In this document: positions 1 through 64,000 of the stretch, one piece after another
How the letters are laid out: each line of letters starts with the position of its first letter
How positions within the stretch are numbered: the first letter of the stretch is position 1
DNA from: Torpedo marmorata
Lineage: Eukaryota
Assembly (NCBI GenBank): GCA_977017645.1
Contig: OZ360223.1
Location: 84,940,001-85,004,000 of the forward strand
DNA length: 64,000 nucleotides
Direction: 5' to 3'
Translations under genes and position numbers: made by a program
The notes under the pieces: generated by a model
The model's database searches: none
The model's input: the letters and a program-made list of their open reading frames with translations, nothing else
What the model was told of the DNA's origin: nothing

Positions 1-40
1 TTTGAATGTAATAATAGATGAAAATCATTGGAAAGAATTA
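1..40 (+). mobile_element. L1 ORF2 3' fragment (left part, interrupted by pogo element)
   Basis: Encodes LNVIIDENHWKEL, which continues at 2220 as CKLSMMKIINVRYRLVQ; matches the L1 ORF2 C-terminus at 27761-29707. Confidence 0.85.
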
Positions 41-445
41 CCGTATATTTCGGCGTATAAGTCGACCGGCAGATAAGTCGACCCCCCTTTTTCAGCCTCA
101 TTTTAATGGTTTTATGGTATATCCGGCGTATAAGTCGACCCCCAAAAAACGCGATGCCTGAGATGTTGCGCATTGACCGGCGTATAAGTCGACCCTCAAA
201 AAACGCGATGATTGAGCTGCTGGGCGTTGACCGGCGTATAGGTCGACCCTAAAAAAATGCGATGATTGAGCTGCTGGCCGTTGACTGGCGTATAGATCGA
301 CCCACACCGATCGAGATCATTGAGCTGCTGGGTGTTGACTGGCGTATAGATCGACCCACAACGATCGCGATCATTGAGCTGCTGGGCGTTGACCGGCGTA
401 TAGGTTGACCCACAACGATCGCGATCATTGAGCTGCTGGGCGTTG
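41..445. repeat. Left subterminal repeats of pogo element
   Basis: Recurrent CGGCGTATAAGTCGACC motif in ~57-59-bp units. Confidence 0.85.
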
Positions 446-464
446 GCTGGAGGTGATTGTTATC

Positions 465-1906
465 ATGGAGGCTCCATTGAAGGCTCAATTGAAACGACGA
501 AAGTATGAGGCGAGTTTTAAATTGAAAGTAATAGAAATGGCCAAGAAAACCAACAACTGTGCTGCTGCAAGAAAATTTGATATAAATGAGAAGTTGGTAA
601 GAGATTGGAGGAAGAAAGAAGTAAACACGAAAATCTGTAGACACCGTGGTTAGAGTAAAAAACACAAAAGCTGGAGAACTCAGCAGGTCAAACACCGTGG
701 TTAGAGTAAAAAAGGAAGAAAGAAGATACTTTAAGAAAAATACCAAAAAGGCAATGTTCGATGAGAAGAGGAATCACTCATTGGCCAGAGTTGGAAAATC
801 ATGTAGCAGCATGGGTACGTGAACAGAGGCAAGATTGCTACATTGTCACCCGAAATAAAATAAGAACATTTGCACTGAACTGGGCAAAATCGCACCCAGA
901 ACTCAGTAATGATTTTGAAGCTTCAGTAGGCTGGTGCAACCGTTTTATGAACAGGAAAAATCTGGTATTACGACAAAAAACAAAAATTGCTCAGAAACTA
1001 CCAAAAGATCTGGATCATAAAGTTGTAAGTTTTCACCAGTTTATTTTACGTAACCGGAAGAAACACAAGTTTGCATTGGCAAATATTGGAAACATGGACG
1101 AAACCCCCATGAATTTTGACATGATAGGCAATAGAACAGTGGAATGGAAAGGTGTGAAAACTGTGCAAACCAGGAGTACAGGACATGAAAGGACCAGGTT
1201 TACTGTGGTGTTATCGTGCATGGCCGACGGGACAAAGTTAAGACCCATGGTAATCTTCAAGCGCAAACTTAAACCTAAAATAAATTTCCCAGCAGGTATT
1301 TTTGTACATTTTCATGAAAAAGGATGGATGGATGAAAATGGTGTAAAACTATGGATAGACAATGTGTGGAACAGGCGGCCAGGCGGTTTACGCAAGGAAC
1401 GGAGTTTGCTGGTCTGGGATATGTTTCGTAGCCACTTAACTGAGAAGACTAAAAGTACATTAGCACAACATAATACTTACATGGCGGTTATCCCAGGTGG
1501 TTTGACGTCGATATTGCAACCTCTCGATGTCTGCTTGAACAAGCCATTCAAAGACCACGTGCGTGAAGAGTGGAATACATGGATGACGAGTGCAGAAAAA
1601 TCATTTACAAAAGGCGGGGCAATGCGTGCTGCATCGCTTGATGTGCTGTGTGACTTCGTGCTCAAGGCATGGGACAAAGTGAAAGTAGAGACTGTAATAA
1701 AATCATTTAAAAAGTGCGGTATCTCTTGTGCAATTGATGGTACGGAAGATGATTTATTGTGGGACACTGACGACGAAGCTGAAGACGCCTCATCAGATAC
1801 AGACTGGGACCCGTACGATGACTGTTTAAACAGTGAGACCCCGGATGTGCTTGCCGAGATCTTTGCCTCAGACGATGATAGCGAAAGTGATTTTGAAGGG
1901 TTCTAA
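465..1906 (+). pseudogene. pogo transposase (Brinker-type DBD + CENP-B HTH + DDE_1), interrupted by a 104-bp insertion
   Basis: KRRKYEASFKLKVIE; ASVGWCNRFMNR; catalytic NMDETP, LVWDMF and QPLDV with 35 residues between the 2nd and 3rd D; acidic tail. Removing 622-725 joins the ORFs in frame (WRKKE-DTLRKIPKRQCSMRRG). Confidence 0.9.
622..712 (-). mobile_element. Penelope-like element 3'-terminal fragment
   Basis: Matches the PLE terminus at 10116, 35774 and 50399; 13-bp TSD AGGAAGAAAGAAG (609-621 / 713-725). Confidence 0.85.
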
Positions 1907-1967
1907 ATGTCTTGTTGTTTTCAATTAAAATGTCAATGAAAATTTGTTGCAGTCGGGTTTTTTTTGG

Positions 1968-2217
1968 TTTTTCAGGGGTCGACTTATACGCCGAATCGTG
2001 TTTTCAGGGGTCGACTTATACGCCGAATCGTGTTTTCAGGGGTCGACTTATACGCCGAATCGTGTTTTCAGGGGTCGACTAATACGCCGGATCGGCGTGA
2101 ACTCGATTTTGAGCTGAATTTAAGGTCTCAAAAGTATATCCGGCGTATAAGTCGACCCCCGTTTTTTGAGACATTTTTGAGGGTTTCAAGGGTCGACTTA
2201 TACGCCGAAATATACGG
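1968..2217. repeat. Right subterminal repeats of pogo element
   Basis: About four ~32-bp units TTTCAGGGGTCGACTTATACGCCGAATCGTGT plus further copies of the TIR core. Confidence 0.85.
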
Positions 2218-2219
2218 TA

Positions 2220-2449
2220 TGTAAATTAAGTATGATGAAGATTATTAATGTTAGATATAGATTAGTACAATACAATTTTTTTCATCAATTATATTTAACA
2301 CCTAAAAAACTAAAGAAAATTAATCCGACATTATCAGGTTTATGTTTTAGATGTAATAAAGAGGAAGGTTCTTTTGTACATTCTACATGGTTTTGTCCAA
2401 AAGCTTATGATTTTTGGTTGAAAGTTAAAAAATTTTTAGATGAAGTATT
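2220..2449 (+). mobile_element. L1 ORF2 3' fragment (right part)
   Basis: CFRCNKEEGSFVHSTWFC zinc knuckle. Confidence 0.85.
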
Positions 2450-2908
2450 TACCCAAATTTCTATATCTTTTTCAAGCTTTACCAATTTTAATTCCTAAAT
2501 CCTTTTTTAATTCATTGGTTTCATTTATTTCTTCGTATATCTGGCAAGGAAAACAATCTCGTATAAATAAGGCTCATTTCCAAAAGAATAAACAGAATGG
2601 GGGATTATCACTACCAAATTTTAGATTTTACTATTGGGCGGTTAATATACACAATTTACTCTTATTGTTACATTTTGATAAATTAGTGGACCGCCCTGCT
2701 TGGGTAGAAATGGAATTGAATTTTTCTAAAAAATCATCTATTTTGGCAATTTTAGGTTCCTTTTTACCCTTTTCCTTTTCTAAATTGACAGATAATCTGA
2801 TAATGAGATAAATTGAGAATATGGGCACAATTTTGGAAAGTTTTTGGATATCATAGTTTTCCCCTGCCAGCCCTATTATAAATAATCATCTATTTCAACC
2901 TGCTTTGT

Positions 2909-3515
2909 CATTGGAGAATCAAAGCCGGAGAAACAATGTCAAAATTGTGGGATTGCCAGAAGATTATGAAGGGATAAACTCAACCGAATTTTTTCAAAAT
3001 TGGATTCCAAAGATTTTGGGTTATGAAAACTTCCCAAATGGACTTGAATTAGATAGAGCTCATAGAGATAACAGAAAGAAACCATATCCTGGACAAATGC
3101 CACGCTCATTGTTAATTAGATGCTTTCGTTACCAGGATAAAGAGAAGATACTGAGATTAGCTGTTCAAAATGCTAGAAAGAAACAAGGTCCATTGATGAT
3201 TAATAAAAATAGGGTGTTTTTTTTTATGCTGATCTAAGTGCAGCAATAATTAAAAAACGAAAAGAGTTTAACGCAGCCAAAGCAATTTTTTGGAACAAAG
3301 GATATAAATTTTCATTTAGATATCCTGTGATATTGAAAGTACAGTCTCGAGAGAAACAGTCTGTTTTTTTTGCTGACTATCAAGAAGCTTTGAAACATGC
3401 TAATTCACTTCCAAATTTAAAGGAAGATCAAGATTTGTCTGGGCAATTTCAAGCTACTATACCAGTTCAGGACTTGTTACATTTAACAGAGAAACTTCAA
3501 ATAGCTTCAGGATGA
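2909..3515 (+). pseudogene. L1 ORF1p (RRM/CTD part), frameshifted
   Basis: ENQSRRNNVKIVGLPE, ELDRAHR and QDKEKILR motifs. Confidence 0.85.
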
Positions 3516-3867
3516 GATGATTTGGCCGAATTGGGTAATGATCAAGTCAACAGAGAACTGGAAGATGCTGGATTTGGATGAAGAATCGATAACAAATGTT
3601 ATGTAAAATCTGTTTGGGGGGGTGGACTTTTTGTCTTCTCCGTACCTAACCACACATCACCATAGTGGCGAGGGCCACTTCCCGAACAACAGAGGGTGGT
3701 AGTATTGGTGTAAATATACCAGTATTATATGGTGGGTTTTTTAATTTTTTAATTTTTTCTTTATTTCTTTATTCTTTCTTTCTTTTTTAAGGAGATGTCA
3801 AATTTATTGCAAATGTGGAAGGGAGAACCAGTTGGTCTGATAAAGAGGAAGTTATTAAATATTACTA

Positions 3868-6800
3868 ATGGTGGATAGTAAATCAATAAATGTTGTAAGT
3901 ATTAATATAAATGGGCTAAATAATCCAATTAAAAGGAAGAATATTCTGGCATATATTAAAAAGTTAAAAGTTGATATAGCTTTTTAACAAGAGACACATT
4001 TGACAGATATAGAACATCAGAAGTTGAAAAGAGAATGGGGTGGTCAAGTGGTTGCGTCTTCATTTAATTCTAAAGCCAAAGGAGTTGCTATATTAATTAA
4101 TAAAAAGTTACCTTTAAAAATACAATCTGTGGTTATAGATGTGTCAGGAAGATATGTTTTAATAAATTGTCAGATATATTCAGAAATGTGGACACTTATG
4201 AATATATATGTGCCAAATACGGAAGATGAACAATTTATTCAAGGTTCTTTTATGCACTTATCAGAAGCAAATGATAATATTTTAATTGGTGGGGATTTTA
4301 ATTGTTGTTTAGGTCCAATAATAGATAAAACATCGAAATCAACAATCAGAACTAAAACTGCTAAAATAAATCTTACTTTGATGAAAGATTTGAATTTAAT
4401 AAATATTTGGAGGAAGTTGAATCCAAGAGAAAAAGATTATTCCTTTTATTCCTTTAGACATGATTCTTATTCTAGAATAGACATGTTTTTATTGTCATCA
4501 CAATTAGAAGATAGGGTGATTCAAGCACAATATAAAGCAAGAATAATCTCTGATCACTCGCCTCTATTAATGTCATGTATAATTCCAGAAAAAGAAAAAA
4601 ATATATATAGATGGAGATTTAATTCTTCTTTATTGAAAAGAATCGATTTCTGTAATTATATAAGAAGAGAAATTCAAGAATTTTTACAGATTAATTCTAA
4701 TTCGATTGACAATAAATTTATTATTTGGGAAGCTTTAAAGGCTTATTTAAGAGGTCAAATAATAAGTTATTCAGCAAAAGTTAAGAAAGAATATATTCAG
4801 GAATTGGATAATCTGGAGGAGGAGATTGAGTTTTTGGAGAAGGATTTGCAAAAAAAAATCAGAAGAAAAGAGGAAAAATTTAATCTGAAAAAAATTATAT
4901 TATAATACATTAAAAACATATAAAATGGAAAAATTAATTGAAAGAACTAAGCAAAGACATTATGAATTGGGAGAAAGAGCTCATAAAGTGTTAGCCTGGC
5001 AATTAAAGAAAGAATAAACTTCTAGAACTATGTGCTAAAAAAAAGAATTCAAAGAAAATAACATATAAACCTCGAGGAATAAATGATTCTTTAAAGAATT
5101 TTATTTAAATTTATATAAATCTCAAACTGATAAAGATGATTCTAAAATTAATAATTTTTAATCTAAAATTAAGTTACCTAGATTAAATATTCAAAATAAA
5201 GAACTTTTAGATTCATCGTTCACGATGAGAGAAGTTAATGATGTTCTCAGTTCTTTAACAAGTGGAAAATCTCCGGGGGAGGATGGTTTCCCAACAGAAT
5301 TTCATAAGGAATTTAAGGATTTATTGATACCTCCATATATGGAGGTGTTAAAACAAATAATGGAAACTCATTCTCTACCGGAAACATTTTCAAATGCAAT
5401 AATAACAGTTATACAAAAAAAGTTAGAGATTTGTTGAAAACAGAATCATATAGACCAATTTCATTGTTATATGTGGATTATAAGATAATGGCGAAAATTT
5501 TAGCAAATAGAGTGGCTAAATATTTACCAGATTTAATTCATTTAGATAAAGCAGGTTTTATTAAGAATAGATATTCAAAAGATAATATAGCCAGGTTAAT
5601 CAGTTTAATAAATGTGGCACAAAAGAAAGAGGAATTAGCATTAGTATTAACATTAGATGCTGAAAAGGCTTTTGATAGATTAGAGTGGAATTATTTATTT
5701 AAAGTACTGGAAAAATTTGGTTTTGGAACTACATTTATTAATTGGATTAAAACTATATATAAAGAACCCTCTGCCAGAGTGGTGACAAATGGACAAAATT
5801 CTTCAAAATTTTTGTTGACTAGGTTGACTAGACAAGGATGTCCTTTGTCGCCAGCATTGTTTATTTTAGCAATAGAATCTTTAGCAGAATTAATTAGACA
5901 AGATATTAAAATTGTAGGTATTAAAGTTGGAAAAGAAGAACATAAAATCAGTTTGTTTGCAGATGATGTATTGATTTATATGATAAAACCTATTGATTCT
6001 TTAATGCAACTGACTGTTTTATTGAGAGAATACGGGGAAATATCTGGTTATAAGATTAATTCTAATAAAAGTGAAATTATGGCATTGACACAAGGAGATT
6101 ATAATAAATGTAAAGAAACTAGTTGATTTAAATGGTCAAATAATGGAATTAAATATTTAGGAATAAAAGTAGATACAAAATTAGGTAATTTATATAAATT
6201 AAATTATTTACCATTATTTACTAATATTAAAAAAGATTTAGAGAATTGGAAAGATTTACCTATAACTTTAATGGGAAGGGTAAATTGTATCAATATGAAT
6301 GTTTTTCCAAGAATTCAATATCTTTTTCAATCAATTCCTTATGAAATTCCTCAATTTTTTTAAGGATTTAAATTTAATTATTAGGAATTTTTTGTGGAAA
6401 GGAAAGTTGGCTAGAGTAGGTATGGAGAAATTAACCTGGGATTATGAAATGGGAGGTTTACAACTTCCTAATTTTCAAAATTATTATAAAGCAGCTCAAT
6501 TTAAATTTATTAATGAAATGTTTGAGTTAGGTAAATCTTCTGCTTGGATTAGAATAGAACTAAATAATATAGGAGAAGATTTGAAGAAGAGGTTATTTAG
6601 AAATGGGATTCTAAATTGTTATTAAGAGGAGGTAAGAACTCCCCTATTTTATGGCATTTGTTAGAAATATGGAATAAACTGGATAAGGAGATAGGAGAAA
6701 AAGGGTTAATTTCTTGTAAAATGACTTTATATCAAAATAAACTTATCCCATTTACTATTGATAATCAATTGTTTAAAATTTGGTTTCAAAAATGGATTAA

Positions 6801-7647
6801 AAAAGTAAGTGACTGTTTTGAAGCTGGTAAATTTATTACTTTTCAAAGAATGAAAGAGAAGTTTAATGTATTAAATAATACACTCTTTGCTTATTATCAA
6901 ATAAGAGCATTTTTCATTGAAAAGTTAGGGCATAGTTTAATCTTACCAAGACAAAGTGAATTGGAGTTACTAGTTATTAATGGGGGTATAAATAAATTTA
7001 TTTCTCAAATGTATAGATTGTTACAGAAAAAAATGCCAAAACCAGGAATTCATAAATCAAGATTAAAATGGGAATGAGATTTGAATGTAACAATAGATGA
7101 GGTACATTGGAAAGAAATATGTAAACAAAGTATGACAAAGATTATTTATGTTAGATACAGGTTAGTGCAATATAATTTTTTGCATCAGTTATATTTAACT
7201 CCTAAGAAACTAAAAAAATTTAATCTGACATTATCAGGTTTATGTTTTAGATGTAATAAAGAGGAAGGTTCTTTTGTACATTCTACGTGGTTTTGTCCAA
7301 AGATATATGATTTTTGGTTGAAAGTTTAAAAGTTTTTAGATAAAGTATTGAGAATTACACTCCCATTGGATCCTAGCATATTTTTGTTTGGAGATATTAA
7401 AAGAATTAGTAGTAAAATGAGATTAAATATGTACCAAATAGAATTTTTGCGAATTGCTTTAGCTGTTTCAAAGAAATGCATTGCTATTACATGGAAATCT
7501 GATGTAGATTTAGGGTTAGAAAGATGGCATACAGAACTTCGTTCATGCATACCACTTGAAAAAATTACCTATAATTTACGTAATAAATATCATTTCTTTT
7601 TGAAGGTATGGAGCCCATATACAAAAACTGTAGGTTTAAGGATTTGA
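3868..7647 (+). pseudogene. L1 ORF2p (APE endonuclease, RT, zinc knuckle), multiple stops and frameshifts
   Basis: NINGLN, GGDFN, SDHSP, YRPISLL, DAEKAFD, RQGCPLSP, LFADD, CFRC. Confidence 0.92.
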
Positions 7648-8339
7648 AGATCTCTTGATATCAGGTCTGACTGGTGAACCTGTGTTCCACAATAAAATTA
7701 ATTTATAGTTGTTTCTTTTAGAATGACATTCTCCACACTCTATTCTTTTTTCTTTCTTTTCTTTCTTTTTTAGTAGAGTAGAGGGGGTGGGTGGGTTAGG
7801 GAGGGGGAAGGGAGGGAGGGGAGGGTGAAAATATATCACATGTATTTTGATAATTTTGTATTTTATAAACATGTAGTATCGTGTGATATAAAATTTTAAA
7901 TAAAATATTTTTAAAATTTTTTAAAAACTGCTTTGTTAGACACAGGATTTAAGGAGTGGTATAGATAAGGTATTAAAAGTTTTAAAGATCTTTTTATTCA
8001 AGATAATTTTGTTTCTTTTGAACAATTCTCATTTAATATATTTGAATTGATGCGTGGTCAATGTTCAAGAGCAACTTATTTGTTTCAAATTCAAAACCTA
8101 TAAAATGTAATATTTTATTCAGAGTTTCAATGAAGGCAATTTATCTGCAAATTGGCCAGCATTGATCATGTAATCATCCACATAATTCAATTCAACAATT
8201 TACATTTTCATTTCAAGGATTTGTGAAATAACTGGTTGAGTGCTTTATGAAAATGATTAAGTTTTGCTTGTAAATAATAAAGCATTATTGACAGGAAAGT
8301 GCCCTCTGTTAAAATGATTGCATGGCAAACAAATTGATT

Positions 8340-8620
8340 TCATTACAACACAGGAAAAGGCCATTCAAACTATCGGGTCCATGCCAACTTCCAGGGAGAC
8401 TCTCCTCTACATCCACTTTTTATTTCCTTGAATCTTATTCTGTCTCACACAGAGTCCTTTGATTCTTTTTACTATTAACCTACACTAAGGTTAATAGGCT
8501 ATTACAGTTGCTAGTTAACCTTCTAGCATATTATTGAATTGTAGGAGGAATCTGGAACAGACAGGGGTAACCCACAAGATCAAAGGGAGACCGTGCAAAC
8601 TCCAAACAGACTGCACCTGA
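8340..8620 (-). mobile_element. Degenerate V-SINE
   Basis: Reverse strand has GGAGTTTGCACGGTCTCCC...GTGGGTTACCCC V-domain and a CR1-like tail. Confidence 0.55.
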
Positions 8621-10217
8621 GGAGAGAGTTATTTAGCATGTGGAAATAAAACACAAAAATAGCTTGAGCAAGAATACCAGAAAAATCCCGCATGTGAAGG
8701 AGAAACAGCAGGTACTGGGTGAATAATTAATTTCAGTACCAGCACTAGTCTTGAGTAGGAGGTAGAGAAGGTAGAGCTAGCAGAATGAATCTGAGTGTTT
8801 GTACAGTGACAAGGAAGTTCCCACTGTCTTCGGCAGTGGGGGAAAGTCACATTGGAATGGTTGATGTGGTTAGTTTAATGATTTGGAGGTTTTGACCAGA
8901 CTGCAAAGCAGGCATGGGAAAAGCAGGAAACTTCATCCATTCTGTTGTAACCTCTTCATTTTGGGGAGATTTGGATGAAAGAAGAGGATAAAATGACTGT
9001 TCGGCATGCAGGAAAACATATAAGACATGAAAGCTTTTCAGATAAAACCTGTAATGCACAGAAATGTGTTTTGAAGCAAGTAGCAAAGTGGAACTTGACA
9101 GTACTTCTGTACAAAACATTTGTGCAAGGGAGCACAAGAAACCTATTTTTCTAACTTGAGGAAATCCAAAATGTACCTTCCATCTGCAAATCTCTTAACA
9201 CCATGGAAAAGAAGTTATTTTGCTTAGCAAAGCAGAACCAAGGATACAAGTTCACTTCAGCAGATTGCACGATTATTAACAAGGATATACATTAGCTCAG
9301 CATCGTACCAAGAGTATGGTGACTCTGAAATAATATTCAAGTAAATTACTGGTGAATTTTTTTTAAAAAATATATTTTATTTAAATTTTTAAATCACAGA
9401 TTACATAAAATAATTTTGCATATATTTCAAAGAAAAATACATGTGATTTACATTTTCTGCCCCCCTTCCCACCCTAACCCCTATATCCCCACTACTCTAA
9501 AAATAATAATATAGTAAAGAGAAAAGAAAAAAGAAAGATAGAAAAATAGAATGAGGAGACAACAAACTTAAAACTAATTTACCTTAGAGGTTATTTTCGC
9601 CAGTGGATCTGATATCCAGAGAATTTACATTGTTAAACCCATAATCCTCATATATGGGCCCCAAATTTTCAAAAAAGAATGATATTTATTTCGCAAATTA
9701 TAAGTAATTTTTTCTAAAGGTATACATGAACGTAACTCTGCATTCTAAATTTAAATCCACATCCGACTTCCAAGTAATAGCTATACACTTTTTCGAAACT
9801 GCTAATATTATACGTAGAAATTCTATTTGATACATATTTAATCTATTTCTAATACTAAATTTTTTAATATCTCCGAATAAAAATAACATAGGATCCATTG
9901 TAAACTCAACATTAAAAATTCTCTCTAAAAAATTCTTAACTTTCAGCCAAAAATCTTGAATTTTTGAACATAACCATGTACAATGTACAAAAGAACCTAT
10001 TTCACTTTTACATCTAAAACACATATCTGATAACGCTGGGTTAAATTTCTTCAATTTTTAGGTGTTAAATATAATTGATGAAAAAAGTTATATTGTACTA
10101 ATCTATATCTAACATTAAACACGAAAATCTGTAGACACTGTGGTTAGAGTAAAAAACACAAAAGCTGGAGAACTCAGCAGGTCAAACAGTGTCTTTTATG
10201 TAGCAAAGGTAGAAATA

Positions 10218-10258
10218 CATAACCGACGTTTCAGGCTTGAGCCCTTCTTCAAAGTATG
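10218..10258 (-). ncRNA. Minimal type I hammerhead ribozyme motif (PLE pLTR)
   Basis: CATACT-TTGAAGA-A-GGGC TCAA GCCT-GAAACGTC-GGTTATG. Confidence 0.7.
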
Positions 10259-10274
10259 AGAAAATGCCGGCAGA

Positions 10275-10860
10275 CCACCCCACCAGCCTCTGCATCCAAC
10301 ACATTATCCGCCGGAATTTCCGGCACTTGCTGCAGGATCCCACCACCAGACACATTTTTCCTTCTCCTCCCCTCTCGGCCTTCCGTAGGGACCGCTCCCT
10401 CCGTGATTCACTCGTGCACTCGTCCCTCCCCACCCATCGCACCCCCGGAACCTTCCCCTGTGCCCGCAGGAGGTGCAACACCTGCGCCCACACCTCCCCC
10501 CTCACCACGGTCCAGGGCCCCAAACAGGCCTTCCAAGTGAAGCAACACTTCACTTGTACATCCAGAGGACTTATTTACTGCATCCGGTGCTCCCTTTGTG
10601 GCTTTCTATACATTGGAGAGACCGGTCGTAGATTGGGAGATCGCTTCGCTCAGCACCTCCGCTCGGTTCGCAACAACAGCGACCTCCCAGTGGCCAACCA
10701 TTTCAATTCTGGGTCACACTCCCACACTCACATGTCTGTCCATGGCCTCATGTACTATCCCACCCAGACTACCCGCAAACTGGAGGAACAACATCTCATA
10801 TTCCGTCTCGGCACTCTCCAGCCAGATGGAATTAACATTGACTTTTCTGCTTTCCACTAA
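10275..10860 (+). CDS. PLE ORF C-terminus: Cys linker + GIY-YIG endonuclease (partial, open)
   Basis: FPCARRRCNTC, LIYCIRCSLCGFLYIGETGRRLGDRFAQH, PVANHFN, RKLEEQHLIFRLGTLQPDGIN. Confidence 0.88.
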
Positions 10861-11045
10861 ACCTGCTTGTTGTTCCCTTCCCCTCCCCCCTCACCTGTCC
10901 TTCCTGTGTTTCTCCAGCTACCCAACCATCCCTCCTCCCCCTCTTTGCTACTGTCCCCTCCCTCCTTTCTCCACCTATTATCTCCTGCCTTTCCCACCCC
11001 CCTTCCCCCCTCACTCCTTTGTTCGGACATCTGCCGGCATTTTCT

Positions 11046-11086
11046 CATACTTTGAAGAAGGGCTCAAGCCTGAAACGTCGGTTATG
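11046..11086 (+). ncRNA. Minimal type I hammerhead ribozyme motif (PLE pLTR)
   Basis: Same motif, TTGAAGAAGGGCTCAAGCCTGAAACGTC. Confidence 0.7.
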
Positions 11087-12035
11087 TATTTCTACCTTTG
11101 CTACATAAAAGACACTGTTTGACCTATTGAGTTCTCCAGCTTTTGTGTTTTTTATATCTAACATTAATAACTTTAGTCATACTTAATTTACATAAATCTT
11201 TCCAATGATTTTCATCTATATTAACGTTTAAGTCTAATTCCCATTTTAATCTAGATTTATGTAACCCTACTTTAGACATCTTTCTCTGAAACAATTTATA
11301 CATTTGTGATATAAACTTATTAATATTAGCTTTAGTAATTAACAATTCCAATTCATTTTGTCTTGGTGCTACTAATTCATTCCCTAATTTCTCAGTCAAA
11401 AAAGCTTTAACTTGAAAATAAACTAACATTGTATTATCTAATATATTACATTTTTCTTTTAACCTTTGAAAAGTAATAAATCTACCAGCTTCAAAACAAT
11501 CTTTTAAAGTCTTAATTCCCTTTTGAAACCATAACTTGAGTAACTGATTATCCATAGAAAATGGTATAAGCGGATTTTGGTATATTGGTGTATTTAAAGA
11601 AATTGATCCTTTTCGACCTATTTCTTTATCTACCTGTGACCAAATTTCCAACAAATGTTTAATAATTGGTGTGTTTTTCTTTTTAACTGACAACAATTTA
11701 GAATTCCATTTATAAATAATCTCTTCTTTATGTATTTCTCCTATATTATTCAATTCTATATTAATCCAAGCAGACGATTTAGTCGAATCAAAAAATTCAT
11801 TAATAAACTTTAATTGAGCTACTTTATAATAATACTGAAAATTGGGAAGTTGTAACCCTCCCATCTCATAGTTCCATGTTAATTTATCTATACTTACTCT
11901 TGCCAACTTTCCTTTCCATAAAAATTTCCTAACAACAAATTTTAAATCCTTAAAAAATTTATTTGGAATACCATAATTACTGGTGATTTTAAGAAAAACG
12001 TATGTTTCATGAGTCAATGGTTGAAAAATTGAACT

Positions 12036-12538
12036 TTAAATTTTTAAATTTAGACATACAGCACGGTAACAGGCCATTTTGGCCCACGAGTCCGTGCCGC
12101 CCAATTTACACCCAATTAACCTACATCCCCAGTACGTTTCGACCGGTGGGAGGAAACCGAAGCCCCTGGGGAAAACCCATGCAGACACAGGGAGAACGTA
12201 CAAACTCCTTACTGACAGTGCGGGATTCAAACCCCGGTCCCAATTGCTGGCGCTGTAAAGGCGTTGCGCTAACCGCTACGCCAACCGTGCCACCCTAAAT
12301 TTAGAAATGCAGCACGGTAACATGTCCTTTTGGCTCACAAGCCCGTGCCGCCCAATTACACCCAATTGACCTACAACCCCCGGTATGCTTTGAATGGTGG
12401 GAGGAAACCAGAGCACCCGGAGGAAACCCATGCAGACACGGGGAGAACGTACAAACTCCTTACAAACAGTGCAAGATTTGAATCTCAATTCCGATCTCCC
12501 AATCACTGGTGCTTAACAGCGTTGCGCTAACCGCTACA
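12036..12538 (-). mobile_element. Two tandem tRNA-derived V-SINEs (HE1-like), ~12036-12295 and ~12296-12538
   Basis: Box A TGGCGTAGCGG, box B GGTTTGAATCC, V-domain GGAGTTTGTACGTTCTCCC..GTCTGCATGGGTTT, CR1-like tail. Confidence 0.88.
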
Positions 12539-12794
12539 TCCTGACAGTAGCTTTTTAATTCCAGATTTATTTCAGTACTCAGACATAAATTTCTCAGTGG
12601 CTGTGGTGGGTATTGAACTTGTCACCACCTGGATACTATGTCAGTAACTTAGCCACTATGCTACCTTTGCATACCCTATCGAGGGTTATCACTGATTATC
12701 CTAATAAACACTAATGGATCTAAATTGAATGGAGACTAAAAAGAGATGTTCAGTAAGGATATTGAAAATCATGCTCAGATTTTCCATTGGAAGA

Positions 12795-12895
12795 GAATCA
12801 GAATCAGAATTTCAGAATCAGAATCAGAATCAGAATTTATTGTCATGAACAAGTCATGAAATTCGGTGTTTTGCGGCAGCATCATAGTGCAATTA
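12795..12895 (-). mobile_element. Rex1/Babar 3' end with (TTCTGA)n tail
   Basis: Matches the end of the element at 46551-49795. Confidence 0.85.
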
Positions 12896-13604
12896 ATATG
12901 CTGAACTGCCTACATGGATATTACAGGTTACAGTGTTCATATGTGTATTGACATAGGAACAAACCAAATGCACTGTAATCCTCATCTATCCCTCATGCAT
13001 CAAAGGACCAGCAGAAGGAAGACTGGTGAAGATGAATTATACTTCTTAGAGCAGATAAACTGTTCAGCTATGTCTTATTGAACCTGCCAGATGATGATGA
13101 AGACCCAGTGCCTCCGTCACACGATTGAAACACAGAATTGACAGGAGCCAAGGTTTTCATCAAGCCAGCATTTGCTCAGCTGAAATGGAGGAAAGTCAAC
13201 AATATTTGACAATTAATATACCTGAGGGCCCTAATACTCAAAACTAATTAGCAAAATAAAGTCAATCCCAAAAATATTTCATTCAACAATATCAAGATGG
13301 TACAAGATAAAGACCATTATAAATGTAATCAAGATCTTGCACTAATAACCTAAAGTATCAATAAAAAAATCTTCTAATCTTAATGTGTCCAATCAACTAC
13401 CTGAAAACAATGAAAAGTTCAATAGAGGCATGTGTGCAATCATGCAGAAAGAAATCCGAGGTTAAAACTAAATGCAACACAGACAGTCAAAGAAAAGCTG
13501 GAAGTGGCTATAAACATAAACCTTCAATTTTCCTATCCAGACGACATATCTGCACCACCAGATTCAAGGACAGTCTCCCAACCATTATAAGATTGCTGAA
13601 CAAG

Positions 13605-14290
13605 CCTCAAGGAGATGATTATAGACTTCAGGAGGAAGACAGGAGAACACAAACCAGTCCTCATCGAGAATTCTGCAGTGGAGAGGCTCAAGAAATTCAA
13701 TTTCCTGGGTATCAACATCTCCGAGATTCTGTCATGGAGCCTCCATGTCGATGCAATCACAAAGAAGGCTCACTAGCGGCTTTACTTTGTGAGGAGTTTG
13801 AGGTGATTCGGTATGTCACCAAAGACTCTCGAAAACTTCAACAGGTGCACCGTGGAGAGCATTCTGGCTGTTTGCATCAGTGTCTGGTATGGACGTGCCA
13901 ACTCTCAGGACAAGAGAAAACTTCAGATGGTTGTCAACTCAGCCTGTGACATCACGGGCACCAGTCTTCACTCCATCGAGGACATCTACTAGAGGCGGTG
14001 TCTTAAGAAAGCAGCCTCCCCACCACCCACTCTTCACTCTGCTACCATCAAGAAAAAGGTACAGGAGTCTGAAGATGAGCACTCAGTGGCATAAGGACAG
14101 CTTCTTCCCTGCTGCCATCAGATTCCTAAATGAACAATGAACCACAGACACTGCCTTACTTTGATTTTTTCTTGCACTATTTTTATTTATTTTGTAAGGT
14201 GGTTTATATCAATGTTTGCATAGTGACACTGCTGCAAAACAACAAATTTTGTGACATGTTCATGACAATAAATTCTGATTCTTATCTGAT
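13605..14290 (+). mobile_element. Rex1/Babar 3' fragment
   Basis: KEMIIDFRR..FLGINI..KDSFFPAAIRFLN; 3' UTR and tail. Confidence 0.88.
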
Positions 14291-14899
14291 GCTAGTAAAG
14301 TAATGTTGCCTGTAGCTCTGTTCTGACTCATCTCTCTCTGAAACTCTGCACTCTGTATTGTGTTTTTGTTGCTGTCCTATGCATGAGTTGACTTGTGGAC
14401 TGCATGTAAAATGAATTTTCTCACAGTAACTCAGAGCATGCAACAATAAACTTGAATGCAAACTTGAACTTGGAAAATTTCAACATCAGTACAGATATAG
14501 TGGAATGGAATAAGCTGGAAGAATGGAATTGTCCTTGCAGAAAATAAGGTGTAGTTTAGATATCTGTGGGAGTAATGTTGGCATGAAACAGCCATAACAC
14601 AGACAGAAATGTACTAAAAAGGGAGCTGAAGGAGAGGGTCTGAGTAGGATGAAACAAAGAGACATGCCATAACTTGGGTGTATGCAAGTTTCCATTGCTA
14701 TTCCTTTGATTTGGAGGTCTCCCTCTATTTACACTCTTCCAGTTTTCTCAGCGATGATAAGCAAGCATCGATCACCCTCTGTCAGTTGGCATTTCTGTCC
14801 ACAGCAATCATGATCTCCAACCTTCCACAGATATTCCCTTTGTTCTCTCCACTCCCCCCTCTCTCTTCAAACTAAAAGGTGCTCCTTCTCTCATTTTAT

Positions 14900-15030
14900 T
14901 ATTTCAAATAACAGGTCATTGACCTGGAATGTTACCTCTGTTTTTCTCTTTCCACAGATGCTGCCTCACCTGCCAGGCATTTCCAGCAGTTTCTGTTTTT
15001 ATTTCAGGTTTGCAACATCTGTGGTATTTG
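14900..15030 (+). mobile_element. Old PLE pLTR end
   Basis: CACAGATGCTGCCTCACCTGCC..TTTCCAGCAGTTTCTGTTTTT, the typical end sequence of the PLE termini here. Confidence 0.55.
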
Positions 15031-15044
15031 GTATTTTGACCTAC

Positions 15045-15760
15045 AATGCATAACTTATGTGCCATGCCTCAAATTATGGTGTAGGAGCTGTAGTCAGTCA
15101 TGTAATGGTCAATGGCCAAGAAAAAAGCATTTTCAAATTGCATCCATTAAGAGAGAGTGAGGAAAGCTATGGTCAAATTGAGAAAGAGACATTAGGGATT
15201 CTTCTGTCATTAAATCGTATTATCCATTCCTATTGGACAGACCACAAGCTTTCATCAGCAGTTCAGGACCCTTAGTTGATAATGGCTCTGTCAAGAATGC
15301 AAATATCAGCCATTCCCCTGATCAGAATATGATCACACATCCAAGGTTGAACTTCAAAACAAAATGCCATCACACGAGAATTCAGGAATATTATTCAATT
15401 GAAAACAGTGAAAGATGACTTTCTAATTACAATAATGGAGATAGTCTGGAGGATTCAAAATAACCTTGCTCTGAAATCAGTATCCAAAAATCTTTAAAAG
15501 GGTAAGCTGACTCTTGCAAATATCCAAATAAGACCTGAGACTGTACTGTAACAAATTAGATGAGTTGTCAACCAAGCAACATTGTGCTTGATAGGAAGGC
15601 AAAGCTGTCATGTAGAGAAGACAAATTTTATAAGAAATTCATCCTGAAAATTCTGTCATTGTGCGCATGAAGGCAATAATCAATAATTTTGCTTATTGTC
15701 TAGAATTAAAAATAGATTGCAGAGATGTAGCAGACGTGTGTTAAATTAATGTTCCAAGAA
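15045..15760 (+). mobile_element. Old Gypsy pol fragment (RNase H to integrase N-terminus)
   Basis: C(D)ASNYGVGAVVSH, YGQIEKETLGI, TDHK; heavily degraded. Confidence 0.7.
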
Positions 15761-15896
15761 CCAAAGATGTTTCCTTGTGCTTTTGGTCAAACAAATCTTT
15801 GCTATCTGTCCTTGTTTTTTTTCTTCACAACAATGTTACCTTATTGTATCTTCTAATAATTGATTAATAATTGTACAGTCTGCCAGGATTGTAGAG

Positions 15897-16128
15897 GGTA
15901 ACACGAAAGTCTGCAGACGCTGTGATGGTAGTAAAAACACACCGAAATGGTGGAGGAACTCAGCCGGTCTTTTCAGCGTCCATAAAAAGCAAGGATATAT
16001 TGCCGATGTTTCGGGCCTGAGCCCTTCTTCAAGGAATAAGCAGAAAGACCCAAAACATCGGCAATATATCTGCTTTTTATAGACGCTGAAAAGACCGGCT
16101 GAGTTCCTCCAGCATTTTGGTGTGTTTT
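15897..16128 (-). mobile_element. Mini-PLE made of a pLTR end plus its inverted copy, with hammerhead motif
   Basis: 16-bp TSD TGCCAGGATTGTAGAG (15881-15896 / 16129-16144); minus strand TTGAAGAAGGGCTCAGGCCCGAAACATC. Confidence 0.85.
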
Positions 16129-16224
16129 TGCCAGGATTGTAGAGCCAAGGGGCATCTTTGTGGACAATACATGTTGATTAATGTGAGAATTGACAACATT
16201 CAGTGCCCTTGGAAAATCATTTTA

Positions 16225-16895
16225 ATTTCAAGTCAAGTTTCAAGTTTATGTTTATTGTCGCATATACCGACGAACAGTGAAAAAGTTGATTTTGTGTGCT
16301 ATCCAGCAAGTCTATTCATTCATAAGTGCAGCAGAATAAAACACAGTTCAGAGAATAGGGTTACATTGAGAGATTGGTTAGAACGGAGCAAGGGCAATAT
16401 TACTTTACTGGTGTGAGGTTCATTGAGGAGTCTGATTGTAGCACAAAAGAAACTGCCCTTGAATCTGATGGTGCATGATTTCACATTCTTGTAACTTCTT
16501 TCCAATGGGAGGAGGGAGAAGAGAGTGTTGTCAGGGTGGTATGAGGTTTTTAATATTTTAGCTGATTTTTCGAGGTATTGGGAAATGTAGATGGGCTTGA
16601 TGAAGGGAATGGAGATTTGGATGATGATCTGAGCTATGATCACAATTCTCTGCAATTTCTTGTGGTCTTGGGTGAAGCAGTTCCTGTACCATGCAGTGAT
16701 GCATCCTGACAAGATACTCTTGGTTGTGCATCTGTAGAAGTTGTTGATGGACACTGGGGACATGCCAAATGTCCTCAAGCATCTGAGGGAGTAGAGGCGT
16801 TGGTGCATTTTCTTGGCTGTCACATTGATGTGGTTGGTTCCAGACAGGTCTTGGAGATATTTTCTCCCAGGAACTTAAAGCTATCTACTACCTCA
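16225..16895 (-). mobile_element. Rex1/Babar 3' fragment (second family)
   Basis: AKKMHQRLYSLRCLRTFG, FYRCTTKSILSGCITAWY, RFKGSFF. Confidence 0.85.
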
Positions 16896-17949
16896 GCACA
16901 TTTAATGTGGAAAGGGAATGAGGTCTATGACCAGCTCCTTAGTCTTAAAAATAGTCAAGGTGAAACATGTTGGGTTCTGAATTACAACAGAGTGTACTAT
17001 CAAAGAACTGAGATCCACATACATATCATAGCTTACAAGAAGGGCTAGTCTCAGATATTGTTCCTCAGTTTATTCACATTTATTAGAGTGGTTTACAAAA
17101 CCAAAAAGGATTGAGGAATTCAGCTGTAAATGAGAGATCAGTGGGGATAGTCAAAGGGACATGGAAGAACAGATATTACAAGGGTGCTCAAATTTAACAA
17201 TGTGACTTTGCTATCTGTATACATTTTGTTCAACAACAAAATGACATCACATTCCAAAACAGGTTATACTCCTGCTGAGTTACTAATCCATCAACATGAT
17301 TGAGTTTAGTTCAGAGAAGTCTAAAGGGAAGAGTGGGAAAGAAGCCTTTGAGGCACAAACGAGTTTATATGTTAATACCATCTCATAAATCTGATACTCA
17401 GGAATGGGATGCTGGTGTGAAGTACAAAGTGATATCCTGTGGAAATAGGAGATATGGTTGGAAGTGTCCACATAAATCATTTCATTCAAGCAAGCGATAT
17501 ACAGCAGGATGTCACAGGGTTATGTGATTATGAGTGTAATGTTGCATTTGATACAGTGGAGACTTTGGGGAAAATTACACAAGATTCTATCAAATTGAGT
17601 TGTGAATTGACAGTCAAGTCAAGAGGACACAATCAAAGAGACTCGATGAATAGGTTAAATCTGTAAGTAACCTGTTTATGAAAAAAGAGAAAACAGTGAT
17701 ATGTGTGTAAACATATGACCTATCTGTGAATGGTACAGATAGAGAGTGGAATCAGCAAGAAGCAAATATTCTGGCACCTGTCTGTCTCACTTCGAGAATC
17801 TCCATGTTCGTTGCACAACCCACAATTAAATAGTAAATATGCTTTAGTGTATACATTACATTTACCATCTCTGCTGTGTGATCCCCTGATCTTACAGTTC
17901 TGACAACATATTCTGCATTATAAAAAGCAGATTCAAATTCCTGTTCCTA

Positions 17950-18620
17950 ACCAGATCACCTTTACTGTAGACATACAATCATTCTAAACTCCACACCAAG
18001 ATGATCTGACCACCCTCAGCATTTTCTGACCAATTCCCCTCCAACACACAAGTGTGTGCCTAAACTTGTCCTCTCTTTAAACACTTCTCTTTCAACTCCA
18101 CTCACAATCTCCAGGACAAAGGTGCAGATATGGAAACTCACGTGGACTAGAATGTAAGTTCCCATATCTGTGAATGTTTTTTGATGGGATATAAATGTCT
18201 TTGGGTGGGAAACGTGTATCAGTCTTTGGTTCACACCCACTCGAGCCCATTATCTCAAACTTCTTCATTTCAGGTACATCAACAACTGCTTCCTGCATTT
18301 GTGCAGAACTTCAAATGTCATTACTTTGATGCCAATTTCCACCCTATGCTTACTCTCACATGATCCTTCCTCGATTCCTGGATCACTGGAGATGCAGCAC
18401 CTTTCCTTTAATCCTACACTTCCCACCATTCAAGGTTTCAAACAGTCTCTTCAAATAAAGTAGTAATTCAATTGCATCTCTTCCAATCCAGTGTACTGCA
18501 TTCAGTTGTCACGATGTAGATTAAATCTACATTAAAGGAGCCAGTACACAAAAGTACAGGAGCAAATGCAATGGTTTGCTTTTGTAGGCATTTAGTTGTG
18601 TTAAACAATGGATTTTGCAG
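17950..18620 (+). mobile_element. Old, degraded PLE RT and GIY-YIG remnants
   Basis: FTVDIQS, QDKGADM, VYCIQLSRC-like remnants. Confidence 0.55.
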
Positions 18621-18744
18621 TATTCTGCTATTTTCACTTTCTTTCACACATATCATTCAAGTGCCTGCACCTTTTTCAAAACTTTCAATGAAAGATAGAT
18701 AAATTAAGAGCAAGGGAATTTTTGAAAGTGTAACAAACATATCT

Positions 18745-19040
18745 TGGTGGCACATCGAGGTATGCACTGACCGCAGTGGGTAGGATTTGACTCAATTTAG
18801 GAAGGATGTATCCCCATAATGAGGAGTCTAGGACCAAGGAAAACGGTGTGAGAGTAAGGACTGAGATGAAGAGATATATCTTCATCTCCAAGGGCGGTGA
18901 ACCTTTGGAATTCTCTACCCCAAAAGAAAAAGTGATAGATTTCTGAGCATTAAAGGATATTACAAGAAAATGGCACTGAGTGGAAGATCAGCCATGATCT
19001 TGATGATGGCTTACTCTTACTTCTACTTCTTATGCTCCTA
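18745..19040 (+). mobile_element. Degenerate CR1 3' fragment
   Basis: GAGTCTAGGACCAAGG..TTCTC..AGGGCGGTGAACCTTTGGAATTCTCT. Confidence 0.55.
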
Positions 19041-19044
19041 TGTT

Positions 19045-19230
19045 GTTATACAGCACTACTGTGTCACTGACCCAGGTTCAATCCTGATCTACAGCACAGT
19101 CCCTGTGGAGTTTGTACACTCTCCTTGTGACCGTACGTATGAGTTGTCCCTGGATGCTCCCATTTCTCCCACATCCTCCATGAAATGCTGTTTTTTAGGC
19201 TTATTGGCTACTGTAAAGTAACGCTGGGTG
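19045..19230 (+). mobile_element. Degenerate V-SINE
   Basis: Box B GGTTCAATCC and V-domain TGTGGAGTTTGTACACTCTCC. Confidence 0.6.
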
Positions 19231-19253
19231 GTAAGAAAATTGGGGTGGAGACA

Positions 19254-20232
19254 GTAAAAACACAATGCCGGAGAAACTCAGCAGGTCATACAGTGTACTT
19301 TATATAGCAAAGAATAAGATACATAACCAATGTTTCGGGCTTGAGCCCTTCATCGAGGTATCTTTTTAAAGCTCTGGAGGGCAGGTGGCCAAAGTCCAGG
19401 CTGGAGGTCGCGGTCGAAGCTACGGGGGCTCCTATAAGCGGGCGGCAGGGGCCTTGGTTGGAGTCAGCAGCCGAGGCGTCGGGAGCTCTGGAGGATGGGC
19501 GGCCGGGGCCCAGGCTGGAGTAGGAGGCCGAGGTGTAGGGAGCTCCAGAGGGCAGACAGCCGGGGCCCAGGCTGGAGTCAGCAACCGAAGCAACTGGAGG
19601 TGCGGAGGGCGGGCGGCCAGGGCCCAGTCTGGAGTAAGAGGCCGAGGCGTAGGGAGCTCCAGAGGGCGGACGGTCGGAGGTGGGGCTGAAGTCGGTGACC
19701 GAAGCTGCGGGAGGTCTGGAGAGCGGGCGACTGGGGCCCAGGATAGAGTCGGTGGCCGAGGTTTCGGGAAGTCTGACGGGCGGGCAACTGGGGCCGAGAT
19801 GGACACCCGCGTTAGGGTTGCAGGGGCTGCAGTCTCCAGGGAGACGAGCTTGCAATCCTTGATGGACGCCAGGTAAGTGTAGAGTCGGGGGCTGAGCATG
19901 TGGATCTGGCAGCGGATGAAGTACAGGAGGGATCCGTTACAGGCCATGGCCAGCGAGGTCCGGAGCTGTGTCAGGGAAAGGGCGAGTTGCCGCTGATATC
20001 TCCGCATCGAGGCGAGGGTGGTGCGTAGGAGTCGACGAGAGAAGCGGAGAGAGCAGCAGTCAATTCTGTGTAGGTAACTGAGATGCTTGAGGGGGCCAAA
20101 CTGTGAGGCCTGGAAAAGGAGCTGGAAACCACAAGGCACAAAATGGCGGCGGAGGCAAGTAGCGAGGAAGGCCACGTGGCTGTGGAAGCGAGTCTGGGTG
20201 AGTACGTGAGTTGGGATGGAGCCAGTGTGCAC
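19254..20232 (-). mobile_element. Internally deleted PLE: N-terminal ORF part + 57-bp repeats joined to a hammerhead-bearing pLTR
   Basis: TRFHSHVAFLATCLRRHFVPCGFQL resembles the PLE N-terminal motif; pLTR 19254-19360 with TCGATGAAGGGCTCAAGCCCGAAAC. Confidence 0.72.
19375..19800. repeat. GC-rich 57-bp tandem repeat, ~7 degenerate units
   Basis: GGGGCC(C)AGGCTGGAGT-like starts at 19448, 19505, 19562, ~19620 and onward. Confidence 0.8.
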
Positions 20233-20462
20233 ATGAGATAGACCAGGTTTCAGGGAGGAATGTCATTGATGGGATTGCTCTGTTCTGCCATAGACTCGAT
20301 GAGAAGAATGTGCTCTCTCTATGTTGTATGAGATAACCCAGTTTTGTTTGAAAGCTGTAAATATGTAATATATCCCTTCTGGGGAAACAGAAATATAGGA
20401 ACACTGCAGGAGCAGGATTAACTATGATAACCATGACAACTAATTAATTGGAAAGGTTGAAG

Positions 20463-20712
20463 CAGCTATTCTCCACCTTTTATCGGCTGTTCCCCCACCC
20501 CCTCAGGATCTGCTCAAAGTTTATGGGCCCCCCTTCCCTGTGAAGTAGTCAATTTGGTTTCTTCCGTACTTCTCTACTACCGACTACATAAAAAACATTA
20601 AAAATATTTATCTTACATGAGGTGAAAAGAAAACAAGGCTTTTGCTTTAATGTGCCGTGGCCCCAAGGGGGGGGGGGAGTGTGGGGCCCCCGTTGACCGT
20701 TGAGAATGGCTG
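20463..20712. mobile_element. hAT MITE
   Basis: TIRs CAGCTATTCTC / GAGAATGGCTG; homologous, in opposite orientation, to 53895-54150. Confidence 0.75.
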
Positions 20713-21464
20713 GTTTAGAGGACTATGAGCCAAACACAGGTGAGTGGATCTAGCTTGAGTAGACAATTTGTTCGGCATGGACAAATTGTGATGAAGCGCC
20801 CGTTTTCATACTGGAAAACTCTATAACTTACACTTAATATCTCTTGTGCAAACATTACAGACGTGAAAATGAAATTGATTCCAGACTACTCTTTACGCAA
20901 AAGTAAAATGATTTGCAGGTGTCAGATTCTACAATTATTGGCCCATTGCTGCCTTATTGATGAATATATCTTCATTGGATATTGAGATCTGATCTCCCCC
21001 ATGATACCTAAAATGATCATTAAAGTCCTGACAGAGGAAGTTTCAATTTATACATTTGAGATGTGGATGCCAATTTCTAACAATAGCAGCCAATTATTTT
21101 TTCTCCTGTCACAGATCCAGGAAGATTTATGGATACTCGCCCTTTGCGGCGTATTCAAGTCTACTGCTTTCATCCTATTCTTGCCCCATTTATTTTGCTG
21201 CCATGAAAGCAGTTGTCATGTCTTCTTTCTCCTACCCCTGCTTCCTTCCACCCATCCCAGCCCTCTGCAACCTCAGCACACATACCTAAAGGATTGCCAC
21301 ATTGAGGGTGAACTTCCTCGAATTTTCTGACATATTAGATCGATTGGGCCAGAGCTTTATCTTTGTTTTGAACAAGGAAATTCAGGAGCACATGGTTGAA
21401 ATCACTTCTCGAGTCTGATTGTGCCTTTGGGCCTTCTGTAGAGCAACTGCCTAGCTCCTACCAC

Positions 21465-21725
21465 AGTCCTGGGTTCAATCCTGCCCTCAACTACTGACTG
21501 TGTGGAGTTTGCATGTTTTCCATGTGACCCCTGTGGGTTTCATCTGAGTGCTCCTATTTCCCTCCACATCCTGAAGACAATTGCTCCTTGTGTGTAGGTA
21601 AGAGGTAGATGCTGGGGGAGTTAATAAGAATGTGAGGAGAATTTGAAAAAGAGAACAATGTCGAATTAGTGTAAATGGCGGTTGCTGTAAAATCTGTGGA
21701 TGGAAGGATCCGTTTCTTTGCTGTC
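21465..21725 (+). mobile_element. Degenerate V-SINE
   Basis: GGGTTCAATCC box B; TGTGGAGTTTGCATGTTTTCC. Confidence 0.65.
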
Positions 21726-22084
21726 TCTCTCTATGGTATGCTGGCTACCTGCCAAGGCTCTGCCAGGTTTAATCAAATATGATCAGGTAAAGCAAGAGCT
21801 GTAACTTTCTTGTCTTTACTCCTCACACCACCCCGTTTCCCTCCATATATACCAGTCTCAGTATGGAGCTTTGTAAAATTCACAGAGTTTACTGAGAGAT
21901 TCTGTATACTCTCCCATTGGTACCAAGATCCATATGTAGGTGTAACTTTTGGGACAGGGCCCCCAGATGATTCCAAGACAACTGTACCCTCCCTTGGTCT
22001 GCAGCAGTCTCTTAAATACAGGTACACTTCATCACATGGGCATTCTGCCTTTTGTCATTATCACAGAGAGGAAAACCAGCAGCA

Positions 22085-22430
22085 CAGAATCAGAACCAGA
22101 ATCAGAATCAGAATCAGAATTTATTGTCATGAACAAGTCATGAAATTCAGTGTTTTTCGGCAGCATCATAGTGCAATTATCATTCATATTATAACCATCT
22201 TACGACTTTACTATAAAAAATTATAAATAATAGTGCACGAAAAGTAAGGCAGTGTCTTTGGTTCATTGATTATTCAGGAATCTGATGGCAGCGGGGAAGA
22301 AGCTGTCCTTGTGCCGTTGAGTGCTCGTCTTTAGGCTCCTGTACCTTTTTCTCAATGGTAGCAGAGTGAAGAGGGCATGGCCTGGGTGGTGGGGTTCTTT
22401 GAGGATAGATGCTGCTTTTTTAAGACACAG
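22085..22430 (-). mobile_element. Rex1/Babar 3' fragment
   Basis: (CAGAAT)n tail; HPGHALFTLLP..KDSFFPAAIRFLNNQ. Confidence 0.9.
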
Positions 22431-22914
22431 GTGACAGATTGAAGCAGAGTCATGTAAAAAACAAATGCTATTACCACCCTCCCCCTGCCTCTCCAATCTC
22501 ACAACCAACCTGATCCATTAATAACACGCATATTTCTAAACTTGTTCCTCAAAAACCATAATGGGACGCCACTGAGATCTGCATCACCAGTGTTTCGAGC
22601 CAGCCCAATCTGCTTGTGACCTAAAGCACAAGATCTCAAGCCAGCACCACCTTTAAGCTTCCAAGTGAGGATTAGCTCAAATCAGTCTAATGTATTCAGA
22701 GCACCCTGTCATTGATAAGGAAGGTCCCAATTCTGTCCCAGCATTCCCAGCTCAGGCTCTTCCATCATCCTTTCCTGTCTCCATCAGCAAATTTTGTTAT
22801 GCAGGGATACCATTTAACTCTGCTCTGATAATGATCATTGCTGGTTTTCAAGGCTGCAGCTGAAGTTGGAAATCAATGGTTAATTTAGAACCAGTTTTAA
22901 TGTGTAGGCACAGA

Positions 22915-23145
22915 AACACCAGAGACTGGGGATGCTGGTATCCAGAGCAAACCCCAAATGACTGGAGGAACTCAACGGATCAGGCAACATTCTTGGAGGG
23001 AAATGGACATTGGTGTTTCAGATTGACACCTTACTTTGAGGTCTGAAGTAGGTCTTAGACCCGAAACGTTGACTATCCATTTTCCCCCACCTGCTGAGTT
23101 CCTCTGGTAGTTTGGGTTATGCTCAGTTTTGACTTGTTGCAGATT
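22915..23145. mobile_element. Old inverted-pLTR mini-PLE with hammerhead remnant
   Basis: CTGGAGGAACTCAAC...GCTGAGTTCCTCTGG inverted arms; CTGAAGTAGGTCTTAGACCCGAAACGTT at 23043-23070. Confidence 0.65.
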
Positions 23146-24149
23146 TTTTTTAAAATAAAGTGACAATGAAGTTCATGGTGTAGGATTGAGGTAAATTTCC
23201 ATGCACGATTTCCCAGCTGTTTCTATCTAGGAACCAGGTGTTGTCATATGCTAGATTATGTAATGTCTGGTGAAAAGATGGGAAATTGCCAGAGAGGGGT
23301 AGTAGAAGTAATTTGTTTAAGGATTAGAGGAATCTCTCAGCATAGCTTCAGGGCACAGTTTGTCAGTTTGCAGGTTGGTTTGAGTGTTAGAATCTGAGAT
23401 TAAAAAAAGGAATTGCAAATAAATCTCCCTGCAAGTGTGCAATGGTCCAGGAGTTGGGGGTAACTGTTGAGTCATTCGTGAGACTTGGCATAATACCAAG
23501 CATGTATCAATCTTGCCAGATTCCTCAGAGTGTTGAATGAGAAAGAATCCTAGAAGTTATATTCCTCTTGAATCTATGATCTATTAACCATATTATAAAA
23601 CTGTAGCAAAAGGTATTCGAATAGCAGGTATGATTCCTCAGGTAGTTCATTGTAAAACAAAACACTATCTGTGCATGAGACCTAGGTTCAGTCTCATCTA
23701 CTTTATTGGGTTTGGTTTTATTCCTCCAGCAGATTTGTTCATGTAAAGATCCTGAAAATAGATGTGTACCTACATTAGCTGCACATGCTCAGTGGGACAG
23801 GCTTTTAACATAAGAAAAGTAGATGCCTGTTGAAGAACACGCCCAATTAAAATTCATTAGGATTAAAATCTAATGGGTTCCAGAGTGAATGACTGATTTA
23901 TTTTGCTAGATTATTATCCCCATTATAGCCAATTATGTGCAAAATAGCAAATGGTTGGGATGTATTTCTGGTGAGAGTTGCTACAAAAGATTGGGTTCCC
24001 ATCTGTAGAGTTCCATCGTCGTGTGTTCTGATTGATTGCTTGGAATAAAGAAAACAGCAAGTTTACTGTTTTTTTTAGACCTGAACTTGCCTGTCACTGT
24101 TCAAAGTGACAGATCAAAGTAAACCAGAGACTCACCCAAGCAAAGAGCT

Positions 24150-24673
24150 AAAACATCTCTGAAGATCTGTCCTGGAGCCTCCATGTCGATGTAATCATAA
24201 AGAAGGCTCGCCAGTGGCTATACTTCATGAGGAGTTTGAGGAGATTTGGAATGTCACCAAAGACTCTTGTAAATTTCTACAGGTGTACTGTGGATAACAT
24301 TCTGACTGGTTGCATCACTGTCTGGTATGGAGGTGCCAATGCACAGGACAGGAAAAAACTACAGAGAGTTGTGAACTCGGCCAGCATCATCATCATCACC
24401 ATCAAGGACATTTACAAGAGTCGGTGTCTTAAGAAAGCAGCCTCTATCCTCGAGGACCCTCACCACCCACACCATGCCCTCTTCACACTGATACCATTGG
24501 GAAGAAGGTACAGGAGATGAACACCCAGCGGCACAAGGGCAGCTTCTTCCCCTCTGCCATCAGATTTCTGAAAGGACAATGGACCACAGACACCATATTT
24601 GCGCCGTAATGCTGCCGCAAAACAACAAATTTCGTAACATGTTCATGACAATAAATTCTGATTCTGATTCTGA
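24150..24673 (+). mobile_element. Rex1/Babar 3' fragment
   Basis: RSLRRFGMSPKTLVNFYRC; (TTCTGA)n tail. Confidence 0.9.
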
Positions 24674-24881
24674 AATTAAAATCAATGCTTTTCTTTTCAC
24701 CATGTTTGCTATAAGCCTGAACTTCTTAATATACAACAACAAGATATATCATATAAAGCACATAAAATAATACAAGTGTTGGAATTGAGTATTTAAAATT
24801 GGCTTGGATTTTCCAGGGAACTACTGATTCTTGGCAATAAAAATGCTCACATTTTTCTCACATAAATATTTGGAAGATCAA

Positions 24882-25826
24882 GATGGGTGTGTGCTGGGAA
24901 CGTCCTAATGGGTGTGTGCTGGGAACGTCCTGATGGGTGTGTGCCGGGAACGTCCTGATGGGTGTGTGCCGGGAACGTCCTGATGGGTGTGTGCTGGGAA
25001 CGTCCTGATGGGTGTGTGCTGGGAACGTCCTGATGGGTGTGTGCCGGGAACGTCCTGATGGGTGTGTGCCGGGAACGTCCTGATGGGAGTGTGCCGGGAA
25101 CGTCCTGATGGGTGTGTGCCGGGAACGTTCTGATGGGTGTATGCCGGGAACGTCCTGATGGGTGTGTGCCGGGAACGTCCTGATGGGTGTGTGCCGGGAA
25201 CGTCCTGATGGGTGTGTGCTGGGAATGTCCTGATGGGTGTGTGCCGGGAACGTCCTGATGGGTGTGTGCTAGGAATGTCCTGATGGGTGTGTGCTGGGAA
25301 CGTCCTGATGGGTGTGTGCCGGGAACATCCTGATGGGTGTGTGCCGGGAACGTCCTGATGGGTGTGTGCTGGGAATGTCCTGATGGGTGTGTGCCGGGAA
25401 CGTCCTGATGGGTGTGTGCCGGGAACGTCCTGATGTGTGTGTGCCGGGAACGTCTTGATGGGTGTGTGCCGGGAACGTCCTGATGGGTGTGTGCTGGGAA
25501 CATCCTGATGGGTGTGTGCTGGGAACGTCCTGATGGGTGTGTGCTAGGAACGTCCTGATGGGTGTGTGCTGGGAACGTCCTGATGGGTGTGTGCTGGGAA
25601 TGTCCTGATGGGTGTGTGCCGGGAACGTCCTGATGGGTGTGTGCCGGGAACGTCCTGATGGGTGTGTGCTGGGAACGTCCTGATGGGTGTGTACTGGGAA
25701 CGTCCTGATGCGTGTGTGCCGGGAACGTCCTGATGGGTGTGTGCCGGGAACGTCCTGATGGGTGTGTACTGGGAACGTCCTGATGGGTGTGTGCCGGGAA
25801 CGTCCTGATGGGTGTGTGCCGAGAAC
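24882..25826. repeat. 25-bp minisatellite, ~38 copies
   Basis: Unit TGATGGGTGTGTGC(C/T)GGGAACGTCC, period 25. Confidence 0.97.
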
Positions 25827-25999
25827 TAGCTGACCATATTTTGATGTTTTGTTGCTAAAGACAGGGTGCCACCTTCCTCCAATTCTCCATCCATAATGAG
25901 GGGCACCTTACCACCCCCAACTCCTTGTTGCAACCTCCATCAATCCCTTCTCCGCACCCCTACCCATACTCCCTGCCTGACCCTATCTCTCTCAGCAGG

Positions 26000-26330
26000 T
26001 TAGGTGAACAAAGAAAAGCTGGAGAAACAGGAGAGAAATGGTTAGTCAATGTTTCATATCAGGACCCTTTGTCGAGACTAAAGTGGGAGAGGGAGGTAAC
26101 CAGCAAAAAAAGGGGAGAGCTACGAAGGGGGCCGCAATGAGATAAATGAAGGTGGGAGAGGTGGAGACACAGGCAGGGGAGGTGACCACTAGGGTGGTGC
26201 AGTTTGAGACAAGTAGAATGGGAGCCAGTAAAGGAGAGATGGAAACAGTGCAACTGGATCGGGGTGGGGGGTTGCCCCTAAACTTGGAATGTCCAATGTT
26301 CATGGTGTTTACACCAAGTTGGAACTGACA
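26000..26330 (-). mobile_element. Old PLE 3' end
   Basis: Minus strand has ..MNIGHSKFR GIY-YIG end, a pyrimidine-rich UTR and a degenerate hammerhead at ~26050-26078. Confidence 0.5.
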
Positions 26331-26649
26331 TTTCAGTGAAAAGGAATGTATCCAATGACTAAACTAAGAATTACCGGTAGGTCATTTACTTTGGTATAAA
26401 TGAAATTTATTTAAATCTTCCATTGATTTGAATTGTTTTAGGCTTTTTAAAATTATTTTTAACTTAAAACTTTTTTTCAGATTTTTTTCAATTATTATAT
26501 TCATTTTTAATAGTCAGCACTTGTCATCAATGGTTCACTGCGCTTACCCTATGTGTACCTTTTCCAGGTCTACTGACGTTGGCTTGCTGATCTAAGCCCA
26601 AGTGGTGAGTTCACCACAGCATGGAGTCAGACAGCACTGAAAACAGATA

Positions 26650-26850
26650 ACAACACACAGAAATGATGGAGGAACTCAGCCGGTCTTGCAGTGTTCATAG
26701 GAGGTAAAGATATATTACTAAAGTTTCAGGCCTCAACCCTTCCTCAAGGTATGAGCAAAAAGTAGGCAGGCATCTGAATAATGACTTGAGACAAAAAGAG
26801 GGAAGAATGGGAGGGGGAGAGGTCCAGACCAACAGACAAAAGATGTTAGC
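26650..26850 (-). mobile_element. PLE pLTR with hammerhead motif
   Basis: GGAGGAACTCAGCCGGTC; minus strand TTGAGGAAGGGTTGAGGCCTGAAACT. Confidence 0.72.
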
Positions 26851-27490
26851 CCTATGGTTCAACTCAGAATCAGAATCAGAATCGGAATTTATTGTCATGA
26901 ACAAGTCATGAAATTCAGTGTTTTGCTGCAGCATCATAGTGCAAACATTCATATTATAACCATCTTACAACATTACTATAAAATATATATATATAAATAA
27001 TAGTGCACGAAAAGTAAGGCAGTGTCTTTGGTTCATTGATTATTTAGGAATCTTATGGCAACGGGGAAGAAGCTATCCTTGTGCTGTTGAGTGCTCGTCT
27101 TTAGGCTCCTGTACCTTTTTCCCGATGGAAGCAGAGTGAAGAGGGCATGGCCTGGGTGGTGGGGGTCTTTGAGGATAGAGGCTGCTTCTTTAAGACACCG
27201 CCTCATGTAGATGTCCTCAATGGAGTGAAGTCTGGTGCCTGTGATGTCACAGGCCGAGTTAACAACACTCTGGAGTTTATTCTTGTCCTGAGAGTTGAGG
27301 CCTCCATACCAGCTAGAATGCTCTCCACGGTACACCTGTAGAAGTTTACGAGAGTCTTCGGTGACATACCGAATCTCCTCAAACACCTTACAAAGTATAG
27401 CCGCTGGTGAGCCTTCTTTATGATTGCATCAATGTGGAGGTTCCAGGACAGATCCTCGGAGATGTTGACACCCAGGAATTTGAAGTTCTT

Positions 27491-30400
27491 TTTTTAAAAA
27501 ATATTTTATTTAAAATTTTAAATCACAAAATACATAGAATAAAATATAAAATTATCAAAAATACTTGTGATACATTTTCACCCCCCCTCCCACCCTCCCC
27601 TCCCCAACCCTCCCAACCCCACTAATCTAATAAAATATAAAAAAGAAAGAAATAGAGAAGAAAAAGATAAAGTAAGGAGAATGTCAATCTAATAAATACA
27701 TCTATAAACTAATTCAATTATGGAGGTTAGGTAGCCAGTAGATCCAATGTCCAGAGATCTTCAAATCCTTAATCCAACAGCTTTCATATAAGGGCTCCAT
27801 ATTTTCAAAAAGAAATGATATTTATTCCGTAAGTTATAAGTAATTTTTTCAAGTGGTATACATGAACGAAGTTCTGCATGCCATCTTTCTAGCCCTAAAT
27901 CAACATCAGATTTCCAAGTAATAGCAGTGCATTTCTTTGAAACAGCTAAAGCAATTCGCAAAAATTCTATTTGATACATATTTAATTTCATCTTAATACC
28001 AAATTTTTTAATATCTCCAAACAAAAATATCATAGGATCCATCGGAAATATAATCTTAAATACTTTATCTACATTTTTTTTAACTTTAAACCAAAAATCA
28101 TAGACTTTTGGAGAAAACCATGTAGAATGTACAAAAGAACCTTCCTCTTTATTACATCTGAAACATAAACCTGATAATGTCAGGTTAAACTTCTTTAATT
28201 TTTTAGGTGTTAAATATAATTGATGAAAAAAATTGTTTTGTACTAATCTATATCTAACATTAATAATCTTCGTCATACTTAATTTACATAATTCCTTCCA
28301 ATGATTTTCATCTATTATTACATTCAAATCTAATTCCCATTTTAATCTTGATTTATGAATTCCTACTTTAGGAATTTTCCTCTGAAACAATTTATACATT
28401 TGAGAAATAAATTTGTTTACATCTTCCTTAGTAACTAATAATTCTAATTCATTCTGTCTTGGTAAAATCAAAGCATGACCTAATTTCTCAATCAAAAAAG
28501 CTCTAATTTGATAATAAGCAAAAAGTGTATTATCTAATATATTAAATTTATCTTTCATTCTTTGAAAAGTAATAAATTTCCCAGCTTCAAAACAATCATT
28601 TATTTTCTTAATTCCTTTTTGAAACCAAATTTTAAATAGTTGATTATTAATAGTAAATGGAATAAGTCCATTTTGATATAAAGGCATCCTTGAAGAAATC
28701 AATCCTTTTCCTCCTATTTCCTTATCCGTCTTATTCCATATTTCTAACAAATGTTTAAGAATAGGAGAATTTTTCTTTCTTGTTGATATTAATTTAGAAT
28801 CCCATTTATAAGTAACTTGTTCTTTAGAATCTTCTCCTATATTGTTTAATTCTATTTTAATCCAAGCAGAAGATTTAGTTGAATCATAAAATTCATTAAC
28901 AAATTTTAATTGAGCTGCTTTATAATAATTTTGGAAATTAGGAAGTTGTAAACCACCCATTTCATAATTCCAAGTTAATTTTTCCATACCTACTCTTGCT
29001 AACTTTCCTTTCCATAAAAATTTTCTAATAATTGAATTTAAAGCTTTGAAATATTTTTGAGGAATTTCATAAGGAATTGATTGAAAAAGATATTGAAATC
29101 TTGGAAACACATTCATTTTAATACAATTTACTCTTCCCATTAAAGTTATAGGTAAATCTTTCCAATTTTCTAAATCCTTTTTTATTTTCACAAATAATGG
29201 TAAATAATTTAATTTATATAAATTAGCCAATTTTGTGTCAATCCTTATTCCCAAATATTTAATTCCTTCCTTTGCCCATTTAAATTGTGTAATTTCTTTA
29301 TATTTACTATAATCCCCTTGTGATAATGCCATAATTTCACTTTTATCAGAATTAATTTTATATCCTGATATTTCCCCATATTCTCTCAATAACACAGACA
29401 GTTGTACTAAAGATGTAATAGATTTTGTCATATATATCAATACATCATCTGCAAATAAATTAATTTTATGTTCTTCCGTTCCAACTTTAATACCAACTAT
29501 TTTAGGATCTTTTCTAACTAATTCTGCCAAAGGTTCTATCGCCAAAATAAATAACGCTGGTGACAAAGTACATCCTTGTCTCGTAGATCGAGTCAAAGGA
29601 AATCTTGAAGAAATCTGTCCATTTGTAACCACTTTAGCAGATGGTTCTTTATATATAGTTTTAATCCAATTAATAAACGTAATTCCAAAACCAAATTTCT
29701 CCAACACCTAAAATAAAAAATTCCACTCTAGTCTATCAAAAGCCTTTTCGGCATCTAACGTTAATACTAATGGTAAATCTTCTTTCTTTATTTGTAAATT
29801 AATTAAGCTAATTAATCTAGCTATATTATCTTTTGATTATCTATTCTTAATAAAACCAGCCTGGTCTACATGAATTAAATCTGGTAATTAATTGGCCATC
29901 CTATTAGCTAAAATTTTTGCCATTATCTTGTAATCTACATTTAACAATGAAATAGGTCTGTATGACTCAGTTTTCAATACATCTCTATCTTTTTTTGGTA
30001 TAACTGTAATTATTGCATTTAAAAATGTATCCGGTAATGAATGGGTTTCCGTAATTTGATTTAATACATCCATATACGGAGGTATCAATAAGTTTTTAAA
30101 CTCTTTATAAAATTCTGCTGGAAATCCATCATCACCTGGAGATTTACCACTCGTTAAAGAAGTAAGAACTTCATTAACTTCCCTCATTGAGAAAGGTATA
30201 TCTAAAGATTCTCTACTTTGAATATTTAATTTAGGTAATGTAATCTTAGATAAAAATCTATTAATTTTAGAATCATCTTGATCAATCTGAGAATTATATA
30301 AATTTAAATAATAATCCTTAAAAGAATCATTTATTTCTCGAGGTTTGTAAGTTATTTCCCTAGAATTCTTTTTCTTAATAGCATTTATAGTTCTAGAAGT

Positions 30401-31684
30401 TTGATCTTTTTTTAATTGCCACGCCAAAACTTTATGTGCTCTTTCCCCTAATTCATAATACCTTTGTTTCGTTCTTTCAATTAATTTCTCCATTTTATAT
30501 GTTTGTAATAAATTATAATGTAATTTTTTCCCAACTAAATTATTCCTTTTTTGAATTGATCTATTTATTTGTAAGTCTTTTTCCAAACACTCTATTTCCT
30601 TCTCTAAATTATTAACCTCTCTAAGATAATCCTTCTTAATTTTTGCTGAATAACTTATTATCTGACCTCTTAAATAAGCTTTTAAAGCTTCCCATATAAT
30701 AAATTTATTATTAGTAGAATTGGAATTTATTTGTAAAAATTCCTGAATTTCCCTTCTTATATAATCACAAAAATCTTTTCTTTTTAATAAAGAAGAATTA
30801 AATCACCAGTTATATACAGTTTTTTCTTTTTCCGGAATTATACAAGATATTAATAAAGGTGAATGATCAGAAATTATTCTCGCTTTATAAATTGCTTGTG
30901 TTATTCTATCTTGAACCTGTGAAGATAACAAAAATAAATCTATTCTAGAATATGAATCATGTCTAAAAGAATAAAACGAATAATCTTTTTCTCTAGGATT
31001 CAGTTTCCTCCAAGTATCTATTAAATTTAAATCTTTCATCAAAGTAAGAACTTTTTTAGCAATTTTAGTTCTAACAAGTGATCTTGAAGTTTTATCCATT
31101 ATTGGATCTAAACAACAGTTGAAATCTCCACCAACTAAAATATTCTCATTAGCTTCTGACAAGTGTAAAAAAGAATTTTGAATAAACTGTTCATCATCTG
31201 CATTTGGAACATACAAATTCATAAGTGTCCAAAATTCTGAATATATCTGACAATGAACAATAACATATCTACCTGCCACATCTGTAACTATCGATTGTAT
31301 ATTAAAAGGTAACTTTTTATTAATTAATATAGCTACCCCTCTTGCTTTAGAGTTAAATGAAGAAGCCACCACTTGACCAACCCATTCTCTTTTTAAATTT
31401 TGGTGTTCCGAATCTACCAAATGCGTCTCTTGTAAAAAAGCTATATCTACAATCAACTTTTTAATATACGCTAAAGTTCTCTTTCTTTTAATCGGATTGT
31501 TGAGCCCATTTATATTAACACTTACTACATTTATTTTTTTGCTATCCATCGTTGCCAAGCTTTATCAAATCTCTTTCGATCAAATCTACCAACTCTCCCC
31601 TCCAAGATTGTAAACTATTTGACATCTCCTTGAAAAAAACAATAAAAAGAAATAAAAGAAAGAAGAAAAAACAAAACCCCAATG
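27491..31684 (-). mobile_element. L1 LINE truncated just upstream of ORF2
   Basis: 16-bp TSD GGAATTTGAAGTTCTT (27475-27490 / 31685-31700); poly(A) signal and 3' UTR. Confidence 0.95.
27761..31558 (-). pseudogene. L1 ORF2p, complete length with about three frameshifts
   Basis: ORFs of 251, 232 and 648 aa covering APE (FLQETH, GGDFN, SDHSP), RT (FADD) and zinc knuckle. Confidence 0.93.
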
Positions 31685-33869
31685 GGAATTTGAAGTTCTT
31701 GACCCTCTCCACTACTGAGCCCTCGATGAGGACTGGGTTGCGTTCCCCTGATTTCCTCCTGAAGTCCACAATCATCTCCTTGGTTTTGCTGACGTTGAGT
31801 GCAAGGTTGTTGCCATTACACCATTCAACGAGCTGATCTATCTCCCTCCTGTACGATTCCTCATTGCCGTTTGTGATTCTGCCGACAACTGTGGTGTCAT
31901 CGGCAAACTTGTATATGGCATTGGAATTGTGCCTGGCCACACAGTCATGGGTGTATAACGAGTACAGCACTGGACTAAGCACACATCCTTGGGGTGTGCC
32001 TGTGTTGATAATCAGTGAGGACAGACGTTGTTTCCAATTCATACTGACTGTGGTCTTCCGATGAGAAAGTCAAGGATCCAGTTGCAGAGAGGGGTACAGA
32101 GGCCTAGAGTTTGTAGCTTCTTGACCAGCACTGAGGGAATAATGGTATTGAAGGCCGAGCTGTAGTTGATGAAGAGCAGCCCTATGTATGATTGCTGTTT
32201 ACGAGGTGATCCAGAGCTGAGTGGAGTGCCAGCGACATTGCATCTGCTGTGGAGCAATTGTGACGATAGGCAAATTGCAGTGGGTCCAGATCTTTGCTTA
32301 GGTACGTGTTAATTCTGGCCATGACCAGCCTCTCAAAGCATTTCATCACAGTAGAAGTTAGTGCTACTGGGCGGGAGTCATTGAGGCAGCTCACACTACT
32401 TTTCTTGGGTACCAAGATGATTGATGCCCTTCTGAAGCAGGTGGGATCCTCTGACTGCCACAATGAGAGTTTGAAAATGTCCTTGAACACTCCGGCTAGT
32501 TGGTTATCGCAGATTTTCAGTACCCTGCCAGGTACACCATCAGGGCCTGATAAAGTTTCACCCTCTTGAATGGTTTTGACGTCGCCCTCAGAGACAGATA
32601 TCACAGGGTCCTCAGACATTTCAGGGATCTAGTAGGCACTATTTTGATCTTCTTCTCAAAGCGGGCATAGAAGGTGTTCAGCTCATCGGGTAGTGAAGCA
32701 TCACAGCCGTCTATAGTGTTTGCCCTCGCTTTGTAGGCTGTAATGGCCTGCACTCCCTGCCATAGCTGGCGTGTATCTGTCTCTGTCTCTAGCTTCCTCC
32801 GGAATTGCCACTTTGCTTCAGAGATTGCCTTCCGTAGGTCGTGCCTGGACTTCTTGTAAAGATCCCGATCCTCGGCCTTAAACGCCCTGGTTCTCGCCCT
32901 CAGCAGGTTGCGAATTCTCTGATTCATCCAGGGCTTCTGGTTGAGGAACTCCCGGTATGTGCGCGTGGGCACACACTCATCCACGCAGGTCTTGATGAAG
33001 TCGGTGACACCTGTTGCATATTCATTCAGGTCTATAGATGAGTTCTTGAATATGTTCCAGTCCACCGATTCAAAGCAGTCCTGCAGACGCTCCTCCACCT
33101 CCCTTGACCATACTTTTGCCATCCTCACCACTAGTGCTGTGGTCTTCAGTCTCTGCTTGTATGCCGGGAGTAGAAGTACAGCCAGGTGATCAGACTTGCC
33201 GGAGTGCGTTCGTGGTATGGCTCGGTATGCGTTCTTCATGGTGGTGTAGCAGTGGTTGAGTGTGTTGGTTCCCCTGGTTTCGCATGTGACATGTTGGTGG
33301 TAGTTTGTCGGAGACTTCTTCAGATTGGCCTTATTGAAGTCCCGCACAATGATCGGGAAGGCATCAGGGTGTGCTGTCTCATGGCTGTTAATGACAGTGC
33401 TCAGTCCCTCCAGTGCCAGCCTGATGTTAGCCTGGGGCGGAATGTACACTGCGACCACGATGATGATGGTAAACTCCCTCGGCAGGTAGAATGGGCGACA
33501 CTTGATTGCCAGATGTTCCAGGTCGGGAGAGCAGGTCTGGGATGACCGTCACGTCTGTGCACCACGATGAATTGATGATGACACAAACGCCGCCTCCCCT
33601 GGTTTTTCCAGATGCCGGTGTTTGGTCAGCGCGATGGAGGGTGTAGCCCTTGGGCTGCATTGCCGTGTCCGGATTGTCCACGTTTAGCCATGTTTCTGTA
33701 AAGCACATCACTCAGCACTCCCTGATGACTCTCTGATGTTGAAGTCTGGCTTGGAGTTCATCAAGTTTGTTCTCCAAGGTTTGCCCAGGCTGATCAAGCT
33801 GCCTATCTAATGTGACTAGTTTTGGTTGTGGAGGGCAGAGCAAACCTCTAAAACAGCCACAAACAAACT

Positions 33870-34005
33870 GGTCAAAAGCCTGCAGGTGCCAGAAATCTGA
33901 AATAAAAACTGAAGTTTCTGGGAAGACCCAGGCGGTCGGGCAGCATCTATGGATGAGGGAGAAACAATCAACATTTCAGTTATGGAATATTTACTCAGAA
34001 CTGAC
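33870..34005 (-). mobile_element. Old PLE pLTR end
   Basis: AAATCTGAAATAAAAACTGAAG..GGTCGGGCAGCATCTATGG. Confidence 0.5.
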
Positions 34006-34278
34006 TATAGAGACAGTTCCGGATTGCCTTCCTCTGTGCAAAAGTACTTTGAAGGATGGTTAAATCACATCCCCACACCTTGCTGATGACCAAATAGGTC
34101 AGCAAATTTTACTGTACCAGATATTCAAAAACTATTAAAAGTTGACCAAAATCATTGACTTTCAGAGAATCTGCTGTTAGAGCAAGTGAAAGTGAAAATG
34201 TTAGTTGTGGTCACTTTCTTACAACAGCAAACAGAAATAAATGGTGCTGAAAACACAACACAGGCCTTGGCTCTAAGG

Positions 34279-34440
34279 CAGTGGTTCTCAACCTTTTTTT
34301 TCCCACTCACAAACCACCTTAAGTAATCCATTACTAACCACAGAGCACCTATGGCATAGCATGCCATAGGTGCTCTGTGGTTCGTAAGGGATTACTTAAG
34401 GTGGTATGTGAGTGGGAAAAAAAAAGGTTGAGAACCATTG
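34279..34440. mobile_element. hAT/Charlie-type palindromic MITE
   Basis: TIR CAGTGGTTCTCAACC; the whole 162 bp is an inverted repeat; perfect 8-bp TSD CTCTAAGG. Confidence 0.95.
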
Positions 34441-35773
34441 CTCTAAGGTCAGGGTTCCAGGATCAGTGTCATTCAATAATGTAATCCCTGCTACTCAGTC
34501 ATTCAATGAATGGCATGGTAATTCCTTTCACTTAAAAAAATGGCATATCTACCAACACATAATGGGTAACTTCACATGAGGTGAATTTACTTATTCATCA
34601 GAAATACTTTTTTTAAGATTGGAGGATTTTGGTGCACAGTTTGGATAGAGAACCACCATTTCTATGTAGCAGTATTATTAGTTTCCAATTGAAACCAATG
34701 CACCGTTTGGCATTTGAACTGTATTTAGGAGTGATTTGTGACATTTCCTGTCACTTTAGGCTGTGCAAATTAAATTGATTATGACAACAGATGGAAAATG
34801 GAAATACTACCATTAAAGTTAATAATAAAACTTTGAGGAGGTTCAGGAAAACATCTGCAGTTGTATCTCAGTCCTGCATTTCTGTGCCCTATCAAATCTT
34901 CTGTGTAAAAATTATGATTTCACTTTTTTTAAATTCTTTATTGCAGAATCATACTTTTTACCCAGTATTGTGCCTGAGATTGCACCTTACAGTGACGACT
35001 CTTTGCGTGCAGCTCTGACGGGAATGATCAAATATTCCCGTTCAGAACTATAAAAAGTCAACCCCAGAACCATAGAATCAAACTTACCTGTGATTAAGGA
35101 TGTCCGAAGAAGGGTAGCGGACCTTGCAATTGGCAGAAACAGCAGTCTCCGTCGGACCGCAGCACCTTTAAGCAGCCAATGCTCAGGCAAGTTAAACACC
35201 GCGGGAGTTTCAAACAGCCAGCGAACGGGCCATTTAAACTTTGCAGGAGTCGCAAGCAGCAGGCACTCAGTCCATTTAAACATCATGGGAGATTTAAAGA
35301 GACATCGCACGGAACATTTCAACACTGCAGGAGTTACCAGCAGCCGACCACGGGCCATTTAAAGAAGGCGCGACCACGTGGACACAGAAGAGGTCTACAG
35401 GTTACGCTAAGACATCAGGCCCTGAGGCTTCCACTCCCTACCATCCTTCTGGCCAACGTACAATCCTTGGAAAACAAATTCGATGAACTCTGAGTCAGAT
35501 TACAACATCTGAGAGATATCAGGGAGTTTTGTGTGATGTGCTTGACAGACACGTGGTTAAACGAGAACATTCCGGACATGGTGCTACAGTCCGAGAGCTA
35601 CACGCTCCACCGTGCTGACCGGACACCAGTGTCAGGAAAAACCAGGGGAGGTGGCATTTGTATCATCATCAATTCATCATGGTGCACAAATGTGACGGTT
35701 ATATCCCAGTCCTGCTCCCCCAACCTGGAACATCTGGCAATAAAGTGCCGCCCATTCTACCTGCCGACGGAGT

Positions 35774-35928
35774 AAAACACGAAAATCTGTAGACACCGTG
35801 GTTGAAGTAAAAAACACAAATGCTGGAGAAACTCAGCAGGTCAAAAAGTGTCTTTTATGTAGCAAAGGTAGAAATACATAACCGACGTTTCGGGCTTGAG
35901 CCCTTCATCAAAGTATGAGAAAATGCCG
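35774..35928 (-). mobile_element. Solo PLE terminus with hammerhead motif, inserted in Rex1
   Basis: 11-bp TSD GCCGACGGAGT (35763-35773 / 35929-35939). Confidence 0.9.
35877..35917 (-). ncRNA. Minimal type I hammerhead ribozyme motif
   Basis: CATACT-TTGATGA-A-GGGC TCAA GCCC-GAAACGTC-GGTTATG. Confidence 0.75.
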
Positions 35929-38504
35929 GCCGACGGAGTTCACCGCCATTATCCTGGTTGCAGTGTACATTCCACCCCAGGCTAACATCAGGCTGGCATT
36001 GGAGGGACTGAGAACTGTGATTAGCAGCCATGAGACAGCACATCCTGATGCCTTTCCGATAATTGTAGGGGACTTCAATCAGGCCAACCTGAAGAAGACC
36101 CTAACAAACTACCACCAACACGTCACATGCGAGACCAGAGGAGCCAACACACTCGACCACTGCTACACCACCATGAAGAGTGCCTACTGAGCCATACCAC
36201 GACCATACTTCAACAAGTCTGATCACCTGGCTGCACTTCTACCCCCGGCGTACAAGCAGAGACTGAGGACCACAGCACCAGTCGTGAAAATTGCGAAAGT
36301 ATGGTCGAGGGGGGCGGAGGAGCGTCTGCAGGACTGCTTTGAATTGGTGCACTGGACCATACTCAAGCACTCATCCTTAGACTTGCATGAATATGCAACA
36401 GGTGTCACCGACTTCATCAAGACCTGCGTGGATGAGTGTGTGCCAACACGCACATAGTGGGTGTTCCTCAACCAGAGGTCTTGGATGAATCAGAGGATTT
36501 GGAACCTGCTGAGGACAAGGTCAAGGACATTTAAGGCGGGAATCTAGATCTTTACAAGAAGTCCAGGTACCACCTGTGGAAGGCTATCTCTGAAACAAAG
36601 TGGCAATTCCGGAGGAAGCTAGAGACAGAGACAGATGCACGCCAGCTATGGCAGGGAGTGCAGGCCATTACAACCTACAAAACGAGGGCAAACACCATAG
36701 ATGGCTGTGATGCTTCACTACCCGAAGAGCTGAACACCTTCTATGCCTGCTTTAAGAAGGAGAACCCAACAGTGCCTACTAGAATCCATGCAAAGTCTGA
36801 GGACCCTGTGATATCGGTCTCTGAGGGCGACGTCAGAACATCTTTCAAGAGGGTGAACCCTCGCAAGGCATCAGGGCCTGGAAGGGTACTGAAAATTTGT
36901 GCCAATCAACTAGCCGGAGTGTTCACGGACATTTCCAACCTCTCATTGCTGCAGTCAGAAGTTCCCACATGTTTCAAAAGAGCATTAATCATTCCAGTGC
37001 CCAAGAAGAGCAGAGTGAGCTGCCTCAACAACTATCGCCCAGTAGCACTAACGTCTACTGTGATGAAATGCTTTGAGAGGTTGGTCATAGCCAGAATTAA
37101 CACATATCTAAGCAAATGTCTGGACCCACTGCAATTCGCCTATCGTCACAATCGCTCCACAGCAGACGCAATATCATGGGCTCTCCACTCAGCTCTGGAT
37201 CACCTTGTAAATAGCAACTCATACATACGGCTGCTCCTCGACTACAGCTCAGACTTCAACACCATTATTCCCTCAGTGCTGGTCAAGAAGCTCAAACCCT
37301 GGGCCTCTGCATCCCCTTCTGCAACTGGATCATTGACTTCCTTATTGGAAGACCACAGTCAGCACGAATTGGAAACAATGTCTCCTCCTTACTGACTATC
37401 AACACAGGCACACCTCAAGGATGCGTGCTTAGACCATTGCTCTATTCACCATACACCTATGACTGCATGGCTAAGCACAATTCCAACACTATCTACAAAT
37501 TTGCCGATGCCACCACAGTTGTCGGTAGATCACAAACAGCAATGAGGAAGCATACAGGAGGAAGATAGATCCGCTAGTTGAGTGGTGTCACACTAACAAC
37601 CTTGCACTCAATGTTAGCAAAACCAAGGAGATGATTGTGGACTTCAGGAGGAAGTCAGGAGAACATGAACCAGTCCTCACCGAGGGCTCAGCAGTGGAGA
37701 GGGTCAAGAACTTCAAATTCCTGGGTGTCAACATCTCCAAGGATCTGTTCTGGAGCCTCCATGTCAATGCAATCACGAAGAAGGCTCGCCAGCAGCTATA
37801 ATTTGTGAGGAGTTTGAGGAGATTCGGTATGTCACCAAAGACTCAAAAACTTCAACAGGTGTACCGCGGAGAGCATTCTGGTTGGTTACATCACTATCTG
37901 GTATGGAGCTGCCAACACTCAGGACAAGAAAAAACTCCATAGGGTTGTTAACTCGACATCACGAACTATCGAGATCTTAAGAATGTAGCCTCTATCCTCA
38001 AGGACCCCCACCACCCAGTCCATGCCCTCTTCACTCTGCTTCCATCGGGAAAAAGGTACTAGAGCCTAAAGACTAGCACTCAGCGGCACAAAGACAGCTT
38101 CTTCCCCGCTGCCATCAGATTCCTGAATGATGTATGAACCAAAGACACTGCCTTACTTTGACTTTTTGTGCACTACTTTTATTTATTTTGTAAGGTGGTT
38201 TATATGAATGTTTGCACTGTGATGCTGCCGTAAAATAACGAATTTTGTGACTTGTTCATGGCAATAAATTCTGATTCTGATTCTGATTCTGAATAAAATG
38301 AAACAAAATTTGCAGACTCTGACACCTCTAGTGGTCTAACTATGTATTACAAAAGCAACAAATTTACAAGATTTGTTTTTTTCTGATCAATCCAGATTTC
38401 CCATGTGACTCTGAGGAACTAACAGCAACTGTTACATTTCTGCATTTCATGCACTTTAAAGTATTTGAATGCATTGAAGTACAGTATCCCCTTTTTTTAT
38501 GTTT

Positions 38505-38745
38505 TATGGTTAGCGTAATTGTTAGTGCAACGCTATTACAGCACCAGCGACCCGGATTCGAATCCAGCACTGCCTGTAAGGTGTTTGTACATTCTCCTTG
38601 TGTCTGCGTGGGTTTCCTTTGGGTGCTCCAGTTTCCTCCCACCTTTCAAACCGTATGGGGTTGTAGGTTTATTGGGCTATTTGAGTGGCACGAGCTCATG
38701 AACCAGAAGGGTCTGTTACTGTGTTGTATCTCTAAATTAAATTAA
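38505..38745 (+). mobile_element. V-SINE (HE1-like)
   Basis: tRNA-like head, GGATTCGAATCC box B, V-domain, TCTAAATT tail. Confidence 0.85.
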
Positions 38746-39386
38746 AAATATATATATATTTCAGTTGTTTTTGGATGTTTTGAATTGTTTTAAATATGTC
38801 TTTGAAGTCACAAGGTCCTTTACCACACAGGGCCAGACCACGAAATATTCAATCAAATTTTCCACTTGCAATGTCTCGCTTAGAGATAAGAATCATTGTA
38901 TCACAGCTGATTGTAAATTCTGCCCCAAACATTCAACCCTCAAACAGTGGAAAATGAAATTTATGTGGTTCAGATAGTGTGTGGTTGATTCTGTTCACCA
39001 GGGTTATCGACGGGATCTGCTCTCGCCATTTTGTTTCTGGCAATTATTACCAATTATTCAGTGGAGAATTGTCAGACAACTGCAGTCAACAGAAAAGCAC
39101 CAACTAGATGTAAAGTTTTAATGCAGGATACTCTGCTTTGTTTTCAGGAGTCTCCTTCAGCTCTGAGGTTAGGATATCTTGTGTTTCAGTCTGTCAATAG
39201 CTGCCACCAAGCCACTTGGAATTGTTTGTTTCAGTGGGGTCTGAGTTTGCTGGTCAGATTGAGATTTCAACCGAAGCTAGAGGGTGAATCTCTAATAATT
39301 AAAGCCACAGCTGAGAAAACAACTAATTGCAGTTGAGAAATGGCCATAACCGGGCATAATCAAGAAAATACACTATCAAAGAAATA

Positions 39387-39570
39387 TCAGATTTCAGATT
39401 TCAGATTTATTGTCAGAGTACATACATGACATCACATACAACCCTGAGATTCTTTTTCCTGAGGGCGAGGCAGAATTACCACTTATTGGTAGTGCAAAAA
39501 AAAACTGTACTCAACGTACATATTTGAACAAATAAAGAAATGTAAAAAAACTGACTGTGCAATGCAGAGA
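39387..39570 (-). mobile_element. LINE (Rex-like) 3' end with a 7-bp repeat tail
   Basis: CAGATTTCAGATTTCAGATTTATTGTC tail pattern like the other Rex ends. Confidence 0.55.
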
Positions 39571-40034
39571 GAAAAAAAACAAGGGGTTTCAAAAGTGTTA
39601 TCAAAAAAGTTAACAAAGGATTATTTAAAGAGGGAGGAGACAGAGAGTGGTACGGAAGGAATTCCACAGACTGAACACGGAGATACTGCTGCAGTTGAGC
39701 TCTCAATGATGTGGAATGAGCAAGGCTCACATCCTTTGACTGGACAGCAGAAAAATATTGTCCAATTCACTGTCAAGGCTTTAATTATATTTTTCAGTTA
39801 TGCAGGTTATTGGACTTTGCAAACAGCAGCTGGCAGAGTATGGGAGCTGACTGTGGAAGGCTGCTACATGTCATGTTGGCAGATCCTAAGTCAGGGCAGG
39901 CAAGACCTTGACCTCGTGTTTTTGGCCACCTCTCCAAACATCTTCTTTGGCCCATTGCAAATATTGTGCTTGTTATGGGTCCTGTAAATATTGTTCAGTG
40001 AATTGGCTGCATAGTTGACAGTGAGGAGGAACGA

Positions 40035-40300
40035 TGGTGGCTCAGTGGTGCAGCTGGAAGAACTGTTGCATTGCAGCTGCAATAAAGTAAGTTCAGCCAT
40101 GACCTCGGGTGCAACATGTATGGAGTTTGCACATTCTCCTTGTCCAGTTTCCCCCAGTTGCTTTGGTTTCCTCCTACATCCCAAAGATGGCAGATTAGTA
40201 GGTTAATTGGATGGAAACTTGGGGGAGTTGATGGCTCTGAGGGAAGAATAAGAATGGGCATGCACTAGACAGGCAGAAGGGCCTATTTCTGTGTTGCATG
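40035..40300 (+). mobile_element. Degenerate V-SINE
   Basis: TGGCTCAGTGG box A; GGAGTTTGCACATTCTCC; GAAGGGCCTATTTCTGTGTTG tail. Confidence 0.65.
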
Positions 40301-40459
40301 ATTACGATATAAATTGTTTGGCTGAGGAAAAAAATGGAATTCAGACAGGACTAGTTTGAAGCAAAGCATTGGGGTAGGGAATAGGAGGAGAGGGAACAAG
40401 GCTATTCAACAAACAGAATAAACAGAGAGATCTTAGAGTGCAGGTCCACAGACCCTAAA

Positions 40460-40890
40460 AGGTTTCAGGATAGATATGAAGGCAGTGGTTAAAAAAGCAT
40501 GTGGAATTTTATTAGCCAAAATATATCCTATAAGAGTAGTTAGGTTATGTAGAGGAGATGGACGTACGTTGAAGGACTGGAAAGTGTTGGCTATGAGGAA
40601 AGGATGGCTCGTGACTCTTCTATGCACAGATGAGGCCAAGGTGTATAAAATTATAGAGTAAATAGGAAGGATCTACTGTATCTCCCTCAGCAGTGTTCAA
40701 AACCCAGAGGACATATTTTTAAATGATCAGTGGAAGGATTAGAGTGCATATGAGCAAAGAAGGCAGAATAGTTCTGGAACTGATTGCCTAAAGGATGGCA
40801 GAAAGTTCATCATATTTAAACAGTACTTGGATGTATGCTTGAAGAGCTGTGACCTACAGGGCTGGGGACCACATACTGGAAGATTGAATT
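40460..40890 (+). mobile_element. Degenerate CR1 3' fragment
   Basis: AVVKKACGILL and KVYKII remnants. Confidence 0.5.
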
Positions 40891-41125
40891 GTCATTTTAT
40901 CCACTAAATTGGACACCTCCAAGGCCCCTCTGTTATCAACACTCTCATGGGCACTACCAAGTCAACAGGACCAGATGTGCAAAGGTGAATACAACAAGCA
41001 GCCAATAGTTTTGCACCGGCTTAACATTGGCAGCTAAATTCAAATTTCACCCAACCCCCACCAGCCTACTCTCTGCCTGTGGAACATTTCATTGCCTCTG
41101 TTTGTTTCCTCCCCACTGTTTGTAA

Positions 41126-42340
41126 CAGTCATTCCCAAAGTGGGTGGTACCGCTCCCCTGGGGGCGGTGGAAAGATCCAAGGGGTCAGTGAGGAATAAGG
41201 GGGTGGTCCGAACGTTTGTTTGTATCTTGGTGATGTGGTCTGGACAGGACACGCGCCACATGCCAGCCAGATCAGACAGCAGACGCCGTGGGGACTGGTG
41301 ATCATCTCATTTTCACATCTGCAAGGGCCAAGGCTCTAGGTTTGTAAGCATTGCAAGTTATCTTCAATCTTGTAATGTACAGTTAAATTATAATATAATA
41401 AAAATATGATTGGGGGACCCCACAATATTTCCTTATGTTTTTATGCTGTGTTTTGCTGTAATTTACATGGTTTTTACACTTGTTTTTTGCTAGAAATACT
41501 TTGTTTTGTCGTTCTCCTCTGTAGCAGCACATGATATATTAATTTATTTATATTTATGAAACATCAGGCAGCGTTAACTTATATTTCATGAATGCACATA
41601 TACATCTAACTGTAACTTCTAATGTTAAGTAGTTCTTAAGTATTTGATTTTTTAGTTTCACATTCGTACTTGTATTATTGTGTTATGCACTTTTCCTGGT
41701 AATTGCATTGCTATTATATTTCCTTATGTTTTTTCTGCTGCATTTTGTTGTGATTGGCATGATTTTTACAAAGAACTTACCGGTATATTTATTTTTTGCA
41801 GAATAAAATATGGCCGCAGCACAGCAAACAAAACAGAAGTTTAGGCAATATAGTGTGGAATATCTGAAATATGGATTTGTATCAGCACCAAATAACCAAC
41901 AGCAACCCACGTGCCGACTGTGTGAAAGAGTCTTTTCAAATGAAGCCATGAAACCTTCCAGGCTCCTTGAACATTTGAAGAAAATACACTCTCATAAAGC
42001 AGACAAAAACTTAGCATATTTTCAGTCACTTCGAGAAAACTTACAGAAACGTAAAACTGTGAAGACAATGTAGTTACAGGTGAGATGTAAATTTACCCTT
42101 TCATATTGCTAAATAAATTGGTTTACTATAAGTTTTATTTGTAAAATACATACGTTTGTTTATAGTGTTAGATTAGTTGTTGTTTTAAATTTGCCGTAGA
42201 CTTAATACCAAGAAAGAGGTGTGTGTTTGTTGTAAGTGTGTGTGTGTGTGTGTGTGTGGGGGGGGGGTGGGGGGAGGTGCGCTAGGGATGTGGCCCGGGA
42301 GCCAAGGGGGCGGAAGCCCGAAAAAGTTTGGGAACCACTG
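41126..42340 (+). mobile_element. Internally deleted hAT Charlie/Buster element
   Basis: TIRs CAGTCATTCCCAAA / TTTGGGAACCACTG; imperfect 8-bp TSD GTTTGTAA / GTTTAGAA. Confidence 0.85.
41810..42073 (+). pseudogene. Charlie/Buster transposase N-terminal BED zinc finger only
   Basis: RQYSVEYLKYGF..PTCRLC..SNEAMKPSRLLEHLKKIH. Confidence 0.85.
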
Positions 42341-43409
42341 GTTTAGAATCTGACCCTTATTTGCTTCGTAATTTGACAAATCTGCTTAGAAATTCAAACA
42401 TCAAGAAAGAGAAAAAAATCAACCCCATAGCATGAACACTGCTTTAAAAAATTGAACAGTTGTTAGAACCAGCCCCCCATGAGATTTGATTTTCAAACCT
42501 TTCTCTTTTAAATTTATTGTTTTGCTTATAGTTTTATATTAATTATCAAAGTTAAATGCAATGCGATGAAACAAATAACAAACTTAATAAAATCCTGGGA
42601 CTATAGCCAGGGGAGATACTGTTGCAACAGAATGTAAACCTGTTGAAGCTTTATAAATTCCTGATTGGAATACTGTAAAGGGTCAGTTATGACATGCTGT
42701 TGGTTAGATTTCAATCAGCGTTTCACAGAATATGGAATTTTCAGCATTAACTTAGTTGTGCTACATCTTTTAAAGTCACTCAACCAAAGTAATGTGTGCA
42801 TTGAGTGTCCCTGTCATAGTCCCCAGAGTCTCTCCGATTGCTGTTCCTACTAACACCATCCACGAAACCTGCAGATGTAAGGATCTAGGGCTTTGGTGAA
42901 TGGACACAGTAGAAGAACATGTCTGTTGACAAGAATTATTATGGACTTGTGGTGTTATTACAGTGCAGAGCGAGGCTGCTCAATCCATGGCAGGTTGAGC
43001 CACCTTTATGTAAGAGATATCCACAGTACTGTAACCACGTACTTTTCTATCCTTCATGTATTTTGATGCATTTTATAATTCTGACCATAAAATCCCTACT
43101 CAGTGTCCATCCAAGCCTCCAGCCATTTGAACAATTTGTTCTCCTCTCCACAATGTTAAGCATTAAACCTCCTTCTATCTGTGAACTTACTCATCATTTT
43201 CTTGGAAACCAAACCTGCTTAGGCTCTTCATCCCCCTACAGGCTTGATAATGTTAATGAATGCATTGTCACATACATTGTACAAAGAACATATGCACCAG
43301 AATTCTTACTTGCTGCAGCCAAACAGGGACTTCATGAAAAAACTACAATAGCATGTATTAAATTAAAATTTAAAAAAAGATAATATATGCAGAAGATAGA
43401 TAGATAATG

Positions 43410-43632
43410 CGGCATGGTTAGCGTAGCGGTTAGTGCAACGCTGTAACAGTGCCAGCGACCCAGGTACGAATCCGGAGCTGTCTGTAAGGAGGTTGTACAT
43501 TCTCCCTGTGTCTGCATGAGTTTCCTCCGGGTGCTCCGTTTTCTTCCCACCTTTCAAAAAAGTATGGGGGGGTTGAAGGTTAATTGGAGTATTTGGGCGG
43601 CACGAGATCATGGGCCAGAAGGGCCTGTCTAA
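43410..43632 (+). mobile_element. V-SINE (HE1-like)
   Basis: GGTTAGCGTAGCGGTTAGTGCAACG head, box B, V-domain. Confidence 0.88.
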
Positions 43633-43660
43633 ATTTATAAAAAATAATAAATATACACAG

Positions 43661-44540
43661 TATTACGTGCTCCCATTTTCAGTTAATTTTCATTTGAGTG
43701 GGACTATCATTTTAAGAGAACAAATCAAGCTGCAAGCCCTGCAAGATATGGGAGATTGACTGTGAGCTGGCAGGCTGGGGACAGCGTGTACTAAAACCTG
43801 CTACTTCTGAAGAGAGAGGAAGTGGCCCTGGAAAACACAGGTGCAGAGACCATGTGACCAACATGTTCAAGAAACAGTACTCGGTTTGATTGGGGGCCAT
43901 TTTTAAGGAGACAGCACTTGGAGAAGCATCCTTTACTGTGGGATATTGTGCTGAAGGGCCTCGTGTAGTAATAGACAATTTGTCTGATTTCTCCATGTTA
44001 TAGGGGAAAGTCACTTTGAACGGCTGACCCACGAAAGGGTTCTGGAAGCAGAAGAAATACTGCAATTCGGCTGACCCACGAAAGGGTTTTGGAAGCTTAG
44101 TGAGAATCTCTCGCTTCGTGTCCCCTATGCAAATAAAAGGGGAGTTTTGATTGCCACTCGTCTGAAAAGGACATTTCTCTGGAAGCCTCAACAAGGATTT
44201 TGTGAGTTTATGACAGTCTGTCACCCCGGTTTCTTCCCCCTTACTTCGTAACTTCTTTGCATCCATTTAAAGCCTGCGTATCAACATTGGATTTTCTGAG
44301 ACTGAACTTTGAACTGCCTTTCGAGAATTGTGTCTGAGCTGTAGTGGCTTGGGGTATTCCACACACACACACACACACATAAGTATATTCGCGCATAGTT
44401 GGGGGTTAAGTAGATAAGTTTAGATAAGTTTAGATAAATTAGATAAGGAGTTATATTATTGTTAATTAATAATTAAAAATATTATTTTAAATATAACACT
44501 GTCTGGGCTAATTTATATTGCTACTGTCTGGTATGTAACA
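43661..44540 (+). repeat. 5' LTR
   Basis: TATTAC...GTAACA; direct repeat of 52925-53819. Confidence 0.93.
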
Positions 44541-44544
44541 AAAT

Positions 44545-44562
44545 TGGGGGCTTGTCCGGGAT
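44545..44562 (+). promoter_or_regulatory. Primer-binding site, tRNA-Pro
   Basis: TGGGGGCTTGTCCGGGAT versus the canonical Pro PBS TGGGGGCTCGTCCGGGAT. Confidence 0.9.
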
Positions 44563-44663
44563 CACACCAAATTGGGAGCTGAGTGATCGATTAATTTTCA
44601 ATTTGATTGATTAGAGTTTTTTTTGAGCCAATTAAAAGGCTTGTGTGTGGAACGATAGCAGCG

Positions 44664-45205
44664 ATGGTCATTGATACGTTTTTGGGATCGCCCACCTTTG
44701 CAGATTTGCAGGGGGCGAAAAAGAGTGAGTTGTTGACTATGGCACAAAAGTTGGAACTTGCGGTGGTGAAACAATCGATGAAAAAGGCAGAGATCCAGAA
44801 AGTTATAGGTGACTATTGTGTAATAAAAGGGAAGTTTGGAGAGGAGGAGGTAAAACAGTTTCTCCAGAGGGAATCTCGTGAGCAGAGGTCACCAGTAGAA
44901 CAAATTGAGTTGGAAAAACTTAGAGATGCAGAGAGGCAAAGGAGATTTGAGGCGGAGTAAAGAGAGAAACAAGAACAGTGTGAGTTGGAAAAACTTAGAT
45001 TGGAGGTTGAGAGAGAGAAACTTAGAGATGCAGAAGAGCAAAGGAGATTTGAAAAGGAGGAAGCCGAGAAACAAAAGCGGTTTGAACTAGAATTAGAAAA
45101 ACCTAGAAGGGAGAGGGCCGAGAGGCAAAGACAGTTTGAGGAAGAAATAGAAACTTGACAGGAATCTGCTAGATTGGCGGATGAGTATGTTTTAACCCAC
45201 AGGGT
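44664..45205 (+). pseudogene. Gypsy gag remnant (N-terminus, coiled coil, LADEY motif)
   Basis: FADLQGAKKSELLTMAQKLEL; E/R/K-rich coil with stops; ARLADEYVLTH. Confidence 0.75.
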
Positions 45206-45589
45206 TGAGTTTGTGCCAAGTGGAGCCTTGCAGAGGGTTGAATTTGTGCCAAGTAAAACATTCCAGAGGGGTAATGTGGAATATCCACGTAAGTTAGAAA
45301 ACAAATTGGGAAATGACCTTGCAGAGGGTAAAGTTGTCCCTACGGTGAGGTTGACTGCCAAGCCAGTCATTGATGAGACCAAGACAGATTCAGATATATA
45401 CCCGGCCTGTGCAATGACTCGATGTAAAGCTTGCCAATGCGAACAGTGCTGCACAGATTAATTTAAAAGGGACCGGAATCTGTGAAAGAGCAAAACAGCA
45501 CTCAGGTTGTAATGACCTGCCAAAGGCTTTACATCCTTCTGTATTGGACCAGAGTTCTGGTGGTAAACCCAAGAGTCAGGACTTGTCGT

Positions 45590-45885
45590 TGTCCCGAAAA
45601 GAGTTTATGGCGGGGCAGAACAGAGATCCTGATTTGCTGAGTTGAGAGATAAGGCTCTCTCTGAGGAGGAAATTAAGAAAGTGCCAGTTGTATATTATTT
45701 TAAGGAAGATGATAAAGTGTTAATTCTTTTCCCAACAAATTCTAATCCCCTTAGGGCAAAATTTTCAGGCCCTTATGAGATAGAGTCAAAGGTGAATGAA
45801 GTTAACTAAGTAGTTAAAACACCTGATCGGAGACGTAAAACGCAGAGTTGCCATGTCAACATGCTAAAACCGTATTTTGAGAACT
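45590..45885 (+). pseudogene. Gypsy integrase remnants (pre-IN linker and C-terminal GPY module; core deleted)
   Basis: DKVLILFP..PLRAKFSGPYEI..VVKTPDRRRKTQSCHVNMLKPY. Confidence 0.8.
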
Positions 45886-45919
45886 TGGCTTGTAGCAAGG
45901 AACAGCCTTCACCAGAGGT

Positions 45920-46300
45920 CAGAATCAGAATCAGAATCAGAATTTATTGTCATGAACAAGTCATGAAATTCGGTGCTTTGCGGCAGCATCATAGTGCAAT
46001 TAACATTCATATTAACCATTCTAACGACATTACTATATAAAAAATTATAAACAATAGTGCACTAGTGTCTTTGGTTCATTGATTGTTCAGGAATCTGATG
46101 GCAGCGGGGAAGAAGCTGACCTTGTGCCGTTGAGTGCTCGTCTTTAGGCTCCTGTACCTTTTCCCCGATGGAAGCAGCGTGAAGAGGGCATGGCCTGGGT
46201 GGTGGGGGTCCTTGAGGATAGAGGCTGCTTTATTAAGACATCGCCTCATGTAGATGTCCTCGATGGAGTGAAGTTTGGTGCCCGTGATGTCACAGGCCGA
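45920..46300 (-). mobile_element. Rex1/Babar 3' fragment nested in Gypsy
   Basis: (CAGAAT)n tail plus the ORF end. Confidence 0.9.
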
Positions 46301-46550
46301 GGTAACTGATAAAACTGAGGAGTTTAGGGACCCTGAGATGGCACAAGCTGACTCTTGTGAGGGTCACTTCAAACAAAACATTGTCCCAGTTTGTCTGTCT
46401 AATTCGAGTATTTTGCAGAATTTGGATAATAAGTTGGCTCATCTTCAGCCCCACGAAAAGGAACAAATGAATCAGCTACTTTTAAAATTTAAAAACCTAT
46501 TTCCAGATGTGCCTAAGAGAACCCCAATAACTTGTCATGAAGTGGATGTT

Positions 46551-49500
46551 CTGCAGACTTGGTTCAAGATGGCGCCTTACAGCGGCGACTCTTTGCGTGC
46601 AGCTCTGACGGGAATAATCAAATATTTCCGTTCAGAACTTCTAAAAATCAAACAAAAAACGAGAAACATAAAATCAAACTTACCCGACAACGTGGATGTC
46701 CAAAGATCGCTGGCAGACATTGGAATCGGCAAAATCGGCAGTCTCCGTCGGGCCGCGGGACCTTTAAACAACTCACGCAACTACAAAAAACAACACCGCG
46801 GGACATTTAAACAGCCAGAGAACGGGCCATTTAAACTTCGCGGGAGTCGCAGACAGCAGGTGCTCAGCACATTTACACATCACGCAGGATTTAAAGGGAC
46901 AGCGCACGGACCGTTTAAACACTGCGGGAACTATCGGCAGTGGACCCACGAGCCAGGTAAAGAAGTCCCGACCACGTGGACGCAGAGGGGGGGCTACAGG
47001 GCAAGCTGAGACGTTGGGACCTGAAGCTTCCGCTCCCTACAATCCTCCTGGCCAATGTACAATCCTTGGAGAACAAACTTGATGAACTCCAAGCCAGAAT
47101 TCAACAAAAGAGAGTCATCAGGGAGTGCTGCATGATATGCTTTACAGAAATGTGGCTAAATGAGGAAATTCCGGACACGGCGCTACAGCCCAAGGGCTAC
47201 ACCCTCCATCGAGCTGACCGAACACCGGTGTCTGGAAAAACCAGGGGAGGCGGCGTTTGTGTCATCATCAATTCATCGTGGTGCACAGACGTGACGGTCA
47301 TGTCCCAGTCCTACTCCCCCGACCTGGAACATCTTGCAATCAAGTGTCGCCCATTCGATCTGCCGAGGGAGTTCACCACCATCATTCTGGTCGCAGTGTA
47401 CATTCTGCCCCAGGCTAACGTCAGGCTGGCACTGGAGGGACTGAGCACTGTGATAAACAGCCATGAGACAGCACATCCTGATGCCTTCCTGATGATTGTG
47501 GGAGACTTCAATCAGGTCAATCTGAAGAAGTCACTGACAAACTACCACCAACACATCACTTGTGAGACCAGCGGAACCAACACACTCGACCACTGCTACA
47601 CCACCGTGAAGAACGCATACCGAGACATACCACGACTGCACTTCGGCAAGTCTGATCACCTGGCTGTACTTCTACTCCCGGCGTACAATCAGAGACTGAA
47701 GACCACAGCACTAGTGGTGAGGATGGCAAAAGTATGGTCGAGGGAGGTGGAGGAGCGTCTGCGGGACTGCTTTGAATCGGTGGACTGGAACATATTCAAG
47801 AACTCATCTATAGACCTGAATGAATATGCAACAGGTGTCACCGACTTCATCAAGACCTGCGTGGATGAGTGTGTGCCCACGCGCAAATACCGGGTGTTCC
47901 CCAACCAGAAGCCCTGGATGAATCAGAGAATTCGCAACTTGCTGAGGACGAGAACAAGGGCGTTTAAGGCTGGGGACCGGGATCTTTACAAAAAGTCCAG
48001 GCACGACCTGCGGAAGGCCATCTGTGAAGCAAAGTGGCAATTCCGGAGGAAGCTAGACACAGAGACAGATACATGCCAGCTATGGCAGGGAGTGAAGGCC
48101 ATTACAGCCTACAAAGCGAGGGTGAACACTATAGACAGCTATGATGCTTCACTACCTGATGAGCTGAACACCTTCTATGCCCGCTTTGAGAATAAGAACA
48201 GAACAGTGCCTACTAGAGTCCCTGAAAAGGCTGAGGACCCTGTGATATCTGTCTCTGAGGGCGACGTCAGAACATCATTCGAGTGGGTGAACCCTCGCAA
48301 GGCGTCAGGCCCTGACGGCGTACCTGGCAGGGTACTGAAAATCTGCACCAACCAACTAGCTGGAGTGTTCACGGACATTTTCAACCTCGCATTGCGGCAG
48401 TCAGAGGTTCCCACCTACTTCAAAAGGGCATCAATCATCCCGGTACCCAAGAAGAGTAGTGTGGGCTGCCTCAACGACTACCGCCCAGTAGCACTAACTT
48501 CTACTGTGACGAAATGCTTTGAGAGGCTGTTCATGGCCAGAATTAACACATACCTCAGCAAAGATATGGACCCACTGCAATTCGCCTATCGCCACAATCA
48601 CTCCACAGCAGATGCAATATCGCTGGCTCTCCACTCAGCTCTGGATCACCTCGAAAACAGCAATTCATACATACGGCTGCTCTTCATCGACTACAGCTCG
48701 GCCTTCAATACCATTATTCCCTCAGTGCTGGTCAAGAAGCTACAAACTCTAGGCCTCTGTATCCCCCTCTGCAACTGGATCCTTGACTTTCTCATCGGAA
48801 GACCACAGTCAATACGAATTGGAAACAATGTCTCCTCCTCACTGATTATCAACACAGGCGCACCCTAAGGATGCATGCTTAGTCCACTGCTCTACTCGTT
48901 ATACACCCATGACTGTGTGGCCAGGCACGATTCCAATGCTATCTTCAAGTTTGCCGATGACACCACAGTTGTCGGCAGAATCACAAACGGCAATGAGGAA
49001 GCGTACAGGAGGGAGATAGATCAGCTCGTTGAATGGTGTAACGGCAAAAACCTTGAGCTCAATGTCAGCAAAACCAAGGAGATGATTGTGGACTTCAGGA
49101 GGAAGTCAGGGGAACACGACCCAGTCTTCATCGAGGGCTCAGTCGTGGAGAGGGTCAAGAACTTCAAATTCCTGGGTGTCAACATCTCCGAGGATCTGTC
49201 CTGGAGCATCCACGTTGATGCAATCACAAAGAAGGCTCGTCAGCGGCTATACTTTGTGAGGTGTCTGTGGAGATTCGGTATGTCACCAAAGACTCTCGTA
49301 AACTTCTACAGGTATACCGAGGAGATCATTCTGGCTGGTTGCATCACTGCCTGGTATGGAGGCGCCAACTCCCAGGACAAGAGTAAACTCCAGAGGGTTG
49401 TTAACTCGACCTGTGACATCACAGGCACCAAACTTCACTCCATCGAGGACATCTACATGAGGCGGTGTCTTAAAAAAGCAGCCTCTATCCTCAAAGGCCC

Positions 49501-49795
49501 CCACCACCCAGGCCATGCCCTCTTCACTCTGTTTCCATCGGGAAAAAGGTACAGGAGCCTCAAGACGAGCACTCAACGGCACAAGGTCAGCTTCTTCCCC
49601 GCTGCCATCAGATTCCTGAATAATCAATGAACCAAAGACACTGCCTTACTTTTCGTGCACTATTGTTTATAATTTTTTATAGTAATGTCGTTAGATGGTT
49701 AATATGAATGTTAATTGCACTATGATGCTGCCGCAAAACACCGAATTTCATGACTTGTTCATGACAATAAATTTTGATTCTGATTCTGATTCTGA
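46551..49795 (+). mobile_element. Full-length Rex1/Babar LINE nested in Gypsy RT
   Basis: Splits Gypsy HEVDV|DAKPIKQH; 5' CAAGATGGCG; (TTCTGA)n tail. Confidence 0.93.
46569..49630 (+). pseudogene. Rex1 APE-RT ORF with frameshifts near 46945-46995 and one TAA at 48866
   Basis: KYFRSELLKI N-terminus; 630-aa and 251-aa ORFs in one frame separated by GAP*GC (expected GAPQGC); FADD. Confidence 0.9.
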
Positions 49796-49893
49796 GATGC
49801 CAAACCTATCAAACAACATTCATATCGAATGAATGTGTAAAAGTGCAAACTGGTAGATCAATATATTGAATTCTATATGTTAAAGAATGATAT

Positions 49894-51608
49894 GGGTTTC
49901 AATGCATCTCTATCTTTCTTTGGTTTTATTGTAATTGATATTATTGAAATTGAAAGTGAAGTTATCAATATATCAATTGAAATTTGTTAAAATTGCTCTA
50001 GCGGTAACAAGGAAGTGTATAGCAGTAACTTGGAAATCAGACACAAATTTAGGTATGGAAAGATGGAATACAGAGATGCAGAGTTGTATTCCATTTTAAA
50101 AAATAACATATAATATGAGAAATAAATATGGGGTATTTTTACAAATTTGGCATCCATATATCCAGACATTTGGTATAAATATGTAAATGTGTTATTCCAA
50201 ATCCTAGACCTTATGCCAACTCTCTCAAATTTAAATATAAATAACAAAAACACTGTTGAAAACCTTGTGTCGAACTGTGGATTCCGAGGCGATCCAAATG
50301 GATGTCTTTTATAAGTAATATAATATTACTTTCTTTTTTCTTTTTCCTTCTTTCTTTTGTAGATTTTAAGAAGGGGAGGGAATTTAAGGGGAGGGAAGTA
50401 AAACACGAAAATCTGTAGACACTGCGGTTGAAGTAAAAAACACAAATGCTGGAGAAACTCAGCAGGTCAAACAGTGTCTTTTATGTAGCAAAGGTAGAAA
50501 TACATAACCGACGTTTCGGGCTTGAGCCCTTCATCAAAGTATGAGAAAATGCCGGCAGGCGTCCGAACAAAAGAGTGAGGGGGGGAAGGGAGGGTGGCAA
50601 AGGCAGGAGATGATAGGTGGAGAAAGGAGGGAGGGGACAGCAGTAAAGAAGGGGAGGAGGGATGGCTGGGTGGGTGGAAAAAACAGGAAGGACAGGTGAG
50701 GGGGGAGGGGAAGGAAAAGACAAGCAGGTTTAGTGGAAAGCAGAAAAGTCAATGTTAATGCCATCTGGCTGGAGAGTGCCCAGACGGAAAATGACATGTT
50801 GTTCCTCCAATTTGCGGGAAGTCTGGGTGGGATAGTACATAAGGCCACGGACAGACATGTGAATGTGGGAGTGTGACTCGGAATTGAAATGGCTGGCTAC
50901 TGGGAGGTCGCTGTTGTTGCGGACTGAGAGGAGGTGCTCAGCAAAACGATCTCCCAATCTACGACCGGTCTCTCTGATGTAAAGAAAGCCACAAAGGGAG
51001 CACCGGATGCAGTAAATAAGTTCTTTGGATGTACAAGTGAAGTGTAGTTTCACTTGAAAGGCCTGTTTGGGGCCGTGGTGAGGGGGGAGGTGTGGGCGCA
51101 GGTGTTGCACCTCCTGCAGGCACAGGGGAAGGTGCCGGGGGTGCGATGGGTGGGGAGGGATGAGTGCACGAGGGAATCACGGAGGGAGTGGTCCCTGCGG
51201 AAGGCCGAGAGGGGAGGAGAAGGAAAAATGTGTCTGGTGGTGGGATCCTGTAGTAAGTGCCAGAAATTCCAGCGGATAATGTGTTGGATGCGGAAGCTGG
51301 TGGGGTGGTAGGTGAGGATGAGGGGGATTCTATGTTTGTTGCATCTGGGGGCAGAGGGGACCAGGGCAGATGAGCGGGAAATGGAGGATATGCGGGTGAT
51401 GGAGTGGGTAGAGGGTGGGATTGGAAATATTAAGCAAAAATTTTAATTTAAACTGTTGAAAAATGTTATAAGGGTTTGGGGGGATAAGGGAAGGGGTAGA
51501 ATACACTGTAATGCAATATTATAAAAGATTTTTTGAAGTTAATCTATATTATTCATGTATGTATTACTGTGTAAAAATTTAAAATTTAAAATAAAATATT
51601 CCAAAAAA
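49894..51608 (+). mobile_element. L1 3' fragment nested in Gypsy
   Basis: IALAVTRKCIAVTWKSD; poly(A); TSD AAAGAATGATAT (49882-49893 / 51609-51620). Confidence 0.88.
50399..51402 (-). mobile_element. PLE 3' part (GIY-YIG + pLTR with hammerhead) nested in L1 UTR
   Basis: LIYCIRCSLCGFLYIRETGRRLGDRFAEH; TTGATGAAGGGCTCAAGCCCGAAACGTC on the minus strand at 50510-50537. Confidence 0.92.
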
Positions 51609-52910
51609 AAAGAATGATATTATTAGATGTTCTACCTCTATTTGGAGTTCACCTTGCGTCCTGGTGCCAAAATCAGATGAGACGGTTAGATTTTGCACTG
51701 ATTATCGGAAAGTTAATGCGGTAACAAAGACAGATGCTTATCCTATCCCTAGGGTGGATGATTGAGTGGACAAGGTTGGAAAGGCTAAGTTTCTTACAGA
51801 GATGGACTTATTAAAAGGTTACTGGTGTGTTCCCTTAACAGAGAGAGGTAGGGAAATTTCTGCATTTGTGACCTCGTCAGGGTTATATGAATATAGTTTC
51901 TTTCCATTTGGAATGAAGAATGCTCCAAGGATATTCCAAAGAATTATTAATTCTGTAACTCAAGGTTTAGAGCATATGGATGCTTATATTGATGATTTGG
52001 TTACAGGGATGACACATGGGAAGCACATATCTCAGAGTTAGAGAAATTATTTGACAAACTTTCAAAAGCAAACCTTACTGTGAATTTAGCTAAAAGTGAA
52101 TTTGGCCATGCTACTGTGACTTATCTTGGTTATGTTGTTGGTCAGGGCAAGTTGGCGCCTGTTCAGGCGAAAGTTCAGAGGATTTCTTAGTTTCCCATAC
52201 CCACAGGTAAGAAAGCTATTAGGAATTTTTTGAGAATGGTTGGGTATTACAGAAAGTTCTGTAAAAACTTTGCTGATATAGCCCTTCCTTTGACAAACCT
52301 TTTGAAGAAGGGTGAAAAGTTTGTTTGGACAGAACTTTGTCAGGAGGCACTTGATAAACTGAAAGCCATTTTATGTCACCAACCTCTGCTTAAGTCACCT
52401 GACTTTGAGAAGCCATTTTCTTTATCAGTAGATGCTAGTGATGAAGCTACAGGAGCAGTGCTATTACAAAGGAATGGTTGTGATGATATTGACCATCCAG
52501 TGGCTTACTTCTCCAAGAAATTCAATAAACATCAAAAGAATTATTCTACTATAGAGAAAGAATTATTGGTCCTTGTACTGGCTTTGCAGCATTTCGAGGT
52601 TTACATCTGCACAGCTCAGGGACCACTTGTTGTGTATACTGACCATAATCCCTTGGTGTTCTTGAGTAAAATGAAAAACAAAAATAGACAATTGTTAAAT
52701 TGGAGTCTAATTCTACAGGAATATGATTTAATGATAACTCATATTAAAAGCAAAGATAATGTAATTGCTGATTGCCTTTCAAGATGTTAAGTTTGCAACA
52801 TTACTGAAAAATGTTATATTTTTCTGTATTATGTAATGTAAATAGTGAATGTATTATTTATGAAATTGTAGTTTGCAGTTAAAATTTTGCTCTTACAGCT
52901 CAAAATTTCT

Positions 52911-52924
52911 TTGTTGGTGGGAGG
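52911..52924 (+). promoter_or_regulatory. Polypurine tract of Gypsy element
   Basis: TTGTTGGTGGGAGG directly before the 3' LTR. Confidence 0.7.
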
Positions 52925-53819
52925 TATTACATGCTCCCATTTTCAGTTCATTTTCATTTGAGTGGGACTGCCACTTTAAGAGAACAAATCAAGCTGCAAG
53001 CCCTGCAAGATTATGGGAGATTGACTGTGAGCTGGCAGGCTGGGGTCAGCGTGTACTAAAATTCGCTATATCTGAAGAGAGAGGAAGTGGCACTGGAAAA
53101 TACAGGTGCAGAGACCATGTGACCAACATGTTCAAGAAACAGTACTCGGTTTGTTAAGGTGCTGTCTTAAGGAGACAACCCTTTACTGTGGGATACCGTG
53201 CTGAAGGGCCTCGTGTGGTAATAGACAATTTGTCTGATTTCTCCATGTTATAGGGGAATGAGTATACCACTCCATGACCAAAAGGGAAGGTCACTTTGAA
53301 CGGCTGACCCATGAAAGGGTTCTGGAAGCAGAAGAAATACTGCAATTTGACTGACCCACAAAAGGGTTTTGGAAGCTTAGTGAGAATCACTCGCTTCGTG
53401 TCCCCTACGCAAATAAAAGGGGAGTTTTGATTGCCACTCGTCTGAAAAGGACATTTCTCTGGAAGCCTCAACAAGGATTTTGTGAGTTTATGACAGTCTG
53501 ACACCCCGGTCTCTCCCCCCTTACTTCGTGAACTTCTTTGCATCCATTTAAAGCCTGCGTGTCAACATTGGATTTTCTGAGACTGAACTTTGAACTGCCT
53601 TTCGAGAATTGTGCCTGAGCTGTAGTGGCTTGGGGTATTCCACACACACACACACACATAAGTATATTCGCGCATAGTTGGGGGTTAAGTAGATAAGTTC
53701 AGATAAGTTTAGATAAATTAGATAAGGTGTTATATTATTGTTAATTAATAATTAAAAATATTATTTTAAATATAACACTGTCTGGGCTCATTTCTATTGC
53801 TGCTGTCTGGTACGTAACA
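52925..53819 (+). repeat. 3' LTR
   Basis: TATTAC...GTAACA. Confidence 0.93.
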
Positions 53820-53894
53820 ACAGTTTAGAAGGTGCAAACAAAAGTGGTGTACAATAGGACACACTGTCCTCTTGTGGCTTCTAAGTTTCTGAAG

Positions 53895-54150
53895 CAGCCA
53901 TTTTCAGTGGGGGCCATACAACCACCCCACCACCCCCCCCCCCAACCCCTGATCCCAGGGACCACAGCACATTTAAGAGGGAGTGATCGACTGAAACCAT
54001 AAAATAGTTTTTATTTTTTTTATGTAGTTGGTAGGAGAGAAGTACGGAAGAAACCAACTAAACTTGACTGCTTCACAGGGAAATAGGCCCATAAACTTTG
54101 AGCAGAGTCCTAAGGGGGCCATAGGCAAAAAAAAAGGTTAAGAATGGCTG
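53895..54150. mobile_element. hAT MITE (same family as 20463-20712)
   Basis: CAGCCATTTTCA / TAAGAATGGCTG ends; TSD TTCTGAAG / GTCTAAAG. Confidence 0.75.
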
Positions 54151-54442
54151 GTCTAAAGCTTAAGATTGTCTTGCATTGAAAATGGAAACAGGTGGAAATA
54201 CTCAGCCACTCAGACAGCATCTGAGGAGAAAGAAACAGCGTTAATGTTTGATGAGTTGATTTTCTGTTTGTGAGCATCCTATGAGCACATGGATATCACT
54301 TCATGGAAGAAAGCCATTTGGCTCAAATGGTCCATGCTAGCATTTACCATCTGTGGCAGTAACTAGTCCTTTCTACCTGCCTCACAGGCAATGCAGTAGC
54401 TAGTGGAAATGCTGTGCTACTCTGCTATTTTACCTCTCCAGT

Positions 54443-55605
54443 AACCATATAACAATTTCAGCATAGAAACAGGCCAGTTCGGCCCTTCTAGTCCTGCCAA
54501 ACATCTTCTCCCACCTAGTCCCACTGACCCGCACCCGGCCCATAACCCTCCACACCTCTCTCATCCATATACTTATCCAACTTTTCCTTAAACATTAAAA
54601 TTGAACCTGCATCTACCACTTCGGCCGGAAGCTCGTTCCACTCTCCCATCACCCTCTGAGTGAAGAAATTCCCCCTCATGTTTCCTCTAAACTTTTACCC
54701 CTTCAATCTCAATCCATGCCCTCTTGTTTGAATCTTTCCCACTCTCAATGGAAAAAGCCTGTCCACATTGACTCTATCTTTCCCCTTCATAATTTTAAAT
54801 ACCTCTATCAAACCACCCCTCAACCTTCTACGCTCCAGGGAATAAAGTCCCAGCCTGTTCAACCTTTCCCTGTAACTCAAACCTAGAAACCCAGGAAACA
54901 TTCTTGTAAATCTCCTTTGCACTCCCTCTATTCTGTTTATATCCTTCCTATAATTCGGCGACCAAAACTGCGCACAATATTCCAAATTTGGCCTTACCAA
55001 TGCCTTATACAACTTCAACATGACATCCTAACTCCTATATTCAATACTCTGATTTATGAAGGCCAACATACCAAATGCTTTCTTCACCACCCTATCTACG
55101 TGTGACTCAACTTTCAGGGAATTATGTACCAGAATTCCTAAATCCCTCTGTTCTACTGCACTTCTCAATTGTCTTCCATTTAACATGTATGACCTTTGCT
55201 GATTAATCCTACCAAAATGTAGCACCTCACATTTATCAGTATTAAACACCATCTGCCATGTTTCCGCCCACTCTTCTAACTGTTCTATATCCCCCTGCAA
55301 GCTTTGATATCCCTCTTCACTGTCCACAACACCACAAATCTTCGTATCATCTGCACACTTACTAATCCAATTTACCACCCTATCATCTAGATCATTAATA
55401 TATATGATAAACAACAATGGACCCAGTACCGATCCCTGAGGCACTCCACTAGTCACCGGCCTCCAATTTGACAAACAATTTTCCACTTCTACTCTCTGGC
55501 ATCTCCTATCCAACCATTATTGAATCCATTTCACTACTTCGTCATTAATACCTAATGCTTTAACCTTCCTAACGAGCCTCTTATGCGGAACCTTGTCAAA
55601 TGCCT
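54443..55605 (-). mobile_element. CR1 LINE 3' part
   Basis: KAFDKVPH, SGVPQGSVLGP, (F)[26 protein letters not shown]. Confidence 0.93.
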
Positions 55606-55614
55606 TACCTAGCA

Positions 55615-55790
55615 TCAATCTGCCCTGCAGTGTTGTCTCTGTGGAGTTCGCATGTTTTCCCTGTGACCACACGGAATTCTTTCTTCCCTCATCCCAAAAA
55701 TATGTGAGCTGGTAGATTAATTGGCTCCTGAAAATTGCCCCTCGCGTGTTGGTGAATGATAGTCTGGGAGCAAGAGGTCTGAATAGAAGG
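55615..55790 (+). mobile_element. Degenerate V-SINE
   Basis: TGTGGAGTTCGCATGTTTTCCCTGTGACC. Confidence 0.55.
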
Positions 55791-55820
55791 TTCCTTTGAG
55801 ATTTCATGACCTTGCCCCCA

Positions 55821-56027
55821 NNNNNNNNNNNNNNNNNNNNNNNNNNNNNNNNNNNNNNNNNNNNNNNNNNNNNNNNNNNNNNNNNNNNNNNNNNNNNNNN
55901 NNNNNNNNNNNNNNNNNNNNNNNNNNNNNNNNNNNNNNNNNNNNNNNNNNNNNNNNNNNNNNNNNNNNNNNNNNNNNNNNNNNNNNNNNNNNNNNNNNNN
56001 NNNNNNNNNNNNNNNNNNNNNNNNNNN
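55821..56027. other. Assembly gap (207 N)
   Basis: Run of N. Confidence 1.
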
Positions 56028-59000
56028 CAGATAAAATGAGCACATCGTGTTTTCTTTGACATTTTTACTCAGTTCCTGGAGTAGCATGAAGAGGCAGGGT
56101 GATTAATAGTTCTAATAAGACTGCACTATTACCTTGTTCACCGCATGCTGGGACTGTAATCAAATCAATTATTTTATAGCAATTCATTGATCTTCACCTC
56201 ACAGAAAATCTCAATCGAATTCACTGCCTCTGTCTTGGTCTTATGGTGTGATCACAGGATGCAGGGATAGAAATTAGTTTTGAATCTCGTCTCTGTGATA
56301 AATATTTAATTGAATTAGAGATCACTGACACTTCCCTGCCATCATCTACCACTTTGGGATGAGATGAGGGTTAATTAATGGTGATTTAGTAATCATGGCA
56401 AAAGACAAATAAACTAAGAGAATGCAGGGAGTTGCATTAATAATGGGTTTGCAAATTGGAATCTAAATGGAAATTGTACAAGCTGCCACAATTTACACTC
56501 CAAGAGAGTTTCCTCAGGCTAGGTTTTCACCCCAGGCTCATTGGCTTTAAGTTCCCACTTGCTACAAGCAAATGACACAAGCTTTTATGCCTGTTTAAGA
56601 TAAATGGAAAAATAACTTTAAGCCGGTGAATAAGTGTTCGGGGGAATTGTTGCAAGATTGGCTTCAGATTCTGTATTATTTGACTAGAGGGTACATACAT
56701 CAGGAAGATGATGAATAAACTGATCTAGCCAGCTATAATCCATATTGTTTGATTTGAATTCACCCTTCAAATTATTATTCTTGTTTTACAACTTTCTGTG
56801 CTCAGTAACACACTGCTTGCCACCCTCCAGCCCAAAGCTTCCTTCTACAGTGCACACTGTGTGGTTCTCTTGAGTTAGTGGATGAGGATCAGATCAAGTG
56901 ATGGGATAGCTTCTCCATTGTTCTCCTCTTCCTCAATGATCACCAACTGGCCAGATCGGAACTTCTCGGCTGTTTGAACAGACCAGAAGGTTGTTGATTA
57001 TGAAGAGTTAGAGGTGGAACACATTATCAGTAAGGATCTTCAACTTGCAGATTAGGAGAGATTGAGGGTGAGCAGGAAGTGAGATTGCATGGTGGGTTGG
57101 ATGTGGGTGCAGTGTCATCTTCAATGGTCTCACTGGCTAACATCATCCCCTTCTGGCCAGTGAACTCTTACACTACCTAGTCCCCTTACAAACTGCTGTT
57201 GCTGCCATTGGCTATACAGTAAGAGAGAGTGGAGAGAGTCAGTGGTTGTCTCGCAGTGTGTTTGTGTAATATGTCTAAATAGTTGAATAGTTATGAAGTT
57301 ATGTGAGCCATGAGATGTCAGTGAATTGTTTGAAACATTGATCATTGGGTATGGAGGGATGCAGTGGGAGAAATGAATGTTAAAGAGAAGGCCTCATTTA
57401 TATAGCTTGTTGGCAGGTGAGTGATGACATGTCGAATAGGAACCAGACTTCCAGGGCTTTTTAATTTAGTCCCCAATAGGTTGTTACCAAATACAAAATA
57501 GACTCATACTGCCTTTCCTTTGAGCAGAATAGAAATGAGAAGGAATGATACATTTGTATTTTTTTCTTTGGGGGATGAAAATGTTTCTCTCCTTTGCAAT
57601 TTGTTAAACTTTGAAGGTAGTTCTCCAGAGGAAAAAAAACATTAGAGTCTGGGGCTGTTTTTATGTCTTTTGTACTTTGCTCATTGCTGTGAAAGATATC
57701 CAAAAATAGAATATTTCCTTTTTTTTCTCAGACTTTGAGCAGCCAGTATCCTGCAGAAGCACACAGTTCATCATTGCAGTTCGAAACTCGAGCAGAACCT
57801 ACAGCACTTGTCAAATGTGCTGAAGTTCTTCAAGTTCTTTTCTCTACTGCTATTTTGATGCAAGCCAATTCTTTGGCAAAGCATCAATTCAAGACATTCT
57901 GTCTTTGAATTATTCATCATTTGTGGCAATATTCTATCACCAAGTATTTCCCTTGATAATCTAGAGTTTAATTTTTAATTCACTTTGTGCTTCACAGATG
58001 TGAATTGCCCTCATGATGTCTGCTCCATAGACCTCGCTCAATGGTTCAACAAAGTCCATCGAAAAATATCCATAGAGTGTTCAAATGTTTGCATTTCTTG
58101 AACAAATGCTCAAGATTCAAAATTTTGTTAATGTCATTTAGTAGCACGGAACATGTAATATTACATAAAATTGCCTTCTGCCTGCCGTAAGGCAGACAAA
58201 GAGTTGCCATTAGTGTCGCCCGGCGCCCCTTACAGTACGAGAGAAAGAGAAGCAAAAGAGAGTCCCTTCAGATTCATTGAGTGTCCGTGATTTTGCCTCC
58301 AGAGTTTCCGCAGCCTCTACAGCCGCATAGAATCCTGTTCGATCTATCGGCAGCCCGAGCTCCTGATCCAAACCTCTGACACAATCAGGAAGCCTTCAGC
58401 ACCTGAGGCCCTTCGGGAGCCCTTCTTGCCCTCAACACATTCTCTAATCCTGGTTCCATGAGCAAGTCTCCAGCAGCCCGCAGCCCATATGGGTCCCCCG
58501 ATCGCAAATTGCCAACAGCCCGCAAACTCCAGAATAAGAACCAGAACATTTTATCTGGTCCATGGACTTTCCCACTAATCAAGAAGAATTGAAATTTGTT
58601 TTTAGGAAAGGAAACACTGGATTATTTCTCTTGTCCACAGTTCCTAAGCCTTCCTTTCAAATGCTTTAGCGAAGATCTGGGCATTAAAAACCAGAATGGA
58701 ATGGTGCCAATATTTTTACCATTATTTTCTTGTATCTTTTAATGTTAACTTTGCTAGGGCTTGCCTCCATGGTAACATTCAAGACTATACTGAGGCTTGT
58801 ATCTTCCCTCAATAAATAGCCAATAAATAACTAATAAATAATGAGGAGCAGAATGTTGAAACCTTCAACCAAATTATAGCATACCTTTCCCTGTCATGTA
58901 CAGGGGAAATTCATGAATGACAACAATTTCAGTACTTTAAGATTAATCCAAGGAAATCCTGATGTCAGATAACACAGAGATCATACATATGTGTTCCAAT

Positions 59001-59428
59001 GTACAGCTATTTGAACTTCACATAGGCAGTTTTGCCCTGATCTCTAACAGGTGAGAACTACAGGAAAATTGGTATGCATGAGAAGGGTGGGCTTGCATAC
59101 GTGTTTTGCATGGTTGAATAGCTGAACCATGGAATTGTTTACAGCATAAGCATGTGCCAGGATTGACAAGTGCCAGCTAAGTAAGTTTGCCATTTTATCA
59201 GGTGTCAACCTAGCCATTTCCTCAGTGCTGCCCACGTGTCAGCCCAATGGTTCCCTTAGTGTTGTCAATGTGTTGTCCCAGGCATTCCCTTGCTCCTGTC
59301 CAGATGTTTGCCTGGGCCCTCCCTCAGTGCAGACTTGATGTCGGTCCTGTCTCTCCCTGTCACAATATCCTTGCAAGTGCTCCTTTAGCCCTGGTTTTAT
59401 CGTCAGCCTGCCGGCTTCTTCATCTCTA

Positions 59429-59833
59429 TTCAGAATTTGAATTTATTGACATGAACAAGTCATGAAATTCAGTGTTTTGCGGCAGCATCATAGTGCAAAC
59501 ATTAATATTATAACCATCTTACGATATTACTATTAAAAAAATATATATAAATGTGCACGAAAAGTAAGGCAGTGTCTTTGGTTCATTGATTATTCAGGAA
59601 TCTGATGGCAGCGGGGAAGAAGCTGTCCTTGTGCCGTTGAGTGTTTGACTTTAGGCTCCTGTACCTTTTTCCCGATGGTAGCAGAGTGAAGAAGGCATGG
59701 CCTGGGTGGTGGGGGTCTTTGAGGACAGAGGCTGCTTTTTAAGACACCACCTCGTGTAGGTGTCCTCGATGGAGTGAAGTCTGGTGCCTGTGATGTCACA
59801 GGCCGAGTTAACAACCCTCTGGAGTTTATTCTT
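59429..59833 (-). mobile_element. Rex1/Babar 3' fragment
   Basis: KNKLQRVVNSACDITGTRLHSIED; 3' UTR. Confidence 0.9.
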
Positions 59834-60430
59834 AACCATATAACCATATAAAAATTACAGCACGGAAACAGGCCATTAGGCCCTTCTAGTCCGCACCGAA
59901 CCAAACATTCCTATCTAGTCCCACCTACCTGCACGCTGCCCATAACCCTCCACTTCCTTCTCATCCATATACTTGTCCAACTTTTTCTTAAATAATAAAA
60001 TTGACTCTGCTGCCACTAAATCTCCCGGAAGCTCATTCCACACCGCTACCACTCTCTGAGTAAAGAAGTTCCCCCTCATGTTACCTCTAAACCTCTGCCC
60101 CTTAACTCTTAACTCATGTCCTCTTGTTTCAATCTCTCCTACTCTTAACGGAAATAGTCTATCCACATCCACTCTGTCTATCCCTTTCATAATCTTAAAA
60201 CCTCTATCAAATCCCCTCTCAACCTTCTACGCTCCAAAGAATAAAGACCTAATCTGCTCAATCTCTCCTTGTACTCTAGATGCTTAAACCCAGGTAACAT
60301 TCTGGTAAATCTTCTCTGCACTCTCTCCACTCTGTTGATATCCTTCCTATAATTTGGCGACCAGAACTGCACACAGAACTCTAAATTAGGCCGCACCAAC
60401 GCCTTATATAATCTCAACATCACTTCAATC
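59834..60430 (-). mobile_element. CR1 LINE 3' part, abutting the ERV LTR
   Basis: [33 protein letters not shown]; AACCATAT repeat tail. Confidence 0.93.
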
Positions 60431-60898
60431 TGTGGAGGAAAATCTACTAGTCACAGAATTTACCCAGGCAGAGACGTTCAGGGTAGAGCTTCAAGAGACT
60501 TTAATCATGACAATGTCACGGAGATCTTGCCCAGTCCGCACTGAGTCAATGCTCTGCTTTCTGCTTAATCTTGTCTGCTTATATGCAGTGCAGTAAACAG
60601 CTTTTTACAATGAAGCAGTCATGGGCTACACAAGGTTTCAATAATTCCATCGATTAAACATTTAGAACTTCATTCTATCTTCTAAACACACATAGTTCTG
60701 TCTCTTGATGATAACACCCAGCTTGCAGTAAAGTTGATAAGGAAAAAAGGGAGTTACTGTTTCATGTCCTGTTACATCCTTCAAGACCTTGAAAGCTTTC
60801 CGGTCCCTTTGAGTTCATCCAAGACCTTGAAGGCTTTCCGGCCCCTATGAGTATGCTTATTAACCCATTGAGGTCGGAGTAACATTTTTCCTTCTACA
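60431..60898 (-). repeat. ERV 3' LTR (468 bp)
   Basis: Minus strand TGTAGAAGGAAAA...TTTTCCTCCACA; CATATAAG TATA-like box at ~60577-60584; ATTAAA at 60500-60505. Confidence 0.82.
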
Positions 60899-60911
60899 AA
60901 TCCCTCCTTGT
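60899..60911 (-). promoter_or_regulatory. ERV polypurine tract
   Basis: ACAAGGAGGGATT between the env stop and the LTR. Confidence 0.75.
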
Positions 60912-60915
60912 GGAT

Positions 60916-63050
60916 CTACAGATCCACATCATGCCCTTCTGATGGGAAGGGAGGATCATATCCTTGCGGGAATGGTCGCATCTGCAAACACGCTTCTTCA
61001 TTATAAGGTTCCTGCATGCGACTACAATTTTTTATTCTGTTCCTATTAATGCGCACATGTTCCTTGAGCTGAGCTACAAGTGTCATTGCAGTATTTATCA
61101 AGTGCTTTACCCTAAGCCATAATACGCAAGTCACAACTAAAAGCATCAGAATAAAGATCCCCACTACCACTATAGGATGTATTGCTAATTTAAGGACGGC
61201 CGAGGCTTTTGGGGACCACCCCTTGAAAATGTCCCACCAATGGTGCACCGTGAGTGAGGTCACCTGATCCGATATTCGAATCAGTTGACCCTCCTTGTAG
61301 CTCATTTCCACTGTCATTTGTCGGAGGTTACGTCCTCTCTGAGCCAAGGCATTGGTTATCTCCTGTCCATTCTTAATAAGAGTGTGTAATTTGTTAAGAC
61401 TGATGACTGGGGGCAAGAGCTCAATATGATGAACACTCATATTTTTTCATGTGCTTCCACTGCCCCAAATGGTGGGTCCTATTGGTATGGGGGTCCAGAA
61501 TCATCCTTACTCCTTTATAACAATTATTTATGGGGGGCTTAAAAAGAACGCCATCCAAGTATACAGCCCACACACTAGATATGCAGACATGGCCCTCACC
61601 TATCTCCGAAATCACCATCTCATTGGAGAATTTCATCTCCCACTTACAAGTTCCTTCTGAGTGTCTCATGGTGCAAGGTTCAAAAATGGCCGTTCGGTAA
61701 GGGCACACTCTTCCAAAAGGCCACACAACACAGCCCTTTGGTGAGTGGGTTTGGTTTTTTTTATCCACCCATTCACCTCGAAACACAGGGTACCAAAACT
61801 TTCTTCCGAACAGATGGGGCAACACCCTAAACTTACACCACGTGCTAGCCCTCGTTTTGTCAGTCACCTCCATCGTGATATTACAACCCATACTATTGCA
61901 CCTGGTAAATCTTCGGCGGGGTCTAATGGTTAGATTAGCGGATTTCTCTGTCTTATTGAACCCCAACATGTGTTCCCACGTTGGGGCATGGAAGGTCAAT
62001 ACCTTCCTTTCTAATTCGGCTCGTAGCGACTGGAAAACCAACTCCTTCATCACACATAAAGTGAAATTATCCTCTTGTTCCTTTTGCATAGCTAATGCTA
62101 TTTCCTTTTCTACTTCCTCATTATGTTGCAAGGTCATGGCATCCGTGAAGAGATCCTGTACCTGTGCTTTCTGAAGTCCCTCATCCCATGCATCTCGTAT
62201 CCGCATTCCTTCTCCTACCAATCCCCCCACAGTTTGTATTTTGTTCTGCAATACTTCTACATCCATTGAGTTCAACACTCCCATCCCTGTTCCTACACCT
62301 CCTAATATTGTTCCCAACACGTCTCGTCTCCGTCTACTCTTCACCTTCTCTTTTACCAGCTGCATCTCTATCTCTGTATTACTGCACCCCTTCCTTTCTC
62401 GAGTCCCATACTTAATCTGTATTGTTAGGTTTAGCACGTTCGGGGATTGCACCACCTGCTCACAAGTTGTGAGTATCCGTCTCAGATGTCCTAATTCCGT
62501 TTGCTCGGTCTCATTTTCCTTTATCATCCACCATATCCACCCGGAGTAGGGAGTTTTTCTTCCACTTATCGGGGTACTATTGGAGCACCCAACCCAGGTA
62601 GTTTCATTAATGGTAAAATTATATGAACTTTCAGCTCTTGTGTTCACATTTTCGTCTACCCATCCCCTCCTCAAACTATAAGTTGTTAACAGGGTCATAT
62701 TACTTTCGACCTTGCACCATATTGGCGTAATATTAAACGTCAAATCCAACTGTATACTTCCCCCACCTCGGCTAGTCGAGTAAAATACAAATTGACCTCT
62801 CCCTGTTCTTTTCCTACATTCCATCGGGCATCTAACCACTTCGATCCCTACCACACATCGTTGGCCAGCCGGGCATGTAAGATTTTCCTTGGGTCTGGTT
62901 ACTGTTGGTTGTCCTCCATTCTTTATAACTTCCTTTCTCAAAAGGGACAGGCCCTTTTGGTTCCACCACTTCCGCCGCTGAAGTCTGATGGGCGGGTGCC
63001 AAGAACAGACCCACCAAACTCAGAATCACAAACTCATTCATGTCAAGCAT
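60916..63050 (-). CDS. env: ERV envelope glycoprotein (~710 aa once two 1-nt frameshifts at ~62942 and ~61442 are corrected)
   Basis: Signal peptide MNEFVILSLVGLFLAPAHQTSA; RRRR furin site at 62324-62335; fusion peptide DVLGTILGGVGTGMGVLN; many NxS/T sites; HHWWDIF; TM IVVVGIFILMLLVVTCVLWL. Confidence 0.88.
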
Positions 63051-63079
63051 TTGACAAATTCAATCAGAAGGCTACAAAG

Positions 63080-64000
63080 TCAATCAAAATGGAAAATCTT
63101 GCATCGGGCGGCGTGTACCCAGTCCGGTCTTCCGTCTAGCTTTAATGCCGTCCGAGTTGTCAGCAACACTTGGTAGGGTCCTTTCCACCTAGGAGAGAGA
63201 TTATCCTTTATTAAAGCCTTCACTAATACCTGATCCCCCGGCTGGAAAGGATGCACTTCCCCACTGCTCATGGGAATCTGGTTTTGTTTCACCTGGTTAT
63301 GTATCCTGGCCGCAGCCTCACTCATAGCCTGAGCAAACCTTAAGGTATTATCATCATTCCAAATCAAAGCCACCTTTTCAGGGGCTAATGGTGGACTGAT
63401 TCCCGTAGGCATAGGTCGTCCCATGAGGACCTCGTGGGGGGTTAACCCTGTGCTGCGATTTCTTTGATTTCGCAACATATACATAACAACAGGTAAGGCC
63501 TCCGGCCACCTTAATCCCGTCTCATTGCATGTTTTGCTTAATGCTGTTTTAATTTCTCCATTCACTCTTTCCACTATTCCTGACGACTGGGGCTGATAGG
63601 GCAAATGCAACTTCCACTGGAATCCCATTGCCTGCGCAAGGGCCCCTACTATCTTGCCAGTGAAATGTGTTCCCCTGTCGCTATTAAATCCCATCGGTAT
63701 TCCATATCTAGGTATCAGCTCTTTCAATAATATTTTTACCACTGTCCTAGCATCGTCCTTTTTCGTCGGGTATGCCTCTACCCACCTGGTAAACATGTCC
63801 ACTACTACTAACAAATACTTGTACCCTGTGGCTGGGGTCATATGTACAAAATCAATTTGTAAATTTTCAAACGGGGTGCTCGGCATGGGTAAGTGATCAT
63901 ATTTTGCAGGTGTTTTTCCTCTATTATTTTTCTGGCATATTAAACAGGTTCTTACTACTTTATCAATAACAACAGTGATGCCTGGCGCATACCACTGCGT
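63080..64000 (-). CDS. pol: ERV pol C-terminus: integrase, open to the window edge
   Basis: CLIC zinc finger, LQIDF, WVEAYP, SDRGTHF, PQSSGIVERVN, PGDQVLVK..PRWKGPYQVLLTT..WVHAARCK (class I, epsilon/gamma-like). Confidence 0.95.
   Translation of the reverse strand, partial: TQWYAPGITVVIDKVVRTCLICQKNNRGKTPAKYDHLPMPSTPFENLQIDFVHMTPATGYKYLLVVVDMFTRWVEAYPTKKDDARTVVKILLKELIPRYGIPMGFNSDRGTHFTGKIVGALAQAMGFQWKLHLPYQPQSSGIVERVNGEIKTALSKTCNETGLRWPEALPVVMYMLRNQRNRSTGLTPHEVLMGRPMPTGISPPLAPEKVALIWNDDNTLRFAQAMSEAAARIHNQVKQNQIPMSSGEVHPFQPGDQVLVKALIKDNLSPRWKGPYQVLLTTRTALKLDGRPDWVHAARCKIFHFD

Follow-up and report, generated by a model that had tools for sequence, protein, structure and literature searches.

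The window, i.e., the whole stretch of 64,000 nucleotides of Torpedo marmorata DNA that was analysed, carries on its minus strand between positions 60431 and 64000 the 3′ end of a class I provirus (Table 1). The integrase reading frame ends C-terminally in PRWKGPYQVLLTT...WVHAARCK and matches the Pfam families rve (1.3e-17) and MLVIN_C (1.2e-17). Only 17 nucleotides separate the env stop at 60916 from the LTR edge at 60898, which leaves no space for accessory genes, and neither a cyclin nor another accessory reading frame is present there. Reading on into the neighbouring assembly places the 5′ LTR about 14.5 kb past the window end (window-equivalent positions 78475–78945), and the 3′ LTR differs from it by 10 substitutions in 468 positions. 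As env is spread over three frames, the window copy must carry two frameshifts, one near 62885 and one within 61409–61446. Moreover, two insertions of about 4.4 and 4.8 kb split its pol/gag region (window-equivalent 65353–69798 and 72125–76901), and due to these four lesions the window copy is dead. The env pieces were mapped against P0003, a natural uninterrupted copy, which was used unchanged for searches and folding.

Table 1. Features of the provirus and its flank (window positions).
Feature	Position	Strand	Remarks
Flanking LINE fragment, presumably CR1-like	59915..60430	(-)	insertion target of the provirus, non-viral
3′ LTR	60431..60898	(-)	468 bp, TG...CA ends
Purine run, likely polypurine tract	60901..60909	(-)	adjoins the 3′ LTR; role inferred from position
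env gene	60916..63041	(-)	708 aa in uninterrupted natural copies; two frameshifts in the window copy
env piece 3, aa 533-708 (60919-61446)	60916..61446	(-)	second heptad region, HHWW motif, TM helix, cytoplasmic tail
Transmembrane anchor	61114..61176	(-)	
env piece 2, aa 53-544	61409..62884	(-)	N-subunit, cleavage site, fusion peptide, first heptad region, Cys-rich beta core
C-x8-C-x9-C-x8-C cluster	61646..61732	(-)	
Gly-rich putative fusion peptide	62270..62323	(-)	family-conserved R239, G250, N257
RRRR furin-type site	62324..62335	(-)	cleavage inferred
env piece 1, aa 1-52	62886..63041	(-)	putative signal peptide
Integrase, 3′ end of pol	63080..64000	(-)	ORF 63083-64000; runs on past the window

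The first insertion contains a 993-aa open frame matching the flanking LINE at 96%, suggesting recent LINE activity. A 5-bp target duplication is missing from the window provirus, whereas all nine other copies inspected have one, and 316 bp of the flanking LINE occur on both sides of the provirus with 99% identity (window 60112–60426 and contig about 85018940–85019255). Aberrant integration, recombination or misassembly are possible explanations for these repeated flanks.

The env product and its predicted fold

In P0003 the RRRR motif occupies residues 236–239 and is followed directly by DVLGTILGGVGTGMG. Ten cysteines lie between the cleavage site and the transmembrane helix (residues 329–507), including C437-x8-C446-x9-C456-x8-C465; C437, C456 and C465 are each retained by no fewer than 90% of the 19 rows in the alignment. 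Ahead of the transmembrane helix near residues 612–640 stands HHWWDIFKGWSP. The putative signal peptide is only moderately hydrophobic, the post-cleavage ectodomain comprises about 375–380 residues, and no ISD, CX6CC or CXXC motif is found in P0003 Env. Sequence and predicted helices together give the class Ib layout, i.e., a basic cleavage site followed by a fusion peptide, two heptad regions and a C-terminal TM. All features listed in the preliminary description of this locus, namely the integrase hallmarks, the RRRR site, the Gly-rich peptide, the cysteine cluster and the lack of ISD and CX6CC, are present. Its premise that epsilonretroviral Envs bear ISD and CX6CC is wrong, since the Envs of the walleye epsilonretroviruses lack both, as published in passages of PMC3758190 and PMC9967133.

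Pfam searches with the env pieces and the whole natural copy returned no relevant family, in particular neither TLV_coat nor PF00523/Fusion_gly; a PDB sequence search with the single Env protein and with the profile gave no match under E 0.1, and in neither database was an F protein matched at the sequence level. A word-indexed protein search with env found nothing. The AlphaFold model of Env resembles paramyxo- and pneumovirus F and foamy virus Env, the latter being among the top structural matches, and the predicted beta core takes strands from both subunits, in common with class Ib fusion proteins. The Z values of the fold comparison are below 8 throughout, a range that according to the tool can reflect a common arrangement, and the TM-scores lie at 0.14–0.39. 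Residues 233–300 are modelled with a pLDDT below 50, and the atlas recognition of Env (1591) lies below its reliable range. Further structural matches are WEHV1 Env (E 9e-8 with the full model, 3e-5 with the core) and mononegaviral glycoproteins, the latter at 7–16% identity. The F-protein-like envelope postulated in the preliminary description thus finds support in model and fold search, and Env is predicted to work as a class Ib (F-type) fusion protein.

A recently expanded proviral family

The earlier proposal to search for further copies and hosts was fruitful. A DNA search of the same genome with 1.4 kb of env gave 537 candidates, and all 40 places that were scored, i.e., at least 40 copies, are 97–100% identical; moreover, phmmer with Env against 1.84 billion representatives returned 107 protein matches at E≤1e-3. 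Both results show that the env reading frame is not a product of chance. The family has the layout LTR-gag-pol-env-LTR with a length of 9.3 kb, nine other copies measuring 9.3–9.4 kb (seven copies), 8.9 kb (one) and 8.4 kb (one). The LTR pairs of ten copies diverge by only 0.85–2.1%, so the family is young. The primer site, located 5 nt from the LTR in ten copies, matches the host tRNA-Ser(AGA) with one extra base. gag and pol lie in the same frame and are separated by one stop, which is TAA at all 28 pattern-matched junctions, with overlapping loci possibly counting one copy twice, whereas the gammaretroviral gag-pol stop is TAG. env is free of stops and frameshifts in 15 of the 45 copies covering more than 95% of it, a set biased to good matches as its members were picked by similarity, 13 of them by a protein search favouring open frames.

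Env variants present in at least four copies have a pN/pS of 0.26 (50 non-synonymous, 52 synonymous, 0 stops), whereas singletons reach 0.70 (290 non-synonymous, 113 synonymous, 17 stops; p 1.8e-5). For pol the corresponding values are 0.11 and 0.70. env was under purifying selection while the family spread, and the low pN/pS among shared variants indicates that it was needed during this spread. Taken together with general knowledge of ERV dynamics, this need makes it likely that the family spread by reinfection.

When the same genome was searched with the koala and basking-shark homologues (73 and 62 places), a strict first look did not reveal a second lineage, and all 13 places taken from these lists match this same family. 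As side observations, one copy (L017, about 1187–1331) carries approximately 140 bp inserted before its 3′ LTR that end in letters of its 5′ flank, and antisense open frames recur across copies, one of 157 aa over env (61701–62174, plus strand) and one of about 180 aa over the leader, which are probably shadows of recent common descent. Related DNA also occurs in contigs of three small-share runs from two other organisms, with no bearing on expression.

Pol phylogeny and a vertebrate env family

The best solved relatives of the Pol RT are XMRV/MLV (E 3e-137), followed by foamy virus (4.5e-52) and Ty3 (2e-47). Its identity amounts to 42–44% to gammaretroviral RT, about 40% to WDSV/WEHV and 32% to snakehead retrovirus; it is thus closer to gamma/epsilon RT than to class II, class III or Ty3 RT, and the integrase has an MLV-type C-terminus with the GPY motif. 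Initial trees were calculated from 42 of 120 listed Pol homologues and 16 retroviral genomes from IMG/VR, succeeded by a careful tree of 23 rows; none of these trees contains a foamy, loki or GGLTR11 row. A 12,708-nt IMG/VR genome with a cyclin ORF and a 1225-aa Env is taken to be WDSV and a 10,688-nt genome to be snakehead retrovirus, and the labels of the other reference genomes are likewise presumptive. In the careful tree Pol pairs with a sawshark sequence (100/99), which is both its nearest named Pol relative (75%) and the nearest named Env relative (57%). This pair belongs to a clade supported at 100/98 that also comprises percomorph, wrasse and toad ERVs, whereas the gammaretroviruses and the walleye viruses are placed elsewhere; the snakehead-type 10,688-nt row, a long branch, likewise falls outside the clade. 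A Pol clade with the walleye rows, whose genomes were assigned via the cyclin ORF, is rejected (AU p 0.0006), and the sister grouping of shark and scombrid rows is weak (81/67). RT matches and careful tree place Pol in class I, as the preliminary description had claimed, and its epsilon-like character holds only in a loose sense.

The env gene has a different set of relatives. The 30 of the 107 protein matches that were looked up come from sharks, bichir, frogs, a caecilian, turtles, birds, echidna, koala, Logan proteins and Bufonid herpesvirus 1, with identities to Env of 39% in horn shark and 24–25% in koala and Ovex1. Common to the family are the furin site, an LGG-x-G-x-G-x-G-x-x-N peptide, the cysteine cluster and an HHWW-like motif. 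None of 36 members matches TLV_coat or any other Pfam env or fusion family, and none of 39 long members contains an ISD; a C-x5-7-CC string occurs in four long members, at the TM end in the three inspected. As Pfam misses the family entirely (0/36), F-like envelopes have probably been overlooked in ERV surveys. A quick tree with 36 rows unites the shark sequences in a single clade (99). The family includes chicken LOC422926 (P0022, 873 aa), which is Ovex1 ORF3. By these matches the env family is vertebrate-wide and neither isolated nor freshly taken from an RNA virus.

A further member is P0047 (AXF48633.1, E 8e-10), a hypothetical protein of 928 aa from Bufonid herpesvirus 1 with furin site, fusion peptide, cysteine cluster and pre-TM motif. 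It probably is the same protein as the 928-aa top BFVD match, and its nesting among frog proteins (99, quick tree) suggests that the toad herpesvirus captured a retroviral env. Long open frames of the family, several of them multi-copy and annotated as uncharacterised, were also observed in koala (P0012), echidna (P0016), owl (P0025) and Bombina (P0048), which are candidates for young ERVs or co-opted envelopes. Searches of viral contigs with Ovex1 ORF3 and of metagenome contigs with a narrow alignment yielded no relative.

The separate Pol and Env trees that the preliminary description had called for support discordance, the env type having been assigned for a minority of the Pol rows. The closest non-shark Pol relatives are scombrid (mackerel, tuna) ERVs with 59% identity, and of their gene models one ends in an ISD/TLV_coat piece and another in an SU-like piece with CXXC, the gamma-type link of the scombrids consisting of these two automatic models. 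The env family profile had no match among the 120 Pol gene models. Gamma-type env is found at 78 places of the T. marmorata genome itself, on ERVs with a more distant Pol (about 22–41% in RT segments; 20 of the 78 loci examined). The relatives of the env gene, by comparison, sit on snakehead-like (Ovex1, snakehead virus), class I (GGLTR11) and TERV backbones. Since the Pol neighbours have gamma-type Env and the env relatives other backbones, env exchange among retroviruses is likely, and env was probably exchanged between retroviral backbones, whichever side gained or lost it. Env exchange is described as common among retroviruses in a passage of PMC8278194. Of the single envelope-swapped lineage originally proposed, the swap is therefore supported by the discordance, whereas the idea of one lineage proves too narrow for a vertebrate-wide family.

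Origin of the envelope and comparison with known systems

As a summary, we hold with good confidence that the provirus in the window is a broken member of a class I ERV family that expanded recently, and that its Env, predicted to be of the F-type (class Ib), belongs to an old retroviral env family, which was likely exchanged between backbones. Readthrough of the in-frame TAA that separates gag from pol would yield Pol, and Env would be translated from a spliced transcript. Cleavage by furin at RRRR would uncover the Gly-rich peptide. The N-subunit would remain attached and contribute strands to the beta core, like F2, and a six-helix bundle would form as the two heptads refold. The N-terminal approximately 150 residues may bind the receptor, and reinfection would have spread the family.

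Alternatively, nothing was gained here, i.e., the F-type Env is ancestral, with deep ancestry in common with the foamy, loki, snakehead and walleye Envs, and the scombrid kin and the gammaretroviruses took a gamma-type Env later. The presence of the family in all major vertebrate groups looked up, the single shark clade in the env tree and the structural match to WEHV1 Env would fit such an ancestry, as would the F-like foamy Env (a passage of bioRxiv 2024.02.09.579661) and the atlas, in which walleye-type Env is nearest to 874-aa chordate clusters and then to F0 (0.87, 0.80; a lead only). However, gamma-type Env also occurs in class I rows of basal position (the 10,207-nt and 10,305-nt genomes) besides the 78 places of this genome, the Pol clade with the walleye viruses is rejected, and a passage of PMC9967133 argues for a gamma-type ancestor. 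We regard this history as possible, although somewhat short of an even chance; it bears solely on the direction and would leave most of the explanation given above intact.

It is very unlikely that Env is a degenerate gamma-type Env that lost ISD and CX6CC and whose F likeness is that of a generic coiled coil and beta sandwich. The modest Z and TM-scores may point in this direction, as may a weak profile match to an MLV-like Env. However, this match (60% over 32 columns; maximum of 30 shuffles 0.9%) is limited to the TM anchor, so that the full-length alignment to gamma-type (TLV_coat) Env considered in the preliminary description is not seen. Moreover, the post-cleavage ectodomain of MLV-like Env has about 137 residues compared to about 375 here, no gamma-type TM structure is among the listed fold matches of the model, and tblastn with P0003 found no match in 20 gamma-type env loci of the same genome. 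A recent direct capture of an F gene from a paramyxo-like, lispi-like or fish filo-like RNA virus, to which the structural matches to mononegaviral glycoproteins might be attributed, is highly improbable in view of their low identity, the failure of sequence searches in Pfam and PDB to match any F protein and homologues of up to 57% identity in vertebrate genomes. Least credible of all is that the element is itself a lokiretrovirus or foamy-like ERV, both known for F-like Env and the latter for a top structural match, as its Pol is far nearer to MLV/XMRV than to foamy or Ty3 RT, ends in an MLV-type integrase and nests among class I rows (in trees built without loki and foamy sequences), and its Env has no Fusion_gly match, unlike loki Env.

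The interest lies less in the dead window copy than in the overlooked envelope family. Tentatively, and with more doubt than belief for the proposal as a whole, there might be a further orthoretroviral envelope type, an F-like class Ib Env present in snakehead retrovirus, in Ovex1/GGLTR11, in many ERVs of sharks, amphibians, reptiles, birds, monotremes and marsupials and, probably, in the walleye epsilonretroviruses. This type would travel among class I, II and III backbones and would have been acquired by a toad herpesvirus. It may be the original envelope of retroviruses and form the link from foamy and loki Env to paramyxovirus F, in which case the gamma-type would have replaced it later. 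Passages of PMC3758190 and the review bioRxiv 2021.11.05.467493 leave epsilonretrovirus Env uncharacterised, a passage of PMC9967133 regards it as having diverged late from an ancestor of the gamma-type, and the class Ia/Ib scheme, as laid out in a passage of bioRxiv 2024.02.09.579661, has orthoretroviral Env in class Ia. If true, an F-like env family present throughout the vertebrates on orthoretroviral backbones would require this scheme to be corrected, Ovex1 ORF3 would gain a likely identity, and the origin of retroviral env would become testable by mapping env type on pol trees.

Among known systems, F-like Envs of invertebrate errantiviruses are published, in a passage that defers vertebrate ERVs to a later report. 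According to Viro3D, aquatic herpesviruses possess class I fusogens and further ones are to be expected in Retroviridae; the passage concerned names neither the env family nor the toad virus protein. Passages of PMC8227577, PMC11521997, PMC8672886, PMC8278194 and PMC13524379 do not describe the family, and a full-text search, with subscription journals, Repbase and supplements outside it, found no publication calling the Ovex1/GGLTR11/snakehead env family F-like. Foamy Env and paramyxo-/pneumovirus F have in common with Env a predicted core with strands from both subunits, at 6–12% identity and in different virus groups; foamy Env, assigned to class Ib in bioRxiv 2024.02.09.579661, differs by retaining a long leader peptide and by having a second cleavage site. 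Lokiretroviruses similarly combine an F-like Env of the order signal peptide, furin site, fusion peptide, coiled coil and TM with a vertebrate LTR element. However, according to a passage of PMC7947760 their Pol is sister to all retroviruses and their Env matches PF00523, whereas the Pol described here falls within the class I rows, and Pfam offers no match at all for the accompanying Env.

The walleye viruses WDSV/WEHV likewise have a class I Pol, a non-gamma Env with a post-cleavage ectodomain of about 380 aa (12,708-nt genome) and structural matches to Env. They differ in showing no sequence homology in the Env ectodomain (HHalign 2.8%, TM only), in the rejected Pol clade and in their cyclin/accessory ORFs, which the element here does not have. 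At the level of a lead, the walleye Envs themselves (L075:5974-9648 of the 12,708-nt genome; BFVD Q9WHI8) appear F-like by layout, Foldseek and atlas features. Snakehead retrovirus Env is remotely homologous by profile from the furin site through the cysteine cluster and lacks ISD and CX6CC; it gave the only ectodomain match when the family profile was compared with 12 retroviral Envs (a snakehead-length Env, 94% over 233 columns, followed by the MLV-like Env). It differs in its length of 1134 aa with a much longer N-subunit, in a complex genome and in an RT outside the clade of the element. A frameshift in env abolishes the spread of snakehead retrovirus (a passage of PMC12193657).

A close parallel is Ovex1 ORF3, which belongs to the same protein family (25% identity over aa 234–644, E 1e-19). 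In 2009 it was described in a passage of PMC2717909 as lacking CWLC, ISD and CX6CC and was linked to the class I GGLTR11 env and the TERV env; its identity as an envelope was left uncertain there and no F-like fold was proposed. The env family was already on record for GGLTR11, Ovex1 and TERV. A grouping of pol with a lineage already known to carry this env is approached by the class I GGLTR11, which has no row in the Pol tree. Ovex1 is a single domesticated locus with a snakehead/class III-like gag-pol, whereas the element here is young, multi-copy and class I. On the evidence of its Pol and Env sequences, the element falls outside the walleye genus, the snakehead clade and the lokiretroviruses, and its Env is a member of the Ovex1/GGLTR11 env family, membership having been tested with Ovex1 and the links to GGLTR11 and TERV following PMC2717909.
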